Below, in pieces: positions 1 through 64,000 of a stretch of DNA of 64,000 nt. Positions within the stretch are counted from its first letter, which is position 1; every line of letters starts with the position of its first letter. The DNA is taken from sequence record MF327005; one strand, written 5' to 3'. Source of the DNA: Shigella phage Sf19. A model generated the notes under the pieces. The model saw only the letters and a program-made list of their open reading frames with translations. It ran no database searches and had not been told where the DNA came from. The position numbers were made by a program, and so were the translations under genes.

Positions 1-164
1 GCCTCCCTTATGCGGGTGGTATTAACCAGTGTGATATTGACATGCGTCGTCAAAATCCTTGCTCTGTCAAGAAATATACTGAATATGGCGATGCTGTTAG
101 ATACTACGGTAGAGATTACTGTGAACGTGTCAATGGTGTATTTATTATCGAGCGAGATGAATAA
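1..164 (+). CDS. partial CDS, 3' end only (5' end outside window); unknown product
   Basis: Frame 3 is open from the window edge to TAA at 162-164; stop overlaps next ATG (TAATG). Confidence 0.4.
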   Translation, partial: LPYAGGINQCDIDMRRQNPCSVKKYTEYGDAVRYYGRDYCERVNGVFIIERDE

Positions 165-646
165 TGGTTAAAAGGGTTATTCACCCCGCTAGAGCTAAAT
201 TAGTCGGGGCTATGAAGAACTTGCATACGGCTAATGCTCAAGTTGGGTATTTTCAGGAACAAGGTCAACATAGCTCTGGTTTTTCTTACTCTGCTTTAAT
301 GTACTTGCATGAAGTTATTGGTGTACCAGCAGCTTCAGGTAAAGTATATCGTAGGTTGTTTGAAATTACTATGATGTTACACAGACAGACCTTGTTAGAG
401 CAGACTAAGAAGAATCTCTATAAGCAATTAAACAGTCTTAATACTGACCCCTCAGATACTTTAGAAGCATTTGCAAAGAGTGCTCAGAAAGCAATTAAAA
501 GAGGTTTTGGTAATACGGCTATATTGCCTCCTAACGCTCCATCTACAGTTAAAAAGAAAGGCTTCAATGCCCCTCTTGTAGAAACTGGAGATTTACGAGA
601 TAACCTTGCTTATAAAATTTCTACTAAGAAAGGTATTAAAAAATGA
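164..646 (+). CDS. hypothetical virion protein (neck/tail module)
   Basis: 160-aa ORF, first of a tightly coupled co-directional structural gene string. Confidence 0.5.
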   Translation: MVKRVIHPARAKLVGAMKNLHTANAQVGYFQEQGQHSSGFSYSALMYLHEVIGVPAASGKVYRRLFEITMMLHRQTLLEQTKKNLYKQLNSLNTDPSDTLEAFAKSAQKAIKRGFGNTAILPPNAPSTVKKKGFNAPLVETGDLRDNLAYKISTKKGIKK

Positions 647-1044
647 GACTCTTAAATAGACACAGCTTTGTAGTTAAAAGGAAGGTATCTGAAGATGGTC
701 ATTACAATGAAGATGGTGATTGGGTAGCTTCACAGGATATTGTATCAATTAACTGCAAAGGTAATATTCAACCTTATATTAAGGGTTCTGTAAAGAATGG
801 TACACAGATTGTTTTACCTGAAGGTATCAGACTGACAGATACAAGAATCCTTTTCACTGTAGCTGAGTTAAGAACGTCTGATGATGTTGATTGGACTGAA
901 GCTGATATTGTCATGATTAAGGGACACGAATACGAAGTCTTTATGACAATGGATTGGTCTGAACAATTAGCTCACACATCCCATTATGAGTATATCATTA
1001 TTAGAAGGGATAAGATGAATGCAGTTAGAAACAGCAGAACTTGA
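643..1044 (+). CDS. hypothetical virion protein
   Basis: 133-aa ORF, ATGA overlap with upstream gene. Confidence 0.5.
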   Translation: MRLLNRHSFVVKRKVSEDGHYNEDGDWVASQDIVSINCKGNIQPYIKGSVKNGTQIVLPEGIRLTDTRILFTVAELRTSDDVDWTEADIVMIKGHEYEVFMTMDWSEQLAHTSHYEYIIIRRDKMNAVRNSRT

Positions 1045-1618
1045 GAAAGGTATTGTCCGAGTTTTGGTTGATGTTATTGGTCACCGTTTAGCGAGAGACA
1101 AGAATAACAGACCAAATGTTATTAGGGCTTACCCTTCAGATAATTCCAATGATAAAGGTCTGAAACCAGACCAACCTTTTATTACAGTATACTGTCAAGA
1201 TGCTACCACACCTTATGGTTGGGTTCTTGATAAGTTCGTGGAAGATGATGTAGTTTGTTATAGAATTGCTTTTCAGATTCCTGTACTGATTACTGTAAAT
1301 GGTAAAGGTGCTCACAGTATTATGCTTGAGCTAAAACAAAGATTAGAGATGAGTACTACAAGAGATTATCTAGCTGACATGACAGGTGCTTCAGTACTTG
1401 ATACAGGGGCTATCCCGAATGATTATACTTATCTCAACACAGATTTTGAAAATTCTGCACCTCTTGTTGTAACCCTTGTAAAAAATTCAGTATTAAAAGA
1501 TGAACGTGGCAGTATTATTGAACGTGTCATTGTGGATGGTGAATTGGTTTACGAGGAAGGACAGGAGCCACCAGAATATACTATCCATCTAGATGTAGAC
1601 TCCAAAGGGGTAAAATAA
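1019..1618 (+). CDS. hypothetical virion protein
   Basis: 199-aa ORF; start uncertain (26-nt overlap with upstream ORF). Confidence 0.45.
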   Translation: MQLETAELEKGIVRVLVDVIGHRLARDKNNRPNVIRAYPSDNSNDKGLKPDQPFITVYCQDATTPYGWVLDKFVEDDVVCYRIAFQIPVLITVNGKGAHSIMLELKQRLEMSTTRDYLADMTGASVLDTGAIPNDYTYLNTDFENSAPLVVTLVKNSVLKDERGSIIERVIVDGELVYEEGQEPPEYTIHLDVDSKGVK

Positions 1619-2971
1619 ATGTGGAATCCAATTGTTAATGTAGATATTACATTGAACACAGCAGGAACTACAAGAGAAGGTTTTGGTTTACCATTATTCC
1701 TTGCTTCAACAGATAACTTTGAAGAAAGAATCCGTGGTTATACTTCATTAACAGAAGTAGCTGAAGACTTTGATGAAAGTACTGCTGCGTATAAAGCTGC
1801 AAAACAGCTATGGAGCCAAACTCCAAAAGTAACTCAACTGTATATTGGTAGAAGAACTATGCAATATACTGTTTCTATTCCTGACACAGTGGCTGAAGGA
1901 AGTGAATATTCATTGACAGTTGCTATCGGTGGTGGTGTTTCTCAGCCATTCCAATACACTGCAAAAGAAAACGACACAGCACTTATTGTCTTGAATGAGT
2001 TTAAATCACAGATTGAAGCAAGCCCAACAATTAAAGATGGTGTTAATGCTAGTGTAACAGGTACTGGTGCTTCTGCGACGATGATTATTACTAAAGCTGG
2101 TGATAATGACTTCGTAAAAGTAACATCTATTACACCTACAACGTCTATTGCAGCAACAACTGCTGACACGGCTTCCGCTGCTCTGGCATCCATTGAGACA
2201 TATTCAACAGATTGGTACTTCATCTCAGCAGAAGACAGAACTCAACAGTTTGTCTTAGCAATGGCTTCAGAGATTCAGGCTCGTAAGAAGATTTTCTTCA
2301 CAGCTAATGCTGACGTTAAGGCTCTGCAAGGCACTGATTTGACCTCTGCAACAGATGTTCCGGCACAGTTAGCTAAGAGCAAGTACACTCGTACAGTTTG
2401 CTTGTGGCATCACACAGCCGAGTTTGACTACCCAGAAATGGCTTACATTGCATATGGTGCTCCATACGATGCAGGTTCAATTGCTTGGGGTAACGCTCAA
2501 TTAACTGGTGTTGCAGCATCTCTACAACCCGCTAACCAGAGACCACTGACAAGCATTCAGAAGTCAGCTTTAGACACTCGTAGCTGTAACTTCATTGACC
2601 TCGATGGTGGGGTTCCTGTAGTGCGTAGAGGTATCACTTCTGGTGGTGAATGGATTGATATTGTACGTGGTGTTGATTGGCTTGAATCTGATTTGAAAAC
2701 ATCTCTGAGAGACTTGCTAATTAATCAGAAGGGTGGTAAGATTACTTATGATGATACTGGTATTACCCGTATTCGTCAGGTCATTGAAACATCTCTTCAG
2801 CGAGCAGTTAACAGAAACTTTTTGTCAACTTACACCGTTACTGTTCCTAAAGCCTCACAAGTTGCATTGGCAGATAAGAAAGCACGTATCCTGAAAGACG
2901 TTACCTTCCACGGTATTCTTGCAGGGGCTATCTTGGATGTTGACTTGAAAGGCACAGTGGCTTACGAATAA
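1619..2971 (+). CDS. putative tail sheath protein
   Basis: 450-aa ORF immediately upstream of a ~150-aa tube-like ORF, chaperone pair and tape measure (contractile-tail gene order); no motif-level proof. Confidence 0.5.
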   Translation: MWNPIVNVDITLNTAGTTREGFGLPLFLASTDNFEERIRGYTSLTEVAEDFDESTAAYKAAKQLWSQTPKVTQLYIGRRTMQYTVSIPDTVAEGSEYSLTVAIGGGVSQPFQYTAKENDTALIVLNEFKSQIEASPTIKDGVNASVTGTGASATMIITKAGDNDFVKVTSITPTTSIAATTADTASAALASIETYSTDWYFISAEDRTQQFVLAMASEIQARKKIFFTANADVKALQGTDLTSATDVPAQLAKSKYTRTVCLWHHTAEFDYPEMAYIAYGAPYDAGSIAWGNAQLTGVAASLQPANQRPLTSIQKSALDTRSCNFIDLDGGVPVVRRGITSGGEWIDIVRGVDWLESDLKTSLRDLLINQKGGKITYDDTGITRIRQVIETSLQRAVNRNFLSTYTVTVPKASQVALADKKARILKDVTFHGILAGAILDVDLKGTVAYE

Positions 2972-2984
2972 GGAGTAATTAGGA

Positions 2985-3431
2985 ATGGCTATGTATCAGC
3001 AATATTCCCCTAAAGATGTAGTTTGTAGCTGGAATGGCATTGCCATTGAAGGTTTTGCACCAGACTCATTCTTGCGTCTTCAGAGAAACTCTCCACTTGT
3101 TACGCAAGTTGTAGGTGCAGGTGGTCAAGTAGCTCTGACAAGAAATGCAGACAAGACAGGTACGATTGAGATTGAGCTAATGCAGACTTCTCTATCAAAC
3201 CAGATGCTTTCTGCAATTCAAGCTAAACAAGATGACATGGAACTTGAAGAAGATATCTCATCTAACTTTGTAATTTACGACCCATCTGGTTCAGTTCTGG
3301 CAACAGGTATTAATGCTTGGTTGCAAGAGCTTCCACAGATTGAGTTAGGTCGTGACCAGAACTCGAAAACTTGGATTTTCGGTTGTGAGAAGTTAGACTA
3401 CACTTCAACAATCCCTGCGTCAAGCGTTTAA
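2985..3431 (+). CDS. putative tail tube protein
   Basis: 148-aa ORF between putative sheath and chaperones; followed by strong terminator. Confidence 0.5.
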   Translation: MAMYQQYSPKDVVCSWNGIAIEGFAPDSFLRLQRNSPLVTQVVGAGGQVALTRNADKTGTIEIELMQTSLSNQMLSAIQAKQDDMELEEDISSNFVIYDPSGSVLATGINAWLQELPQIELGRDQNSKTWIFGCEKLDYTSTIPASSV

Positions 3432-3444
3432 CAAATCCTAATAA

Positions 3445-3482
3445 GGGGGAGACTGTAAAAGGTCTTCCCCTTTTGTGTTTTT
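3445..3482 (+). terminator. rho-independent terminator after tube gene
   Basis: GGGGGAGAC-loop TGTAAAAG-GTCTTCCCC stem (one G-U) followed by TTTTGTGTTTTT. Confidence 0.65.
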
Positions 3483-3507
3483 ATAGCATAACTTTTAAGG
3501 AATCACA

Positions 3508-3909
3508 ATGAAGACTGAAACTAAAATGATTAACGGCAAGAAGGTAACTATTATTCTTCTTGGAGCAAGAGATGGTATCCGTATCTCTATGAAACTTGGT
3601 AAAGCAGTTGTACCAGCATTTGCACAGATGTTCTCTGGTTTAACCTCTAAAGATGGGGAAGCTAAAATCCCATTTAAAGAACTCGTTGAAGCTTGCTTTG
3701 AAAAGGTTGACGAACTAGATATTGATGCAATGGCAGAGACACTATTTCAGGGGGCAACAGTTAATGACTTCCCACTGAAAATTGATAGTTACTTCCAAGC
3801 GAACTACGGTGAATTTATTGACTTCTTAGCTTTTGCTTTGGAGGCAAACTTCGGAAGTTTTTTCGAGGCAAGCATTTTCAAAAGCCTAACTTCTCAGCAG
3901 GAAGCTTAA
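3508..3909 (+). CDS. putative tail assembly chaperone
   Basis: 133-aa ORF directly upstream of tape measure, typical position. Confidence 0.45.
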   Translation: MKTETKMINGKKVTIILLGARDGIRISMKLGKAVVPAFAQMFSGLTSKDGEAKIPFKELVEACFEKVDELDIDAMAETLFQGATVNDFPLKIDSYFQANYGEFIDFLAFALEANFGSFFEASIFKSLTSQQEA

Positions 3910-3917
3910 GTTATTCT

Positions 3918-4145
3918 ATGCAGACCCCGCTGACTGACGGGGCTGTAAAGGCAACTTATGATGAAGCAGATGAGATGAAATTTGTGCTTGCTATTTATGG
4001 TATGGATGGGTGTAAAGAAACACTCAACCAACTTTTTGATATGACCTTCGTTGATTTATTATCTCTACGTCAATATTTAGAAATCCAGAAGTCATATAAA
4101 GAAGAAATGGCTTACAACGAACTCAGAAAAGCAGGTAAAATTTAA
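3918..4145 (+). CDS. hypothetical small protein (tail assembly region)
   Basis: 75-aa ORF; stop overlaps tape-measure start. Confidence 0.4.
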   Translation: MQTPLTDGAVKATYDEADEMKFVLAIYGMDGCKETLNQLFDMTFVDLLSLRQYLEIQKSYKEEMAYNELRKAGKI

Positions 4146-6381
4146 TGGCACAATATACAGTTGATAGTTTTATTGTTGAACTTGGATTCAGTGAAAAGGT
4201 TGTTAAGGGTTTGCAAAGAGTTGAGAAAATGGCTATGCAGTCTGCTCAACGTATCGAACGCAATATCAATAAAGCCTTTGATGTGAAGCCTAATAGAAGT
4301 TCACAAGACGCTCTAAACAGACTTGTAAAAAACGCTCAGACTGCTTCAGGCAGAATCAATAAATCCCTAAACAATGCTATGAATTTAGATTCACAAGGTG
4401 TAAAATCACTTCGTAGATTAGAAACACAGGGTAAGAAAACAGCCAAAGAAATTAATAAGGCTCTAAGACAAGCTATGAATGTTGAAGGTAAAGTCAATGT
4501 TCGTGGTGGAGTTGGTAGAGGCCGTGGTAACACTATCCCTCCGGTTGGAGGTGGTGGTTCACCTAGAGTTAGACCTGATATTGCTCAAAGACAGATGGAA
4601 AGAATGTTTAATAACAACTTCTACTCTGGTTTGACTCGTCGTCTTGAAACAATTGGTGGACAAGGTAACCAAATGGCTACTTCCTTCAGAGGAAGCTTAC
4701 AAGGAATCTATAATAAGTACAAAGGTAGTGGTAAAGTTGGTGAGTATGAGATGGAAGTCAAGAAACTCATTGACACTACCAAACGTTGGGTTATTGCAGA
4801 AAATGCTAGACTTAAGGCAGTCAGAGAGTCAGCTTGGTTACAAGACAGAGCAAACTCTTCACTAAGACAGCTTGTAGGTGGTTTTGTTTCAGCGTATGCT
4901 ATGCTGGAATTAGCTCAGAAGACTATTGATGCAGGTGTAAAGAGACAGTCTGCACAGTTAGCCTCAACAGCTATCTTTGGAGGGGATACACAGCAAGCTA
5001 GAATGTTCGCTGCTACGTTCTCTCACCAGATTGGTCAGAACTACACAGACACTATGAAGCAGTACTCAAACTTCGCTGCTGGTGCTCAACCAGAGTTAGG
5101 TTTTAAAGGGACTCAAGAGTTCTATAAGAACGCTGCTATGTTCTCACGTATTCGTGGTGCTTCTGATGAAGACTTGAAAGGTATCATGATTGCTTTCCAG
5201 CAAATGGCATCTAAAGGTAAGATTCAGGCTGAAGAACTTCGTGGACAGTTAGGTGACCGTTTAGCAGGTGCTGTTCAGTTATTCTCTGATGCTATTGGTA
5301 AAACTCCACAAGAACTTGACAAGATGATGAAAGATGGTCAGCTTCTTGCAAAAGACGTTCTACCAAAAGTCTCAGAAAAAATGAGAGAGCTTGTTGAAGC
5401 AGCAGGTGGTATGAATGCAGTTTCTAAGCAGACAGCTACCTCTATGGGCCAAGCAAAGGCAATGTGGGATAACACCCTTGTAGCTTTGTTTAACAACTCT
5501 AGCGAAGGTATTTCACAACTCTCTAACTCAGTTGCAATGTTCTTGCAAGGTTCCCTTGGTACATCTGAAGCACTTGGTACAGGTATTGGTTACCTTTTAA
5601 AAGGTGCTAGTAACCTCCTAGACTTCGTGACAGATATCATGTACCGCATTTCTTCATTGTACTACACCTCAATGGGTTATTTCAAGGAATTAGATGCTAG
5701 TCAACAGAAACTAATCAAGGATTCTGCTGAGTTGGTTGCTACGTTCACCGCTATTGGTGTTTCAATTGCAGCTATTACAAAAGTCGCTAAAATCTTCGGT
5801 GGCACTGTAGCATTTGTCAAGAGTATCTTTGAAGAAGGTATCTTAGCTAAGATTGCACAGAAGTTTGGATTAACTACAGCAGCAGAAACAGCAGCTACAA
5901 CGGCTGGTGTATCAGCAACCAGAATGGCTCTTGGTGTAGGTGGTTCTGCATTAATGTTATCTGGTTCAGTTGACAAGAATGCTGGAAAGAGATTTAACGA
6001 GGTTAACACACCTAATCCTTTCAATGAAGCTATCTCAGGAATCACTAATCCAAAACGTCCAATGTTCTTTGACCAGAATGGACAACTTCAGTTTGCACAA
6101 TATACCACAGACACTTCTGGAAATATTCAGAGAGTTGATAATGGTTTGTCAAATTGGGATATTATCATGAACAATCTGTCTGAGTCTCTAAATAACTTTG
6201 CAAACAAGTTTAACCAGACACCTATGATGATGACTCCTTCTGGACTACCATTGCAAACTAAGCAGACGCTTAACGTTTCCTTTAATCTGGATGGTAAGCA
6301 GATTGCTACTAAGATGGTGGATATCACTGATAAGAGTCAGGAAGATATTCTGTTAAACTCTAGCTACCCAGAGGATGAATA

Positions 6382-6382
<1 letters not shown>
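4145..6382 (+). CDS. tail tape measure protein
   Basis: 745 aa, long predicted helical N-terminal half, Gly-rich segment ([19 protein letters not shown]), hydrophobic central stretch; position between chaperones and baseplate genes. Confidence 0.8.
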
Positions 6383-9143
<2,761 letters not shown>

Positions 9144-9144
<1 letters not shown>

Positions 9145-9560
9145 TGAAAACAGATTTTGCAATCAATCTTGGTGGTGACTACGTAGCTAAATTAGGAAAT
9201 GATTCTGTATACGTTGCTCACGGAGATTTAAAAATTACGGGTAATCAGATTAGAATTATCCCAGAAGACGATAAAGCTACTCAGGTAGCTCAAAGATTAC
9301 ATATTAGGTGTCTTCTAAGGGCTGGAGAGGTATTCTTTAATACATCTGCTGGATTCCCTTATTTACAGCTTGCTAAGTTCAAGCAGAAGACCTCTATTTT
9401 TGATAATTATATGAAAGGTTACCTTGTTGAAACGAGAGATGTAACAAACATCTACAACTACTCTTCAACAATGGATAATGCAATGAGAAAAGTGTCAGTA
9501 AGATTTAATGCAACGACAACTGCTGACGATGTTGAAATTAATACAGAGGTAAACATTTAA
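9144..9560 (+). CDS. baseplate protein (possible gp25/W-like wedge)
   Basis: 138-aa ORF immediately before a J-like ORF; size and position only. Confidence 0.4.
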
Positions 9561-11029
9561 TGGCTGGATTAACAACTACAGGTTTACAAACAAAAAGATA
9601 TCAAGAAATCTTGGATGATGTTAAAGCAAGTCTGTATAGAGATATCTCACCAAACCTTGATGTTTCTGAAGATAGCGAACTTGGGTTATTCTTAGCTTCT
9701 GTTTGCCGAGGTCTTGCAGACGTTCATGAAATCTTGTCAGAAATCTATGATGGTGGTACTATTGACAAAGCTGAAGGATTCAGTTTAGATGATGTAACAG
9801 CTTTGAATGCTGTATACAGATATGTGGCACAGGCTACAAGAGGCCAAGCTGAGTTCACTGGTAATTCTGGTGCTCCTGTACCAGCCACTACAAGATTAAG
9901 AAGCACAGCAGGTAATATCTTTTACCCTGTGTCAACTTTCACACTGACTCCATCTTACTGTGTAGAGGCAAACTTAGAAGTTAACTCTTTACGAACAGAT
10001 GCAAACTATGTTATTATCATTGACAACATTGAGTATTCATATCAGCCGACTAGTTCTGATACCATTACAACATTGCTACAGAAACTTGCAGATGCTATTA
10101 ATGGTGGTATTATTGCAAAGGCTGAAGTTACTAATGATGGTTCAGTTCTGAGAATCTATAAAGACACTGGAGATATCATTGCCAGAACTAACCCTATGGT
10201 TGTTACCGCAACGACATTCTTAACATTTACAAAGATTACTTCAATTAGTGACGTTGTAGCAGATGAAACTGGAGCCATCCAGACTCTGGCAGGAACCTTG
10301 ATTGAGATTGAAACAACTGTAGATGGTCTCGATAGTGTTTTCAACAGATATGACTTGACAACAGGTCGTGATGAGGAAACTGACACAGAACTGAGACAGC
10401 GTTACTTAGAATCTCTGGCTGTTACTGGTGTAGGTACTCTAGATGCTATTGTAGCTGCTGTCAAGAGAGTTCAAGGTGTGTCTGATGCTTCTGGTGTAGA
10501 AAATGATACTGAGACAACAAACTCTGATGGTCTTCCTCCGAAGTCTTTTAAGATTGTTGTAGTTGGTGGTCAGAATGATAATATTGCACAGGCAATCTGG
10601 GACACGAAACCTGCTGGTATTCGCCCATATGGTTCAATCTTTGGGACTGCATATGACTTAGGTTCTCTCCCTCACGACGTTTACTTTAGTAGACCAATGC
10701 CTAAATACGTTTTTGTCAAGGTTACTTACTCTCTTTACGATGAAGAGACTCTTAACATCCCTGAACAGGATATTCATGACAGAATTGTTCAAGGTATTAA
10801 TGCCTACGGTAGAACTTTGAAAGTTGGTAACGATGTAATCCCTAACAGAATCTATGGACATATCTATGATGTGATTCAAGGTATCGAGATTAATGAGATT
10901 AAGGTTGCACTTTCAAATAACCAAGCAATTCCACCTGCTGAGGGGCAGTACACAACCTCAAGAATCACTATTGATGGTGACCAGTACACTGTTTGGGAAA
11001 GCTCACAGTATACAATTACCAAGGAGTAA
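9560..11029 (+). CDS. baseplate wedge protein (J-like)
   Basis: 489-aa ORF, size and position typical of J/gp6-like wedge subunit; no motif proof. Confidence 0.45.
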
Positions 11030-11031
11030 CA

Positions 11032-11889
11032 ATGTTTAAAAAGATTGAAAACTTTTATGAGAAAACATTGGACGAAAGAACTGTAACTCAATTCAAAGAT
11101 AAGTTTATTTACACAAGTCTATTGAAATCTATCACAGATGAGTTACAATTATTAGAGGATATCAGTAATCAGTTATATACTGAAAGAAATATTCGTGTAG
11201 GTGTTGGCACACAACTTGATAACATCGGGGCTTTGATTAAAGTCCCTAGACCTATTGGTGCTGATGATGACACTTACAGAGCTATCCTCTACATTCAAAT
11301 TTTCTTAAGACGTTCTGACACCACACCAAGCTTCTTACAAAGAGCTGTTATGACTCTTTACAACGCATCATTCAGCCAGATTTTTGAGCACATTACGCCA
11401 ATGACTGGTGGAATTGTTATCCGTGTAAACACTCGTAATAACGTGTTAGATACAGCATACACACTTTCTAAGATTGCTGCAACAACTATTGGTTCAGCAG
11501 TTATCCTTAGAGATGTTACCTTAAATGGTACTGCTTGGACTCCTGTAGAGGTTGCTGATTCATCTCTGGCAATTACTGATGAGAACAATAACTGGTTTGT
11601 AACAAACACTAACAAGGGTCTTATTACGAACAACACAGGTGGCTCTCTAGAAGCAAATAAATTAGGTAGTTTTGCAGATGCAGGTGTAAGGGATGGTTAT
11701 GTAAGAGTGGATAAAACTGGTGGAAGTACCAGTAAAGATTATTTAAAAGTCAGCAAAACAAACAATAGCAACGACTATTTCATTGCTGGTAAAGAAACAG
11801 TAGCAGGTGGTGATTATGGGATTATGGCAGAAGTCGCCCAAATCGTCAAAGGCAGAAAAGATAAATCTCAACAAGAAGGAAGTTCATAA
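11032..11889 (+). CDS. baseplate/tail fibre attachment protein
   Basis: ATG at 11032 preceded by AAGGAG; track ORF starts at 10993 inside upstream gene. Confidence 0.5.
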
Positions 11890-12188
11890 TGTCTCTTTCA
11901 TGGTCTACAGATACAGTTGATGCTGACGGTAACCAGCTTAAAGTTTTACCACCTCCAGAAATTCAAGCCACTGGCCTATTAAGGGGTGAACCTATGGGTC
12001 GTCAGTGGTTTAACTATATTATCAACTATTTGCTTAACAAAGTAAATGGTACGGTTGGAGAGGTTCGTTCATTTGCTACGGAGCAACCTGATTTAGTTTC
12101 CAATGGTTGGGAATTAATTGACACAGTAACAGGAACTGCACCCACTAGCACGACTAACCTTTACACATACGAATATAAAGGGAGCTAA
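11889..12188 (+). CDS. hypothetical tail protein
   Basis: 99-aa ORF coupled between baseplate and fibre genes. Confidence 0.45.
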
Positions 12189-12190
12189 TA

Positions 12191-13366
12191 ATGCCAGTAG
12201 GTGAAATTCAAATTAGTGCATTGCCTCAAGCCTCGTTGCCTATTGATTTAAGTGATATCTTTCACCTTAAGCAAGGTATTGAGGATAAACGATGCACACT
12301 TGAGCAATTACTTGCTCCACACGCATCTTTAAGAAATAACCCACACGGCGTTACAAAGGTTCACGTAGAACTCGGTAATGTTGTTAACGCACTCCAATTA
12401 GTGGCTGCTAATAACTTGTCAGACGTGGTTAGTGTTGAAGAGGCTAGGCAGAACCTTAATATTCTATCAAGTGATGAAGTTAATGCTCTTATCCAGAATC
12501 ACATTAATGACAAGAATAACCCTCACAACACTAACAAGATTCAAGTAGGTTTGTCTAATATTCAAAACTGGACATATTCAAACTCTTACTCTGAAGACGC
12601 TGATAAGTATGCTACTGCAAAAGCTGTGAATGCTTTATACAGGGCTATCCAGAATAGCTATCCAATTGGTACTATTCATTTGTCAGTTAACCCTGCAAAC
12701 CCATCTACATATTTACTTTGTGGTGGTACTTGGGAGTTAGTTTCTAAAGGAAGGTCTCTTGTCGGTTATGACACAGATACAAGACCTGTAGAATCAGTAT
12801 TTGGTTCTGCTACTGTAACACTTACACAAAATAACATTCCAAGTCACACACACTCTGTATTGTTAACTGGTGGTGGACACTCCCATAATGCAACAGTAGT
12901 AATTTCTAGCTTTGACTATGGGACTAAGAGCACATCAAGTTTTGATTACGGTTCTAAGGCCACAAACGACTCTGGAAGCCACGCTCATAACGTTAATGGT
13001 TCTGTAAGCAGTGCTGGTAGTCACAGCCACAGGATTCCATTGAGGGGTTCTGACAGGGGTGGTGTGAATGCTATTACGGCAACGGCTGATGCAGGGGTTG
13101 GTAATGCGTCATATACAGACTTTGATGGGGTTCACACACATACCTTCAACGTTAATTCTTCAGTTGGTGGTAACCACTCTCACAGTGTGTATATCGGAGC
13201 ACATGGACACAGTGTTGCAATTGGTTCACATGGACACTCAGGTACTGTGACAGTCCAATCTTCTGAGCACACTCACTCAGGTACAACTGGTGCATTTGGT
13301 GCTGGACAAGCATTTAATATTGAGCAACCTTCTTATGTTGTATATGTTTGGAAGAGAACTGCGTAA
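12191..13366 (+). CDS. tail fibre protein with His-rich C-terminal tip
   Basis: C-terminal third contains repeated HxH motifs (HTHS, GHSHN, SHAHN, SHSHR, HTHT, NHSHS, AHGHS, SHGHS, EHTHS); C-terminus ...YVVYVWKRTA resembles next ORF. Confidence 0.7.
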   Translation: MPVGEIQISALPQASLPIDLSDIFHLKQGIEDKRCTLEQLLAPHASLRNNPHGVTKVHVELGNVVNALQLVAANNLSDVVSVEEARQNLNILSSDEVNALIQNHINDKNNPHNTNKIQVGLSNIQNWTYSNSYSEDADKYATAKAVNALYRAIQNSYPIGTIHLSVNPANPSTYLLCGGTWELVSKGRSLVGYDTDTRPVESVFGSATVTLTQNNIPSHTHSVLLTGGGHSHNATVVISSFDYGTKSTSSFDYGSKATNDSGSHAHNVNGSVSSAGSHSHRIPLRGSDRGGVNAITATADAGVGNASYTDFDGVHTHTFNVNSSVGGNHSHSVYIGAHGHSVAIGSHGHSGTVTVQSSEHTHSGTTGAFGAGQAFNIEQPSYVVYVWKRTA

Positions 13367-13376
13367 TTATTTTATA

Positions 13377-13393
13377 AGGGGCTGTGTAGCCCC
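13377..13393 (+). promoter_or_regulatory. GC hairpin GGGGCT-GTGT-AGCCCC between the two fibre genes (possible promoter spacer or processing site)
   Basis: Perfect 6-bp stem with tetraloop, flanked by TTTATA (13371-13376) and TAGAAA (13394-13399) at 17-bp spacing; no T-run. Confidence 0.3.
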
Positions 13394-13411
13394 TAGAAAG
13401 AGGATTTATAA

Positions 13412-15790
13412 ATGGCTGAATATAAGCTAAGTGAGCTAAACAGTATTGATACAGTTCGCTCAGAAGATTTACTTCACCTAAGAATTATCAAAAGGTCTGA
13501 TATGCTAGGTGATGAAGACCGTAAAATGACCTATGCAAATTTCCTTGCCTCTTTCAAACTAGAAAGATTCTTACAACTAACTGGTGGGGATATGACAGGG
13601 AATCTTGGCATCGTTAAATTAAGATACGGTGGAAAAGACTTATTAGACCCAACAGGTTCTTCTGAGGTTATTCTCGGTGACACTGCCAAGACCTTTAGAA
13701 TTAATGCAAGTGCTTTAAGATTAACTGTAAATGATGCCACAAGGTCTGCAACAGTTTATCACACACTTAATAAACCATCTCCTAATGAATTAGGTATGAG
13801 AACTAATACTGAAAATGATGCAAGATACGCTATGAAGGAAACTGAAAATACCTTCTTGGCAAGACAAATCATTAATATCAACGGTGTTGGTTTGACACTT
13901 AAAAGTATCTTACCAGATGGTGGAGCATATATTGAAGCAAGAGACTCAAATAATGCTTTGAGATTCACAGTTGGTAACTTGACTTCTGGGACTGATGTTA
14001 CATTAGTTAACAGCAAAGGTGCTACGTTGACTCTTGGTACAAACTCTGTTAGTGTTGACAAGAACTTTGAAATCAATGGTCAGGTTCAGCCTAATAACTG
14101 GAACAACCTTGATGCAAGATTCTTTACACAGACTGCTGCTGACCAGAGATTTGCAAGACTTAATGCAAGTAATAACTTTGTTGGGGTTAACAACTTCAAC
14201 GGGAAGACTTATGTTATTGCAGATAGTAATGCACTTAACTTAAGAGCGGCTACAGAGAATGCTGCATTATTTATGCGTGGTTACAACAGTGCTGGGACAG
14301 GTGCTTGGTATGTGGGTCAACCAGATGGTACGCAGTCTGAGATTGTTTTAGCAAACCAGATGACAAATGTTAACTTGAAAATTGCTACAGAGTTTTCATT
14401 TAACAAAGCTATTAATGTATCTGGTCAGGTAAAACCAAGTGACTTCGCAAACTTTGATACAAGATATGTTCCAAGCTCTTTAACGAACGTGCTTGCAAGA
14501 ACTAATGCTGCAAACGTTTTTACTAACCCACAAACTATTGTTACTACAGATGCGGCTTTCACATTGCAAAGTGGGACAGCTAATTCATCACTGTATATTG
14601 TTGGCGCTAATGCAGACGGCAACAGACGTTGGTATATTGGTAACGGTGAAGGCAGTAGGCCAAATTCTCTGTTCCTGTACAACTATTCAAGTGGTGGTGT
14701 ACAGTTAGAAATTGCTGACACTTTCATGTTCAACAGAAGCGTATCAGTAACTGGTCAGGTTCAGCCTACAGATTGGACAAACTTCGACTCAAGATACTAC
14801 ACACAGTCTGCTGCAAACTCTAGATATATGTTATCTGGTGTATCTGGAACTGGAACAGAAGTAGGTGATGCAACAGGTATTGCTTGGAATTCAAAAACAG
14901 GTTTGTACAGTGTTACAAATTCAACTGGTGGGTCTACTCACTTAGTTTACCAAATGCACCTTGGAGTTGGTACATCTACACCGACTGCACAGTTTAAATT
15001 TAACTACAAGAATACTGGAATCTATTATAGAACAGCAAGGGATGGATTTGGTTTTGAAGAGGTTTGGGCTAAAATCTACACAGACCAAGACAAACCTACA
15101 CCTTCTGAACTTGGTGCTTACACCAAGGCTGAAGTAGACCAACGTATTGCTTCTGCTGTAACTGATTCTACAGACCTCAAGAAAGTGTATCCAGTTGGTA
15201 TTGTGACGTTCTTTGCTTCTAATGTCAACCCAAATACAGCTTTCCCAGGCACTACTTGGACTTACTTGACAGAGGGTGCAAACAGAACTATTAGAATTGG
15301 TTCTGCAAATGGTTCCGATGTGAAAGGTCTTGGTGGTTCTGATACGGTGGCTCTAAGTGTTGGTCATATTCCTGCGCACACTCATAGCTTCTCTGGAACA
15401 ACAAGTACATTTGATTATGGTACTAAGTACACAGACGCTCAAGGTGCTCACGACCATGACAGAGGTAACATGGAAATCTCTGGTGACTTTGGTTTCTTCA
15501 GAAGTGATGCAAACAGCTTCTATACAGCAAGTGGGGCATTCGCTATCTCAGGTTCACAAGCCTCTAGGGGTTATACTGGTTCACAATTCACTTATGGTAC
15601 ACCTGTCAACTTCTACGCATCAAGAACTTGGACAGGGAGAACAAGTTGGGTAGGTGCTCACGGTCACGGTGTAGGTATTGGTGCTCACAACCACACATTT
15701 AGTGGTAACACTGGTGCAACTGGTTCTGGTGCAGCATTCAGTGTTCTGAACACTTACATTAAATTAATGGCTTGGGTAAGAACTGCATAA
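13412..15790 (+). CDS. long tail fibre protein
   Basis: 792 aa; three internal copies of a GQV(Q/K)P-x-(N/D)(W/F)-x-N(L/F)D-x-R(F/Y) motif; C-terminal His-rich region (HTHSFSG, AHDHD, AHGHGVGIGAHNH) and ...LMAWVRTA end paralogous to upstream fibre. Confidence 0.75.
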   Translation: MAEYKLSELNSIDTVRSEDLLHLRIIKRSDMLGDEDRKMTYANFLASFKLERFLQLTGGDMTGNLGIVKLRYGGKDLLDPTGSSEVILGDTAKTFRINASALRLTVNDATRSATVYHTLNKPSPNELGMRTNTENDARYAMKETENTFLARQIININGVGLTLKSILPDGGAYIEARDSNNALRFTVGNLTSGTDVTLVNSKGATLTLGTNSVSVDKNFEINGQVQPNNWNNLDARFFTQTAADQRFARLNASNNFVGVNNFNGKTYVIADSNALNLRAATENAALFMRGYNSAGTGAWYVGQPDGTQSEIVLANQMTNVNLKIATEFSFNKAINVSGQVKPSDFANFDTRYVPSSLTNVLARTNAANVFTNPQTIVTTDAAFTLQSGTANSSLYIVGANADGNRRWYIGNGEGSRPNSLFLYNYSSGGVQLEIADTFMFNRSVSVTGQVQPTDWTNFDSRYYTQSAANSRYMLSGVSGTGTEVGDATGIAWNSKTGLYSVTNSTGGSTHLVYQMHLGVGTSTPTAQFKFNYKNTGIYYRTARDGFGFEEVWAKIYTDQDKPTPSELGAYTKAEVDQRIASAVTDSTDLKKVYPVGIVTFFASNVNPNTAFPGTTWTYLTEGANRTIRIGSANGSDVKGLGGSDTVALSVGHIPAHTHSFSGTTSTFDYGTKYTDAQGAHDHDRGNMEISGDFGFFRSDANSFYTASGAFAISGSQASRGYTGSQFTYGTPVNFYASRTWTGRTSWVGAHGHGVGIGAHNHTFSGNTGATGSGAAFSVLNTYIKLMAWVRTA

Positions 15791-15798
15791 TTACCTTG

Positions 15799-15827
15799 TT
15801 GACTAACTGTCAAGATGGTGTTAATAT
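15799..15827 (+). promoter_or_regulatory. sigma70-like promoter TTGACT-17-TAATAT
   Basis: Hexamers at 15799-15804 and 15822-15827; 10-bp inverted repeat CAAGATGGTG/CACCATCTTG (15811-15820, 15845-15854) overlaps it. Confidence 0.5.
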
Positions 15828-15876
15828 TTCTTAGTAGGTATTCTCACCATCTTGGCTCAAGAAGTAAGGTGATTAA

Positions 15877-16071
15877 ATGCCAACCATTCTAGCAATCCTC
15901 ATGAAAAACCTTGGGGCATTCTTTTGGAAGCTTCTTTTTTCTCTTCTCAGTGAATACATGATTGAAAAAGTGTTCTTTAAGCTTGCAAGATACCTTGCGA
16001 GCAAAACAGATACACCTATTGATGATGAATTTGTAGATACCTTGGAAAAGGCTTTTAAAGGTGAGAAATAA
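15877..16071 (+). CDS. small membrane protein (holin-like candidate)
   Basis: 64 aa with one hydrophobic segment (ILAILMKNLGAFFWKLLFSLL); own promoter; function inferred only. Confidence 0.4.
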   Translation: MPTILAILMKNLGAFFWKLLFSLLSEYMIEKVFFKLARYLASKTDTPIDDEFVDTLEKAFKGEK

Positions 16072-16445
16072 TGAAGTGGCTTGAAGATGCTTTTAAGAAT
16101 AATATTGGTGCAATCGTTGTAGGTATTTTCAGTGTAATTGGTATGTACACTACAATGCAGGTCTCTGATGGTAAACAGGAAGTGTCTATCACAAATAAGT
16201 TACAGCAGTTGGATGGTTACTCAAAAGGTAACTATTCAGCTATTCGTGACTTACAATCTGATATGAAGCTCCTACAATTAGGGATGGAGAACCAGAAAGT
16301 TCAGCTAGAGAATGTTAAGGGAGAAAACGCTAAGTTGACTAAGACCCTTGATAAGTTCTCTGACAGTGTTAACAACTTAGCACAATCTGTATCAGCTTTG
16401 CAAGCAATTACAGAACAAAATACCCAAAGCACTAAAAAGAAATAA
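16071..16445 (+). CDS. membrane-anchored coiled-coil protein
   Basis: 124 aa, N-terminal TM segment (IGAIVVGIFSVIGMY) then predicted coiled coil; TAATG coupling. Confidence 0.45.
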   Translation: MKWLEDAFKNNIGAIVVGIFSVIGMYTTMQVSDGKQEVSITNKLQQLDGYSKGNYSAIRDLQSDMKLLQLGMENQKVQLENVKGENAKLTKTLDKFSDSVNNLAQSVSALQAITEQNTQSTKKK

Positions 16446-16449
16446 TTCT

Positions 16450-16477
16450 AAGGCTCCTTTTTACGGGAGCCTTTTTT
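16450..16477 (+). terminator. rho-independent terminator at convergent junction
   Basis: AAGGCTCC-loop-GGAGCCTT followed by TTTTT; lies between plus block end and thyA stop. Confidence 0.6.
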
Positions 16478-16481
16478 GTTT

Positions 16482-17381
16482 CTACTTACCTACTGATAAA
16501 GGTGCTTCAATCTTACCAGCATGTTTATACCCTTTCAACCCACCTAGGAAGTCATCTGCTGTCATATGTCTCAAGTCTTCAAGAGACTTCAAATCTTGAT
16601 GAATTTCAAACTTAGGTGCTGGGAACTCTTCATTACCAAGAAGCTGAAAAACCTGTGACATATGGTTCTGGTAGATTTGAGTATCACCATAAGTCCCTAC
16701 CAGATATCGCGGTGTATATCCCGTCAGTTTACACAACACTTCCAAGATAAAGGCATAGGAAGCAATGTTAAATGGTAACCCTAAGAAGGTATCACAAGAG
16801 CGCTGATACCATTTCAAATCCACCTCATTAGTGTTCGAGATATAAATCTGAAAAAGTACATGACAAGGTGCTAATGCCATAGAGTTACTTGAGATATCTG
16901 CTGCATTCCATGCGTTAACGAGCATGTAACGGTCTGTAGGAGACTTTCTCATCTTCTCTACAAGATTACTCAACTGGTCTACAACAACGCCACCATGACC
17001 TTCGTAGGCTCTCCATTGGACTCCATAGATTCTTCCTCCAGCGTCCTCCAGCCAATCATTCTCTGTAGCATAGGTTGTTTTCAACCAACGTTTAAAATCA
17101 TCTGTCCAGATAGTCCAACGCTCTCCGTCGTTCTCTCCCCAAGTTCTGTAACGCAAATGGCCTAGTTGGTTTTCACCGTTCATAAACCATAATGCTTCAC
17201 CGAGGACTTGACGCATAAATGTTTGTTTTGAGGTGATTAAAGGAAATCCACTACGCATATCAAAACGGAACTCAGGTGGAGCAAAGGTAGAAATCACTGA
17301 GCCAGTTCGGGTTTTACGCAACTCACCAACTGATAAAACATGGTTTAAAATAGCTTTGTAGCTTACATCTGCTTGTGACAT
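16482..17381 (-). CDS. thyA: thymidylate synthase
   Basis: ThyA signature blocks: RTGxxxxSxF, WN...ALAPCH (active-site Cys), YQRSCDxFLGLPFNIASYA. Confidence 0.85.
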   Translation of the reverse strand: MSQADVSYKAILNHVLSVGELRKTRTGSVISTFAPPEFRFDMRSGFPLITSKQTFMRQVLGEALWFMNGENQLGHLRYRTWGENDGERWTIWTDDFKRWLKTTYATENDWLEDAGGRIYGVQWRAYEGHGGVVVDQLSNLVEKMRKSPTDRYMLVNAWNAADISSNSMALAPCHVLFQIYISNTNEVDLKWYQRSCDTFLGLPFNIASYAFILEVLCKLTGYTPRYLVGTYGDTQIYQNHMSQVFQLLGNEEFPAPKFEIHQDLKSLEDLRHMTADDFLGGLKGYKHAGKIEAPLSVGK

Positions 17382-17382
17382 A

Positions 17383-17928
17383 TTAGAAACGTCCTCTTAC
17401 TTGTGGAACATAGGTATCAAACACCACAGACTTATCTTCTGAAGGTTTGGACTGTACTTTAGCAAATAAATCTGTGTCATACAAGTACTGGAAGAAACCC
17501 TCATAAGGTAGCTTGACAGTAGCCTCTTCAGTAACTTCCTTAATAACACTGTGGAAAACTACGTCAGCATACGGTAAAGCTGAGATTAAGATGTTGGCTC
17601 CACCGATTACTAAAACATCTTCCTCAATAGAGCTATCAATATACTTCAGGAAAGCCCCAAAAGCTTCAGGCTTAACTCTTGCTTTACAATGAGAGTCATC
17701 TTTAAAGTCCAGACCGTAAAAGTCAAGAGAGTTTGTCAAGATAAGGTTCTCACGGTTTGGCAACGGCTTGCTCCCAAGAGTCTTCCAAGTTTCGCTACCC
17801 ATCAAGACTAACTGGTTAACAGTCTGCTTCTTAAACTCTGCCATATCTTGTTTATTACGAGGCCAAGGCATTCCAGTAGCTGTGCCAAACTCCCCGTTAA
17901 TACCACTTGCAAAAATTAACTTAATCAT
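17383..17928 (-). CDS. folA: dihydrofolate reductase
   Basis: N-terminal IGxxxxMPW and GxxTW DHFR motifs; immediately upstream of thyA. Confidence 0.8.
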   Translation of the reverse strand: MIKLIFASGINGEFGTATGMPWPRNKQDMAEFKKQTVNQLVLMGSETWKTLGSKPLPNRENLILTNSLDFYGLDFKDDSHCKARVKPEAFGAFLKYIDSSIEEDVLVIGGANILISALPYADVVFHSVIKEVTEEATVKLPYEGFFQYLYDTDLFAKVQSKPSEDKSVVFDTYVPQVRGRF

Positions 17929-18197
17929 TTTGTAAATCCTTTGATAATGAACCAGTTCAGAACACGCTTCACAATCCTGTTTGGATGGTAAATAAGGTGA
18001 GGTTGTGGTTCATAACTTCCGTAAGCCCAAAAAGATAAAATCTTTCCACATCCACAGCAACGGGTGTACTCTTCAGCGATATTGCCAGAGACAATCTCTG
18101 AAACTTCACCTTGGAAGTTCTCACCTCCACAATGGCAGCATTTAACTGGCTCACCATCATTCATGTAGCACTGTGATACTCCGCTTAAGATTTTCAT
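17925..18197 (-). CDS. zinc-ribbon protein
   Basis: 90 aa with CCHCGG...CCGCG cysteine clusters. Confidence 0.5.
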   Translation of the reverse strand: MKILSGVSQCYMNDGEPVKCCHCGGENFQGEVSEIVSGNIAEEYTRCCGCGKILSFWAYGSYEPQPHLIYHPNRIVKRVLNWFIIKGFTK

Positions 18198-18709
18198 TTT
18201 TTGTTTACCTTAAAAGTACGTTCAAATTTTAGTATGAAATCAAGGTCATCAACTTCACTTGACAAAAAATCTTCAAAGTGTTTTGGAACAAAGTCTAAGA
18301 AACTCATAGAACCAAAGTCACCTGTCAGTTTGATAGTGCCTTGTTCATACTCAGCAGTTACTACATGACCACCTTCAGTCTGCTTAACAATCTCTACAAT
18401 ATCAGCTATGAAGATGTTTAGCAATGCTTTAAAACTTCTTGGATACTGTGTATCTGAGTACAGTTCAATACTTGGCTCCAGATTAACTTCAATAGAACGG
18501 CTATCCCGTAGCTCTGGAGTAAATAAGTGAGCAGGAAGAACACACAGAGAGTCAGCAGTGTCTTCATCAATGAACTCAATAGTTCCTGCATCATAGTTAG
18601 TGTCAATCAAGAATGTCTTCTCAGTATGATTTGTGGACTTCATATGCTCAGACAACATTGATTTCAAGAACTCTGCTTCAGGCTGGCAAAGGGTAATTCC
18701 AATTTTCAT
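18194..18709 (-). CDS. hypothetical protein
   Basis: 171-aa ORF, coupled in minus-strand string. Confidence 0.5.
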   Translation of the reverse strand: MKIGITLCQPEAEFLKSMLSEHMKSTNHTEKTFLIDTNYDAGTIEFIDEDTADSLCVLPAHLFTPELRDSRSIEVNLEPSIELYSDTQYPRSFKALLNIFIADIVEIVKQTEGGHVVTAEYEQGTIKLTGDFGSMSFLDFVPKHFEDFLSSEVDDLDFILKFERTFKVNKK

Positions 18710-18710
18710 G

Positions 18711-19214
18711 TTAAACCTCTACAAAAGTATCTTTGTCATTATCGTACTTGAAGAATTTTATACACTTTTGTGTATTCCAGTCAACCTTTTCATCATAAGC
18801 AATACCTTTTGCTACACGCTTTCCAATGGTCTGTATAATGATTTCACGGAGCTTTCCATACTCCTTCCAAGGTCTTGAGCCAATAGTTATATTATATTTG
18901 TTATAGCTATCAATTGCTTGTTCGTTATAGCGTATCTCCATAGGACTTGCAGGTTTGTACAGATGGGGTAGTAAATTCCAACCCATATGACCTTCTTCTT
19001 TGGCTAGTTCTAGTTGGTGAAGATATTCATTCAACCGTCCATCTTCCTCAAGCCACCTGTGAAGTGTCTGCAAGCCTAAGATGTTGTTGTTAAAGTGTGA
19101 TGCACGTTTCACAGAACCTAAATCACAACGATAATCTGACTTTGGTAGTGACAGTATGCTGCCTTGCAATACACTGTACCCAAAGTATAAATCGAGTTTT
19201 AAGGGAAGAGACAT
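18711..19214 (-). CDS. hypothetical protein
   Basis: 167-aa ORF. Confidence 0.5.
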   Translation of the reverse strand: MSLPLKLDLYFGYSVLQGSILSLPKSDYRCDLGSVKRASHFNNNILGLQTLHRWLEEDGRLNEYLHQLELAKEEGHMGWNLLPHLYKPASPMEIRYNEQAIDSYNKYNITIGSRPWKEYGKLREIIIQTIGKRVAKGIAYDEKVDWNTQKCIKFFKYDNDKDTFVEV

Positions 19215-19558
19215 TTGATATCCTCATTTTTAAACACAAAAGTTGTGTAGTTGTGACCATCAACATCTAACCAGACAGCCTTAACATCAACACCATCTAG
19301 GTTCTCTGACAACTCTTTGATGAAGTGGTCTCGCACCTTTTTAGCACTTGTAGTTTCAAGTTTGATGTTAGAGATTGCAGAGCCAATTGCCATATAACCT
19401 CTTACACGATTTGCTTCAGTATGCTTCATACCACCAGTTGTGTAAACCTCTTTCAAGGTCTCCAGAATTGCATTACCATAAAGCTTCTCTGCTGGAGTTG
19501 GTTTACCATAGAAGCCAATTGCAAAGTTATCGTTAAAGATTGCATTTTCACGTTTCAT
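19199..19558 (-). CDS. hypothetical protein
   Basis: 119-aa ORF. Confidence 0.5.
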   Translation of the reverse strand: MKRENAIFNDNFAIGFYGKPTPAEKLYGNAILETLKEVYTTGGMKHTEANRVRGYMAIGSAISNIKLETTSAKKVRDHFIKELSENLDGVDVKAVWLDVDGHNYTTFVFKNEDIKCLFP

Positions 19559-19559
19559 A

Positions 19560-19859
19560 TTAATCTGCCAGCCTTAAGTTAAAGTTTACACCAAGTTTTG
19601 TACAAGCATTAAGCATGTACTCTAAAGAAATCTTTTGAGGGTCGTTAATGATATTTGACACACGACTCTGTGAGATTTCACAAACAGTTGCTACTTGAGC
19701 CTGAGAAAGTTTTAGCTTCTCAATCTCTTTAGAGAATCTGAAAGATACAAAGTCTTTCATCTCTTCTATATCCATTGGACAGACATAACTCTCCATTTCA
19801 GCCTCTCTATCAGCCTCCCAAGAATCTTGAGGTGCATATGGGTCAAAGACTTCATTCAT
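19560..19859 (-). CDS. helix-turn-helix DNA-binding protein
   Basis: C-terminal XRE-like HTH (QAQVATVCEISQSRVSNIIND). Confidence 0.5.
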   Translation of the reverse strand: MNEVFDPYAPQDSWEADREAEMESYVCPMDIEEMKDFVSFRFSKEIEKLKLSQAQVATVCEISQSRVSNIINDPQKISLEYMLNACTKLGVNFNLRLAD

Positions 19860-20055
19860 CTTTCTTTCTCCGTTTTCGAGAAGTGTCTATTAACGAATCA
19901 AGATTAGTTGCTCTGACGTTTTCACGAGTCCCATTGATGTAGTTATCTAAAGACTCTACAACGGTTGAATAATCACTTGCCCAAACTCTGTAAATAACTA
20001 CTCCGTCATCATCGACTACTTCACCGTAGTCTACTCTACAGATGTTCTTCTTCAT
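19852..20055 (-). CDS. hypothetical small protein
   Basis: 67-aa ORF, coupled. Confidence 0.4.
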   Translation of the reverse strand: MKKNICRVDYGEVVDDDGVVIYRVWASDYSTVVESLDNYINGTRENVRATNLDSLIDTSRKRRKKDE

Positions 20056-20057
20056 GA

Positions 20058-20438
20058 TTATAAACCCATGCAGTGACGATTTTCAATAAAGTATTGAACA
20101 CCTTTGAAAGACTCACGCATAAAATTATCTTTCACATCTTCTACAGTCTCAATACCTTTGCTATCAAGAATGTCAACGTTCTGAGTAACCATCTCATCTG
20201 CTAATCTGTCATAGTAATCTCCCATAAAATGGTAGTTGTAGTCAACCATCTTATCAGTCATTTCTTGAACAGTCTGAGCAGACAACGGTTTAGTCAACTC
20301 TCCAGCATTTGAAGCGATTTTCTGTACAATCTTACAAGATTCTAAAGCGACACCATTAAAGTTTGCTTCAGGCATCTTCATAGCTGCTGCACTAAAACTC
20401 ATACCAATAGCAATGACACCAACAAGTAACTTTTTCAT
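20058..20438 (-). CDS. secreted/periplasmic protein
   Basis: N-terminal signal peptide-like MKKLLVGVIAIGMSFSAAA; CCTCC (GGAGG on minus) upstream. Confidence 0.5.
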   Translation of the reverse strand: MKKLLVGVIAIGMSFSAAAMKMPEANFNGVALESCKIVQKIASNAGELTKPLSAQTVQEMTDKMVDYNYHFMGDYYDRLADEMVTQNVDILDSKGIETVEDVKDNFMRESFKGVQYFIENRHCMGL

Positions 20439-20530
20439 AACTACCTCCTATATAAAATTTTGTATACATTTGAGTATAAAAATAAGCTATAACACCTGAC
20501 TTGTCAACAGATTTTATAGCTTATTTGGCA

Positions 20531-20790
20531 GATTTTTTATAAGGCTACTGCCATCCTTCCGCACCCGACCTGACCTCGCCCAACCTTACCTGACTGAACC
20601 ACACCCGACCAAACATCACTTAAAAACCCTTTTCAAAGACTCTTAAGTGATGTAATCGAATTTTTATGTAGCTCCGATTAACTACCCATACCTAACCCCA
20701 CCTTGCCACACCGAACCAGACCAAACCCAGCCTCATTAAAAGACCCTTTTAAAGACCTTTTAAAAAGGAGCCTCCGAAGAGGCTACCTAG
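20531..20790. repeat. composite structured non-coding element, copy A
   Basis: No ORF >=60 aa; two C+A-rich tracts with 10-bp phased ACC units (20551-20610, 20683-20732), 11-bp-stem inverted repeat (20613-20653), hairpin (20653-20680), AT-rich quasi-palindrome; homologous to 21906-22190. Confidence 0.7.
20761..20787 (-). terminator. rho-independent terminator (minus-strand sense)
   Basis: On minus strand AGCCTC-TTCG-GAGGCT followed by CCTTTTT; directly after stop of 20796-21236. Confidence 0.55.
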
Positions 20791-20795
20791 TCAAC

Positions 20796-21236
20796 TTAGA
20801 AAGGTTTTCTACGTTGCTTGTTAATGTTAGCTTTCATGGCAGCTAAATGGTTTTGCTGTTCAATCAGTCGTGAACGTTCTTGATGACTAAGTGCCATAGT
20901 GTTCACATTCTCAATCGCTTGAGTGGCTTGTTTTAAAGCACGACCAATCTTACTAGACATTTTACGTTTTGCAATAGTTGCTTGATGTTTAGGTTCCACC
21001 ACACGATAACCAACACCCATTGAAGTGACCAGATAAATCTTCTCTTCTTTAAGAAGCTTCTCAATAAACTTCTCAAGTCGATTTAGGCGTGTAAGTGCGT
21101 AAGCTTTCATTTCATCTTCGTACTTAACAATGTCACCTTGATAAGTCGGCTTCACAATACCTAAGAAGGTGTCCATCTCAGAGTGTGATACAGTATCACC
21201 GTAACTGAACTTTGCTGCTAATGCTTTTGTATTCAT
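20796..21236 (-). CDS. hypothetical protein
   Basis: 146-aa ORF bracketed by the two composite elements. Confidence 0.5.
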   Translation of the reverse strand: MNTKALAAKFSYGDTVSHSEMDTFLGIVKPTYQGDIVKYEDEMKAYALTRLNRLEKFIEKLLKEEKIYLVTSMGVGYRVVEPKHQATIAKRKMSSKIGRALKQATQAIENVNTMALSHQERSRLIEQQNHLAAMKANINKQRRKPF

Positions 21237-21238
21237 AA

Positions 21239-21844
<606 letters not shown>

Positions 21845-21905
21845 TTAGTTGATTGTTAAGTTGTTTGTAAAGAACCCTCAACAGAAGACTCTTTAGAAAC
21901 TTGGT

Positions 21906-22190
21906 AGATTTTTAACGTGGCTACTACCATCCACCCTTACCTCACTTTACCTAACCTGACCTTACCAGACCCAACCGGACACTACCCTACCTAGCGAAAC
22001 CTCATTAAAAGACCCTCTTTAAAGACCTTTTAAAAAGGTGAGTCTCATTTTAATGTAGCTGAGACTAACTACCCTCACCAAACCGGACCAGACCCAACCC
22101 AGCCATACCAGACCATACCACACCCAACCGAACCGAACCTTACCGAGCATCACTTAAAACCCTTTTCAAAGACTCTTAAGTGATGCTGGT
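21906..22190. repeat. composite structured non-coding element, copy B
   Basis: Same modules as copy A in different order: phased tracts 21932-22001 and 22070-22139, quasi-palindrome 22000-22038, hairpin 22041-22066, inverted repeat 22147-22186. Confidence 0.7.
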
Positions 22191-22406
22191 GAGTACCCGT
22201 TGGTTTATGCTGCTCAGTATACTCACCAAATTTTCTATGTCAACAACTTTATATTAAAAATTCTCTGACTACTGCATTTACTACAAATGATAACAGAGTA
22301 AGGGCTAAGGCTGATTTGTATGTTATGCTTAACAGTTTACTTATGAAGTAAGATAATGATAAAACAACAAAAACAAACAGGATAATTGCGCTAAACATGC
22401 TAACCT

Positions 22407-23507
22407 CTATTCATAATCTCGTATAACAAGCCCAACAGGGAACTGTAAAGAACCCTTACGAGTCATCTTCTGGAACTGAACCGTTAAAGGCTTCCCGATA
22501 AACTCTTCAGGATGTTCAGCAAGATACTTTTTCTTCTCGTGTGTAGTTTTCCATGAAACATCTACAAAGACGTTAGGAAGAGTCTCTACAACGAACTTAC
22601 CATGACCACGTTTATCAGTCTTTACACCAGTTACTATGAACTCCTGCGTGTGCATCTTCTTGTGTTTAATCAAGAAGTACGAACGGTGACCACACTCATA
22701 GAACGAATCTGGTGAGATTGACCGATACATTGCCCCTTCAAACTTGAGTTTAACCCAATTGTCATGAGCATTATCAAATTCTTCCCAAGAGTTAACACGG
22801 ATTGTCTGAACAGGTACAACCCTGCAAGCATCACCGAGTTCAACGATTGGTGAATTATCAATAACTTCACGACGCTCAGGCCAAGATTTAGTCTTGTCAC
22901 AGATATCATACCAGTAGAATTTAAGAAGGTGACGGTCTGGATTGTCAGCATTCTTAATCATAGACACAATATCTTCCAAGTCCCAACCATGAGCATAAAT
23001 CTCACCGTCGAAATCTTCAACATCTTTATGAAGCTTCAGCATAAGAAGAACATCAGGAATCAACTCTACAGGAATGTTGTATACCGTGTTCTCACGAGAA
23101 TATGCCGTAAAACTTTCTGAGTCAGCATCTCTTGAAATCCTGCAACGAACCCCGTCAAGTTTAGGTTGAGCATCGGCAGGGAATACCAGATACTTCTTGT
23201 GACTTATCTTGGAAGCATCCTGAGCAAGCTGTACACCAACCTTTTCAACATTCTCTGCTTCAGATTTTGTGTAAGCATACCCTTTACGGTCAACCTGCTT
23301 CTTGTACTTAGCAGCAACTTCAAAGAGAGCTTGCTGTTCAGCATTACGCTCATTCTTTTTACCGATGTTCTTAGGTTCTGCTGTGTACTCTTCGAACATC
23401 ATCTTGCCATTTTCTTTACCATAAGTCGTGACTACTTTATCACCTACAGCAACACATGACCAGACGTTGAAAGAACCATCTTTATTTTGTTTGTACAGAA
23501 TTGTCAT
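22407..23507 (-). CDS. ATP-dependent DNA ligase
   Basis: Nucleotidyltransferase motif I KLDGVR, motif III FDGEIY, motif IV EGAMYRS, motif V LIKHK. Confidence 0.85.
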   Translation of the reverse strand: MTILYKQNKDGSFNVWSCVAVGDKVVTTYGKENGKMMFEEYTAEPKNIGKKNERNAEQQALFEVAAKYKKQVDRKGYAYTKSEAENVEKVGVQLAQDASKISHKKYLVFPADAQPKLDGVRCRISRDADSESFTAYSRENTVYNIPVELIPDVLLMLKLHKDVEDFDGEIYAHGWDLEDIVSMIKNADNPDRHLLKFYWYDICDKTKSWPERREVIDNSPIVELGDACRVVPVQTIRVNSWEEFDNAHDNWVKLKFEGAMYRSISPDSFYECGHRSYFLIKHKKMHTQEFIVTGVKTDKRGHGKFVVETLPNVFVDVSWKTTHEKKKYLAEHPEEFIGKPLTVQFQKMTRKGSLQFPVGLVIRDYE

Positions 23508-23710
23508 TTACGTTTCCCACCAATTTCTACATCAATAACTTGTGTGTCTCCACAAACATCAAACTTATGAATGATATTCTCTACAGTGTAAGTCCAACCA
23601 TCAATCCTTACCCATTCACCTTCTCGTGGCACTATTGGGTTACGTTGTGCTACAGTTGTAGTTGAGTGAACAACGTCATACTTATAGATAAAATTTACCA
23701 GAACCTGCAT
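23504..23710 (-). CDS. hypothetical small protein
   Basis: Start moved to ATG at 23710 (GGAG 9 nt upstream); track start 23761 would overlap upstream gene by 50 nt. Confidence 0.4.
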   Translation of the reverse strand: MQVLVNFIYKYDVVHSTTTVAQRNPIVPREGEWVRIDGWTYTVENIIHKFDVCGDTQVIDVEIGGKRK

Positions 23711-23711
23711 A

Positions 23712-23957
23712 TCAATATTCTCCATCAAAAACTGTGGTGTGTGACTGACTATTCTTCCCATACTTGTAAGAAGTTGTAGTCTGAGAATTTGGGCAGCGAA
23801 CTACAATAACATCCCTGCTAATGGCATCACCATTAAGCTTATAAATCTTGCAGTCTTGCATTTCTGGAGGAAGTCTGTAAGAGGCATCCTTATTCTCATA
23901 AGAAGGGTTGCACCCCACCAGTAAGACTACTAAAGCTGGTATCAATAATTTTAACAT
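23712..23957 (-). CDS. putative lipoprotein
   Basis: N-terminus MLKLLIPALVVLLVGC has lipobox-like LVGC. Confidence 0.45.
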   Translation of the reverse strand: MLKLLIPALVVLLVGCNPSYENKDASYRLPPEMQDCKIYKLNGDAISRDVIVVRCPNSQTTTSYKYGKNSQSHTTVFDGEY

Positions 23958-23967
23958 TTTAAACCTC

Positions 23968-24234
23968 TCAATAAAATAAGTCTGAAGCTTTTGAATTTAC
24001 AGGATTCAAAGAACCTTCGTAATGTTCTTCATAACCCTCTTGGCAGATATTATACAGTTCTTTGAATCGGGTTTCATCAACTGGTTTAACATCTTTCTTA
24101 GCGCATAAGAAAAGATACCAATCATATCCCAAACCTCTGCACCAAGCCTCTGAGACAAAAGCTATTGATTTGTCTTCATTCTTGAAGATTGCTAAAGCTT
24201 CTTCTTCTCTACTGCTCATTTTTGGTGTCTCCAA
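23968..24234 (-). CDS. hypothetical protein
   Basis: 88-aa ORF. Confidence 0.45.
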   Translation of the reverse strand: METPKMSSREEEALAIFKNEDKSIAFVSEAWCRGLGYDWYLFLCAKKDVKPVDETRFKELYNICQEGYEEHYEGSLNPVNSKASDLFY

Positions 24235-24425
24235 AATTCAATGTCAATAAGTTCCTGTGCAATACTTTTCAGATTCCCTTTCAAGAAAACCTTCTCACTA
24301 CCAGAAAGAGAAGTGTTATCAATGAGTCTGTTCATTCTCTCAAACAACTTCTGCTTACGGTTCTTAATAGTCTCCTTTGAAGCATCTTTCATCATTGCCA
24401 GATGTGTTCTTCCACGGTGGCTCAT
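24216..24425 (-). CDS. hypothetical small protein
   Basis: 69-aa basic ORF. Confidence 0.4.
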   Translation of the reverse strand: MSHRGRTHLAMMKDASKETIKNRKQKLFERMNRLIDNTSLSGSEKVFLKGNLKSIAQELIDIEFWRHQK

Positions 24426-24640
24426 AGTAAACTCTCAATATCTACGTGCTCACCTTTTAAGTAGCCTGTCTTATCTTTTGCAATTTTCCCACCAGCAATA
24501 AAGATATCTACTTTACGCAGAACTTCAGGGTTTACCTTCAAATTTCTAGAACCACTGCAAAGAGCAATAAACATACCTTCAATCTCTTTTTGAGAATAAC
24601 CTGCACACTGCAATTGTACTTCAATCTCTGAAAGTGTCAT
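24422..24640 (-). CDS. hypothetical small protein
   Basis: 72-aa ORF, ATGA coupling. Confidence 0.4.
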   Translation of the reverse strand: MTLSEIEVQLQCAGYSQKEIEGMFIALCSGSRNLKVNPEVLRKVDIFIAGGKIAKDKTGYLKGEHVDIESLL

Positions 24641-24700
24641 ATGACCTCCTATACAAGATATAGTATAAGGTACTCTTCCATGAGCACCTTGTCAACACTA

Positions 24701-27400
24701 TTAGTGAACTTCCAGCCAGCTTTTACCAACCTTACCAGCACCAGTTACAAGGGTATCTTTTTTAAGACCTAAGTTCTTAGAAGCTTGCCCGTAGTACCAG
24801 TCAGTTACTGCTTTGACTTCTGCTGTCATGCTCTCTGGACATTCCCAGCTTGTTTCATCGTGGTAAGCACAGAGTAGGCGAGCACCAATAGCTGGTTTAC
24901 GACCATTCAGTTTCATTAACCCTTCATCAATCATACGACGACAAGCAAGGTTGATTGCTTCATTCTGTACTTGTGCTTCTGAACCCATCAACAGATAGTT
25001 CAAAAGTTTATGTGGAGATTTACACCACAACCAAGCACCAGCAACCTTAACAAAACCACCTTTAGCGATAGCAGCAGTTTTACCAAACACCTCTTCCAGT
25101 GCTTTCTTAGTAGCTTTAAAGTCGGCTTCTAAGTTGTCTAACAGTTTCTTAATCTTCGGCAAACGCACAAAGTAAGTCTGTTTAGTTAATGCACCTTCCT
25201 GAGTGGTAGCTGCTTTAATGGTCTTAGCAAACTTTTCATCACCTGCACCGAACAACAGTGCATAGATACCATTCTTAGCTTTCTTACGACCCTTACTAAT
25301 TTCGTGAAGAAGATTTTCATCCTGAGTCATACGACAAGTCAAGATATCCTGCTCATCATTCAAACTAAAGTAGATACTGTTCAGTGTATGAGCATCAGTA
25401 CCTGAGTAAACTACATACAGGTCATTTTCATGGTCATAACGAAGATACTTGTCAACTTCAGGGTTCAAGTATTCATCAAAGTGTTTGCAATAGTAACGAC
25501 CATCTTCTTGACGAACAAACTCAATCTCTTCTTTACCTTCAGTTACAGCCTTTGTGAAATCCTTATCACCCATAAAGTTACAAAGAAGAACAAGCTGTGC
25601 AGAGTTCATATCTACAGAGACTACGTTTGTCCCTTCTTCACAAATCCAAACTGCCCTCATTGGTTCCCCATAAACGGCAGCACCAGAAGGTACGTTTACA
25701 ATACCATACTGCGTCATACGTCCAGTAGATGTACCAAACACCATTGCACCAGCACTCAAACGACCATCTGGACGAATCTGGTTCAACCAGCCCTTTTCAT
25801 CATCTTTTGAGTTCTCAATAGTTCTACGTCGGTGCATCAAAGTATAGTACTTCGCAATCTTCTGTCCAAGCTCACCTTCGATTGTATCATAAGAAGATTC
25901 TGTAAGCTTTGGTGAAGTCCTAATCAAGCAAGGCTCAAGCACATCTGTGTACTTCTTAACAGACCAGTTATGCTCGATGTAATAGACACCTTCATGCTCA
26001 ATATAGTTCAACCCACAACGTTCAACCATCTCATCCCACTTAGGATGTTTGCGAATCATCTTTTTGTTATCTTTGAATCTGCAAACCTTAATAGGACGAC
26101 CATCAGAATCTTTTTTATAGTTCCAATCATCAGGAATCCAGCCAACGGATTTTAAGTAATCCTTCACCACAGCTACCTGAGTCATTCGTGAAACTTCAAA
26201 CTCAATTGGTGTGAATGGTGCATCAATCAAACCAGTGTAGCGACTAGACTCTAACTCAAAGTGGTTAACAACGTGAACATTGTAGTACTTCACAGTTTTC
26301 ACAGTCTTAACTGGCTTCCAATCTTTACACTTCTTGCCAATCTTCTCATTCAGTTCATTACAAACTGCACGAGCATCTTTCATTGCTACAAAACCTTCAG
26401 GGTACTCTTCTTTTGTGACCGTGTTAGTTGGAGTGTAGCAGTTGCGTTTCTCAACATTAAAAATCTTTGTAGTTGGCTTACCATACGGCTTGATAGGGTA
26501 CTGCTTCAACTCGCCTTCACGCATCTGTTCACGATACTTTGTCTTAGGGTACTTGGTAATCCTTTTTAAACCGTCAACGTGACCAAATGTATCTACATAC
26601 TCATTCCAAGACTTGGCAAATTCTTCACCTGTGACTTTACCTTTTGTCTTAATAGTTGGTGGAAGGTGTGGTTCAACCTCAGCAGCCAACTCATTAGTTA
26701 ACTTGTCAAGCTCTTTAACGTGGAACTGCATAAGCTCTACATCAGCTTTCCAACCGTTGATAGCTTGCTGACTCATCCAGAAAGATGTTTCTTTAGCTCG
26801 CATGTAGGTTTCATAAGTGTCAACACCACACTTCTTAAGCTTGAGGTACTCATTATCAAGAGCACGTTTAGTTTTGGCGTTAATCTTAATATCTTCTACA
26901 ACACGAGTAAGAATCTCTGCATTCCAGACACCCCACTCTTCAATCTCTGGTTTACGGACACCTACACGAGCACCCCATGCAGCCAAACCATGAGCACCTT
27001 TGTAACCTTTTGGTGTAGGTCTATCCATCCACTGTACGCGAGATTGGATAAGTGAATCCTGAAAGAAGTCACCCCAAGGCTTACACTTAGGATTCTCAAA
27101 GTTCCACAGGTCAGGTGCAATGTGATTAAACACCCACCAGTCATAACCAAGACCATTATGGATACAAAGACGTTTAGCTTTCAGTGCAAACTCAACCCCT
27201 TCACGCAGACCACCTTTGATGTACTTCGTGTACTTGTGACCAAGGATAGGCTCATCAGTGAACACCCACACAGCAGGTTCGTCACTGTCATCTTTATAGT
27301 CTGCGAAAGCCATTACGTGTGCTTTTGTAAACTCAAGGAGCAACCCATCAGTTTCTGTATCACCAACCAAATGTAATTTTTCGAAATCTACATTGTCCAT
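24701..27400 (-). CDS. DNA polymerase, family A, with 3'-5' exonuclease domain
   Basis: Exo I motif DTETDG near N-terminus; palm motifs VVSVDMNSAQL (A-like), KNGIYALLFGAG (B-like), YHDETSWE (motif C HDE). Confidence 0.9.
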   Translation of the reverse strand: MDNVDFEKLHLVGDTETDGLLLEFTKAHVMAFADYKDDSDEPAVWVFTDEPILGHKYTKYIKGGLREGVEFALKAKRLCIHNGLGYDWWVFNHIAPDLWNFENPKCKPWGDFFQDSLIQSRVQWMDRPTPKGYKGAHGLAAWGARVGVRKPEIEEWGVWNAEILTRVVEDIKINAKTKRALDNEYLKLKKCGVDTYETYMRAKETSFWMSQQAINGWKADVELMQFHVKELDKLTNELAAEVEPHLPPTIKTKGKVTGEEFAKSWNEYVDTFGHVDGLKRITKYPKTKYREQMREGELKQYPIKPYGKPTTKIFNVEKRNCYTPTNTVTKEEYPEGFVAMKDARAVCNELNEKIGKKCKDWKPVKTVKTVKYYNVHVVNHFELESSRYTGLIDAPFTPIEFEVSRMTQVAVVKDYLKSVGWIPDDWNYKKDSDGRPIKVCRFKDNKKMIRKHPKWDEMVERCGLNYIEHEGVYYIEHNWSVKKYTDVLEPCLIRTSPKLTESSYDTIEGELGQKIAKYYTLMHRRRTIENSKDDEKGWLNQIRPDGRLSAGAMVFGTSTGRMTQYGIVNVPSGAAVYGEPMRAVWICEEGTNVVSVDMNSAQLVLLCNFMGDKDFTKAVTEGKEEIEFVRQEDGRYYCKHFDEYLNPEVDKYLRYDHENDLYVVYSGTDAHTLNSIYFSLNDEQDILTCRMTQDENLLHEISKGRKKAKNGIYALLFGAGDEKFAKTIKAATTQEGALTKQTYFVRLPKIKKLLDNLEADFKATKKALEEVFGKTAAIAKGGFVKVAGAWLWCKSPHKLLNYLLMGSEAQVQNEAINLACRRMIDEGLMKLNGRKPAIGARLLCAYHDETSWECPESMTAEVKAVTDWYYGQASKNLGLKKDTLVTGAGKVGKSWLEVH

Positions 27401-27659
27401 TTTTACTCCCTCTCAAATCATTCTGGGTAATACCCTACAGCAATTTTCTGCAAAAAGCAAGTTGACAAACTGCTTGACAAGGTGTTAGTCTTTTCGAAGT
27501 GGGTTTTATCTTAATAGACTCCCTTTATAGATTAACTATACAGTTTCTTTAAAAGTCTTAAAAGATTTTTAATAGCTTTTAAAAAGCTTTAAAGTTATAT
27601 GTATAACATACATAAAGATAAGAGATTAAAATCTTTATAGATACTTAACAGAGGCAATC

Positions 27660-28100
27660 ATGCAGAGGATGTACGTTCACCCAGATATCAATAACCTTGT
27701 CCAAGCTTTAGAAAGAGTTGAAGCACTTTACATCGAGGCTCAGAAGGAGTATGCTTATCAACATCGTCGAATGGTTGATGTTCAGCATGAGATAGAACTA
27801 TCAAGTGGATACGACGAAGGTTTAAAGTGCTCGGTATTTGAGCACATGAAAGAGATATCTTCAGAAAGACGTAAAGCGAAAGACACAATCTTTTTGATAG
27901 ATACCTTAAAAAATAAGTTGCAAAATGGAACGGACTTAGATAGTCTATCCCAACTGCTTCAGGATGCAGAGAATACATGGGACAGAAATTACTTCCCACG
28001 GTCTGAAAAAGGACTTGACTTCTCTTCACAAGAAAGCTTAAGATTGTCACGACTTACTATTAACAAAATGAGAGAGATTAAAGATGAAAACTGTAAATGA
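27660..28100 (+). CDS. hypothetical protein
   Basis: 146-aa ORF, first gene of plus-strand replication block. Confidence 0.45.
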   Translation: MQRMYVHPDINNLVQALERVEALYIEAQKEYAYQHRRMVDVQHEIELSSGYDEGLKCSVFEHMKEISSERRKAKDTIFLIDTLKNKLQNGTDLDSLSQLLQDAENTWDRNYFPRSEKGLDFSSQESLRLSRLTINKMREIKDENCK

Positions 28101-28878
28101 GATTCTTGAAGAAAAAGGTATTGACGAAGCATTCATGCTGAACACTGTTGAGACTCTTGCTATCATTATGCGTAGCAACTCACTGTCAGGAAAATTTATC
28201 CCTGAATCTCTGCGTGTTGTAGAAAACGCTGTAGAGAATGACGAAGATTTCCGTAAAGAGGTTGAATACCTGCTGGCTAATAAGACTGATGCTCTGAAAA
28301 CCATCCTCATTGGTGTTGATGCCTTTGCAACATACATCTTTGATGAAATGTATTCAGGTGGATACATCCAGATTACTGAGAAGGGTATTAAAGAGCTTGA
28401 TAACATGAGTGATGAAGACCTTCTGAAAGCTATTTGTACGCCAGTTGCTGCTGTAATGGCATCACTAGAGAAGCGTATGAATGATAAGTCACCACGTTAT
28501 GCAAAACTGGATTGGGGCTTTGATGAAGTATCTGACAAGGCAATTCAGTATGCTGATGAGACAATGAATAAGCTGTCAGAGATTACTAATGGTCTCTCTT
28601 TAGACCCTATTCAGGTTAAGGTAACTTCACTGTTAAATGCTATCTTTAGCATCATGGGTATCCATGCTTTACTTGAAGTGTCAAAAATGTTAGAGTCTGA
28701 CCCAAGCTTTGTAGAGAGCATTTCACAAGGTGCTCATACAGCAGCACTCGGGGATGTATTTAGCCAAACTGGTGCAGCAGTTCTTAGCACCAAGATTGCA
28801 ATCAACTTCGGTGAAGAGTTTGTTCAGCAGTTAGAAGCAATGTCTGAGCGTGAACTCACTGGTTCTAAACTACAATAA
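28084..28878 (+). CDS. hypothetical protein
   Basis: 264-aa ORF. Confidence 0.5.
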   Translation: MKTVNEILEEKGIDEAFMLNTVETLAIIMRSNSLSGKFIPESLRVVENAVENDEDFRKEVEYLLANKTDALKTILIGVDAFATYIFDEMYSGGYIQITEKGIKELDNMSDEDLLKAICTPVAAVMASLEKRMNDKSPRYAKLDWGFDEVSDKAIQYADETMNKLSEITNGLSLDPIQVKVTSLLNAIFSIMGIHALLEVSKMLESDPSFVESISQGAHTAALGDVFSQTGAAVLSTKIAINFGEEFVQQLEAMSERELTGSKLQ

Positions 28879-28894
28879 TTGTGGCATACCCTTA

Positions 28895-28918
28895 AGCCTC
28901 CTTAATTGGGGGCTTTTT
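28895..28918 (+). terminator. rho-independent terminator
   Basis: AAGCCTCC-TTAATT-GGGGGCTT stem (one G-U) followed by TTTTT. Confidence 0.55.
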
Positions 28919-28935
28919 ATTATGGAGTGAACGAT

Positions 28936-29676
28936 ATGAAAAGTGTTATTGCATTTACTGGAAAAGCTCGTTCTGGAAAGGATACATCTTGCAGCATTGT
29001 AAAAAATCTATTGAATGAGGCTGGATACACTGTTAAAGTGTTTGCGTTTGCCGATAACTTAAAAGCAACTGCTGGATTTATCTTTGACTTGAACTGGCAA
29101 GACCTGTATGGTGATACGAAAGAAACACCTAAAAAGTTTAGCTTAGATTTTGACAATCTTAACTCCCGTGTGGCATGGGCTTTCCAGCTAAACATGAAAA
29201 GTAAGGGCATCCATGAAGATGCAAAACTTTGTGGGGAAATCACAGACAGGCTTATCAAAGAGTTAAAGAAAGTTGGTAAACCTACATTGCTTACAAAGCT
29301 TGGTTTGAAAAATGAATATATGATTTCCTCAAGACAAATACAGCAAGTCTGGGGTAGTGAGGTTATCCGTAAAATTCTTGGAGAGCGTTTCTGGATTACA
29401 GACTTGGCAGAACGTATTGAAAAATTCTATGGTGATTGTGTTAAGAAAAGTCACATAGGTATTGCACTGATATGTGATTTAAGGTTTGATATTGAAGCTG
29501 AGTTCCTTCAAAGCTATGATAGCCAGATAATTGAGATTACAAGAAAAGATGCTATTCAGGTGGCTTCCCATAGCTCTGAACGTGGTATTTCCACTAACTT
29601 CTCTCGTGATATTATCCAGAATAATGGAACGATGGAAGAATTAGAGAGTAAACTTAAAACCATTATCAATCTATAA
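28936..29676 (+). CDS. deoxynucleoside monophosphate kinase-like P-loop protein
   Basis: Start set at MKSVIAFTGKARSGKDT (P-loop GxxxSGKD); GGAG upstream; track start 28906 lies in terminator. Confidence 0.6.
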   Translation: MKSVIAFTGKARSGKDTSCSIVKNLLNEAGYTVKVFAFADNLKATAGFIFDLNWQDLYGDTKETPKKFSLDFDNLNSRVAWAFQLNMKSKGIHEDAKLCGEITDRLIKELKKVGKPTLLTKLGLKNEYMISSRQIQQVWGSEVIRKILGERFWITDLAERIEKFYGDCVKKSHIGIALICDLRFDIEAEFLQSYDSQIIEITRKDAIQVASHSSERGISTNFSRDIIQNNGTMEELESKLKTIINL

Positions 29677-29679
29677 AAG

Positions 29680-29880
29680 GTGTTGAAGATGAGAGAGAAT
29701 AACTTTAAAGTAATTGACCACCGTACAGTGGAACTCTCATCTCTTTCCAAAGAAGTTATGATGGAGCGACTTGAAAGGGTCGCTTCAAGAAGGAAAGAGA
29801 TTGCAGAAGAAATCCATGAGCTTGATAAGATTGAAAACGGTCTTAAGGCAGAACTACAACGAAGAGGTGTGAATGGCTAA
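29680..29880 (+). CDS. hypothetical small protein
   Basis: 66-aa charged, predicted helical ORF. Confidence 0.4.
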   Translation: MLKMRENNFKVIDHRTVELSSLSKEVMMERLERVASRRKEIAEEIHELDKIENGLKAELQRRGVNG

Positions 29881-31864
29881 ACAGAGAAAACTGAAAGATG
29901 CTGGAACATTTGTAGGTCACTGTGCATGTCCACGCCATCAATGTTTATCTTCAGATGCAGGTTCTATATATCGTCATGATGACGGTTCATATTCAATGAC
30001 ATGTTTCAGTTGTGGAAAAGGTTTTCCAGAGTGGGATTTTGATAAAGGGCAGATTGTGAGTACTCATACTTCAGGTTCAGAGAATAAAAACCGTACATTT
30101 CGTGGTATGGATTTAGATGATGTGAAAGAAAACCTAGAAGCAATGGATTTAAAAGACAGGAAGATTCCTGCAAAAGTCCTTGAGCGTCTTGGTATTAAAG
30201 TTGATATTGATGATAACGGTGATATTGATGCACATTTCTATCCAACATACAAAAAGGATGAAGATGGGAAGTTGCAACATGTAGGTTATCGTGTTCGTCA
30301 CAAATATCCAGATGACTATCATAAAGAGCACTTACGTGGGAAGTTGAAAGATTTTTCTGGTGGTGTCGGAGATATTAAAGGTGAACTGGCTATGTTCGGT
30401 TCATGGATTGCTCCAGAAGGTGGTAACCGTCTTTTCATCTGGGAAGGTGAGATGGAATGTGCTACAGCAATCTACATGACTTCTTTAGCAATTAAAGATA
30501 AGTCTAGACGTAAGAATTACTGCCACGTTTCTGTACCATCTGGTGCTAATGTTAAGTCTATCAAAGAGAACTATCAGTATATTACTTCCTTTGATGAAAT
30601 CTACCTGTGCTTTGATAATGATGAAGCAGGGGCTAAAGCAACTAAGGAAGCTGCTGGTATCTTACCTATTGAGAAAGTAAGACTGTTCCAGTATCCTGAA
30701 GGTATTAAAGACCTTAGTGAGTGGTGGACTAAGTTCTTCAAAGACAAAGATACAGTCTTAGAAGGATTTAAACAACGAATCTACAATGCACCTCGTTACT
30801 GTCCTGCTGGTATCAAGAACTTTGCAGACGGTTTCGATGCTATGAAGAATCGTGGTCAGATTCCTTTAATTCCTTTCCCAGATTCTTTCGGGGATTTGAA
30901 TAAGCTGACTTATGGCGGGTATGGTTTAGGTGAAATTACAACCCTTGCTGCACCTTCATCTGTAGGTAAATCTGCATATACTCGTGAGATGATTTACAAA
31001 GCATGGAAAGATACCGAGTACAACATTGGTGTGATTCCTGTAGAAGATACTTACGAAGAACTCATGGAAATGCTCTGTGCAATCCATCTTAGTAAGCAGA
31101 TTTCAGAGATTCCTTACGATGAGCGTAATTGGGATGAGATTAAGGTTGCACATGCTGAGTTATCAAAAGGTCGTCGTATTCACATCGTAGACCACCAAGG
31201 GGCAATTGACCAAGATAACCTGCTGGAGTTTGTTGACTATCTGGTTAACAGTCTCGATTGTAAGATTATCATCCTTGACCCTATTACATTGGCACTGTCA
31301 CGCTCTGATACAGATGAAGAAGAAGTTCTGTCTGAGTTACTTCGTCGCTGTAAGCGTTATCAGTATGCTCAGGTAAACGTATGTCACGTTCGTAAGAGTG
31401 CAGGTGGTCAAAAGGCCAACTCTGAAGGTGGTGATATTTCTGAAGAAGATATCAAGGGTTCTGGTGCATACTTCCAGATTTCCATGAACAACATTTTGCT
31501 TATGCGTAACAAGGTTGACCCAGACCCTGTTAAAAAGAACTTGACAAAAATCAAGCTAACGAAGTGTCGTCGTCATGGTAAATCAACTGGTATTGCTGGT
31601 CACACTTGGTACAATCCAGATACAGGCCGTCTTGTAAAGGCTGCTGGATGCGGTGTTGATATTGATGGTGCAGCAGAGAATATTCGTCAGCAGTTTGGTA
31701 TTGGTGAGGCTGAAGACCATTACGATGACTCTATGCCACACTATGAAGATGTTGATTTTGACCGTGAATCTGGAGAGATTTACACACAAGAGCAACGTGA
31801 AAGCTCCACCATTCCACCTGTGATTAACGAGGATAATGATGACTGTCCGTTCGAAACTGATTGA
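29873..31864 (+). CDS. DNA primase-helicase (bifunctional, T7 gp4-like architecture)
   Basis: N-terminal Zn motif CACPRHQC...CFSCGKG; Toprim FDNDEAG; helicase Walker A APSSVGKSAYT and Walker B IIILDP. Confidence 0.85.
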   Translation: MAKQRKLKDAGTFVGHCACPRHQCLSSDAGSIYRHDDGSYSMTCFSCGKGFPEWDFDKGQIVSTHTSGSENKNRTFRGMDLDDVKENLEAMDLKDRKIPAKVLERLGIKVDIDDNGDIDAHFYPTYKKDEDGKLQHVGYRVRHKYPDDYHKEHLRGKLKDFSGGVGDIKGELAMFGSWIAPEGGNRLFIWEGEMECATAIYMTSLAIKDKSRRKNYCHVSVPSGANVKSIKENYQYITSFDEIYLCFDNDEAGAKATKEAAGILPIEKVRLFQYPEGIKDLSEWWTKFFKDKDTVLEGFKQRIYNAPRYCPAGIKNFADGFDAMKNRGQIPLIPFPDSFGDLNKLTYGGYGLGEITTLAAPSSVGKSAYTREMIYKAWKDTEYNIGVIPVEDTYEELMEMLCAIHLSKQISEIPYDERNWDEIKVAHAELSKGRRIHIVDHQGAIDQDNLLEFVDYLVNSLDCKIIILDPITLALSRSDTDEEEVLSELLRRCKRYQYAQVNVCHVRKSAGGQKANSEGGDISEEDIKGSGAYFQISMNNILLMRNKVDPDPVKKNLTKIKLTKCRRHGKSTGIAGHTWYNPDTGRLVKAAGCGVDIDGAAENIRQQFGIGEAEDHYDDSMPHYEDVDFDRESGEIYTQEQRESSTIPPVINEDNDDCPFETD

Positions 31865-32117
31865 TAGTTATCTGAAGGAGGGTTTTGAACCCTTCTATTC
31901 AGAAGAAAGCAGAGAAAAATTTGTAAAAGAGTGCTTGACTAAGATAGAGCAGTTCGGTAAAGTACTCATCAACAAGGGACATGAAGTAAAGTTTGAACAC
32001 TTATCAAAAGATAATGTTGAGCAGTTTGCATTAGCGATTGATGGTTTATCTACAGTTTACATCTTTACCTTGACTAATAAACATTTTGAATATGAAATAT
32101 ATCGGAGAGATTCATGA
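31836..32117 (+). CDS. hypothetical protein
   Basis: 93-aa ORF. Confidence 0.45.
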   Translation: MMTVRSKLIDSYLKEGFEPFYSEESREKFVKECLTKIEQFGKVLINKGHEVKFEHLSKDNVEQFALAIDGLSTVYIFTLTNKHFEYEIYRRDS

Positions 32118-32251
32118 AACATTCTAAAGCATTCGAGAAAGTATTTGGCGATTCCATGAAAGCAACTGCTGGTAAATCTGCTGAACACTATGTACAGAAG
32201 CGAGTTCGTACAGGTAAGACGGCTCGTAAAGCAGCTAAGAAATCTGCTTAA
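32114..32251 (+). CDS. small basic protein (below 60-aa track threshold)
   Basis: 45-aa ORF MKHSKAFEKVF...KAAKKSA; ATG overlaps upstream stop (ATGA). Confidence 0.35.
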   Translation: MKHSKAFEKVFGDSMKATAGKSAEHYVQKRVRTGKTARKAAKKSA

Positions 32252-32256
32252 AGTGT

Positions 32257-32285
32257 TTGACAAGGGAGTACGAAGTCTGTAAGAT
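32257..32285 (+). promoter_or_regulatory. sigma70-like promoter TTGACA-17-TAAGAT
   Basis: Consensus -35 at 32257-32262 and -10 at 32280-32285; spacer and downstream form inverted repeat GGAGTAC/GTACTCC (32265-32271, 32287-32293). Confidence 0.5.
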
Positions 32286-32336
32286 TGTACTCCTTGATAG
32301 TTGAGTTGGAAGTTAATTTGAGAAAGAGGTATTAAA

Positions 32337-33200
32337 ATGTCTAAAGTTGTTAAAATGAAAGCTCCGGTAGAGAAGTACAATGGTCAAGAACGTGAGACTC
32401 TGCGTTACCTGCTGAAAGATGTTTGGTTCTATTACCTGAACACTATTCCACGCCCTCAAAAGGGTAAATCTGTGGATAAGCATTTTCCGGGCAAAGATTG
32501 TAACTACAGCGTTTCAATTCTGGCAAAAGATGGTAACAAGCTCTTTAAAGAGTTCACCAAGTCTAAAAAGAGTCCTGAAGGTTGGGATAAAGTTACTACA
32601 GAGGCTGTTGATGCAGATGACTTCGAAGAGAAGTTTGGTTGTGAGCCTCCGTTTGAAGCTGACACCTATCACATCCTGAAGGTTAGCCGTTCAGCAGCAT
32701 ATAAAGATGGTGCTGTGTGGTCAGCAAAACAGAGTTTCCCTGTAATGCTGGTTGAAGAAATCAACGGTAAGCGTGTTGCAGTTAAGCAGCCTATGAAGAA
32801 AATCAAGGCAGCAAAATCTGATAAGCACGATGATGATAAGACTTACGATGTAATTCATCCAGATATTGCAGTTGGTAACGGTTCATTTGGTAGTGTGATT
32901 CTGGCGACTCACTTCTACACATTTGAAGGTAACGTTCTGACCAAGCCAATTCAGGAACAATTTATCATTGATACTCTGGTTCCTTACACTGGTGGTACTG
33001 GTGGTGCTACTGAGACTGAACTGGATGAAGATGAACTGGCAATGCTTGGTCTTGCAGGTGTTGAAGACAACGGTGAAATCACTGAAGAAGATGCAAAAGA
33101 TTCTGGTGATGAAGGTAAAGGTGGTGATGACGACGATGACGACGACCTGCCAAACCCAGATGATGACGACGAAGATGATTTCGAAACTGACGACGAGTAA
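32337..33200 (+). CDS. putative single-stranded DNA-binding protein
   Basis: Strongly acidic C-terminal tail (DDDDDDDLPNPDDDDEDDFETDDE) as in phage SSBs; position within replication module. Confidence 0.45.
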   Translation: MSKVVKMKAPVEKYNGQERETLRYLLKDVWFYYLNTIPRPQKGKSVDKHFPGKDCNYSVSILAKDGNKLFKEFTKSKKSPEGWDKVTTEAVDADDFEEKFGCEPPFEADTYHILKVSRSAAYKDGAVWSAKQSFPVMLVEEINGKRVAVKQPMKKIKAAKSDKHDDDKTYDVIHPDIAVGNGSFGSVILATHFYTFEGNVLTKPIQEQFIIDTLVPYTGGTGGATETELDEDELAMLGLAGVEDNGEITEEDAKDSGDEGKGGDDDDDDDLPNPDDDDEDDFETDDE

Positions 33201-33217
33201 TAGTCAGTAACTACTAC

Positions 33218-33247
33218 AAAGCCCTGTACAGACGTATGGGGCTTTTT
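33218..33247 (+). terminator. possible terminator after SSB-like gene
   Basis: AGCCC-13-nt loop-GGGCT stem followed by TTTTT; weaker than others. Confidence 0.35.
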
Positions 33248-33262
33248 CGTATGGAGAGTACA

Positions 33263-34303
33263 ATGGAACAATACACCTTAACAAAGCTCCCAGAGAGCGT
33301 TACACACGTCTTTATTGACTCTGATAGCATTGCTTACAAAGGTGCTTGTGTAGTTGAAAAAGCAAAGTACAAGTATGTGAATAAAATCACTGCTGAAGAA
33401 TCCGACGCTTTTGATAGTGCAAAACTGGCAGCACAATGGCTGTCTGACCAAAGAGTTTTAACTGAAGAGTTAGGACTTGACTTTGATGAAGATGAATGGG
33501 AAAGACAGACTTGGAAGGAGGCTAAGAGTGAAGCTGAAGCAATTATGGCTACACAGCAAGTTCTTCAGGAGTGGTTGAAAGTCGTTGGTAAAGAACGCAA
33601 ATGGATGGGTTACCTTACTGAGAAAGGTGTTCACAAACACAAGGATATCAAAGGTCTTGAACACCAATACCAAGGTAACAGAAAAGAAGCTGTAACACCT
33701 ACACACCTAGTTGCTTGTCGTGAGTATCTTCTGTCACGACCAGAGTTTAAGCTCCTAAAGGGGGGCTTCGAAGCAGACTCTATCGTTATTGCAAAAGCTG
33801 AGAAGATGGGTAAAAAAGCTGCTCTGATGAGTATTGATAAAGACCTTCGTCAAGCTGAAGGAACTTACTGTATTGATATGACTTACGAGAAAGCTCCATT
33901 AATTTTCATTGCAGATAATAACGTTGGTGAGATTTGGGATTGCCCTATCAAATCTAAACCGAAAGCTAAGAAGACAGTCGGAGTAGGTTTTAAATTCCTC
34001 TGCTATCAAGCTGTAGCAGGTGATAATGCAGATAACTACTTCGGTTTAAAAGGTGCTGGTAAGGTTGCAGTGATGAATGCACTGGAAGGTAAAACTACCT
34101 ACAAAGAGTGCTTAGACGCAATCTATGAGCTTTATGCTAAGAAAGAGTCATACACCTATGAATCATGGGATGGTCAGATTGTGACAAGAACTCCACTAGA
34201 ATTAATGGAGCAACACTTCTGGATTGCTTATCAAGAACGAAATCCTAAAGATGATTTTACGTTTAAAAAATACAATTGGGAGCCAGTTATGAATGAAGAT
34301 TAA
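33263..34303 (+). CDS. 5'-3' exonuclease / flap endonuclease (RNase H-like, FEN family)
   Basis: FEN-like acidic blocks VFIDSDSIAY, MSIDKDLRQ, AVAGDNADNY; start set at ATG 33263 (GGAGAG upstream). Confidence 0.6.
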   Translation: MEQYTLTKLPESVTHVFIDSDSIAYKGACVVEKAKYKYVNKITAEESDAFDSAKLAAQWLSDQRVLTEELGLDFDEDEWERQTWKEAKSEAEAIMATQQVLQEWLKVVGKERKWMGYLTEKGVHKHKDIKGLEHQYQGNRKEAVTPTHLVACREYLLSRPEFKLLKGGFEADSIVIAKAEKMGKKAALMSIDKDLRQAEGTYCIDMTYEKAPLIFIADNNVGEIWDCPIKSKPKAKKTVGVGFKFLCYQAVAGDNADNYFGLKGAGKVAVMNALEGKTTYKECLDAIYELYAKKESYTYESWDGQIVTRTPLELMEQHFWIAYQERNPKDDFTFKKYNWEPVMNED

Positions 34304-34793
34304 AGGATTTGGAAATTGCCCTGTTTATGGACATTGGGTTTCACTGTGCGGGGAAATTGACCCCGCTAACTATTTTGGTTTTGTCTATTTAGTATACTGT
34401 AAGAAAACTGGACAATATTATATTGGAAAGAAACAATTTAATAACGTCACTAAGAAAAAGGTTGCTGGAAAGACCAGACGTAAAGTCGTGACAAAAGAAA
34501 GTGATTGGATGACTTATCAAACATCTTCTGAATACATTAAGAAAGATATTGAATCTTTTGGTGAAAAAGAGTTTGACTTCTACATCATCCAGACTTACTA
34601 TACGCGAGGTGGCTTAGTTTATGGCGAAGCTAACCTACAACATAAGTTTGACGTCATGACAAAAAGGATTGACTCTAAGCTTCGACTCTTCTACAATGCA
34701 AACATTGCAGCAATCAAGTTTCTTACAAAAGAGACTTATGATGAAGCTGAGAAGAGAATCACTAAAATCATGAAACTTAATGAGAGAGTTTAA
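34293..34793 (+). CDS. GIY-YIG-like endonuclease (possible homing endonuclease)
   Basis: N-terminal FVYLVYCKKTGQYYIGKK resembles GIY-x(10)-YIG; ~166 aa. Confidence 0.45.
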   Translation: MKIKGFGNCPVYGHWVSLCGEIDPANYFGFVYLVYCKKTGQYYIGKKQFNNVTKKKVAGKTRRKVVTKESDWMTYQTSSEYIKKDIESFGEKEFDFYIIQTYYTRGGLVYGEANLQHKFDVMTKRIDSKLRLFYNANIAAIKFLTKETYDEAEKRITKIMKLNERV

Positions 34794-34794
34794 A

Positions 34795-35010
34795 ATGTTT
34801 AATAAAATCAAAAATGACCATGTTTCTAAAATCCAGAGTGGTGTAGCAGCACTGAAGGAAACTATCAGTAAAGCTAAGTCAGCTACAGAAGCTGAGATGG
34901 ATGCTCTGGAATCACAAATTCAACATCTGTTAAGCAAACGTGTTGAACTCAAAGAACGAATGGACTATATTGAGTCTCAACAAAAGTTGTTTGAAGATAA
35001 GGAGGCTTAA
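34795..35010 (+). CDS. hypothetical small coiled-coil protein
   Basis: Start moved to ATG 34795 (GAGAG upstream). Confidence 0.4.
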   Translation: MFNKIKNDHVSKIQSGVAALKETISKAKSATEAEMDALESQIQHLLSKRVELKERMDYIESQQKLFEDKEA

Positions 35011-35765
35011 TGTTTAATTCCAGAGAATCCGTAAGAAATTGGAATCTACGTTGTGGCAATAATCCAAAAGAACCATACAGCACAGAGTATTGGGAATCAC
35101 TGAAAAGCCAATCTCTGTGTATGCTTGAAGAAGCTAGAGAGTTAGTCGCAGCAGTAGAAGCCAAAGACCCTGTTGAGACCCTTGATGCTCAAGCTGATTT
35201 GCAGTATGTACTTGATGGTTTAATTTTCCTGACACAACATGACCATGATGGTGCTATCAAGGCTGTTTGTGAAAACAACAACCTCAAATACACAGACGAC
35301 TATCAAGAAGCTCTACAGCGAATGTTTGATATTGAGAAACGTACTGGTGATGAATGTTACCTGCGTCAATCAATCATCGAAGGTAAAGAGTGGTTTGCGA
35401 TTATTCGCAAGTCTGATGGTAAGATTATGAAACAGTCTAATCTTCCAAAAGTTCAACTTGAAAGTTTTATTGCAGAAGTTGACGCAAAAGAATTATTTGT
35501 GGTAACATCTGACACATGCGTTATCTGCCAAGGACTGATTGGAAGTCTTGGTAGTCTTGGCATTAAAAACTTTTCTAAAGTTGAACCAATCTCTTCAAAA
35601 GCAGATAAAGATTTCTGCCGTGAGAATGGATTATGGCTTGCGGATATTGTGTACTATGATGGTGAGAAGTTCCATGTAACCTCATATCCGAAATTGAATT
35701 ATGATGCAATCAACCTCAAGCAGTGGTTGAAAGGAGTCGGTTATAATGGATTCACAGAACATTAA
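35010..35765 (+). CDS. MazG-like nucleotide pyrophosphohydrolase domain protein
   Basis: N-terminal EEARELVAAVEAKDPVETLDAQADLQYVL matches all-alpha NTP-PPase (E..E...E..D) pattern. Confidence 0.45.
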   Translation: MFNSRESVRNWNLRCGNNPKEPYSTEYWESLKSQSLCMLEEARELVAAVEAKDPVETLDAQADLQYVLDGLIFLTQHDHDGAIKAVCENNNLKYTDDYQEALQRMFDIEKRTGDECYLRQSIIEGKEWFAIIRKSDGKIMKQSNLPKVQLESFIAEVDAKELFVVTSDTCVICQGLIGSLGSLGIKNFSKVEPISSKADKDFCRENGLWLADIVYYDGEKFHVTSYPKLNYDAINLKQWLKGVGYNGFTEH

Positions 35766-36072
35766 TAAAGGTGAAGAAGTGGTGGCAAAAAGCCACTTCT
35801 CCAACTACAACCTCTCTATGACAGTGTTTATGAATGATTCACTGTTAGACAAGTACGGAGAGAAGCCAGAAACGATTCTGGATAATGAACAAGTATTAGC
35901 AGCAGTGTTGTATAAGTATGGCTTAAATATTGATAAACCGTACTCTTACGAGATTTGCCAGCACAGAAATACTTTTGGTAAAGTTGTTGTAGCCCCCCTG
36001 TTCATGGGTGTAGAGCGCACAGATGACCAGTGGATTTACTTGAAACGAAACTTGGATAGATATCATGTCTAA
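35746..36072 (+). CDS. hypothetical protein
   Basis: 108-aa ORF. Confidence 0.4.
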   Translation: MDSQNINKGEEVVAKSHFSNYNLSMTVFMNDSLLDKYGEKPETILDNEQVLAAVLYKYGLNIDKPYSYEICQHRNTFGKVVVAPLFMGVERTDDQWIYLKRNLDRYHV

Positions 36073-36400
36073 AATTAAGAAGTTAACTAAAGAAGAAATC
36101 AAAGCTGGTGAAGAACTAGGCAATGATAAGTTTGGTGAGACATTACATCATGGTGACTTTGTAATGTACACTGAAGATTGCAAAGGTCGCAGCGATATCA
36201 AATTTGGACGAGTTGTCTGCAAAGTACGTGGTAACTTTTCAATTGCAAGACTTGAAGAAGATATTAGTGAGAAACTTGACATGGCATTCGATGAAGGTAA
36301 ACGTTACTGGTACATGAATACAATGTCTAAAGGTTCACTAACAAAAGTGTCACAGAAGTTCATTGAACTCTGGGAAAGTAAAAAGATTTTTAGCATTTAA
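36065..36400 (+). CDS. hypothetical protein
   Basis: 111-aa ORF. Confidence 0.45.
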   Translation: MSKIKKLTKEEIKAGEELGNDKFGETLHHGDFVMYTEDCKGRSDIKFGRVVCKVRGNFSIARLEEDISEKLDMAFDEGKRYWYMNTMSKGSLTKVSQKFIELWESKKIFSI

Positions 36401-36408
36401 TCTCTAAG

Positions 36409-36431
36409 GGGTCTCTTCGGAGACCCTTTTT
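36409..36431 (+). terminator. rho-independent terminator
   Basis: GGGTCTC-TTCG-GAGACCC followed by TTTTT. Confidence 0.65.
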
Positions 36432-36451
36432 CACCTGTAGGATTTAATATA

Positions 36452-38686
36452 ATGATTACTACTATTCGCAAATCAGACGGTACAATCGTACCATTCGAAC
36501 CAGAACGTTTAAATAAGTGGGCTTCATGGGCTGACAAGAGAGGAATTATCTGGTCAGAAGTTGTAATGGAAGCTATGAAGCGTGTCTATGAAGGTTGCAC
36601 AACAAAAGAAATGCACCAAGCTATGATTGACGTTTGTATTGATAAGCAAACTCAAGAGTACTCTGATATGGCTGGGAGACTACTTCTTGGCATTATCTAC
36701 AAAGAAGCTTTTGGTGGATTTACAAAGGTTCCTCAATTACTTCCATTTGTGATGAAGATGGAGCAGATGGGGCTTTGGGAGCATATGGATTACACACCTG
36801 AAGAGATTGACTATTTACAAGGTCACATTGTACATTCAAAAGATATCTCTTATGGGTATGCAGTACTGAAGCAGTTCCGTGATAAGTATGGAATCCGTGA
36901 CATTAAAAGTGGTAAGCTGTTTGAGTCTCCACAGTTTATGTTCATGGGTATGGCTATGAAATCCTTTGAAAGACAGCCTAAACAGCGCCGTTTAGATGAT
37001 GTTATTAAGCTCTACACATATCTATCTGACCTGAAGATTAATGCCCCTACACCGTATCTGAATGGTCTGAGAGCTACAAAATCTGGCTATGCTTCATGCT
37101 GCCTAATTAAAGCAAACGATACTGCTGAATCTCTTGGCATTGCTACAAAAGTAGCTTATGACATGACCACTAAGCAAGCAGGTATTGGTATGCTGATGGA
37201 GACCAGAACAATTGGTGATGGAATCCGACAAAATACTATTGAGCATATGGGAAAACTCCCTTATTATAAGCTTGTACGTGCTGCTGTAGAAGCTAATAAG
37301 CAGAAGAGTCGTGGTGGTTCAGCTAATAACTTCTTCACTGCATTAGACCCACAGATTGAGGATTTGCTACGCTTGAAGCACCCTACAACGGTTCCTGCAA
37401 AGCGTATTAATGAAATGGATTACTCATTTGGTGCAAATGATTACTTCTGGCAATGTGTACAGTACGATACAGATTGGTTGCTATTCTCTTACAAAGACGC
37501 ACCAAGACTGTATGATATGTTCTACACAGCAAGTGCTGATGAATTTGCTATGGCAGTAGGTCACGCAGTTCATACAGGTGTTAAACATAAACGTGTAAAG
37601 GCTCGTGAGGTTGCCAAGTTGTTTATTCAGCAACGTTATGCTACAGGACGTGTTTACCCGTTCTTTACTAACAACGCAAACTATCATACACCTTTCAAAG
37701 AGCCTTTGAAAATGTCAAACCTGTGTATGGAGATTGTCTTACCAGTTCATGGTTTTGAGGATGAAAGAGACCTGTATAGCTACACAGCCAAGAAAGAAGA
37801 TGGTGAAGTTGCTCTTTGCTTCCTAGCTAGTTTGGTTGCAGGGAGAATCACAGAAGATGAATACGCTGACGTTGCTTATTATGCTCTTGCAATGGTTGAC
37901 TCCGTTATTGACCTTATGGATTATCCGTATCCGTCAATGCGCAACCATGTTCAGAAGCGTCGTTCTGTTGGTATTGGCCTTACTAATGTGGCTCATTACC
38001 TTGCGAAGAACTATGTGAACTACTCATCAAGGGCTGGTAAAACTAAACTTCATGAGTTGGCTGAGATGCACTCTTACTTCTTGCATGAAGCATCTTTAAG
38101 ACTCGCAAAAGAGCGTGGTGTACCAGAGTACATGCAGTTTACTAAGTACCCTGACGGTTGGGTTCCACCAAAGACTGCTAACAAGAAAATTGATGAAAAG
38201 CACGATGCAAAACTTCGTTATGATTGGGATGACCTGTCACATCGAATTAAAGAAAATGGTGGTATTCGTAACTCTGTGTTAGAGGCTTATATGCCTAATG
38301 AGAGTTCTTCTCTGGCAACTAACACGACAAACGGCCTGTACCCTATTCGTGACTTCATCTTAACTAAGAAGTCTGCAACTGGTAACGTTCTGTTTATTGT
38401 ACCTGATTATGAAGAGTTGAAGTATGTATATGAAATTGCTTGGGATATTGACACATTTGATATGATTGATTGCTATGCAATTGTTCAAAAATTCACTGGT
38501 CAAGCTATCTCTTCAGATTTCTATGTTGACTACTCGAAGTCTAAGAAGGTATCATTAGAGCAAGCTTTGAAGTACATGATTTATGCAAACCTTGTTGGTT
38601 TGAAGACTATGTACTATCTTAACAGTCGTATCGGTGTTGGTAAATCAGCACTACAAGATGCCTACTGTGAAGGTTGTGGAGTTTAG
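36452..38686 (+). CDS. nrdA: ribonucleotide reductase class Ia, alpha subunit
   Basis: N-terminal ATP-cone; active-site SNLCMEIVLP; C-terminal CEGCG tail; 744 aa. Confidence 0.9.
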   Translation: MITTIRKSDGTIVPFEPERLNKWASWADKRGIIWSEVVMEAMKRVYEGCTTKEMHQAMIDVCIDKQTQEYSDMAGRLLLGIIYKEAFGGFTKVPQLLPFVMKMEQMGLWEHMDYTPEEIDYLQGHIVHSKDISYGYAVLKQFRDKYGIRDIKSGKLFESPQFMFMGMAMKSFERQPKQRRLDDVIKLYTYLSDLKINAPTPYLNGLRATKSGYASCCLIKANDTAESLGIATKVAYDMTTKQAGIGMLMETRTIGDGIRQNTIEHMGKLPYYKLVRAAVEANKQKSRGGSANNFFTALDPQIEDLLRLKHPTTVPAKRINEMDYSFGANDYFWQCVQYDTDWLLFSYKDAPRLYDMFYTASADEFAMAVGHAVHTGVKHKRVKAREVAKLFIQQRYATGRVYPFFTNNANYHTPFKEPLKMSNLCMEIVLPVHGFEDERDLYSYTAKKEDGEVALCFLASLVAGRITEDEYADVAYYALAMVDSVIDLMDYPYPSMRNHVQKRRSVGIGLTNVAHYLAKNYVNYSSRAGKTKLHELAEMHSYFLHEASLRLAKERGVPEYMQFTKYPDGWVPPKTANKKIDEKHDAKLRYDWDDLSHRIKENGGIRNSVLEAYMPNESSSLATNTTNGLYPIRDFILTKKSATGNVLFIVPDYEELKYVYEIAWDIDTFDMIDCYAIVQKFTGQAISSDFYVDYSKSKKVSLEQALKYMIYANLVGLKTMYYLNSRIGVGKSALQDAYCEGCGV

Positions 38687-38741
38687 TTTGAATAACTATG
38701 AGGGTCGTAAAAGACCCTCTAAAATTAACTTGGAGAAAAGT

Positions 38742-39017
38742 ATGCTAGATTTAATTCGCAATGCGAGAATACGTAGCAAAGATAACTCACTATATTTATT
38801 TTATATTCCAAGACGGTCTTTGTATTATATTGCAGACTTAGACTTAAAAGTTAAGATGCCAGATGGTTCTTGGAAAGAACATATACGATATGTTGATTGT
38901 TTTAATCCAAAGCAAACATATGCAAGGCCACTTGATATGTTCAACAAGGACAAATGGGTTGTTATGACAACAACTGAAGCCAGAAACTTTCTAGATACAG
39001 GAATCTTACCAGAATGA
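38742..39017 (+). CDS. hypothetical protein inserted between nrdA and nrdB
   Basis: Start set at ATG 38742 (GGAGAAAAG upstream); hairpin AGGGTC-GTAAAA-GACCCT at 38701-38718. Confidence 0.35.
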   Translation: MLDLIRNARIRSKDNSLYLFYIPRRSLYYIADLDLKVKMPDGSWKEHIRYVDCFNPKQTYARPLDMFNKDKWVVMTTTEARNFLDTGILPE

Positions 39018-40087
39018 TTAATCCACATCCAATTTTCTTAGGCGGTGAACGAAAAACTTTCGATTCACTGAATAAACACTATCCAAAAATCTTTGAACTG
39101 TATAAGCAGCAGAAAGCACAAGACTGGTCTGAAGATGAGTTCCCATTTGAACAGTCACGGTTAGACTTTGAGAGTGTCCCTCAGTCAATGTCTGGTGTAA
39201 TGCTTGAGATTCTGAAATGGCAATGGGAAGCAGATACACAGGTTGCTAAGAGTTTAGCTTTTGCATTTGCACCGTTCATCTCTGATGATATCTATGCAAC
39301 TGCTATCATGAAGCAATCAGAAATTGAGAACCTTCATGCACTAACTTATTCAGAGATTGTTCGTCAGTGTATCAAGAACCCTGAAACAATCCTTGATGAG
39401 ATTAACCAGAACGCTGCTGTACAGGACAGATTGAAGACTGTGAACAGAGCACTGGCAGAATTACTTGACGAAGGTATTAACTATCGTTTAAGCTATGTTC
39501 GTCAAGAGCTAATGGAGAAAGACCCTTTACACTTCCACAAAGTAATCTTAAAAGGTCTCTTTGCAGTAACAGCACTTGAGGGTATTTCCTTCATGGCATC
39601 CTTTGCATGTACCTTTGCACTTGATGCACAAGATAAATTCCAAGGGATTGCACAAGCAGTACAGAAAATTATGCTTGACGAAATCATTCACACAAAGATT
39701 GATATCGAAGCATTAAAAGAAACTTTGAAAGATGAAGAGTGGCAAGAAGCTTTCCGTCAAGTACTCCCAGAGATTAAAGTAATTCTGGATGAAGTAGTTG
39801 AAAGTGAAGAGAAATGGTCTTACTATATTTTCTCTGAAGGACGTGCTGTTGTAGGTTTGAATACAAAACTTCTTCATGAATGGGTTTACTACAACGCTGC
39901 TCCATTGTATGATATGTTTGGTATTCCAAGAGACTTCGTAGCTCCTAAAGAACCACCTTTGAAATACATGATTAAGAAGATGGAAATTGATAAAGAGCAA
40001 AACGCTAACCAAGAACAACAAAATGGTGCGTATCTTTTGAATACTGTTGTTGATGATTTAAATTCAGGATTTTTAGAGGTTCCTTAA
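39014..40087 (+). CDS. nrdB: ribonucleotide reductase class Ia, beta subunit
   Basis: 357 aa, ATGA-coupled; position and size consistent with NrdB. Confidence 0.8.
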   Translation: MINPHPIFLGGERKTFDSLNKHYPKIFELYKQQKAQDWSEDEFPFEQSRLDFESVPQSMSGVMLEILKWQWEADTQVAKSLAFAFAPFISDDIYATAIMKQSEIENLHALTYSEIVRQCIKNPETILDEINQNAAVQDRLKTVNRALAELLDEGINYRLSYVRQELMEKDPLHFHKVILKGLFAVTALEGISFMASFACTFALDAQDKFQGIAQAVQKIMLDEIIHTKIDIEALKETLKDEEWQEAFRQVLPEIKVILDEVVESEEKWSYYIFSEGRAVVGLNTKLLHEWVYYNAAPLYDMFGIPRDFVAPKEPPLKYMIKKMEIDKEQNANQEQQNGAYLLNTVVDDLNSGFLEVP

Positions 40088-40329
40088 TGACTTATGTAAT
40101 TTACTCAAAAGATGGCTGCCCACAGTGTGTGACTGCTAAGAACTTTGCTCAGGCTCGTGGATTAGACCATGTTGTAAGAATGCTTGGGAAAGATTATGAG
40201 CTAAGTGACCTGATGGATATTGCAAAGATACCTGTTCGTCAGATGCCTTTTATTATGAAGGTTGAAGACAATGAAATGAAACCTGTTGGAACACTACAGA
40301 ACTTTATGGCAGAGGTGAATAATGCTTAA
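40087..40329 (+). CDS. glutaredoxin-like redoxin
   Basis: 80 aa with CPQC active-site motif near N-terminus; adjacent to nrd genes. Confidence 0.7.
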   Translation: MTYVIYSKDGCPQCVTAKNFAQARGLDHVVRMLGKDYELSDLMDIAKIPVRQMPFIMKVEDNEMKPVGTLQNFMAEVNNA

Positions 40330-40522
40330 ACGTTTATGGGATGGTTTTGTTGAAGATGCTCCGATGATTGCTCTGGCATTCATGGTTACTAGCCTGTTTA
40401 CTGATTTAAAACAAGGTGCTCTCTTTGGAGCTATGCTAGTATGGGTTATCTTTGAGATATTAGATATCAAACATGATTTGAGTGGAAAGCTTAAAAAGCT
40501 TATTGAAAAGTTTTCTAAGTAG
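40322..40522 (+). CDS. small membrane protein
   Basis: 66 aa with hydrophobic segments. Confidence 0.35.
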   Translation: MLKRLWDGFVEDAPMIALAFMVTSLFTDLKQGALFGAMLVWVIFEILDIKHDLSGKLKKLIEKFSK

Positions 40523-40533
40523 AATTAATATAA

Positions 40534-40556
40534 GGGTCTCTTCGGAGACCTTTTTT
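40534..40556 (+). terminator. rho-independent terminator
   Basis: GGGTCTC-TTCG-GAGACC followed by TTTTTT; same hairpin as 36409. Confidence 0.65.
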
Positions 40557-40571
40557 GCATTAGGAGTCAGA

Positions 40572-42716
40572 ATGGTTAAAGTACAAATTATTAAGAAAGA
40601 CGGTTCACTGGAAAACCCAAATGTAAATAAAATCGTCGAAGCAGTTACCAAGTCAGCTAATAGAGTTGGCTACAAAGAGTTACCACTAGAAGTTACCCAT
40701 GCTCTTGAATCAGCCTTTATGAGACTGCTTGTCAGAGCAACTAATCAGAATGCTATGCTCATCTCTGTAGATGATGTTCACAGTATTGTGGAAGGAACTC
40801 TGGCAGAGGTAAACCATGAAATCTATGAGTCATATTCAACCTACAGAAACTATCGTAAAGAGGTTGCACAGAATTGGGATGAACTTTACCAGAAAACTAA
40901 AGACACACTCTTCTTAGGTGACCGTGAGAATGCTAACTTTGATAGTAGCTTAATCTCTACAAAAGGTTCAATCATCCGTGGGTATCTGACAAAAGAAATC
41001 TTTAAGCAGTATCACTTGACACCAGAAGAAGCAAGTGCTATTGAAGATGGATTCATTTATATCCATGACTTAAGAGATTTAATCTTCGGTGGTATTAACT
41101 GTTGCTTGTTTGACATTGGAAGCGTCTTGAAAGGTGGTTTTGAAATGTCTGGCATTGAATACTGTGAACCAAAGTCTGTACTTTCAGCTTTACAGGTGAT
41201 TGGTGACGTTGTATTGTCAGCAACTGCACAGCAATTTGGTGGGTTTACTATCCCAGAGATTGACAAGGTTCTTGTGCCATATGCTAAGAAGTCTTTTGAG
41301 TATCATCTGGAGAAAGCAAAGCAGTATAATATCACAGGAAGAGGTGGTGCATACCATTATGCTAAAGAACAACTTCAGATTGAGCTAACCCAAGGCTTCC
41401 AATCTCTGGAAATGAAACTGAATACAGTTCCTTGCAGCCGTGGTGACTTTGCATTCACAACCTTAACATTTGGTTTACTTGAACCAGATATGGCTAGTGA
41501 AGATAACCGCTTGCAATTTATGATTGCGAAGACTATTCTTGATGTGAGAATGAATGGTCAAGGTAAGTCTAAAAAGCCTGTGGTATTCCCTAAACTGGTT
41601 TACATCTATGATGAAACAAGACACATGCTAGACCCTTGGCAGGGAACTCTTTATGACAAAGCTATTGAGTGCTGTTCTAAAGCTATGTACCCAGACTTCT
41701 TAAGTGTTTCTGGTCATGGTTCTGTTGCAGAAGCTTTTGAGCGTTCAGGTGCAGTCATCTCTCCAATGGGTTGTAGGGCTTTCTTATCACCATATTACGA
41801 TGAAGATGGTAAAGAGTTCTACACAGGGCGAGCAAACATTGGTGCAGTATCTCTTAATCTGCCAATGATTTACAAGTATTCTGAAGAGAATGGTTTAGAC
41901 TTCTGGACAGAACTTGACAAGTATCTTGAGATGATTAGAAGCTTTCATAAAAAGCGTTATGAGATGATTGCTAATATGCCAGCAAGTTCTAACCCTCTGG
42001 CATTCACACAAGGTGGTTTGTATAAAGGTCATAAGAAGCCAACTGACAAGATTGGTTGGGATACTGTGAAGTCTTTTACAGCCTCTTTCGGTGTCACTGC
42101 ATTGGATGAGTTGACAGTCCTTGCACAAGGTAAGAGATTACATGAGTCAGACGGTGGTATTGCAAGTAAGGTTTTAAACTACCTGAATGGCAAACTGGAG
42201 CAGTTTAAACAGGAAGATGGTTTCTTGTATGCCCTCTATGGTACACCTGCTGAGAGCCTTTGTGGTACGCAATTGAAGCAGTTTAGAAACATGTTTGGAG
42301 TTGTTAAAGGTGTATCTGATAAAGAATACTTTACAAACAGCTTCCACATGAATGTTGGTGCAGATATTACACCATTTGAAAAGCAAGACTTAGAAGAACC
42401 TTTCTTCCATGCTTGTAATGGTGGTCATATCCAGTACGTTCGTATTGCTAATCCAGAGAATCATAAAGCTATTAGGGCTTGTGTGACAAGAGGTATGGGT
42501 AAAGGTTTCTATCAAGGTGTTAACTTTGACTTGGCAATCTGTGAGAATTGTGGTCACCGTCCAAGTGCAGATGTTGAATTGTGTCCTAAGTGCAACTCAC
42601 ACGATATCTCTGTGATTAACCGTGTTTGTGGTTATCTTGGCTGGACTAAGATTAAAGGTACTTCCAGAATGAACGATGCAAAAATTGCTGAAATTCAGGA
42701 TAGAAAATCTATGTAA
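40572..42716 (+). CDS. nrdD: anaerobic ribonucleoside-triphosphate reductase (class III)
   Basis: C-terminal glycyl-radical motif NRVCGYLG and Zn cluster CENCGH...CPKC; start set at ATG 40572 after AGGAG. Confidence 0.9.
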   Translation: MVKVQIIKKDGSLENPNVNKIVEAVTKSANRVGYKELPLEVTHALESAFMRLLVRATNQNAMLISVDDVHSIVEGTLAEVNHEIYESYSTYRNYRKEVAQNWDELYQKTKDTLFLGDRENANFDSSLISTKGSIIRGYLTKEIFKQYHLTPEEASAIEDGFIYIHDLRDLIFGGINCCLFDIGSVLKGGFEMSGIEYCEPKSVLSALQVIGDVVLSATAQQFGGFTIPEIDKVLVPYAKKSFEYHLEKAKQYNITGRGGAYHYAKEQLQIELTQGFQSLEMKLNTVPCSRGDFAFTTLTFGLLEPDMASEDNRLQFMIAKTILDVRMNGQGKSKKPVVFPKLVYIYDETRHMLDPWQGTLYDKAIECCSKAMYPDFLSVSGHGSVAEAFERSGAVISPMGCRAFLSPYYDEDGKEFYTGRANIGAVSLNLPMIYKYSEENGLDFWTELDKYLEMIRSFHKKRYEMIANMPASSNPLAFTQGGLYKGHKKPTDKIGWDTVKSFTASFGVTALDELTVLAQGKRLHESDGGIASKVLNYLNGKLEQFKQEDGFLYALYGTPAESLCGTQLKQFRNMFGVVKGVSDKEYFTNSFHMNVGADITPFEKQDLEEPFFHACNGGHIQYVRIANPENHKAIRACVTRGMGKGFYQGVNFDLAICENCGHRPSADVELCPKCNSHDISVINRVCGYLGWTKIKGTSRMNDAKIAEIQDRKSM

Positions 42717-42785
42717 GTAGTTGACAAGGTGGTGTAGGTCTTGATAGGCTTACATCACCTTTTTTATTGAGTATGGAATTAACGT

Positions 42786-43043
42786 ATGAGCTATGATTTT
42801 TGGCCTAAATTTTGGTTATGGTTTCTTGGGATTGCATTAGTAATTCTGATAGGTTTTGCTGTGTATGACAGTTACCACACTAAGCTTTGGATGACTGCAA
42901 ACCATTGTCAGCAAACGTCACAGAGTAGAAATTACCTATACTATATGACAGTCATATCAGGCAACACTACAATCATCGTCCCACAAATCGGGACAGAGTA
43001 CCTGTATGTTTGTGATAACAACCAAACAATATGGTGGTATTGA
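42786..43043 (+). CDS. small membrane protein
   Basis: 85 aa, hydrophobic N-terminus FWPKFWLWFLGIALVILIGFAVY. Confidence 0.4.
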   Translation: MSYDFWPKFWLWFLGIALVILIGFAVYDSYHTKLWMTANHCQQTSQSRNYLYYMTVISGNTTIIVPQIGTEYLYVCDNNQTIWWY

Positions 43044-43139
43044 TGATGATTAAGACATTCTTGTTAGTCACCTTAGTAGGCTCTGTCTTACTAGGTTTCT
43101 TGTTAGGGCTTTTATACAACACATTGAAAGGAAAGAGAA

Positions 43140-43532
43140 ATGACTAAATTAAATAAAAATCAAATGGACTGGCTTAAAGACTATGCTTTAGAGTGTGGCT
43201 CTTGTGAGAAAACTCACAGAAAATACTCAGAGTTTTACATAGCATGTACTCTTTTAATAACTGACTCTGTTATTGATGACGCAAAGGATGATGACATTGA
43301 ACTCCCTACGGAGTTGAGTGATAAAGTCTTAGTAGTAACTGGAACATGGTCAGATTCATATGGTACAGAAATTGGTGACATGTCTTTCTACAGTATTCAG
43401 CAAACAATGAATCCAAAGTATGTTGCTTTGATGACTCGTGCTCAGGAAGATGAACTGCTTCAGGAATTTATTAAAGAGCATTGTGAAGAGTACGTCACAA
43501 AACATGTAAGTTTTGAAGTTGAGGTGTGCTAA
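43140..43532 (+). CDS. hypothetical protein
   Basis: 130-aa ORF between nrdD and nrdG. Confidence 0.45.
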   Translation: MTKLNKNQMDWLKDYALECGSCEKTHRKYSEFYIACTLLITDSVIDDAKDDDIELPTELSDKVLVVTGTWSDSYGTEIGDMSFYSIQQTMNPKYVALMTRAQEDELLQEFIKEHCEEYVTKHVSFEVEVC

Positions 43533-44017
43533 TGAACTACATGGAAATACGAAAATTCGATACAGCGAACGGTGAAGGTGCTCGTGTCAGTCTTTTTGTA
43601 GCTGGCTGCAAACATCACTGTGAAGGTTGTTTTAACAAGGAATCTTGGAAGTTTAATGCTGGTAAAGAGTTTACTTATGCAAACCTTTATGGCATTATGC
43701 AGATAATGAATGATGATGGAATCAGTGGTCTATCTATCCTTGGTGGAGAGCCACTTGATGATAGGAATGTTCAGACAGTAACAAATATCTGTAAGCGGAT
43801 TAAAACCGTATACCCAGACAAATCTATATGGTTATGGACAGGTTACCAGCTACATGAAAAAATCAACTTAGAAGTGATGAAATATGTTGACGTGGTAATA
43901 GATGGTAAGTATGATGCTTCTAAACCGACACACAAACCGTATCGTGGGTCTGACAATCAAATACTTTGGAGAAAAGAATATGGCTGGCAAGGCGACTGTC
44001 AATGGAGAGCAGAATAG
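43526..44017 (+). CDS. nrdG: anaerobic ribonucleotide reductase activating protein (radical SAM)
   Basis: CKHHCEGC (CxxxCxxC) radical-SAM cluster motif; ~160 aa; downstream of nrdD. Confidence 0.85.
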   Translation: MLMNYMEIRKFDTANGEGARVSLFVAGCKHHCEGCFNKESWKFNAGKEFTYANLYGIMQIMNDDGISGLSILGGEPLDDRNVQTVTNICKRIKTVYPDKSIWLWTGYQLHEKINLEVMKYVDVVIDGKYDASKPTHKPYRGSDNQILWRKEYGWQGDCQWRAE

Positions 44018-44042
44018 AGCGGGTTTTCGAAGAGGTGAGATT

Positions 44043-44300
44043 ATGACCATCTCTTGCAATAGCTCACTGTTTGGAGAGTATAAGGTTAACCCTAACACTC
44101 TTGAAGATTGGCAGAAGTACACAAAGAGTCTTTTTGATACAACTGGATTAGACGCTTTAAAAAAGCTTGCAGAAGTTGAAGTTTTCAGAGTAAAATATAA
44201 GTCACACATGTCAAACTTCTACGCAACAAATATTGTTGAAGATGACAAAGTGGTTTCCGTAACAGAAGAAGAACTGAAACAGTTCTGTATTAAACTTTAA
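44043..44300 (+). CDS. hypothetical protein
   Basis: Start set at ATG 44043 (GAGGTGAG upstream); track start 43902 overlaps nrdG. Confidence 0.4.
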   Translation: MTISCNSSLFGEYKVNPNTLEDWQKYTKSLFDTTGLDALKKLAEVEVFRVKYKSHMSNFYATNIVEDDKVVSVTEEELKQFCIKL

Positions 44301-44315
44301 TAGAGAGATATTAAA

Positions 44316-44573
44316 ATGGGAATTTTTTCAAACATGAAAGCAGGTTTCTTAGCAGCTCTGGCAAAAGCAGCAGCTATCGTTTCAATGACTGGTAAGCAGG
44401 TTGGAGTAGACGCTTCAGCAGTTGCACAGGTTCTTGCAAGCCAGATTGAACAGCAACCTTACATCCATGTTGGACGTGGTAAAGGTGGCAAGAAGCAAGC
44501 TCATCGCCAAACTGGTGCAGCAGCAATTAAACGTGCAGCTAAAAAAGCTCGCAACCGCAAACGTAGCAAGTAA
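44316..44573 (+). CDS. hypothetical basic protein
   Basis: 85 aa, Ala-rich N-terminus, Lys/Arg-rich C-terminus. Confidence 0.45.
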   Translation: MGIFSNMKAGFLAALAKAAAIVSMTGKQVGVDASAVAQVLASQIEQQPYIHVGRGKGGKKQAHRQTGAAAIKRAAKKARNRKRSK

Positions 44574-44584
44574 GGATTATTAAA

Positions 44585-44896
44585 ATGGAAAAGATTTATA
44601 ACACTCGTAAAATTCAGATTTCTATCCTGTGCCAGTTTATGGCTGATAAACACAAATCCCACTATTGTGGTACAGGTTTCCTTACTTTAGGTGGTGGCTA
44701 CATTAGCTTTAAAGAAGCTGTGAAGATGTACAACGAGCACCCTGAAGATGACAAAGAGTTGAAACAACTGAAGCTTACTTATGACAAGAAGCATAAGAAA
44801 ATTGTATGCTTGAACAACCTTATCAAGCCAACTGAAAACGTTTATGATGCAATTGGTGAGGAAGGTTTCTTAAAAGTCTTGAAAATAGCTCAGTAA
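44585..44896 (+). CDS. hypothetical protein
   Basis: 103-aa ORF. Confidence 0.45.
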   Translation: MEKIYNTRKIQISILCQFMADKHKSHYCGTGFLTLGGGYISFKEAVKMYNEHPEDDKELKQLKLTYDKKHKKIVCLNNLIKPTENVYDAIGEEGFLKVLKIAQ

Positions 44897-44909
44897 ACGT
44901 ATATGATTA

Positions 44910-44934
44910 GGGAACTGTAAAAGGTTCCCTTTTT
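44910..44934 (+). terminator. rho-independent terminator
   Basis: GGGAAC-TGTAAAAG-GTTCCC followed by TTTTT. Confidence 0.6.
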
Positions 44935-44948
44935 ATTTTGGAGAAATC

Positions 44949-45464
44949 ATGTACCATTCAAATCTGAAACGTGCTGCTGCAATGTCTGTTCTTCGTCTTG
45001 ATTTTGATGAGCGTCAAGAGTTCATCGAGTCACATCAGTATGACCCTTCAAATTCTAATCACATGGTGCTTTGGAATCGTGGTAAGTTCCGTGATAGTGC
45101 CTTGTTCCAGTACTACCCTCATTACACTATTGACAACCTCTATGAATACTGCGTTGTCAAGAACACTATTGCAACCCTTAATAAGCTTTGTAGATATTCT
45201 GGAAAGAAAGCTTTCACATTAGGCCACCATAAGCCCGTGACAAAAGGTGGAGAGCACCATTGCTCGAACTGGTTTATCCAGACTCAAGAAGATAACCAGA
45301 AGCAGGGAGAGAAGCTTCCAGAAGCCCCTAAGATGACTTGGGAGGAACAGAAAGCATATCTCAAAAATAATATGCCACCAATGCTTGACAGGGAATATGC
45401 AGTTCTGGCAATATCACTCTTGTTGAAGCTTGAGACAGTTTATGAGGCAACTTATCATGGCTAG
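44949..45464 (+). CDS. HNH endonuclease-like protein
   Basis: HHKPVTKGGEHHCSNWFIQTQEDNQKQG resembles the HNH His/Asn core. Confidence 0.45.
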   Translation: MYHSNLKRAAAMSVLRLDFDERQEFIESHQYDPSNSNHMVLWNRGKFRDSALFQYYPHYTIDNLYEYCVVKNTIATLNKLCRYSGKKAFTLGHHKPVTKGGEHHCSNWFIQTQEDNQKQGEKLPEAPKMTWEEQKAYLKNNMPPMLDREYAVLAISLLLKLETVYEATYHG

Positions 45465-45735
45465 AGAACAATGGGATATCAAAGAGCTTATTAGCGAAGC
45501 TGGAAATGGTAGTGAGATGTATATGATACGTGGTCACGTCCCAGATGCACTTGCTATTGAGATGATAGACCACTACTCCAACGGATTCTATAAAGAGTTT
45601 GGAGAGCCAAATATTGAACGTACTTGGACAAAACCAGTACCAGACGGAACAGGAAACTGTTCAGTTATCTACCACATTGTAGACCCAAAGAAATGTAAAT
45701 CAGCTATGGCTGTAACATTTGTAACTTTTGACTGA
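45457..45735 (+). CDS. hypothetical protein
   Basis: Start set at ATG 45457 overlapping upstream stop. Confidence 0.4.
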   Translation: MAREQWDIKELISEAGNGSEMYMIRGHVPDALAIEMIDHYSNGFYKEFGEPNIERTWTKPVPDGTGNCSVIYHIVDPKKCKSAMAVTFVTFD

Positions 45736-45745
45736 GAGATATATT

Positions 45746-46627
45746 ATGAAAACTACTATTCGAGTTCTACTTAATTCAAATTCCAAAGGTTCTCATCAAG
45801 AGACCTTCAACATTATCCAGTTCCCTTCTGGGGAGATTGGTGGTAACTTCTCAGAAGACTTAGTAGGCTTTGTTGAACATGCTGCTGGTAAGATTGAAAA
45901 TGTTATCTTCACTGTACAAGGTTATGACAAAGACACACTCTTTGCATTGGCTATGGCTAAAGAGGCTATTGACCGCTTGATTCCTCAGAAAGCAACCATG
46001 AAAACTGTTCTTTTTGGATTCTTACCAAATGCTCGCTATGACCGTCACATGTTTAAAGGTGATGCAGCAGCACTTAAAGTCTTTGCAAATCTTGTAAATG
46101 CTATGGAGTTCGATGCAGTATGTGCTCTGGATACTCACAGTAATGTTGCAGAGAATTTGTTTAAGAGCTTCTACAACCTCCCTCAAAAAGAGGCAGCAGT
46201 CCACTTTGCAAGTGACCCACGCATTGATTACTTAGTGGCTCCAGATGCAGGTGCAGCTAAGAAGACTGAAGAGGCTGCTAAAGAGGTTGAGAAACCTTAT
46301 ATTACAATGGCGAAGGTACGAAACCTGAAAACTGGTGAAATCACTGGTATGCGCATCCTTGATGATGTAGACTTAACAGGTAAGACTGTTATGATTCTGG
46401 ATGATATCTGTGATGGTGGTCGAACCTTTATCGAGGCTGCAAAGTATCTTCGTGAAGCTGGAGCAGAACGTGTAGAGCTTTATGTTACTCATGGGATTTT
46501 CTCTAAAGGTGTTGAAAATCTCCTTGACAATGGTATCGACCATATCTACACTACAAACTCACTAGGGGATGAAAAAGACCGTGGTCTTTCCCACTTCTCA
46601 CAAGTGACCGTAGCAAATATTGAATAA
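45746..46627 (+). CDS. ribose-phosphate pyrophosphokinase-like protein (PRPP synthetase family)
   Basis: PRTase loop VMILDDICDGGRT, FPSGE (cf. Prs RFSDGE), DTHS (cf. DLHA); start set at ATG 45746. Confidence 0.6.
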   Translation: MKTTIRVLLNSNSKGSHQETFNIIQFPSGEIGGNFSEDLVGFVEHAAGKIENVIFTVQGYDKDTLFALAMAKEAIDRLIPQKATMKTVLFGFLPNARYDRHMFKGDAAALKVFANLVNAMEFDAVCALDTHSNVAENLFKSFYNLPQKEAAVHFASDPRIDYLVAPDAGAAKKTEEAAKEVEKPYITMAKVRNLKTGEITGMRILDDVDLTGKTVMILDDICDGGRTFIEAAKYLREAGAERVELYVTHGIFSKGVENLLDNGIDHIYTTNSLGDEKDRGLSHFSQVTVANIE

Positions 46628-46635
46628 CAACTTTA

Positions 46636-46651
46636 GGGGCTGAAAAGCCCC
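46636..46651 (+). other. GC hairpin GGGGCT-GAAA-AGCCCC between the two NAD-pathway genes
   Basis: Perfect 6-bp stem with GNRA-type loop; no T-run, so function unclear. Confidence 0.35.
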
Positions 46652-46671
46652 ACTTTGAGAGAGATAAAAAG

Positions 46672-48489
46672 ATGACTAAATCAATCTATGCAGTACCAGC
46701 AGGTCTTAATGCAGATGCTTATAAAGCGGGTCATATCTATCAGTATCCAGATGCTACACAGTATCTTATGTTGAACTTAACACCTCGTGGAGATAAATGG
46801 TTTAACTCTCCGTTAGAGATTGATGGTGTTGTAGCTTTTGGTATTCAGCGTTTTGTAAAAGACTATCTGGTAGACCACTGGAATGCAACGTTCTTTGAAC
46901 GTGATAAGAAAGAAGCCATTGACGAAATCTTGGAAATCATGAATGGTGTCCTTGGTGCAGATGCTATTGGTCGTCAACATTGGGAAGAACTTCATGACTT
47001 GGGTTACCTGCCTGTTGAAGTCTACTCTGTAGAGGAAGGTACAATTGTCCCTATGCGTGTCCCGATGATTGTCTTCAAAAACACTGTAGAAGGATTCCAT
47101 TGGGTAGCTGGTTATCTTGAAGATGCTTTCTCTGCTGAAATCTGGAAGGCTTGTACGATTGCAACTATTGCACTGCATTACAAACGTATCTGTAAGCAAT
47201 GGGCTGATAAGACCTGTGACAATGACTTCCATTTACCTTGGCAGTGTCATGACTTTGCAATGCGTGGTATGTCTGGCTTCACAGATGATGCGTTTAACGC
47301 AGTAGGTCACCTGACAAGTTTTAAAGGTACTGACAGCTTCCCTGCTGTATATACAGCTAAACGTGCATATGGTCAGTTTATGAATGTAGGTGAGATTGGT
47401 AACTCTGTCCCGGCTACTGAGCACTCTGTGATGTGTGCAAACATCTCATGGAACAGTCTTAACAAAGAGGTAAGTGATTGGCATCTATCGCATTCTGACA
47501 ACTTACTTGATGCAATGCGTTGGCGTGGTGAGGTAGAAACTTTCCATCGCCTTCTGACAGAAGTTTACCCAACTGGTATTGCAAGTGCCGTATCAGATAC
47601 TTACAACTTCTGGCGTACTGTTACACAGATTCTGCCAGAGCTACGTAATGTAATCCTGAATCGTGATGGTAAGTTGGTAATCCGTCCAGACTCTGGAGAC
47701 CCTGTTCACATTGTCACAGGTTACAAAGCCATTGAATGGGAAACTGCTAAGTCAATGTTCTATAAGCACATGAAAGAGCTTGCACCGAACAATACACATC
47801 TGCATGACACAATCTTGAATTGTGAAATGTCTGATATTGGCTTTGGGTTCTCTGCTTGGCTAATCTCTGAAGGTTATGAGATGGTTGTTGATAAAGAAGA
47901 TTTTGAATCTGCTGATACAATCAACCTTATTACTGCTCAGAAGACTGGACAGTTTACTGTGAAGCGTATGCTGACAGCAGAAATTGACGGAGCTATCCAC
48001 ACGCTGTATAACATCTTTGGTGGCACTGTTAACTCCAAAGGGTACAAAGTACTGGATGAGCACATTGGGCTAATCTACGGTGATTCTATCACTCTGGAAA
48101 GGGCTAATGAGATTCTGTCACGTCTTGCTGATAAAGGTTTTGCAAGTTCTAACGTAGTGTTTGGTGTAGGCTCATACACCTATCAGTACCTGACTCGTGA
48201 CACCTTTGCATTTGCTGTTAAAGCAACTCTTGCACAGATGGATGGTCAAGAAATTATGCTGGCTAAAGACCCTAAAACTGACAGTGGTCTTAAGAAGTCT
48301 GCTTTTGGTGGAGTTGTCCCTATGTGGGATGGTGACAAGCTGGTAGCTGTAGATGGTTTTGGCTTTGCAGAGTTTGAAGGTGCAATTGACAACTGTCATA
48401 GTGCTTTGAAACTGGTATTTAGCAACTCGCAACCTTATGGTTACATTAACCTGCGCGATGTTCGAAATACTATTGACAAGCAACTTTAA
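46672..48489 (+). CDS. nadV: nicotinamide phosphoribosyltransferase-like protein (NAMPT/NadV family)
   Basis: Blocks matching NAMPT as recalled: HDFAMRGMSG, FKGTDS, VPATEHSV, VSDTYN, VIRPDSGDP, YGDSI, FGVGSYTYQYLTRD. Confidence 0.85.
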   Translation: MTKSIYAVPAGLNADAYKAGHIYQYPDATQYLMLNLTPRGDKWFNSPLEIDGVVAFGIQRFVKDYLVDHWNATFFERDKKEAIDEILEIMNGVLGADAIGRQHWEELHDLGYLPVEVYSVEEGTIVPMRVPMIVFKNTVEGFHWVAGYLEDAFSAEIWKACTIATIALHYKRICKQWADKTCDNDFHLPWQCHDFAMRGMSGFTDDAFNAVGHLTSFKGTDSFPAVYTAKRAYGQFMNVGEIGNSVPATEHSVMCANISWNSLNKEVSDWHLSHSDNLLDAMRWRGEVETFHRLLTEVYPTGIASAVSDTYNFWRTVTQILPELRNVILNRDGKLVIRPDSGDPVHIVTGYKAIEWETAKSMFYKHMKELAPNNTHLHDTILNCEMSDIGFGFSAWLISEGYEMVVDKEDFESADTINLITAQKTGQFTVKRMLTAEIDGAIHTLYNIFGGTVNSKGYKVLDEHIGLIYGDSITLERANEILSRLADKGFASSNVVFGVGSYTYQYLTRDTFAFAVKATLAQMDGQEIMLAKDPKTDSGLKKSAFGGVVPMWDGDKLVAVDGFGFAEFEGAIDNCHSALKLVFSNSQPYGYINLRDVRNTIDKQL

Positions 48490-48503
48490 AACAGTATGAT
48501 AAG

Positions 48504-48525
48504 AGGCTCCTACGGGAGCCTTTTT
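48504..48525 (+). terminator. rho-independent terminator
   Basis: AGGCTCC-TACG-GGAGCCT followed by TTTTT. Confidence 0.65.
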
Positions 48526-48542
48526 AATTTGTGGAGATTACT

Positions 48543-48878
48543 ATGAAAATTAAACAGATGAATGTTAATTTAATCATTGAAGAACGTTGGGAAAACATTA
48601 AGCGTCCTGAAGATGGTCATAAGTTTATCAATGAACTGTTTCAAGCAGCACAATCAGAGTTAGCTTCTGAGATTTATACAACGGTTACTTTGAAGGTCTA
48701 TATCAAAGGTCTTCCACAGAACCATCAAGAAGCTCTTGATTTGTTTCAAGAAAGGTTTTACAATCCAAACAAAAAGATACTTGAGAATAGTTTTGCAGTA
48801 TCTTCGAGTATTGTTCATGACAGGAGTTTTGTCCTATTCAGAACCATAGGAGATAAGGTATGCAAGGTTATTGGTTAG
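48543..48878 (+). CDS. hypothetical protein
   Basis: Start set at ATG 48543 (GGAG upstream). Confidence 0.45.
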   Translation: MKIKQMNVNLIIEERWENIKRPEDGHKFINELFQAAQSELASEIYTTVTLKVYIKGLPQNHQEALDLFQERFYNPNKKILENSFAVSSSIVHDRSFVLFRTIGDKVCKVIG

Positions 48879-49039
48879 AGATTGTTCTTTCACTCGGTTG
48901 TATTGTTGCTTTTGCAGTGTTACTATGCAAGTACTTCTCAGAGACCGAACCTTGTGATGAGTGTGAAGGTTCTGGGGTAGTTGGTATAGGGCATTGTTGC
49001 CCTTACTGTAATGGAACTGGAAAGAAATTTAAAAAGTAA
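48860..49039 (+). CDS. small membrane zinc-ribbon peptide (below track threshold)
   Basis: 59-aa ORF with TM segment and CDEC...CPYC; AGGAG upstream. Confidence 0.3.
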   Translation: MQGYWLEIVLSLGCIVAFAVLLCKYFSETEPCDECEGSGVVGIGHCCPYCNGTGKKFKK

Positions 49040-49101
49040 CTTGACAGTGGCATCTATAAAATTATATAGTTTGCCACATCGACAACTAAGGAGATATTCT
49101 T

Positions 49102-50607
49102 ATGCGCATGGTAAATGACCACGCAACGGTAATTAAAAGCTCAAGTACACTGGAAACCTCTCAGGCTCAGATTAAGATGACACCTGAAATGTTCAGTCTT
49201 CTAAGCTCAGGTGTTTACACATATAAAGAACGTGCTGTAATTCGTGAATTGTCATGTAACGCAGTAGATGCTCACATTGATTCTGGTAACGTTGATAAAC
49301 CTTTCTTGGTTCACTTACCAACTCGTTTCGAGCCATTCTTTGAAGTTCGTGACTTTGGTACAGGACTGACTCATGATAAAGTTATGAAACTTTACATGAC
49401 CTATGGAGAATCTACAAAGAACGATTCAAACGACTACATTGGTGCTATGGGTATCGGTTCAAAGTCCCCATTTGCAATTGCTCAGTCATTCACTGTATCA
49501 AGCTATGTTGATGGTGTAGTTAACAAATACTCAGTTTACCTTGAGAATGGTATCCCTCAAGTAACTAAGTTGACTACTAACCCAACTACAGAGCCAAATG
49601 GTTTAGCTGTTCGAGTAGCGGTATCCGATAACCGTATCAACAAGTTTCATGAAGAAGCGAGCAATGTATACTCGTACTTTAAAGTTAAGCCAGAGTGTAA
49701 TGTTGAGTACTATGACATTCTTGAAGCAATGACTTCCATTTCTCGTGAAGATGGTGTCTATGATGCAATGAAGTACAAAGAGAACTGGCGTTCAAATAGT
49801 AACAGTGTCCATTTCAATGTAATCATGGGTAATATTGCTTATCCTGTTGAAATGGGTGAGTTGCTTGGTTCAGAGTTTACAAGCATTCTGCCTCAGTTCT
49901 TCCGTAGTGCTGTAGACCTTGTTAACATCTACATGCCAATTGGTTCAGTGGCTATTGCTGCATCTCGTGAAGCATTGCAGATGAATGAGACCACTAAGAC
50001 CAAGATTGTTGAAGCTGTGAAGAAAATCACTAAGACAATCGTAGAAGATGTGGTAAAAGAGATTGCTAACAAGCCAACTCTGATTGATGCTGCTCAAGCC
50101 TATGATACCATGAGGAAGGAGGCTCGTGAAATCTTTATTCACGTCCAAGATTCTCTGGAATGGCAAGGCCAGAACTTGAAAAAACTTGAACAAAAACTGT
50201 TAGGTATCCGTCGTGGTCAGTTAACTGAAGCAGATGGTTCTCCGTCATTCTTGAAAGATGATGCAGGTAACTTGAGGCTTGACAAAGATGGTAATCCAGT
50301 TCCTAATATTGGTAATCTGTATGAACCTGTAGCATACTACAAGTACAGCAGTCTGGAGAACCGTATTCGAGCAACTTCAGCAACTTATTCACAAGATGCA
50401 GCAATGTTTAGTATCTTTGGTGCAATGAGTAAAGATAAGTTGAGCAACTATTTGTTCCTTATCAATGACCGTCGAAACAAGAACGGGTCTGAGAAGACAA
50501 CTGGTAAAAACCAGATTATCCGTGGAGCTTGCCGTGACCGTGAACAGGAAGACTCTAACTTCCGTCGCTACAACGGTATTGCTTTCTTGTTCAGCAGTCA
50601 GCAGTAA
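49102..50607 (+). CDS. GHKL-ATPase domain protein, rIIA-like
   Basis: Bergerat-fold motifs: N-box ELSCNAVDA, G1 RDFGTGL, G2 GAMGIGSKS; rIIA assignment from memory. Confidence 0.5.
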   Translation: MRMVNDHATVIKSSSTLETSQAQIKMTPEMFSLLSSGVYTYKERAVIRELSCNAVDAHIDSGNVDKPFLVHLPTRFEPFFEVRDFGTGLTHDKVMKLYMTYGESTKNDSNDYIGAMGIGSKSPFAIAQSFTVSSYVDGVVNKYSVYLENGIPQVTKLTTNPTTEPNGLAVRVAVSDNRINKFHEEASNVYSYFKVKPECNVEYYDILEAMTSISREDGVYDAMKYKENWRSNSNSVHFNVIMGNIAYPVEMGELLGSEFTSILPQFFRSAVDLVNIYMPIGSVAIAASREALQMNETTKTKIVEAVKKITKTIVEDVVKEIANKPTLIDAAQAYDTMRKEAREIFIHVQDSLEWQGQNLKKLEQKLLGIRRGQLTEADGSPSFLKDDAGNLRLDKDGNPVPNIGNLYEPVAYYKYSSLENRIRATSATYSQDAAMFSIFGAMSKDKLSNYLFLINDRRNKNGSEKTTGKNQIIRGACRDREQEDSNFRRYNGIAFLFSSQQ

Positions 50608-50631
50608 TTCGATGAGTTTGTAGATTTGCAT

Positions 50632-51474
50632 ATGCTTGACAAGAGTCTGTTAAGTGTGCATACAATGTCATCTAAAGAGCACCACTATGAGAAACGTACT
50701 ATTGTACGTGGTGTTGTAAAACTGTATAAAGCATTTATATGTCCAAATACTGACATGATTCGCTATACAGAGGTTAAAGAGAACTTTGATGAGATTGAAG
50801 AACCACAACTGTATATCAAAGCACAGAGTGATGAAGTGATTGGTGGAATCTTCTCATGTTCACCAGAACGTGCTGCAACGTTGATGACAGAGTTAACTGG
50901 ACAGTCAGTTTATGTCTTCCGTAAAGCCAACTGGAAAAAGATTCCTGAAGACTGGACAGAAGTCAATGAACAAGTGATGAAAGATTTTATTGATAATACT
51001 CATTGGATTGAGTATCACCGTTACTTGACTCACCAATATATGACTAATAATCATGATATCACTGATTGTAATGTGATTTCTCGAAACTTTATGTTTGCTG
51101 ATAAGCGTAAGTCCAGAGGCCACATTTACAGTAAAGACTTTAAGAAGACTATTTTCTTAGAGGGGAATGAAGAGGCTATAGAAGCAATGTTTGGACGCTT
51201 GGCATATACTGCTGCACCAGTTGCTTACAAAGATATTACCAGCACTCTTGATACCATTCGTAGGAATATGAGAGGTTCTTGTAAGCCAAGAAAGGTTCTG
51301 GATAATGCTAAGAAGCGTCTTGAAAGCAAGTTCAAAGATTACTTTGAGAAACGCCGTAAAGAAAACTTCTTGCTTTCTAATCTGGATTGGAATAAAGTAT
51401 CACCAGTCGAAGTTGGTAAGTTTTTAGGTTTTGACACTAAGAGCATTCCAGAAGATACTGTATGCTGGGATTAA
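50632..51474 (+). CDS. hypothetical protein (possible rIIB-like partner)
   Basis: 282-aa ORF directly downstream of rIIA-like gene; start uncertain (ATG 50632 or 50665). Confidence 0.35.
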   Translation: MLDKSLLSVHTMSSKEHHYEKRTIVRGVVKLYKAFICPNTDMIRYTEVKENFDEIEEPQLYIKAQSDEVIGGIFSCSPERAATLMTELTGQSVYVFRKANWKKIPEDWTEVNEQVMKDFIDNTHWIEYHRYLTHQYMTNNHDITDCNVISRNFMFADKRKSRGHIYSKDFKKTIFLEGNEEAIEAMFGRLAYTAAPVAYKDITSTLDTIRRNMRGSCKPRKVLDNAKKRLESKFKDYFEKRRKENFLLSNLDWNKVSPVEVGKFLGFDTKSIPEDTVCWD

Positions 51475-51481
51475 AAATAGT

Positions 51482-51510
51482 TTGACAGGGGCTGAAAAGC
51501 CCCTTAGAAT
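51482..51510 (+). promoter_or_regulatory. sigma70-like promoter TTGACA-17-TAGAAT with hairpin in spacer
   Basis: Hexamers at 51482-51487 and 51505-51510; spacer is GGGGCT-GAAA-AGCCCC hairpin (51488-51503). Confidence 0.5.
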
Positions 51511-51553
51511 ACGAACCACTAAGTAATTTTAAACAACAAAGAGAGATATTGAA

Positions 51554-52684
51554 ATGACTACTAAGACTAAAGCACAAATCGACGCAGAAATCTATGCACT
51601 GGTTAAAGAAGGTAAACTGACCAAAACTGCAATCGCTCTGAAGTATAACACTTCAACCCGTTCGGTAGGTCGTGCTGTAGAGCGTCATGAAGCAACGCTG
51701 CTGTCAGGGAAAACCAAAGCAAAACCTGCAAAGACTCTGAAAGATATTGCAAAGAGTGCAAAGAGTGCTAAGAAAGCTAAAGCGACCAAGAAAGTATCTA
51801 AGCAGAAACCTGTTACAAAAGCTGTTAAAGAAGCAGTCAAAGCAGAACCTGTAAATGCTCTGCATGAAGCAATGCAGAATAACAGCCAGATTGAATACAT
51901 GATTACTGGTGATTCTGTTATCATGACTTTCGGTGCAGAGTCTGAGATTGTTGAGTCAACTCATCCTAACTACACTGATATTGTAATGGCTGTTGTTTCA
52001 GGTGAGTACAAGAAAGCTTTTGAACTGATGAACATTCGCAAGTCTATTGAGAACTTCACTCAAGGTGCTGTAACCATCAAAGGTGACAACCTGTATTACG
52101 GTGCTGTTCAGATGCGCTCAACTCTGGTAGACCGTATTCTGGATATGATGAAGAAAGGTGATAATGGTTTTGTTCGACTGATTGCATTCTTCGAAAAACT
52201 GATGGAAAACCCATCAAAAGATTCTGTAGAACAACTTTGGGGCTTCGTATCACACCTTGATGTTGAAATTGATGAAGAAGGTTATATCATCGGCTGGAAG
52301 AAAGTCACAACTCGTGGTGGTAAACTGTTTGACTCTCGTACCTGCAAAGTTCCAAATGATTTGGGTAACATTGTAGAGATGCCACGTTGGATGGTTGATA
52401 ATAACCGTCATGTAACCTGCTCTCAGGGTCTGCACGTTGGTGCTTGGGATTATGTAACTAGCTTCTCTGGTGACACTATCCTAAAAGTTCGTGTTCATCC
52501 TCGTGATGTTGTTTCAGTACCAACTGACTACAACGACATGAAAATGCGAGCTTCCCGCTATGAAGTTGCAGCGATTGTAAATAGTCGCCGTGAAGTCATC
52601 AAAGAGTGGGATGGTTCAGAAGCACTCCACGTAGTTGTAGGTACTGCTGGTGAACTAATTTCTCAGCGTAAACGTGAAGTTTAA
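51554..52684 (+). CDS. hypothetical protein with N-terminal HTH-like region and Lys/Ala-rich linker
   Basis: 376 aa; residues ~50-100 are K/A-rich (KTKAKPAKTLKDIAKSAKSAKKAKATKKVSKQKP). Confidence 0.5.
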   Translation: MTTKTKAQIDAEIYALVKEGKLTKTAIALKYNTSTRSVGRAVERHEATLLSGKTKAKPAKTLKDIAKSAKSAKKAKATKKVSKQKPVTKAVKEAVKAEPVNALHEAMQNNSQIEYMITGDSVIMTFGAESEIVESTHPNYTDIVMAVVSGEYKKAFELMNIRKSIENFTQGAVTIKGDNLYYGAVQMRSTLVDRILDMMKKGDNGFVRLIAFFEKLMENPSKDSVEQLWGFVSHLDVEIDEEGYIIGWKKVTTRGGKLFDSRTCKVPNDLGNIVEMPRWMVDNNRHVTCSQGLHVGAWDYVTSFSGDTILKVRVHPRDVVSVPTDYNDMKMRASRYEVAAIVNSRREVIKEWDGSEALHVVVGTAGELISQRKREV

Positions 52685-52702
52685 TAAGTAAATTCCTAAA
52701 GG

Positions 52703-52724
52703 GGCTGCTTCGGCAGCCTTTTTT
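52703..52724 (+). terminator. rho-independent terminator
   Basis: GGCTGC-TTCG-GCAGCC followed by TTTTTT. Confidence 0.65.
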
Positions 52725-52726
52725 AT

Positions 52727-52754
52727 TTGAAAAATGTGCAGGTTAGTGTATAAT
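52727..52754 (+). promoter_or_regulatory. sigma70-like promoter TTGAAA-16-TATAAT
   Basis: Perfect -10 TATAAT at 52749-52754 preceded by TG; spacer contains TGTGCAGG motif also found in 56902-57125 repeats. Confidence 0.5.
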
Positions 52755-52785
52755 TGTCTGCATGTTTAACAAAATAGGAGTGCAA

Positions 52786-53334
52786 ATGAAGAAATTTGTT
52801 TTAGGTTTGTGCTTATTCTTTACAGCACATTTAGCTACAGCATCTGACTGTCCAGAGCTTACAATCAGCCAGAAAGTTAATATGTTAAAAGCATATAACT
52901 ATGGCGAAGGGCAGATGGGAAAAGGTTGGGGAATCCCTTTAGCAGCTATAGCCTTACAAGAGTCACAATTAGGTGTCATGTTAGAAAATAAAAAGACTCA
53001 TGATTATGGTGTTTTCCAGAATCACTTGAAGACTGTTGTAAAGCGTAACAAGGTATCTCCAAAGGTTGCTAAGAAGAAGCTAGTAAGTGACTTCCATTAC
53101 TCAGCGAAAGAGGCTCATAAGGAGCTATTATTCTGGACTAAGGTTCATGGTAACCCAGATGGAAAGTACTCTATGAAGCGTGTCCTAGCTTCTTATAATG
53201 CTGGTTACAAATACAAGATTCCAAAGGCTAGACAATACTCTCAAGATGTGTACAATAACATGAAACTGCTGGCTCAATGTGAGTTTGCAACAAACATTAA
53301 AAAGGTAAAATATGAGCGAATCAAAACAATTTGA
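52786..53334 (+). CDS. secreted lytic transglycosylase (endolysin candidate)
   Basis: Signal peptide MKKFVLGLCLFFTAHLATAS; SLT motifs ES (QESQLG), GVFQ and SYNAG; start set at ATG 52786 after AGGAG. Confidence 0.65.
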   Translation: MKKFVLGLCLFFTAHLATASDCPELTISQKVNMLKAYNYGEGQMGKGWGIPLAAIALQESQLGVMLENKKTHDYGVFQNHLKTVVKRNKVSPKVAKKKLVSDFHYSAKEAHKELLFWTKVHGNPDGKYSMKRVLASYNAGYKYKIPKARQYSQDVYNNMKLLAQCEFATNIKKVKYERIKTI

Positions 53335-54007
53335 TATGGTTCTGTGTCATGCTTATGATATTAAGCCACTTGATTTAGATATCAGTTCTGCAAGTTGGTC
53401 AGATATTGCTAAAGCTGACTTTGCAGATACAGCAAGAGATGTTGTGTGTAGCTTTGAAGACTTCCACTCAACAAAGACACAGATTCCTTGTCAGGATTTG
53501 CTAACAGGTAAAACTGTATATGTTGGTCGTAACAGCCTTATCTTGGTTGCAAAGAACTTGGAAGAAAAACGTAAAATGGTCTTAGCAGACATTGATGGTG
53601 TTCTTACAAGCTTTGACAAGAAACTTAATGCAACTCTGTTAGATGATGGTACTTACTCACAGTATACTAACTTGGTAGACTCTCGCAGAGCTAAACCAAC
53701 ATATGTTTTTAACATTCTGTGTGGTATATCAAGAAATGCTGATATAGGATTCTTAACCGCTCGTGGTGAATCACAAAGAGTTGTCACACATCTTTTCCTG
53801 AATGAGAATGTAGACAGTGATTTCCTACTGTTTATGCGTGGATTTGGTGACAATGAGATTAGTGCAGAAAGTTTGAAAGTTCGTATGCTTCAGTCTTGCA
53901 TTCTACCTTACTATGATGTAGTATGCTTTATAGAAGATACAGTGAAGAACGTGGAGAAGGTTGAAAGAATCTTACCACACATCAAAACAATGCTTGTTAA
54001 AAACTGA
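53312..54007 (+). CDS. HAD-like hydrolase domain protein
   Basis: LADIDGVLT resembles HAD motif I (DxDGxL/T). Confidence 0.4.
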   Translation: MSESKQFDMVLCHAYDIKPLDLDISSASWSDIAKADFADTARDVVCSFEDFHSTKTQIPCQDLLTGKTVYVGRNSLILVAKNLEEKRKMVLADIDGVLTSFDKKLNATLLDDGTYSQYTNLVDSRRAKPTYVFNILCGISRNADIGFLTARGESQRVVTHLFLNENVDSDFLLFMRGFGDNEISAESLKVRMLQSCILPYYDVVCFIEDTVKNVEKVERILPHIKTMLVKN

Positions 54008-54018
54008 GAGAGTAAACC

Positions 54019-54483
54019 ATGCAAAACATTATTACAGTAGCTATCGATGCTTCCGGTAACAAATCACAGGTAGTTCGTGAGATTATCAAAAGTAATTTCG
54101 ATGGTAAAATCTTTCGTGCAGTAAACGTGAAAGCTGATGGTAACATTCGTGAGTATCGTGCAATGTTGAATGTCACAAAACACGTTAAGGGTGTTGGTTC
54201 AACTACTGCTCATAAAGAAAATCTGATGACTATCTATGATATGGGTATGGCTTCAGAGTTAGGTGCAAAAGGGATTGTACAATCCGGTGCTCCTTACCGT
54301 TCTTTCAATCTGGAAACTGCTCTTATGCTTTCCTTTACAAGTGGTTCTCAGACTACCACTTACCTCTTCACAGATACTGCAACGGTTTCTGCGATTAAGG
54401 ACAATACCATTAAGGCTGGCGTAGCTGCTGCTTCAAAAGCCTCAACAATGGCAGCAAATGTCCTTGCGAAAGTTCTTGGTTAA
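54019..54483 (+). CDS. hypothetical protein
   Basis: 154-aa ORF. Confidence 0.45.
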   Translation: MQNIITVAIDASGNKSQVVREIIKSNFDGKIFRAVNVKADGNIREYRAMLNVTKHVKGVGSTTAHKENLMTIYDMGMASELGAKGIVQSGAPYRSFNLETALMLSFTSGSQTTTYLFTDTATVSAIKDNTIKAGVAAASKASTMAANVLAKVLG

Positions 54484-54494
54484 AGTTATTATAG

Positions 54495-54516
54495 AGGCTC
54501 CTTCGGGAGCCTTTTT
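54495..54516 (+). terminator. rho-independent terminator
   Basis: AGGCTCC-TTCG-GGAGCCT followed by TTTTT. Confidence 0.65.
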
Positions 54517-54535
54517 CATTTCTAGGAGAAGTTAA

Positions 54536-54883
54536 ATGACGTTTAAAGAATTTTGTCAAGCAGCTTTTGTAATCATCTTCTTAACAGGTGTTGGTGCTTG
54601 GGGAGGTTACACTTACAAGACCAGCCAAGTTAATGAAAAGGAGCTAACTAACCAGAGACTGGTAAGTGTTGCTAAAGATGCTTATCAAGAAGGTTTATCA
54701 AATCTTAGCTCCAATTACAAAAATGATTTGAAAGATGTGCTTGCTAAAAACAAACACACCAAAGAGGTATTGAACTATGAAAAAACTAAGACAGTCTTTA
54801 TTAATGATTGTGCTACTGAGCCTTATGTCAGGGTGTTCAACGAACAAAGTGAGCAGTACCTTCAAAAACTCCCAAGTAAGTGA
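54536..54883 (+). CDS. i-spanin candidate (Rz-like)
   Basis: N-terminal TM (AAFVIIFLTGVGAWGGY) then charged helical periplasmic domain; overlaps lipoprotein ORF in another frame. Confidence 0.5.
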   Translation: MTFKEFCQAAFVIIFLTGVGAWGGYTYKTSQVNEKELTNQRLVSVAKDAYQEGLSNLSSNYKNDLKDVLAKNKHTKEVLNYEKTKTVFINDCATEPYVRVFNEQSEQYLQKLPSK

Positions 54884-55046
54884 GAGTGACAAGTACACTC
54901 AAGAAGAAGCACGATATGAGGTTAAAGGCACTAAAGGTGCAGACCTTGCAAGTGCTCTTGAGTTTTATCGTGATGGTTACTATGAATGTACTATTAAGGC
55001 AAACAATTTGATTGATATGATTTTGTTAGGGAATAAGCAGCAATGA
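54777..55046 (+). CDS. o-spanin candidate (Rz1-like lipoprotein)
   Basis: Signal peptide with lipobox-like LMSGC; start embedded in 3' end of i-spanin candidate. Confidence 0.5.
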   Translation: MKKLRQSLLMIVLLSLMSGCSTNKVSSTFKNSQVSESDKYTQEEARYEVKGTKGADLASALEFYRDGYYECTIKANNLIDMILLGNKQQ

Positions 55047-55312
55047 CAGAGAAGAATGAAACATTTTTTGTGGAAGGTTATCTTCTGTTACCAAGACCAA
55101 GTAACACTTACATGAGATTTGACATTATGCCAACGGTTATGGATGATGTAACTTGTCACATCTTTATGCAGGGTGTTTCTGCACAACTTAAACATGTTGG
55201 AAGAGATTGCAAAATACGTGTTGACAACCATCCTGAAATCAACGAGAATCACTACACATGGTTCGGAGAAGATTCTAAAGAAATCTATGCAGTCCTTAAA
55301 ACGAGGAAGTGA
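55043..55312 (+). CDS. hypothetical protein
   Basis: 89-aa ORF, ATGA coupling. Confidence 0.4.
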   Translation: MTEKNETFFVEGYLLLPRPSNTYMRFDIMPTVMDDVTCHIFMQGVSAQLKHVGRDCKIRVDNHPEINENHYTWFGEDSKEIYAVLKTRK

Positions 55313-55318
55313 GGTTTA

Positions 55319-55648
55319 GTGATGCAACTAGATGGTAAGAATTATGTAGCCGTCTTTTCAGACGGTGAGAAAGAAATTGGTACAGCACAAGTCTGTCACA
55401 GTGGTAAAGAGTTTCTCTATGGGGTTGTTGCATTCATTGGTACTCGTGGAGATATGAAGTCTTTTAAAGATTGTGTTGACAAGCTTGAAGAATCCATAGA
55501 GAATCATTGGTGTCTGATATGGCTTAATGCAGAGAATGTTAAAGAACGCTATGCAAAAGTTGGTATCCATATTGAAAGCATCGAACATGTTGACCTGTTT
55601 GAGCTAACTGAAAAGGTGATGTATGAAAGCAATTCTGGTAAGAAGTAA
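55319..55648 (+). CDS. hypothetical protein
   Basis: 109-aa ORF. Confidence 0.4.
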   Translation: MMQLDGKNYVAVFSDGEKEIGTAQVCHSGKEFLYGVVAFIGTRGDMKSFKDCVDKLEESIENHWCLIWLNAENVKERYAKVGIHIESIEHVDLFELTEKVMYESNSGKK

Positions 55649-55883
55649 AGTTACACGTCAAGTATTAGCAGGGGCTATATTTGTTGGAAGGGATGAGGTG
55701 ATGCCATTTGGTTCACGAATCTATAAAGGTTCTGTACTATCACATAGCCACTTTAAGGCTGGTGATTTTTGTCACTATATTAACAGGGGCTATCTAAGAG
55801 AGGAACTTGGATATTGGAAGACCCGCATTAAGGAAAGATACGGTGACAGAGTATTCTTACAAGAGGTAATTTCAAATGGCTGA
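55623..55883 (+). CDS. hypothetical protein
   Basis: 86-aa ORF overlapping neighbours; start uncertain. Confidence 0.35.
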   Translation: MKAILVRSKVTRQVLAGAIFVGRDEVMPFGSRIYKGSVLSHSHFKAGDFCHYINRGYLREELGYWKTRIKERYGDRVFLQEVISNG

Positions 55884-56076
55884 TTTCTGCACTAAGTGTT
55901 CTGTTGAGATGTTTGGAAAAGATACAGGAGACTTAAAAGGTCTCTTTACAAAAGCAGAGTTTGAAGCTGGTTCAGCAATGCCAGTAATCTGTGAAGGCTG
56001 TGGTGCTTTATGGGTAGACCATGAAGGTAACCGAGTTAAACCCTCTGAAGATAACGAACGTTGGGAGCATTACTAA
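55876..56076 (+). CDS. small zinc-ribbon protein
   Basis: 66 aa with CTKCS...CEGCG. Confidence 0.4.
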   Translation: MADFCTKCSVEMFGKDTGDLKGLFTKAEFEAGSAMPVICEGCGALWVDHEGNRVKPSEDNERWEHY

Positions 56077-56077
56077 T

Positions 56078-56872
56078 ATGGGTATCGTAAAAATTATTAA
56101 AGGTGATATCTTTAAAGACTTTGATGGTAAGAAGTTTGATATCATTGGTCACGGTTGTAACTGCATGAACTTGATGGGTTCAGGTATCGCAGCAACAATT
56201 GCTAAACGCTACCCAAAAGCTTATGAAACTGACGCTGAGGTTTATGCTACAGTAGGTGGTGAAAATCATAACCCTAAGCACCTAATGCTTGGTAACATCT
56301 CTGTAGCACGTTTTAAGCAGGGTCGGATTGCTAACCTTTATACTCAGGTTATCACTGGCAAAGATGCACGGTACAATGCTTTAGAAGCAGCTTTGCAGCG
56401 TCTGAATAATTACTGCAAAGTCAACCAACTTAAGAAAGTTGGGCTTCCTATGATTTGTGCAGGGATTGGTGGTCTTGATAGTATGGCTGTGCTGTCCATT
56501 ATTAATCAGACTATGAAAGATGTTGACGTATATATGTATGTCTATGAAGATAAGATGTACAGTCAGTTGACTAGTCCTGTTACTGGTTGGGAGAACTTCA
56601 GTGAGCCTCAATATTTTGATGGTGTTGCTGTGGTAGGCAAGGATAAAGTTACCCTCAAGGTGAAGCGTAATGGCAAGGTACACACCAGTTACCCTCCGGT
56701 TGAGAAGTACAATCGAAGTAACGCTCAAGTTACCCACCCGTTACAAGGTCACCACCACAGAGCGGTAACGTTTGGTGATGATGCAAGTGTGTATATCAAT
56801 GCGACTACAGAAGAGTTTGCAGAAGATTATATCACACATGAAAACGTAAACTATGTTGAAGCACGTAACTAA
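56078..56872 (+). CDS. macro-domain-like protein with C-terminal extension
   Basis: IIKGDIF...FDIIGHGCNCMNLMGSGIAATIAKRYP matches macro pattern (GDIT...NAAN...GGGVA.AI) loosely; start set at ATG 56078. Confidence 0.45.
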   Translation: MGIVKIIKGDIFKDFDGKKFDIIGHGCNCMNLMGSGIAATIAKRYPKAYETDAEVYATVGGENHNPKHLMLGNISVARFKQGRIANLYTQVITGKDARYNALEAALQRLNNYCKVNQLKKVGLPMICAGIGGLDSMAVLSIINQTMKDVDVYMYVYEDKMYSQLTSPVTGWENFSEPQYFDGVAVVGKDKVTLKVKRNGKVHTSYPPVEKYNRSNAQVTHPLQGHHHRAVTFGDDASVYINATTEEFAEDYITHENVNYVEARN

Positions 56873-56901
56873 TAAGTTACCCAGATAAACATAGACAAGC
56901 C

Positions 56902-57125
56902 CTCCAAAGTTTGAGTTTAAAATCTCAGGTAAGGGGGGCTTTTTCATTTTAAATTTGTGCAGGTATAGTTGCATAGAACTCTGGACAGATTTCTTTAGCT
57001 GAACTCCAAAGGGAAAATTCATTTCAAATTTGTGCAGGTTTAGACTCCAAAGAGCTTTTTCATTTTCAATCTGTGCAGATGCAGTTGGACTCCAAAGGGA
57101 AAATTCATTTTCAAATTGTGCAGGT
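56902..57125. repeat. four tandem direct repeats, iteron-like
   Basis: Units at ~56902-56964, 57004-57039, 57045-57080, 57090-57125, each CTCCAAAG...TTTCATTT(T)CAA(A)TTTGTGCAGGT; followed by C-rich tract 57142-57178. Confidence 0.7.
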
Positions 57126-57298
57126 AGGTAGCTGTAGGAAACCAGCCCCACCATCCCCTCTTACTCCCCTTCCTCCCAAAAGTCAAGAGAAAAATTTGTA
57201 GAGAACTCAAAAATAATTTTTGACTAGGTTTCTGTTTTAGTGTACCCGCATACGTGCGTTCTATTCACGAAACATCAAAAATATTTTAAAAATTTTTG

Positions 57299-57327
57299 TT
57301 GACTTCATAAATCCAGTCTTATAGTAT
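57299..57327 (+). promoter_or_regulatory. early promoter class I (TTGACT-17-TAGTAT)
   Basis: Followed by ..CATCAACGGGAAACATCCC hairpin and conserved leader AACAATCCTAAACTGGAGAATCTAAAAATG. Confidence 0.55.
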
Positions 57328-57376
57328 TTGCATCAACGGGAAACATCCCAACAATCCTAAACTGGAGAATCTAAAA

Positions 57377-57583
57377 ATGTTATATCAACGTGAGTTAATG
57401 ATTGTTGACAACAACAAAACAAATAAACGTCGTTTCTATATGCTAATTTGTGATGTTTGGCAACGTATCTCAGAAAAGGATTTTGATGAATATGTTGATA
57501 CGTCAATCAGGTCTGATTGTTATTTGACAACTCATACAAGACAGTTTACAAGGCATACAGCAATTTATTATTACAACGTTTAA
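57377..57583 (+). CDS. early small protein
   Basis: 68-aa ORF after class I promoter-leader, GGAG RBS. Confidence 0.5.
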   Translation: MLYQRELMIVDNNKTNKRRFYMLICDVWQRISEKDFDEYVDTSIRSDCYLTTHTRQFTRHTAIYYYNV

Positions 57584-57595
57584 AAAGGCTTGACA

Positions 57596-57757
57596 ATGAT
57601 TAAAGAAAACGATTTAATACAATACAAAGATTTAGACGGATACCCAAAAATTGGTAAAGTCTTCTATCTCTATAAGTCTGCTATGGGTAATGACTGTATA
57701 GCCCTTACAAATAGCGACAAAATAACCATGAAAGATTTTATAAAAATTATTGCATAA
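57596..57757 (+). CDS. small ORF (below track threshold)
   Basis: 53-aa ORF MIKENDLIQYKD...; no own promoter cassette. Confidence 0.3.
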   Translation: MIKENDLIQYKDLDGYPKIGKVFYLYKSAMGNDCIALTNSDKITMKDFIKIIA

Positions 57758-57762
57758 AGTGC

Positions 57763-57791
57763 TTTACATGGGGTTTAAAAGCTAGTATCTT
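57763..57791 (+). promoter_or_regulatory. early promoter class II (TTTACA-17-TATCTT)
   Basis: Part of conserved cassette AGTGCTTTACATGGGGTTT...AAGCCCCAGATAAAGAGCTTTACCAACAATCCTAAACTGGAGAATCTAAAATG. Confidence 0.55.
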
Positions 57792-57841
57792 AAGCCCCAG
57801 ATAAAGAGCTTTACCAACAATCCTAAACTGGAGAATCTAAA

Positions 57842-58222
57842 ATGAAATATCGTGCGCCTAAATTTATCAACAAAGAAAACTTTCGTAGTATCTTAGAGGA
57901 AACTATGAAAGAAAACTTCAAAGGAAAAATAATTGTTGTTCACGCTTACAATTTTAAGTATGATGTTAATGGTAACCGTATTAACCACTACAAAGCTACT
58001 ATGCTTGATGGTACATTATCCGGTGAAAAAGCTATCATAAATGCTATTGCAGGACGTGGTAAAACTGTGATACGATGCGAAAAAAGACGCTATCAAGGCG
58101 GTAAATATGGGTATGAAGATGCAATGTACCATCTTGATAAAATGGGGTATGATATAGAGAAAGCTGGAGTATCTCAAACTATTGGTAGTGATGGCTACGT
58201 TACAGTTTTCAAAATTAACTAA
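57842..58222 (+). CDS. early protein
   Basis: 126-aa ORF after class II cassette. Confidence 0.55.
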   Translation: MKYRAPKFINKENFRSILEETMKENFKGKIIVVHAYNFKYDVNGNRINHYKATMLDGTLSGEKAIINAIAGRGKTVIRCEKRRYQGGKYGYEDAMYHLDKMGYDIEKAGVSQTIGSDGYVTVFKIN

Positions 58223-58231
58223 ATAAAGTCC

Positions 58232-58260
58232 TTTACATGGGGTTTATAGTTAGATAAGAT
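58232..58260 (+). promoter_or_regulatory. early promoter class II (TTTACA-17-TAAGAT)
   Basis: Conserved cassette copy. Confidence 0.55.
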
Positions 58261-58313
58261 AAGCCCCAGATAAAGAGCTTTACCAAACAATAACCTAAAC
58301 TGGAGTATCAAAA

Positions 58314-58571
58314 ATGGCTACTATCAAAAACATCATTGTATCTGCAAAATCTCGTGATGACGCTCGCGCAACTGCTAAAAAATTAAATGGTAAAGTGGTT
58401 GACAACGGAAAAGAATCTGCTGTAAGATGGGGCGTGAAATGTGATAAGGAAATTACTTTAAAACGTAGTTCCTATGACCTTTTCAAAGGTGTAAAAGCAA
58501 TCGGTAGAACTAACGTCTACACGAAGAAAGGTTATAAAATGCACTTATCATTAACTGACAATTTAATCTGA
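58314..58571 (+). CDS. early small protein
   Basis: 85-aa ORF after class II cassette. Confidence 0.55.
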   Translation: MATIKNIIVSAKSRDDARATAKKLNGKVVDNGKESAVRWGVKCDKEITLKRSSYDLFKGVKAIGRTNVYTKKGYKMHLSLTDNLI

Positions 58572-58579
58572 TAAAGTGC

Positions 58580-58608
58580 TTTACATGGGGTTTATAGTTA
58601 GATAATAT
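58580..58608 (+). promoter_or_regulatory. early promoter class II (TTTACA-17-TAATAT)
   Basis: Conserved cassette copy. Confidence 0.55.
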
Positions 58609-58662
58609 AAGCCCCAGATAAAGAGCTTTACTAACCAATAGTCCTAAACTGGAGAATCTAAA

Positions 58663-59175
58663 ATGAATTTTGTTGAAGCTACCTTTGAAGTCCAAAAAGA
58701 AAAATTCACTATCATCTATGAAGCTGTTAATATTTGTGAAGCATCCCATTGTGTGGAGAATTGGAAGTTTACCGATGAGCACAAAGGCGGGGTTACAATC
58801 AAACTTAAAAATCCAGAGCGTAACGGGTACAAATATGCAACTCCACAGCATTACAGCCTTTCACAATTGATGAGTGATTATGCTAAACAAGGCCGCGAAA
58901 ATCCATCTATAGAGGCTTACAAGAGCTTACAAGATGAATTACAAAGAGATTTAGAAGCTAACAGCTATGTGCTATTTGCAAAGGTAGAAGATAAAGAAGG
59001 TAATACGGTATTAAATAGCTTTTCACTTGCTTATGGTTTCGATTGGTGTTATCTTGACGGGGAAGATTTAGATTCACGATTAGAAGAGGAAGTGTCGAAC
59101 TCCGATGGAGAATCTGAAGTAATGGAACGTTTAGAAGCCTTGAAAGATTCTGTTATGAATATCTTTAATATCTAA
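58663..59175 (+). CDS. early protein
   Basis: 170-aa acidic ORF after class II cassette. Confidence 0.55.
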   Translation: MNFVEATFEVQKEKFTIIYEAVNICEASHCVENWKFTDEHKGGVTIKLKNPERNGYKYATPQHYSLSQLMSDYAKQGRENPSIEAYKSLQDELQRDLEANSYVLFAKVEDKEGNTVLNSFSLAYGFDWCYLDGEDLDSRLEEEVSNSDGESEVMERLEALKDSVMNIFNI

Positions 59176-59181
59176 AAGTGC

Positions 59182-59210
59182 TTTACATGGGGTTATCAAG
59201 TTGATAAGAT
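59182..59210 (+). promoter_or_regulatory. early promoter class II (TTTACA-17-TAAGAT)
   Basis: Conserved cassette copy. Confidence 0.55.
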
Positions 59211-59259
59211 AGCCCCAGATAAAGAGCTTTACAAACAATCCTAAACTGGAGAACCTAAA

Positions 59260-59556
59260 ATGTTTATTGCCGCAAACGTTAGAACTAAATTAAGCCAGCT
59301 ATTAAGCAATATTCAATTCATTGAATCCATGCGCCGTACTTCTGAAGCCGTAGAGTGGTATCATGGAAAGATTAACAAAAAAGAAGTAATAATTTGTGTA
59401 TGGAACTTTTGCAAAGAATACAAAAAACCATTGCTTCAGGTTGATATATATGATAACACTAATAAGTCATCGATTAAGACTACTAGAGATATGGTTGATT
59501 CATATGAAATTAGTCACACTGGTAAAGTATTCCACAAAGGTAAAAACAAATGTTAA
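59260..59556 (+). CDS. early small protein
   Basis: 98-aa ORF after class II cassette. Confidence 0.55.
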   Translation: MFIAANVRTKLSQLLSNIQFIESMRRTSEAVEWYHGKINKKEVIICVWNFCKEYKKPLLQVDIYDNTNKSSIKTTRDMVDSYEISHTGKVFHKGKNKC

Positions 59557-59897
59557 TCACATACACTGCAATTTTTATCTCTATTGTGGCGCTCTATAAA
59601 GCTTTGCAAGCGCACAGTATAGCTAATAAGGCACTTACAAGGGATTTAAAAATAAACCTTGTACGGGGCTTTTTAGAGCGTTTGAGCTTAGAACAATTGA
59701 AACGTTTAGAGATGAGCTTTCGATTTAAAGCAGAAACATACCGGATTGATAACATTCTAGATGGTGATTTTAAATTAATCAGTGATTATGACATACTTCT
59801 TGAGTCAATTCAAGACATAAACCTGAAAGATTATTATATTGTAATAGCGCAAGAAATTAATAAAAAAGAGCTTGCAATGCAGAATCAAAACAAGTAA
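59550..59897 (+). CDS. early protein
   Basis: 115-aa ORF, 7-nt overlap with upstream gene; 3' end contains next promoter. Confidence 0.45.
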   Translation: MLITYTAIFISIVALYKALQAHSIANKALTRDLKINLVRGFLERLSLEQLKRLEMSFRFKAETYRIDNILDGDFKLISDYDILLESIQDINLKDYYIVIAQEINKKELAMQNQNK

Positions 59898-59900
59898 AGT
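59872..59900 (+). promoter_or_regulatory. early promoter class I (TTGCAA-17-TAAAGT)
   Basis: Embedded in last codons of upstream gene; identical 44-bp block recurs at 63322-63365. Confidence 0.55.
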
Positions 59901-59955
59901 ATTCATCAACGGGGCAAGTTATAAGCCCCAACAATCCTAAACTGGAGAATCTAAA

Positions 59956-60228
59956 ATGTATACTACTAATGACGGTCGAACTTTGAACGTAACTTTAAAA
60001 CACTATGTAGACGGTGTATTAAACTTTGAAGAGTTAAGAGCAGAACAGCACCTATTAGATTGGCAGGTAGCAGGTCTACAAAAAACCGCCACAGGATATG
60101 GAAAGAAAATTCCTACATCTTGGAAAGTTCGATACCTTGGAAAGTTACGCAGAATTTATCAAGATGTTTACAGTAATAGCGGTGTAAGTTACATTATTGT
60201 TAGTGGTAAAAAATTGTATTTAGTCTAA
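59956..60228 (+). CDS. early small protein
   Basis: 90-aa ORF after class I cassette. Confidence 0.55.
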   Translation: MYTTNDGRTLNVTLKHYVDGVLNFEELRAEQHLLDWQVAGLQKTATGYGKKIPTSWKVRYLGKLRRIYQDVYSNSGVSYIIVSGKKLYLV

Positions 60229-60236
60229 TAAATTGC

Positions 60237-60265
60237 TTTACATGGGGTTATCAAGTTGCTAAGAT
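60237..60265 (+). promoter_or_regulatory. early promoter class II (TTTACA-17-TAAGAT)
   Basis: Conserved cassette copy. Confidence 0.55.
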
Positions 60266-60317
60266 AGCCCCAGATAAAGAGATTTATCTAAAACTAACCT
60301 AAACTGGAGACTAGAAA

Positions 60318-60725
60318 ATGACTAATGTTAATCACAAAGAAGTTGCAATTTTGAAAGCACGTTTGACCATTAACCGCATCAACATTGTAACATCAGCAGC
60401 ACCAGACGAAACACTACATAATATCATCGGTAAAATTCAGGGCGCAGTAGTAGACACAAAACAGCTTAAAGAATCCTTGCAAGATGTAGCAGCAGGAGCT
60501 ATAATTGACGGTGCTCAGTATGAGATGAAAGAAATGCTGTCAAAGTCAAAAGTAATGAATAAAGAACTTGACTTGAAAATGTTTAGATTTGCTGTTAAAG
60601 TGTGGCTATGTGTTGATTTTGATGCAAACTTTGCAATTGCTGATTTCTTTGCAACATGGTTACAGCGTAACTTACCGGTTGAAGTTTTCCGTGAAATCTG
60701 CGATGCAATTTATTCAGAGATTTGA
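60318..60725 (+). CDS. early protein
   Basis: 135-aa ORF after class II cassette. Confidence 0.55.
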   Translation: MTNVNHKEVAILKARLTINRINIVTSAAPDETLHNIIGKIQGAVVDTKQLKESLQDVAAGAIIDGAQYEMKEMLSKSKVMNKELDLKMFRFAVKVWLCVDFDANFAIADFFATWLQRNLPVEVFREICDAIYSEI

Positions 60726-60754
60726 TTGACATTGCAAAAGCATAGTAGTAGAGT
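60726..60754 (+). promoter_or_regulatory. early promoter class I (TTGACA-17-TAGAGT)
   Basis: Followed by CATCAACGGGGCAAGTTAGAAGCCCC hairpin and conserved leader. Confidence 0.5.
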
Positions 60755-60810
60755 ACTCATCAACGGGGCAAGTTAGAAGCCCCAACAATCCTAAACTGGA
60801 GAATCTGAAA

Positions 60811-61059
60811 ATGTTTAATATGTTGAATATCCCTGATACATGCCGACTCTTAACACAACTTGATAACCTTGGCAAGCCGTTTTTATATCATATGCCAGAT
60901 AACACTGCAAAAACTTACAGTTACATTGTAAACCGTTTTACGGCTTATGGTTCAAAGTATGGCTATAATGTCAAGACTCAAAAAGTGACTTTGTTCACAA
61001 GTATTGAAGAGTTACCAACTGTTGCCGTTAAACTAATCTTTACAAAGAAAACTAAATAA
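60811..61059 (+). CDS. early small protein
   Basis: 82-aa ORF after class I cassette. Confidence 0.55.
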   Translation: MFNMLNIPDTCRLLTQLDNLGKPFLYHMPDNTAKTYSYIVNRFTAYGSKYGYNVKTQKVTLFTSIEELPTVAVKLIFTKKTK

Positions 61060-61064
61060 AGTGC

Positions 61065-61093
61065 TTTACATGGGGTTTATAGTTAGATAAGAT
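61065..61093 (+). promoter_or_regulatory. early promoter class II (TTTACA-17-TAAGAT)
   Basis: Conserved cassette copy. Confidence 0.55.
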
Positions 61094-61143
61094 AAGCCCC
61101 AGATAAAGAGCTTTACCAACAATCCTAAACTGGAGAATCTAAA

Positions 61144-61701
61144 ATGAAATGCTTTCATGGTACTACACAAGAAAACTTTGTAAACCTTATCAATGGCGGT
61201 GATAAACCATCAGGAGCTTGGAATTGCTCTGATATGGATGGATGTTTTTACGTCTACCCTGTTAACAAGTTCTATGATGTAGAGAATCTGGATGACGAAC
61301 AAATCACAGATGAAGGTATTAGAAACGCGCTTGATAGCGCAAGCATTACAGCAGCCTATCAAATGAAGTCACAAAAGCTTGTTATCTTGGAACTGGATAT
61401 TCCAGAAGATGATTTACAAGATGACTGGAGCTGTGAGAACATGAGCGACGTAGCAAGCTTTACAGAATATTTCGATAAAGAATGGATTAAAAAGGTTTAC
61501 ACAACTGAATTTAATGCTATGTATGCACCTTTCTTTGTCCCTAACCTAAACAATAGAAATTTAGGATATGTACCAGACGAACTACGCAACATTGCAGAAA
61601 TAGTCCAACGTAGTGATGGGATGAGCAATGTATATTGTGATATCTTTGACACCATGCAATGCAACGTAACAGAAACGGTTATAAACGACTTAACAGCATA
61701 A
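61144..61701 (+). CDS. early protein
   Basis: 185-aa ORF after class II cassette. Confidence 0.55.
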   Translation: MKCFHGTTQENFVNLINGGDKPSGAWNCSDMDGCFYVYPVNKFYDVENLDDEQITDEGIRNALDSASITAAYQMKSQKLVILELDIPEDDLQDDWSCENMSDVASFTEYFDKEWIKKVYTTEFNAMYAPFFVPNLNNRNLGYVPDELRNIAEIVQRSDGMSNVYCDIFDTMQCNVTETVINDLTA

Positions 61702-61764
61702 ACCATAGAATCACACCAGTTCACTAGAAAAGCCCCGCACAGGGGCTTACAAGAGGCTTAAAAG

Positions 61765-61995
61765 ATGCTTACAACAATCTATCTTATCTTATCTATCTGT
61801 AATGGTTCACAATGTGACTTTAAAGGTTTAGAAGAGTTTACAGGTAGCGAAAATAATGCTATTGTTGCCTGTCAGATAGCAAGGCAAGACTACCCAACAT
61901 CGGATGATATCCAATGTTACTATAAGTCAGAAGATGATGAAGGTATTTACTTTGATAGTGTGAATGGTGAATATGAGATTCTTATAGAAAAGTAG
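61765..61995 (+). CDS. early small protein
   Basis: 76-aa ORF with hydrophobic N-terminus; own leader with hairpin AGCCCC-GCACA-GGGGCT and AAGAGG RBS. Confidence 0.45.
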   Translation: MLTTIYLILSICNGSQCDFKGLEEFTGSENNAIVACQIARQDYPTSDDIQCYYKSEDDEGIYFDSVNGEYEILIEK

Positions 61996-62024
61996 TTGAC
62001 ACTGAAAACGCAAGAAAGTAAAGT
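61996..62024 (+). promoter_or_regulatory. early promoter class I (TTGACA-17-TAAAGT)
   Basis: Followed by CATCAACGGGAAACATCCC hairpin and conserved leader. Confidence 0.55.
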
Positions 62025-62073
62025 ATTCATCAACGGGAAACATCCCAACAATCCTAAACTGGAGATTCAAAAA

Positions 62074-62295
62074 ATGTTGCAAGTTCTTAACGTAAAAACC
62101 ATTGATTTTAAATTCTCAAATGTTCGTCGTACCTATTTACAGCCGTTTAGTAAACCTGTTAGGATTCCCAACGATGACGCTAAAAAGTTGATTGATGAAA
62201 TTCTAGCTAATGGCGGTTATCTGGCTAGTCATAAGCAGTATAATGATGAGGATGGAAGCCTGATAAATGAGTTTACATATTATTACTACAAATAA
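62074..62295 (+). CDS. early small protein
   Basis: Start set at ATG 62074 after the conserved leader; track ORF begins upstream within the promoter. Confidence 0.5.
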   Translation: MLQVLNVKTIDFKFSNVRRTYLQPFSKPVRIPNDDAKKLIDEILANGGYLASHKQYNDEDGSLINEFTYYYYK

Positions 62296-62307
62296 CTAAT
62301 AAAGTGC

Positions 62308-62336
62308 TTTACATGGGGTTTATAGTTAGCTAAGAT
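62308..62336 (+). promoter_or_regulatory. early promoter class II (TTTACA-17-TAAGAT)
   Basis: Conserved cassette copy. Confidence 0.55.
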
Positions 62337-62386
62337 AAGCCCCAGATAAAGAGCTTTACCAACAATCCTAAACTGGAGAATCTAGA

Positions 62387-62584
62387 ATGTTATCACTGAT
62401 GCAAAAACTTTCTACCTTGTGGTGTTTAAAAGGTGTAGAGTGTAACCTTAACATGGAAGGTTCAAAGATAGACCTAAAAATAGTATACAATGGAGAAATA
62501 CTATTCTCACAGAATAGCAGTCATCCACACTTCAAAGATAATGCAATTATGGCCGTGAATAATCTGATGGATAGAATTTATTAA
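62387..62584 (+). CDS. early small protein
   Basis: 65-aa ORF after class II cassette. Confidence 0.5.
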   Translation: MLSLMQKLSTLWCLKGVECNLNMEGSKIDLKIVYNGEILFSQNSSHPHFKDNAIMAVNNLMDRIY

Positions 62585-62589
62585 AGTGC

Positions 62590-62618
62590 TTTACATGGGG
62601 TTTAAAAGCTAGTATCTT
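62590..62618 (+). promoter_or_regulatory. early promoter class II (TTTACA-17-TATCTT)
   Basis: Conserved cassette copy. Confidence 0.55.
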
Positions 62619-62669
62619 AAGCCCCAGATAAAGAGCTTTACCAACAATCCTAAACTGGAGAATCTGAAA

Positions 62670-63011
62670 ATGGCCTATGTAACAATTATCACCGATAAAG
62701 AAAATTCGTCATGGTCTACCCAAGTTAACGACAAAATGAAACCTATGCAGTGTCTCAAGTACTTTGAGCAATGGAACAGGGGAGAAGATGTAAGCCCGTT
62801 TCAAGTGATGCAGATTGTACATGTTGACAATGAAGGGAATAAAACTACCCTTAACACTGAATACTATGCTACACGTTTCGAAACTCGCAAATCAGCTATG
62901 CAGGAGTTAAGAGAAAAGGGATATAGTCACATTGCCGCGCTCATTTGGTCTGATTTGCTTAAAAAACAGTCATTAACCTATGTTAAGCCAGAAAAAATCT
63001 TTATAAGCTAA
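62670..63011 (+). CDS. early protein
   Basis: 113-aa ORF after class II cassette. Confidence 0.55.
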   Translation: MAYVTIITDKENSSWSTQVNDKMKPMQCLKYFEQWNRGEDVSPFQVMQIVHVDNEGNKTTLNTEYYATRFETRKSAMQELREKGYSHIAALIWSDLLKKQSLTYVKPEKIFIS

Positions 63012-63139
63012 TCAACAACTTATAAAAATCTTTTGAAAAACTATTGACAATGCCCCTTGACAAGTGTAACTTTGTTCGAGGGGGTTTATCTAAAAGGGAT
63101 TAACTTAATAGATTCTTTATAGATAAGCGTAAAAAGTAC

Positions 63140-63168
63140 TTGCAAAGGTCTAATCATATCTATATAGT
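63140..63168 (+). promoter_or_regulatory. early promoter class I variant (TTGCAA-17-TATAGT)
   Basis: Followed by leader ...CCTAAACTGGAGAATCACTAAATG. Confidence 0.5.
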
Positions 63169-63207
63169 GTCTTCAAAAGGCAACTTCCTAAACTGGAGAA
63201 TCACTAA

Positions 63208-63348
63208 ATGTTAGATATCATTAAAAGCCCTATCCTTTGCGGTATGATTGTTTCTGTTGTGTTGCCATTAGCAATGCTCATCATTGGTGAAATCTCAGAT
63301 AAACTTTTTGATAAAAAACTACTTGCAATGCAGAATCAAAACAAGTAA
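63208..63348 (+). CDS. small membrane peptide (below track threshold)
   Basis: 46-aa hydrophobic ORF; C-terminal MQNQNK codons identical to end of 59550-59897. Confidence 0.35.
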   Translation: MLDIIKSPILCGMIVSVVLPLAMLIIGEISDKLFDKKLLAMQNQNK

Positions 63349-63351
63349 AGT
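63323..63351 (+). promoter_or_regulatory. early promoter class I (TTGCAA-17-TAAAGT)
   Basis: Exact duplicate of block at 59872-59900. Confidence 0.55.
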
Positions 63352-63412
63352 ATTCATCAACGGGGAGGGAGACCTCCCCACTAAACAAAATTCCTAAACT
63401 GGAGAATCTAGA

Positions 63413-63940
63413 ATGAATAAGTTTAATGCTGTTAATGCAATCCGTAGCCGTGAAGTGATGAGCAAGCCTTGTAAAGATACTTGGGAATTTACCTTAAAGA
63501 GCAAAGTTTTTGCAGTTATCACAAAAGGGGAAGATAAGCAGTTTTATGTACACCGACCAAATGTAAAAGCGGTAACAGCCAACAACTTTATGGGGGCTAT
63601 TTCTCTTATTCTGAATGATTATATGGCTATAGTCGCAGAAATTCACGAAATGGCTATTAAGGCAACTAAAAACGAGTTAAACCGCTTTAAAATGGCTTAT
63701 GAGCGCTCTATTAAGTCCCATAATCTTTTTATTGCAATCCACTATACAGGCATGTATGCTATGGGAACGGGTAACCAACAATACCCACTCTATGAAGTGG
63801 AAAACATCTTTACAAGTGACTACCCAACAACTAATTTTAAAATTACGTTAGGGGAAGCATTAAATAGGGGAATTAGGCTTTACGAACAATCTTTAAAAAA
63901 CTTAGAAAATTCCCTTGACGAAATCATCACAAATCTATAA
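63413..63940 (+). CDS. early protein
   Basis: 175-aa ORF after class I cassette. Confidence 0.55.
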   Translation: MNKFNAVNAIRSREVMSKPCKDTWEFTLKSKVFAVITKGEDKQFYVHRPNVKAVTANNFMGAISLILNDYMAIVAEIHEMAIKATKNELNRFKMAYERSIKSHNLFIAIHYTGMYAMGTGNQQYPLYEVENIFTSDYPTTNFKITLGEALNRGIRLYEQSLKNLENSLDEIITNL

Positions 63941-63943
63941 AGT
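63915..63943 (+). promoter_or_regulatory. early promoter class I (TTGACG-17-TAAAGT)
   Basis: -10 overlaps upstream stop codon; conserved leader runs to window end, so the array continues. Confidence 0.5.
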
Positions 63944-64000
63944 ACTTATCAACGGGGAGGGAATGACCTTCCCCAACAATCCTAAACTGGAGACTAGAAA

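Follow-up and report, generated by a model that had tools for sequence, protein, structure and literature searches.

Candidate PeSL-type expression cassettes before an array of small accessory genes in Shigella phage Sf19

RESULTS

Two classes of cassette share one leader

We analyzed a 64,000-nucleotide stretch of DNA from Shigella phage Sf19 (record MF327005; here called the window) and found that the accessory genes arrayed in its last 6.7 kb are probably expressed from cassettes of the promoter-early stem-loop (PeSL) type. We put the probability of this reading at about 75%. The window comes from a Felix-O1-like phage of the genus Mooglevirus (Ounavirinae) and is 98.6% identical to Shigella phage Sf13. 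With at most one mismatch allowed, the leader core CCTAAACTGGAGA is found 15 times between 57356 and 63993, always on the plus strand, and there is no copy in the remaining 57 kb; shuffled sequences gave a chance expectation of 0.11. Eight of these leaders belong to class II cassettes, six to class I cassettes, and one to an odd cassette. The class-specific boxes TTTACATGGGG and CCCCAGATAAAGAG have eight copies each in the window, all confined to the array, while ATCAACGGGG has six copies in the array and two chance matches within coding sequence.

A sequence-only reading had proposed that repeated cassettes of two classes precede small genes here, and we confirmed this: the array holds about 17 small genes of unknown function, 14 of them complete and with a cassette and three (C, H, and M) without one, each directly after its upstream gene. 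The limits proposed for the array, 57299 to 64000, fell short at the right, where the Sf13 genome has one more leader copy and two genes (S and T), followed by a terminator, beyond the window end. Intrinsic terminators thus lie on both sides of the array, and therefore it needs promoters of its own. The upstream limit is the plus-strand terminator after the macro-domain gene (56897-56941; −20.4 kcal/mol, z = −3.9, then UUUUUCAUUUU), the counterpart of Felix O1 terminator t13.

The class II cassettes, all on the plus strand, stand before D (57758-57841), E (58223-58313; TTTACA-17-TAAGAT), F (58572-58662; TTTACA-17-TAATAT), G (59176-59259; TTTACA-17-TAAGAT, with TG ahead of the −10), J (60229-60317; variant box TAAAGAGATTTA), L (61060-61143), O (62296-62386), and P (62585-62669). 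In the cassette of D, the −35 is at 57763-57768, the −10 (TATCTT) is at 57786-57791, and the hairpin spans 57770-57798; the predicted +1 is the A at 57799, followed by the AGATAAAGAG box and the leader. An exact run of 81 nt is common to the cassettes of D and P. Among 88 class II copies from 13 genomes, 82 have TAnnnT exactly 17 bp from TTTACA, and the loop between the −35 and −10 occurs in 25 sequence variants. This spacing is kept in four genera. The G4/C4 stem-loop, which has 9 bp and −10 to −13.5 kcal/mol, covers the promoter spacer and the −10. Its stem is conserved as a stem: 93% of cells are paired versus 33 to 64% in slid controls, none of 500 shuffles reaches the covariation score of 0.108 (versus 0.042), and an Erwinia phage carries the compensatory change GGTG/CACC.

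The class I cassettes, again on the plus strand, precede B (57299-57376; TTGACT-17-TAGTAT, CATCAAC, hairpin 57338-57349, leader core 57356-57367), I (59872-59955; TTGCAA 59872-59877, TAAAGT 59895-59900, ATTCATCAAC, hairpin 59911-59929, leader), K (60726-60810; TTGACA-17-TAGAGT), N (61996-62073; TTGACA-17-TAAAGT), R (63313-63412; TTGCAA 63313-63318, hairpin GGGGAGG-GAGA-CCTCCCC), and S (63915-64000; TTGACG-17-TAAAGT, 8-bp hairpin with a G-T pair); the last is cut by the window end, as is S itself. The spacer is 17 bp in every copy that matches the promoter pattern in the 13-genome comparison. The TTGACA/TTGCAA-17-TAnnnT pattern is kept even where it overlaps upstream coding sequence. The C-terminal codons of H, LAMQNQNK*, double as the promoter of the I unit, whose TAAAGT includes the stop codon of H, and the same C terminus in Q doubles as the promoter of the R unit. 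The hairpins start 10 to 11 nt past the −10, and their inner stems are unrelated to one another. The odd cassette, that of Q (63140-63207, plus strand), has TTGCAA-17-TATAGT and the usual leader core but lacks a G4/C4 hairpin.

The array genes are unrelated to one another

All genes of the array lie on the plus strand. Gene B (57377-57583; 68 aa; phrog_5293, unknown function) is present in 13 of 13 compared genomes, and C (57596-57757; 53 aa) is missing in KPS64, Mordin, Michonne, and Maleficent. D (57842-58222; 126 aa) is missing in Sf14, Moogle, mistaenkt, and Felix O1; E (58314-58571; 85 aa), a tandem duplicate in Michonne, is missing in Sf14, Moogle, and Felix O1; and F (58663-59175; 170 aa) is missing in Sf14. 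G (59260-59556; 98 aa) is overlapped by H (59550-59897; 115 aa), and I (59956-60228; 90 aa) and J (60318-60725; 135 aa) follow. K (60811-61059; 82 aa) is missing in Moogle and Felix O1 and is replaced in Sf18 by an unrelated 82-aa gene. L (61144-61701; 185 aa) is an ORFan limited to these phages, and M (61765-61995; 76 aa) has its own AAGAGG ribosome-binding site and a hairpin upstream at 61730-61748. N (62074-62295; 73 aa) has a class II cassette instead in the Mordin group, and O (62387-62584; 65 aa) is found, among the compared genomes, only in the window, Sf13, Sf18, and Sf14. P (62670-63011; 113 aa) has a terminator-like hairpin downstream (63053-63084). Q (63208-63348; 46 aa), a predicted membrane protein, is missing in Moogle, SUSP1, and SUSP2, and R (63413-63940; 175 aa) is the last complete gene.

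The proposal that these are unrelated small open reading frames proved correct. The 19 array proteins fall into 19 different PHROGs, all of unknown function, with no match in a Pfam search and no cross-hits in all-against-all BLASTP. In a published CRISPRi-ART knock-down screen, 17 of 17 SUSP1 orthologues were "Not Fit," i.e., dispensable. The proteins may act in host takeover or anti-defence, as the sequence-only reading proposed, and this dispensability is the only evidence that bears on such a role.

Most rearrangement junctions among relatives lie in cassettes

Gene order is kept across 13 related genomes, and the differences are whole units of cassette plus gene. Most junctions lie within cassettes and have 23 to 110 bp of shared sequence. 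Cassette-to-cassette overlaps accompany the loss of D-E-F in Sf14 (89 bp; the cassette of G is the right-hand parent, and single-nucleotide polymorphisms map the crossover inside AAGCCCCAGATAAAGAGCTTTAC), of D-E in Moogle (97 bp), of D in mistaenkt (110 bp), and of O in KPS64, the Mordin group, and SUSP1 (91 to 95 bp). Other losses are leader-only crossovers that swapped the promoter: K in Moogle (31 bp), N-O in Moogle (29 bp), Q in Moogle, SUSP1, and SUSP2 (23 bp), and S in SUSP2 (25 bp). Some junctions give hybrids, as in Moogle, where L, a gene that otherwise has a class II cassette, stands behind the class I cassette normally ahead of K. The Michonne duplication, the Mordin tandem cassette, a 131-bp duplication in KPS64, and a 50-bp deletion in Sf18, which takes the hairpin, leader, and start codon of gene I, are microhomology or register-shifted joins, not homologous exchange.

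The expected cassette-bounded changes were seen among relatives as deletions, duplications, an insertion, and promoter swaps. The idea that near-identical 5′ regions serve as recombination substrates, as with PeSLs, gains support from these junctions and from a layout like that in the PeSL papers. The idea of shuffling stands for gain, loss, duplication, and replacement but not for reordering, since gene order is conserved. Events that break genes would be counter-selected, so that surviving junctions would be intergenic anyway, and the intergenic DNA here is nearly all cassette.

Copies are also alike within lineages. The spacer between the Shine-Dalgarno sequence and the ATG is mostly AATCTAAA in Mooglevirus genomes versus mostly ATTCAAAA in SUSP2 and mistaenkt, and in Erwinia phage Pistou the entire leader is different. 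Such lineage-specific spacers and leaders point to concerted evolution.

DISCUSSION

A model for the cassettes

In the model that we propose, each unit opens where the preceding gene stops, either at its stop codon or on it. The unit combines a promoter for host sigma-70 and a short G4/C4 stem-loop with an unstructured leader, common to the units, that ends in GGAG 8 to 9 nt before the ATG. Since the class II stem-loop covers the spacer and the −10, it would lie immediately upstream of the transcription start, which would be the A of CCCC-AGATAAAG. Only RNA reading through from upstream would then contain the class II hairpin, which may attenuate transcription there or protect the 3′ end. U-tracts are absent 3′ of the cassette hairpins, and therefore terminator activity is doubtful. 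Since the class I hairpin begins exactly 10 nt past the −10, class I mRNAs would carry about 3 free nucleotides and then a 5′-terminal hairpin. Hairpins at the 5′ terminus shield Escherichia coli mRNAs against 5′-end-dependent decay. The shared leader may give the genes equal translation, as the sequence-only reading proposed. Because exact runs of 12 to 81 nt are shared, homologous recombination between cassettes would delete, duplicate, insert, or re-promote whole genes, and the same recombination would keep the copies within one genome alike.

That these are promoter-leader cassettes is supported by the 17-bp geometry in both classes, by the flanking terminators, and by reverse transcription-PCR (RT-PCR) in Felix O1. 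In the last, open reading frames (ORFs) 16, 20, 21, and 22 of the homologous array peak at 5 minutes, and ORFs 17, 19, and 23 fall in the 25-minute class of this coarse, end-point assay. By analogy, the array of Sf19 may likewise be expressed early. TTTACA with TAAGAT or TATCTT has only 9 of 12 consensus matches, and a simple promoter scan gave 43 sites versus 27 in shuffles, many of them chance sites. We found no transcript mapping for any Ounavirinae phage in the literature.

Alternative explanations

Could one long early transcript from the first promoter (57299) serve the whole array, with the repeats acting only in RNA as processing or stability hairpins and a common translation initiation region, and with incidental −35 and −10 matches? 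This arrangement, comparable to the early region of T7 with its intergenic RNase III sites, would suit the first cassette, which has the best promoter context (an A/T-rich upstream tract that directly follows a terminator and a 0.5-kb gap). The intergenic hairpins without U-tracts make read-through likely, and promoter-like hexamers are frequent by chance in AT-rich DNA. However, an RNA-only element does not need TAnnnT at 17 bp from TTTACA across all those loops and genera, nor a class I promoter pattern that is kept over coding sequence; the terminator-like hairpin after P would cut such a transcript, and stems of 4 to 9 bp are too short for RNase III. We consider this explanation improbable. 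It is unlikely, too, that the invariant leader is the key element, a start-associated sequence whose recognition by a protein or RNA factor of phage or host would co-control translation of the gene set, with promoters and recombination secondary, but some features of the leader speak for this idea. Its GGAG is all of it that can pair with 16S rRNA. Although its flanks drift, the 12-mer CCTAAACTGGAG does not vary across Mooglevirus, Suspvirus, and Felixounavirus. This invariance across genera exceeds the needs of a 4-nt Shine-Dalgarno sequence, and a PeSL-type model does not explain it. A small hairpin in which the Shine-Dalgarno sequence is paired, (U)CC-UAAACU-GG(A), can form in the leader core, and the Erwinia phage leader keeps CCUU-AUA-AAGG or CCUC-AAA-GAGG despite a different sequence. 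Predicted Shine-Dalgarno pairing is 0.72, whereas 31 other genes of the window have a median of 0.40, and the Mordin authors drew the same start-associated-sequence analogy. Against this, no candidate factor was found, a Mordin gene annotated "RegB-like" lacks the RegB signature, the mini-hairpin has merely 3 to 4 bp, and the copies in an array are non-independent data points. The core could be held constant by gene conversion together with selection to keep the initiation region open and A/C-rich. A role of this kind for the leader is compatible with the promoter and recombination model.

The TAAAG-NN-CTTTA inverted repeats that flank the class II core promoter might instead be operators through which a phage repressor ends early transcription. 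Each class II cassette has a pair of dyad-like sites spaced by roughly 46 bp, the first over the −35 and the second at about +3 to +14, and even Felix O1 and Erwinia phages have CCCCAGATAAAGAG unchanged. However, the 12-bp palindrome described from the sequence did not hold up: TAAAGAGCTTTA is imperfect, a 5+2+5 inverted repeat whose right half varies among relatives (ATTTA, CTATA, CTTTG, ATTCA), and in the upstream copy AAATTGC or AAAGTCC often disrupts the dyad. TAAAGAGCTTTA is also a near direct repeat of TAAAGTGCTTTAC, the start of the same cassette, and the direct repeat AAAG(T/A)GCTTTAC describes the two boxes better. The boxes are absent from class I cassettes and no repressor candidate was found, which leaves the operator idea very improbable. 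That the repeats are passive, functionless remnants of tandem duplication of an ancestral gene with its upstream region is hardly credible. Tandem duplication of a unit does happen, as with E in Michonne, but this reading is contradicted by the unrelated intervening genes, by the compensatory stem changes, and by repeats that are near-identical and conserved across genera with about 47% genome identity.

Comparison with known systems

The repeats themselves have been noted earlier, in Felix O1 (2010), in the wV8 record, and in Mordin (2015). The Felix O1 direct repeats between genes 15 and 21, of 57 bp (CTTTACATGGGGCTTAAAAGTCTGTAAAGTAAGCCCCAGATAAAGAGCTTTACCACT) and 39 bp (TTGACACTGG...ACACATCAAC), are the same elements as the cassettes, and the wV8 record labels a class II cassette DR_7/DR_9. 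There they were entered only as direct repeats, with no promoter, hairpin, or recombination role assigned, and they are missing from the promoters listed for Felix O1. We found no paper that interprets them as PeSL-type promoter-hairpin-leader recombination cassettes. In distant Felix O1 relatives, a variable and presumably early region of 11 kb contains 2 to 6 TTGACA-N17-TAgAAT repeats that are nearly identical (2015, PMC4309531). That motif differs in sequence and has fewer copies; it was described as a promoter only, with no stem-loop, shared leader, or junction analysis.

The start-associated sequences (SAS/ESAS) of cluster K mycobacteriophages (Pope et al. 2011, PMC3203893) resemble the leader. 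They too are short, asymmetric repeats that contain the Shine-Dalgarno sequence a few nucleotides ahead of the ATG of nonstructural genes of different families, are conserved beyond rRNA pairing, have outer symmetry (GGG..CCC there, TCC..GGA here), and in about half of copies have an inverted repeat just upstream. However, ESAS arms lack RNA-stem covariation, whereas the Sf19-type stems covary, and SASs are spread over half a genome of unrelated phages and hosts with no recombination role described, whereas the cassettes form one packed array.

PeSLs are known from the T4-type phages RB49/phi1, PST/T4, and nt-1/KVP40 (Arbiol et al. 2010, PMC2839356; Comeau et al. 2014, PMC4122927). Their promoter activity, terminator activity, and mini-circles were shown experimentally, whereas the Sf19 cassettes are predicted from sequence. 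The Sf19 cassettes differ in their phage subfamily, in falling into two discrete classes with a single invariant leader in common, in a class I hairpin that would lie within the transcript, and in hairpins without a U-tract; blastn matched them only in Ounavirinae-type phages, with no homology to PeSLs. The likeness is one of layout. In both, the unit is intergenic, extends from the stop codon of one gene to the ATG of the next, has a sigma-70-type promoter, and ends in a Shine-Dalgarno sequence and that ATG (PMC2839356, PMC4122927). In both, a GGGG..CCCC stem-loop with G-T pairs lies mostly between the −35 and −10 or over the −10, and the units cluster among small ORFans, where close relatives vary by ORFan insertion, deletion, and replacement with crossovers in the motif. 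Judged by its sequence features, the architecture is that of the PeSLs of RB49/phi1, here in another subfamily and without sequence homology.

The cassettes are confined to a single array

A megablast search with nucleotides 57000-64000 returned 242 phage records. The top match was Shigella phage Sf13 (100% coverage, 98.6% identity), a Mooglevirus of the Ounavirinae, the Felix-O1-like myoviruses. We used the Sf13 locus (L001; window coordinate = L001 + 44999) to look beyond the window end. There, the array goes on for two further genes, S and T, and is followed by an intrinsic terminator (L001 19625-19642).

The leader core CCTAAACTGGAGA, with at most one mismatch allowed, is present in 15 copies from 57356 to 63993, on the plus strand only, and is absent from the rest of the 64 kb; 0.11 copies would be expected. 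The class-specific boxes are likewise restricted to the array. When we aligned the upstream regions on their ATG codons, eight cassettes fell into class II and six into class I; an odd one before gene Q (63208) reads TTGCAA-17-TATAGT and is without a hairpin. Three genes, C (57596), H (59550), and M (61765), have no cassette. The gaps separating 17 ORFan genes are occupied by cassettes, with the upstream stop codon abutting or falling within the cassette. Virtually all intergenic DNA of the array is cassette, as is 17% of the array overall, and pairs of cassettes have identical stretches of 12-81 nt in common. Thus, the 15 leader copies and the two classes bear out the sequence-only reading that small genes here stand behind a conserved cassette. 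That reading had also described a 12-bp palindrome, TAAAGAGCTTTA. It is an inverted repeat with 5+2+5 arms but not a perfect palindrome, and it forms a near direct repeat with the cassette start, TAAAGTGCTTTAC.

Downstream of the array in Sf13, about 1.5 kb without annotated genes (L001 19643-21163) lies between the array-end terminator and the convergent terminator of the opposite-strand genes. Upstream, a direct repeat of about 43 nt, CTCCAAAGGGAAAATTCATTT(T)CAAATTGTGCAGGT, is present four times at 56922-57125, in a 0.5-kb noncoding gap between a terminator and the first early promoter. A minus-strand ORF (gp58) annotated over these repeats in Sf13 and relatives is probably not a real gene. 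The DNA of the repeats is conserved in 10 of 12 relatives, and they could be iterons or regulator binding sites.

Two classes of hairpin sit at different places relative to the predicted promoter

To examine cassette anatomy, we gathered 175 cassettes from the window and 12 relatives (Sf13, Sf14, Sf18, KPS64, Mordin, Michonne, Maleficent, Moogle, SUSP1, SUSP2, mistaenkt, and Felix O1). Class II copies have CTTTACA and then a 9-bp stem, GGGG(T/C)TNNN...NNNA(G/A)CCCC, in 25 sequence variants with stabilities of -10 to -13.5 kcal/mol. In a MAFFT alignment of the 25 distinct variants, 93% of the stem cells were paired, while controls with the 3' arm slid by 1 to 3 columns gave 33-64% pairing towards 5' and 20-58% towards 3'. 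Compensatory types occur at stem pairs 5, 7, 8, and 9, and the covariation score was 0.108 compared with 0.042 in shuffles, with none of 500 shuffles reaching 0.108. The copies in Erwinia phages carry GGTG/CACC. Despite the diversity of the loop, TAnnnT lies exactly 17 bp after TTTACA in 82 of the 88 class II copies, and the remaining 6 fit at 16 or 18 bp. Directly 3' of the stem is CCCCAGATAAAGAG, which is invariant, including in Felix O1, and nearly invariant in Erwinia phage Pistou. Given the usual 7-8 nt from the -10 element, transcription of class II is predicted to start at the A of CCCC-AGAT. Such a start is 3' of the stem, and the hairpin would therefore be promoter DNA, present in RNA only upon read-through from upstream.

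The class I copies that match the pattern all have TTGACA, TTGCAA, TTGACT, or TTGACG, then 17 bp, TAnnnT, exactly 10 nt (AYTYATCAAC; the CAGAC variant has 11 nt), and a hairpin. The inner stems differ among copies: GGGA/UCCC, GGGGC/GCCCC, GGGGAGG/CCUCCCC, GGGGAGGG/CCUUCCCC, and GGGGAAG/CUUCCCC. A start at the CA 7-8 nt past the -10 element would leave about 3 free nt ahead of the stem. Work on the ompA 5' stem-loop in E. coli mRNA decay has shown that such a 5'-terminal stem protects against 5'-end-dependent RNase E attack, and the class I hairpin may protect its mRNA from RNase E decay in the same way. At two sites, the class I promoter lies within the 3' end of the upstream gene (H, 59872-59900, and Q, 63313-63341), with the stop codon forming part of the -10 element TAAAGT. 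Because the -35 to -10 segment is inside the upstream ORF, proteins H and Q, though unrelated, have the same C terminus, LAMQNQNK-stop.

The array is bounded by terminators and has predicted early promoters of its own

The combination of a TTTACA or TTGACA/TTGCAA -35 element, 17 bp, and TAnnnT is that of a sigma-70-like early promoter and is conserved across divergent copies; at the sequence level, we predict that the cassettes are promoters. A strong intrinsic terminator with a U-tract follows the macro-domain gene (56897-56941, -20.4 kcal/mol) and matches Felix O1 terminator t13. With terminators both upstream of the array and after gene T, the array needs its own promoters. We found no transcript-mapping study of any Ounavirinae phage in the literature. 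The Felix O1 end-point reverse transcription-PCR places ORFs 16, 20, 21, and 22, homologues of F (58663), J (60318), P (62670), and R (63413), in the 5-minute class and ORFs 17, 19, and 23 in the 25-minute class. This is partial, coarse support for early expression of the array.

Hairpins of opposite polarity (CCCC..GGGG) follow genes L and P at 61730-61748 and 63053-63084; UUUAUCU comes after the latter, which may divide the array into two transcription units. For gene T (L001 19332-19583), the Felix O1 abstract and the SUSP1 re-annotation state that mass spectrometry detected the Felix O1 homologue, Gp23, in virions, which is unexpected for an early-array gene.

We considered other roles for the promoter and hairpin sequences. 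A terminator or attenuator role for the cassette stem-loop is uncertain from sequence, given that no U-tract lies 3' of the cassette stems. The T4 MotA box, (a/t)(a/t)(a/t)TGCTTtA, is centred at -30 of middle promoters, 11-13 bp before the -10 element. TGCTTTA occurs in many class II copies but is 19 bp ahead of the -10 element, and its G is not kept (TCC, TAC, and TTC occur), so we rejected this candidate. An operator at TAAAG-NN-CTTTA is weakened by half-site variation. A position of the array at the physical, first-injected genome end found no support in UAB_Phi87, which has 608-bp terminal repeats but whose class I cassette is about 17 kb into the record.

The leader has a predicted hairpin at the Shine-Dalgarno sequence

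All cassette copies have GGAG, 8-9 nt, and ATG at their 3' end. RNAfold predicts that the leader core (57355-57366 and every other copy) forms a 3-bp hairpin, UCC-UAAACU-GGA, that pairs the Shine-Dalgarno sequence. The Pistou leaders (L014) have another sequence, yet CCUU-AUA-AAGG or CCUC-AAA-GAGG is kept. Predicted Shine-Dalgarno pairing is 0.72 in the array and has a median of 0.40 in 31 other genes, which is a hint, since the array copies are not independent.

Could the leader act through a known route? Pairing with the 3' end of 16S rRNA is limited to GGAG. We rejected an extended pairing, as complementarity to E. coli rrsH runs for at most 6 nt, a length that most shuffled leaders exceed. 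A permissive Rfam search for known RNA families returned one chance miRNA match (E = 0.8). RegB-type cleavage of the GGAG leaders was suggested by the product of 52762-53334, whose homologue in Mordin is labelled "similar to T4 RegB"; Pfam gave a sub-threshold SLT match only and no RegB, and we rejected this route. The product of 52762-53334 looks secreted, with a weak SLT (lytic transglycosylase) match, and the Mordin label is unsupported. A more speculative proposal, which we regard as improbable, is that the leader core and its hairpin are an element through which a dedicated factor sets translation or decay of the accessory set as a posttranscriptional regulon, and that the cassettes, excised as mini-circles with their genes, also carry ORFans from one coinfecting Ounavirinae phage to another. 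If this were true, the array would be an integron-like gene-capture platform without need of an integrase.

The array encodes unrelated small proteins, dispensable in a SUSP1 screen

The sequence-only reading took the genes to be unrelated small ORFs, and this holds: the 19 array proteins fall into 19 different PHROGs, all of unknown function, and none has a Pfam match at an E value of ≤0.01, with one sub-threshold chance match. A published CRISPRi-ART screen of SUSP1 called 17 of 17 array genes (AVU07_agp095 to agp111, 66199-72919) "Not Fit." These calls are consistent with accessory genes and with their uneven occurrence among relatives. The host in the screen was a laboratory strain poor in defences. 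Because its guides tile the ribosome-binding site region, many must match several cassettes simultaneously.

It is plausible that the array genes serve in host takeover or anti-defence. Protein L (61144-61701, 185 amino acids) has invariant H5-G6-T7, Y36, and E83, resembling the H-Y-E motif of ADP-ribosyltransferases. Its homologues are found in these phages only, its AlphaFold model is poor (pLDDT of 60.5), and a Foldseek search returned nothing below E = 1. There was no PDB sequence match for protein L, F, or R. Directly upstream of the array, 56021-56872 encodes a macro-domain protein (phrog_335, annotated as "phosphatase") that could remove ADP-ribose marks of host defences.

Genes come and go at the cassettes

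We then compared the array across the window and its 12 relatives, 13 of the ~290 Ounavirinae genomes, defining gene families by all-against-all BLASTP and locating junctions by pairwise blastn. Events were scored as presence or absence between genomes, with no direction of gain or loss assigned. The Sf14 record ends in a duplicate of P, which was left out of the counts as a possible assembly artefact. All genomes follow the order B C D E F G H I J K L M N O P Q R S T, with units present or absent by genome. An invariant, syntenic region had been named as evidence against gene shuffling; the synteny is there, but the invariance is not.

At least eight events are in equal register, with 23-110 bp of common cassette at the junction, and there are hybrid cassettes in addition. 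D-E-F is absent from Sf14, and the alignments on either side have an 89-bp overlap that corresponds to the cassette. The overlap is 97 bp where Moogle lacks D-E, 110 bp where mistaenkt lacks D, and 91-95 bp where KPS64, the Mordin group, and SUSP1 lack O (62387). Other crossovers are in the leader only, between cassettes of different classes. Moogle lacks K (60811) through such a crossover (31 bp), leaving L behind a class I cassette and not class II, and lacks N-O (N, 62074) through another (29 bp), leaving P behind class I. Q is absent from Moogle, SUSP1, and SUSP2 (23 bp), and S is absent from SUSP2 (25 bp). The Mordin group has an additional unit, U, between M and N, and its N is behind class II. 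Diagnostic single nucleotide polymorphisms place one crossover within AAGCCCCAGATAAAGAGCTTTAC in Sf14 and another between AAGCCCC and GGAGAATCT in KPS64.

Further joins are register shifted or at microhomology. In Michonne, E is duplicated in tandem, with the leader-ATG joined to CTTTACA. Mordin (L002 6585-6730) has a gene-less truncated class II cassette fused in tandem to a full one, and KPS64 (L008 8300-8520) has a gene-less 131-bp duplication of a class I cassette, in which a fragment of Q is all that separates the two copies. In Sf18, a 50-bp deletion removes the hairpin, the leader, and the start of I (59956). Also among these events is K in Sf18, in whose place stands an unrelated gene of equal length.

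Junctions would be biased to intergenic DNA simply by selection against broken genes. Recombination between the repeats, however, has a signature of its own, which is seen in the homology that overlaps at the junctions and in the hybrid cassettes. The proposal that the cassettes serve as recombination substrates is supported by the junctions of Sf14, Moogle, mistaenkt, KPS64, the Mordin group, and SUSP1/2, and the cassette-bounded gene swaps it called for are found in this comparison.

The leader copies also vary by lineage. Around the invariant 12-mer, the commonest flanks are CCAACAAT...AATCTAAA in Mooglevirus genomes and GCCCACTT or AAATCAAT...ATTCAAAA in SUSP2 and mistaenkt. In Pistou (Kolesnikvirus), the entire leader differs (AACAACCCTTATAAAGGAATCAAAACATG), while the promoter-hairpin architecture and the AGATAAAGAG box are retained. 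Lineage-specific flanks indicate that paralogous copies in one genome evolve together by concerted evolution. The homologous array of Pistou (L014 4767-5000) holds a gene annotated as T4-type "immunity to superinfection," which suggests that such arrays capture genes from unrelated phages.

Significance and comparison with known systems

Felix O1 and its relatives are widely used in Salmonella typing, biocontrol, and therapy. Reading the cassettes as promoter, hairpin, and leader provides a concrete predicted map of the early promoters and starts of this important group, and it explains why these otherwise collinear genomes vary most within a 7-kb region. The cassettes mark sites for harmless removal or swap of accessory genes, all dispensable in the SUSP1 screen, and offer matched expression signals for inserting payload genes. 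A caution is that knock-down guides directed at the ribosome-binding site of one array gene will cross-target others.

The repeats had been recorded before. In the Felix O1 paper, the sequences of class II and class I appear, uninterpreted, as direct repeats of 57 bp and 39 bp; they are missing from its promoter list, and temporal regulation is stated as unknown. The wV8 record labels the cassettes as DR features. The Mordin announcement describes a 26-bp repeat upstream of 8 genes and likens it to mycobacteriophage start-associated sequences (SASs), with no role given. The SAS of cluster K has a 13-bp consensus, GGGATAGGAGCCC, 3-7 bp before the start codon (PMC3203893). The cassette leader CCTAAACTGGAG differs from SAS and its extended form ESAS in sequence and host, and the likeness is positional only. 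The observation made in the sequence-only reading is confirmed, and its interpretation is supported.

The closest known system is the promoter-early stem-loop (PeSL) of the T4-type phages RB49 and phi1, which have the same layout and for which promoter activity, terminator activity, and mini-circles were demonstrated experimentally (PMC2839356, PMC4122927). We found no paper applying the PeSL concept to Ounavirinae. Like a PeSL, each cassette is an intergenic unit running from upstream stop to downstream start codon amid small ORFans, with a sigma-70-like early promoter at the sequence level and, in all copies, a Shine-Dalgarno sequence and ATG at the 3' end. The PeSL has a stable stem-loop, typically GGGG..CCCC, between -35 and -10 or over -10, as does class II (spacer plus -10, 9 bp); the class I stem-loop is 10 nt downstream of -10. 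Indels and replacements with crossovers inside the motif, at least eight events here, are also common to both. The analogy with T4-like phages that had been proposed is therefore borne out on layout and junctions, but homology is absent: there is neither RB49/phi1 sequence homology nor a T4-like genome. In blastn searches, class II cassettes matched 287 records and class I cassettes 93; these were Ounavirinae-type phages of enterobacterial or Erwinia hosts throughout, and none was T4-like. Thus, the resemblance is one of analogy or convergence and not common descent. The cassettes are a new, nonhomologous example of a kind of phage cassette already known for regulation and recombination, and not a new principle. 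Outside the T4-like phages, gene gain and loss in the PeSL manner had an independent origin, and this array is a second instance of cassette-mediated gene flux.

Follow-up and report, generated by a model that had tools for sequence, protein, structure and literature searches.

The closest described analogue of the repeats analysed here is the promoter-early stem-loop (PeSL) cassette of T4-type phages (Arbiol, Comeau and Krisch 2010, PMC2839356; Comeau et al. 2014, PMC4122927). PeSLs are repeated regulatory cassettes of about 100 bp, mostly intergenic, that lie among small genes of unknown function (PMC2839356). Each combines a sigma-70-like early promoter and an AT-rich upstream tract (PMC2839356) with a stem-loop. 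Promoter and terminator activity and the formation of mini-circles have been shown experimentally for PeSLs, whereas the promoters described below are predicted from sequence. In a full-text literature search PeSLs were discussed only for T4-like phages, and none was reported for the subfamily considered here.

By description, the locus presented here has the same features: a conserved promoter, an upstream tract, a stem-loop, clustering in a plastic region, and indels and replacements between close relatives that are bounded by cassettes. A GGGG...CCCC stem-loop lies past the -10 hexamer (class B below) or encloses the spacer and the -10 (class A below), and these positions match the PeSL subclasses. 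The genome is not of T4 type and belongs to the Ounavirinae, genus Mooglevirus; the cassettes are therefore regarded as PeSL-like in their working and are not filed in the T4-type PeSL family. They differ from PeSLs in three further respects: an invariant translation leader, CCTAAACTGGAGAATCTAAAATG, is added at which crossovers also take place, the upstream coding sequence extends into the promoter, and exchange is visible below the level of the cassette, between promoter, hairpin and leader modules.

Three other systems share single features with the locus. Concerted evolution of dispersed repeats likewise leaves the copies within a genome more alike than orthologues, with a tract length that depends on the lineage; the repeats here are very short (44-97 nt) and regulatory, and are not gene families. 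C-terminal extension by loss of a stop codon has its counterpart in an orthologue that reads TAG (ESh22, L015) where the window reads GAG, with the difference that the captured DNA looks like an active promoter and the new stop comes from the -10 hexamer. Halovirus HF2 (PMC8707807) has several classes of short repeats between its genes, and these repeats carry promoters, but HF2 is an archaeal virus with an archaeal promoter architecture. The Felix O1 genome paper contains no description of the present cassettes (PMC3185647).

A 44-bp repeat in an array of small genes

The window is a 64,000-nt stretch of the genome of Shigella phage Sf19 (MF327005), a Felix O1-like myovirus whose sequence in this region matches that of Shigella phage Sf13 at 98.7% identity. 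Phages of the Felix O1 group are in wide use for therapy and typing and are unrelated to the T4-type phages. From about 57.3 kb to its end the window holds an array of small genes on the + strand, each with a leader upstream. Two of these genes, here called A and B, run into copies of the same 44-mer, CTTGCAATGCAGAATCAAAACAAGTAAAGTATTCATCAACGGGG, and the genes that flank the block match only PHROGs of unknown function in a PHROG search.

59550..59897, + strand: gene A, 115 aa, phrog_4375, unknown function; residues 108-115 promoter-encoded
59871..59914, + strand: block copy 1, promoter core and start of leader; overlaps the last 8 codons and the stop of gene A
59956..60228, + strand: gene 3' of copy 1, 90 aa, phrog_3436; copy 1 is its presumed promoter
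63208..63348, + strand: gene B, 46 aa, predicted small membrane protein, phrog_7482; tail promoter-encoded
63322..63365, + strand: block copy 2, identical to copy 1; overlaps the last 8 codons and the stop of gene B
63413..63940, + strand: gene 3' of copy 2, 175 aa, phrog_4725

The identity of the two blocks, which the first-pass annotation had pointed out, is exact on recount. The 44-mer occurs twice in the window, both times on the + strand, and has no further match there at three or fewer mismatches; 100 shuffles give an expectation of 0.00 matches by chance. Similarity continues more weakly for 14 nt upstream, so that 59857-59914 and 63308-63365 are 93% identical over 58 nt (repeat family D10). 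By length the block ranks only eighth among the exact direct repeats of the window. The seven longer ones (48-84 nt) all lie in the 57.3-64 kb array, where they are parts of other cassettes, and of the exact repeats of at least 24 nt in the window only one falls outside the array.

The proteins A and B both end in LAMQNQNK and are otherwise unrelated, as had been noted: their similarity in BLASTP is confined to the last 12 residues, and they belong to separate PHROG families. The shared peptide had been taken to suggest recombination events that put new ORF bodies in front of one common tail. We consider it probable instead that the block is the promoter module of a cassette whose copies are kept identical by recombination, and that the shared tail is incidental to two ORFs ending inside a promoter.

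Anatomy of the cassettes

About 15 cassettes lie upstream of the small early genes at 57.3-64 kb. Each is made up of an A-rich upstream tract, a promoter, a GGGG...CCCC hairpin and the invariant ribosome-binding (Shine-Dalgarno) leader. With such a cassette, almost every small ORF of the array would be equipped with expression signals of its own. The leader, TCCTAAACTGGAGA(ATCTAAA)ATG, has 15 copies in the window against 0.59 expected, and most related loci have 10-18. In class A cassettes (n=8) the GGGG...CCCC arms stand around the spacer and the -10. Class B (n=6), called class I in the first-pass annotation, has an A-rich tract, a TTGACA-like -35, exactly 17 nt of spacer and a TAAAGT-like -10, followed by AyTyATCAAC, the GGGG...CCCC hairpin and the leader. 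Both block copies belong to class B.

59857..59870, + strand: A-rich tract TTAATAAAAAAGAG, 5' of the -35 of copy 1; similar to 63308-63321
59872-59877 (copy 1) and 63323-63328 (copy 2), + strand: -35 TTGCAA; its TTG is invariant in the six class-B cassettes
59895-59900 (copy 1) and 63346-63351 (copy 2), + strand: -10 TAAAGT
59911..59929, + strand: hairpin H1 (GGGGC-9 nt-GCCCC), -12.6 kcal/mol; identity with copy 2 ends here
63362..63379, + strand: hairpin H2 (GGGGAGG-GAGA-CCTCCCC), 3' of copy 2, -19.0 kcal/mol, z -3.7
59935..59958, + strand: leader TCCTAAACTGGAGAATCTAAA and ATG of the next gene; the equivalent for copy 2 is 63392-63415
57299..57368, + strand: class-B cassette c1, first in the array; TTGACT-N17-TAGTAT, GGGA-AACA-TCCC hairpin, leader
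60726..60802, + strand: class-B cassette c3; TTGACA-N17-TAGAGT, H1 hairpin, leader
61996..62065, + strand: class-B cassette c4; TTGACA-N17-TAAAGT, GGGA-AACA-TCCC hairpin, leader
63915..63993, + strand: class-B cassette c6; TTGACG-N17-TAAAGT, H2-like hairpin, leader
63140..63168, + strand: promoter-like site 5' of gene B, TTGCAA-N17-TATAGT

The block itself consists of a predicted early promoter of the host sigma-70 type, TTGCAA-N17-TAAAGT, and about 14 nt that lead to the 5' arm of the leader hairpin. A promoter overlapping the two coding 3' ends had already been proposed, and the prediction is upheld here: the first three bases of the -10 are the stop codon TAA of gene A in copy 1 and of gene B in copy 2. 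The hexamers match the sigma-70 consensus at 8 of 12 positions and, since the promoter scan had a threshold of 9 of 12, are missing from its list. The sister copies at 60726 and 61996 match at 10 of 12 and are listed, and the block is assigned as a promoter because of its positional homology with these sisters and its pattern of conservation. All six class-B copies have TTG, TA..T and ATCAACGGG without variation, whereas their spacers are mutually unrelated except for the identical spacers of the two block copies; invariant hexamer positions next to variable spacers therefore make a promoter-type footprint. A-rich tracts precede the -35 in the class-B copies (for example AATTAATAAAAAAGAG, TTTTGATAAAAAACTA and TATTTTAAAAATTTTTG). 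The one at 59857..59870 resembles an UP element and also codes for the Lys/Asn-rich residues that precede the tail of gene A.

With +1 placed about 7-8 nt past the -10, transcription would start near 59908 and 63359. The predicted leaders of all six class-B cassettes fold as G/C-clamped hairpins (-7.9 to -19 kcal/mol) that begin, again in six of six, 3 nt from the predicted +1. Such a hairpin may act as a 5' stabiliser of the mRNA or as an attenuator. The hairpins have no U-tract, and the sequence therefore does not support a role as terminators. An Rfam scan of 57-64 kb returned nothing relevant, and the literature yielded no mapping of transcription starts in Felixounavirus or Mooglevirus.

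Recombination between cassettes

Both junctions were extracted from about 20 related genomes, and an IMG/VR scan for the promoter subfamily added one more (L015). The 5' half of the spacer falls into three types, each of which is found at locus A and locus B of the same genomes: TGCAG in the window, Sf13 and 3HA14, TAAAG in Michonne, and AAGGCA in Silverhawkium, CHB7 and ESh22. From one lineage to another the distance between orthologous blocks is 5-6 nt, or 3-7 nt at its widest; within a genome, the A and B blocks differ by 0-2 nt in eight of ten cases (0, 0, 0, 1, 2, 1, 0, 1). The co-variation of A and B, which is drawn from a few variable sites in 44 nt and from three lineages, has P = 0.0145 in a rough permutation test with eight distinct haplotype pairs. 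Paralogues are closer to each other than to their orthologues in the TGCAG, TAAAG (1 mismatch) and AAGGCA lineages, the pattern expected of concerted evolution. In L015 and mistaenkt the A and B copies are unlike (7 and 13 differences). Gene B is window-like in these two genomes (95-97%) but gene A is only 57-62% identical, and they are for this reason regarded as inter-lineage mosaics; as exceptions they mean that homogenisation is not universal.

The modules of the cassette are also exchanged one by one. At locus A spacer and hairpin occur in four combinations, TGCAG with H1 (Sf13 group), TAAAG with H2 (Michonne), AAGGCA with H1 (ESh22) and AAGGCA with H2 (Silverhawkium), and crossovers are therefore placed in the invariant core ATCAACGGGG. 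In some lineages the identity of A and B takes in the whole cassette: the two cassettes match over about 97 nt with 2 mismatches in Michonne, and over about 92 nt with 1 mismatch in Silverhawkium and CHB7. In the window lineage it ends at GGGG, since the hairpin at locus A is H1; together with its leader this hairpin shares 94% identity over 64 nt with the cassette at 60747-60810 (repeat family D9). The cassette at locus A is thus to all appearances a chimera of a locus-B type promoter and a hairpin of the 60.7-kb type, and this chimera explains the 3' edge of the 44-bp block. Cassette c3 is the likely donor type for its 3' half. The GGGG edge would accordingly mark a module junction, with H1 at locus A and H2 at locus B.

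Cassette modules bound the gain and loss of genes as well. Gene B has no orthologue in Moogle, SUSP2, phiSUSP1 and Felix O1, and its indel has two kinds of junction. One is leader-to-leader: in Moogle, SUSP2 and phiSUSP1 a single leader replaces the window's succession of leader, gene B, block, hairpin and leader (about 204 bp). The other, in Felix O1, is -35-to--35: the -35 region of the promoter-like site upstream of gene B (63140..63168 in the window) runs straight into a spacer and -10 of the block type (TTGCAA-tcagctATCAAAACAAG-TAAATT). The joined promoter of Felix O1 differs from the block of the window at 8 of 44 positions, against 19 of 44 for the locus-A promoter of Felix O1 itself. 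Together with a homologue in Avunavirus, described below, these data suggest that the block type was native to the B/D locus and was then copied onto locus A. ESh22 has an additional gene cassette after gene B, orthologous to 62387-62584 of the window. KPS64 carries a 127-bp tandem duplication from the middle of gene B to the leader, and with it three copies of the block.

The two copies in the window would then be paralogous promoters that are held identical by non-reciprocal homologous recombination between cassettes, and gene conversion is the probable homogenising process. A 3451-bp deletion, the product of a reciprocal crossover between the two copies, was found in 0 of 29 records, and no phage record covers the crossover product (body of gene A, block and gene D) to at least 80% in one piece. 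If exchange is active, a 3.45-kb circle with about nine early genes would be expected from the two 44-bp copies. Recombination had also been invoked in the first-pass annotation, and that part of its account stands as far as it concerns exchange between cassettes, for which the co-variation, the four combinations and the module-bounded indels all speak; the joining of ORF bodies to a common tail does not, as set out below.

Selection or another kind of element

Purifying or co-adaptive selection could keep two promoters alike without any exchange of DNA, if a lineage-specific factor or RNA polymerase context demanded the exact sequence. Conservation of AATCAAAACAAGTAAAGTA and ATCAACGGGG between lineages that share no more than about 60% identity in the flanking genes, and the invariance of ATCAACGGG in all class-B cassettes, would follow from such a demand. 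It would not extend to the spacer, as the four other class-B promoters have unrelated spacers and none in particular is required. Yet it is the 5' half of the spacer, at the 2-4 positions that differ between lineages, that shifts in parallel at both loci, and the tract shared in Michonne and in Silverhawkium/CHB7 covers a hairpin and a leader that vary freely elsewhere. The module-bounded indels and the four-gamete combinations demonstrate exchange directly, and selection as the sole cause is unlikely.

The block might also be a cis element other than a promoter, such as the operator of a regulator, a site of recombination, or an element that governs the processing or stability of a long early RNA. 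Its match to the consensus at no more than 8 of 12 positions would fit this, as would the conserved AyTyATCAACGGGG after the -10, which sigma-70 recognition alone does not explain. Sf17, which lacks the -10 at both loci, is viable, and neither copy is essential. Against these points stand a -35/-10 spacing of exactly 17 in six of six cassettes with the canonical invariant TTG and TA...T, the A-rich tract upstream, and a position fixed relative to the hairpin, the Shine-Dalgarno sequence and the ATG. There is no Rfam match, and for Felix O1 the genome paper reports a few promoters of the host type but no RNA polymerase encoded by the phage (PMC3185647). A non-promoter function is very unlikely on this evidence.

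The state of Sf17 raised a separate possibility, that the block is a target of host defence whose loss was favoured. A search of 5,426 complete E. coli genomes gave no match to the block, as a CRISPR spacer or otherwise, and the idea was rejected.

Origin of the shared tail

In the preferred account, by which the block is a promoter module homogenised by recombination, the peptide LAMQNQNK is a by-product. Both ORFs run into the predicted promoter in one reading frame, in which CTT GCA spells Leu-Ala across the -35, and both terminate with the TAA that opens the -10; the common tail needs nothing more than two ORFs that enter homologous promoters in one frame.

The two ORFs have come to this arrangement by different routes. 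At the gene A locus the promoter is at the same position in every relative examined, and the relatives differ in where the ORF stops. Gene A ends in ESh22 and in the metagenomic L015 at a TAG that abuts CTTGCAA (...AAA AAA TAG CTT GCA...), where the window has GAG at 59868-59870 (...AAA AAA GAG CTT GCA...). The stop is 7 nt upstream of the promoter in Silverhawkium and CHB7, about 15 nt upstream in SUSP2 and mistaenkt, and a TGA within the -35 in Felix O1. Read-through is confined to the clade of the window/Sf13, Michonne/Moogle and phiSUSP1, where the tail reads LAMQNQNK, LAIKNQNK, LAIKNQNN or LAMKNQNK. Because the ORFs of relatives stop before or at a promoter of the same position, the tail of gene A is evidently a derived read-through of promoter DNA after loss of a stop codon (TAG against GAG). 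The orthologue has its stop at the position of a sense codon and the DNA downstream is homologous; the in-frame stop in ESh22 and L015 therefore means that the 8 extra residues of gene A are translated DNA that was formerly non-coding. The new stop is supplied by the TAA of TAAAGT, and the added peptide is therefore expected to be constrained by the function of the promoter, not of the protein. The sequence AATCAAAACAAG is unchanged between relatives that translate it and those that do not.

The protein record agrees. The body of gene A is collinear and orthologous through residue 107, the last before the tail, in 240 of 240 matching records, and among the matches listed of the 208 records with orthologues below 60% identity all align only to residue 107. 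The phrog_4375 profile has 110 positions. In KMM2 a -1 frameshift in the A-run just 5' of the -35, and in Sf17 a 30-nt deletion that takes out the -10 and the stop, give gene A quite different tails. Whether the C-terminal residues are dispensable had been raised with the original observation; for gene A, these variants and the tail-less ORF of ESh22 are natural evidence that they are.

For gene B the overlap of promoter and coding sequence is ancestral. All orthologues examined end at the TAA of the -10, except for the deletion variant in Sf17, and the forms of Silverhawkium and ESh22, which are only 58-62% identical, have the tail LAKANQNK and end there too. A homologue in Avunavirus (Vequintavirinae), 49% identical, ends in KRLANKSKTN* over a promoter-like TTGCCA-N17-TAATAT. 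Comparative genomics at the two loci, which the first-pass annotation had named as the means of checking its claim, thus separates a derived tail in gene A from an ancestral overlap in gene B. The overlap recurs at a third ORF, 63413-63940, whose stop TAA (63938-63940) starts the -10 of the next class-B promoter, and ORF/promoter overlap is therefore a general arrangement in the array. In Sf18 a deletion of about 51 nt begins at the 5' arm of the hairpin and takes the start codon of the following gene with it.

That tail and promoter form a portable coding-and-regulatory module onto which recombination fused unrelated ORF bodies, the model first put forward for this repeat, would fit the confinement of A/B similarity to the last 12 residues, the behaviour of gene B with its embedded promoter as a mobile unit present or absent between cassette repeats, and the similar promoter-like end of the Avunavirus homologue, but it is highly improbable given relatives of gene A that stop 0-15 nt before a promoter in the same position, a single TAG/GAG difference that suffices, a gene A body with no body/tail junction in any of the 240 records, and tail residues that vary or are missing in viable isolates.

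Implications for phage genome architecture

The overlap of coding and regulatory sequence is on this account a simple consequence of genome architecture, and gene A provides a clean natural example of how the loss of a single stop codon gives rise to a protein tail from promoter DNA. Annotation is affected directly, as databases contain several ORFs here that either extend through cassettes or begin within -35 hexamers. When these phages are engineered, deletions and rearrangements are likely to occur at the short repeats.

The idea developed for PeSLs, in which cassettes are preferred recombination sites for small accessory genes, is extended here to the Felix O1 group. More broadly, and only tentatively, the early-gene arrays of the Ounavirinae may be built from PeSL-like mobile cassettes in which promoter, hairpin and leader each serve as crossover points, driving the gain and loss of genes, the formation of chimeras and the concerted evolution of promoters, with promoter DNA repeatedly captured as C-terminal tails; we hold this wider view to be possible but somewhat less than probable. 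As a contribution to phage genome architecture the finding is neat but modest, and its main interest lies in the evidence for PeSL-like shuffling in Felix O1-like phages, together with a clear case of promoter DNA captured as coding sequence.

Losses and gains of the block in related phages

Both copies of the 44-bp block, which carries a predicted promoter core at loci A and B, have been lost from Shigella phage Sf17 through two different deletions (related sequence L011, positions 4839-4873 and 8137-8160). At locus A 30 nt are missing, with the junction GCAATGC|GGGGCAAG, and at locus B 45 nt, with the junction AAACTA|GGGAGAC. In both cases the -10 is gone and the ORF upstream acquires a different tail. 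Selection against either the promoter or the repeat is one possible cause of the double loss, and an assembly error is another. In Shigella phage Sf18 (L021, about 1523-1545) a deletion of approximately 51 nt at locus A begins in the 5′ arm of the hairpin and takes out both the Shine-Dalgarno sequence and the start codon of the next gene; that record annotates a replacement ORF whose first codon is the -35 hexamer's TTG. Shigella phage KPS64 (L022, 6051-6221) has gained a copy, bringing its genome total to three. Here a 127-bp tandem duplication, which starts midway through gene B and reaches the leader, supplies the second block copy, and its junction reads GGAGAATCT|TTGGTGAAATC.

Class-A cassettes

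The near-palindrome TAAAGNNCTTTA occurs 13 times in the window against 0.19 expected, at sites spanning 57755-62640, and all 13 lie within class-A cassettes, those in which GGGG...CCCC arms enclose the spacer and the -10. Two example sites are:

57755-57766, TAAAGNNCTTTA site in a class-A cassette
57802-57813, TAAAGNNCTTTA site in a class-A cassette

The sites are mostly paired at a spacing of 47 nt, one on either side of the promoter and hairpin, and the first TAA of the upstream site often terminates the preceding ORF. The element may serve as the operator of an early-gene regulator, or it may add further stem structure. The longest exact direct repeat in the window (84 bp, 57755-57838 and 62582-62665) comprises a whole class-A cassette, with the upstream ORF's stop codon at one end and the leader at the other, which suggests that class-A cassettes are homogenised too.

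One annotated start within the array is in doubt:

61996-62295, 99-aa ORF starting at the TTG of a -35 hexamer, annotated so in Sf13 as gp45

An in-frame ATG at 62074, after the standard leader, would give a 73-aa product, and the 99-aa ORF is probably mis-started.

Elements outside the cassette array

Just ahead of the cassette that opens the early array lie a terminator-like hairpin and its T-run (~56927-56950) and, after them, about three tandem repeats of 41-45 nt (57003-57124). A solitary class-B-like promoter, TTGACT-N17-TAAAGT-ACTCATCAAC, is present at 31935-31977 within an apparent open coding frame, with no hairpin or leader downstream; an internal promoter and a relic are both possible readings. 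Two intergenic tracts (20560-20735 and 21935-22144) are ACC-rich with a 5-nt periodicity, e.g., CCTAACCTGACCTTACCAGACCCAACC, and near them a 30-bp exact repeat (20623-20652 and 22156-22185) lies between minus-strand genes.

A gene B homologue in Avunavirus

The 46-aa protein B has a homologue, 49% identical, in the Avunavirus (Vequintavirinae) phages Av-05 (L009) and 19-1-2 (L010), at 1501-1638. The homologous gene likewise runs at its 3′ end into a promoter-like sequence, TTGCCA-N17-TAATAT, and its stop codon falls inside the -10; the locus is devoid of the Ounavirinae hairpin and leader. This distribution suggests that gene B, a putative small membrane-protein gene, has been exchanged between phage subfamilies.
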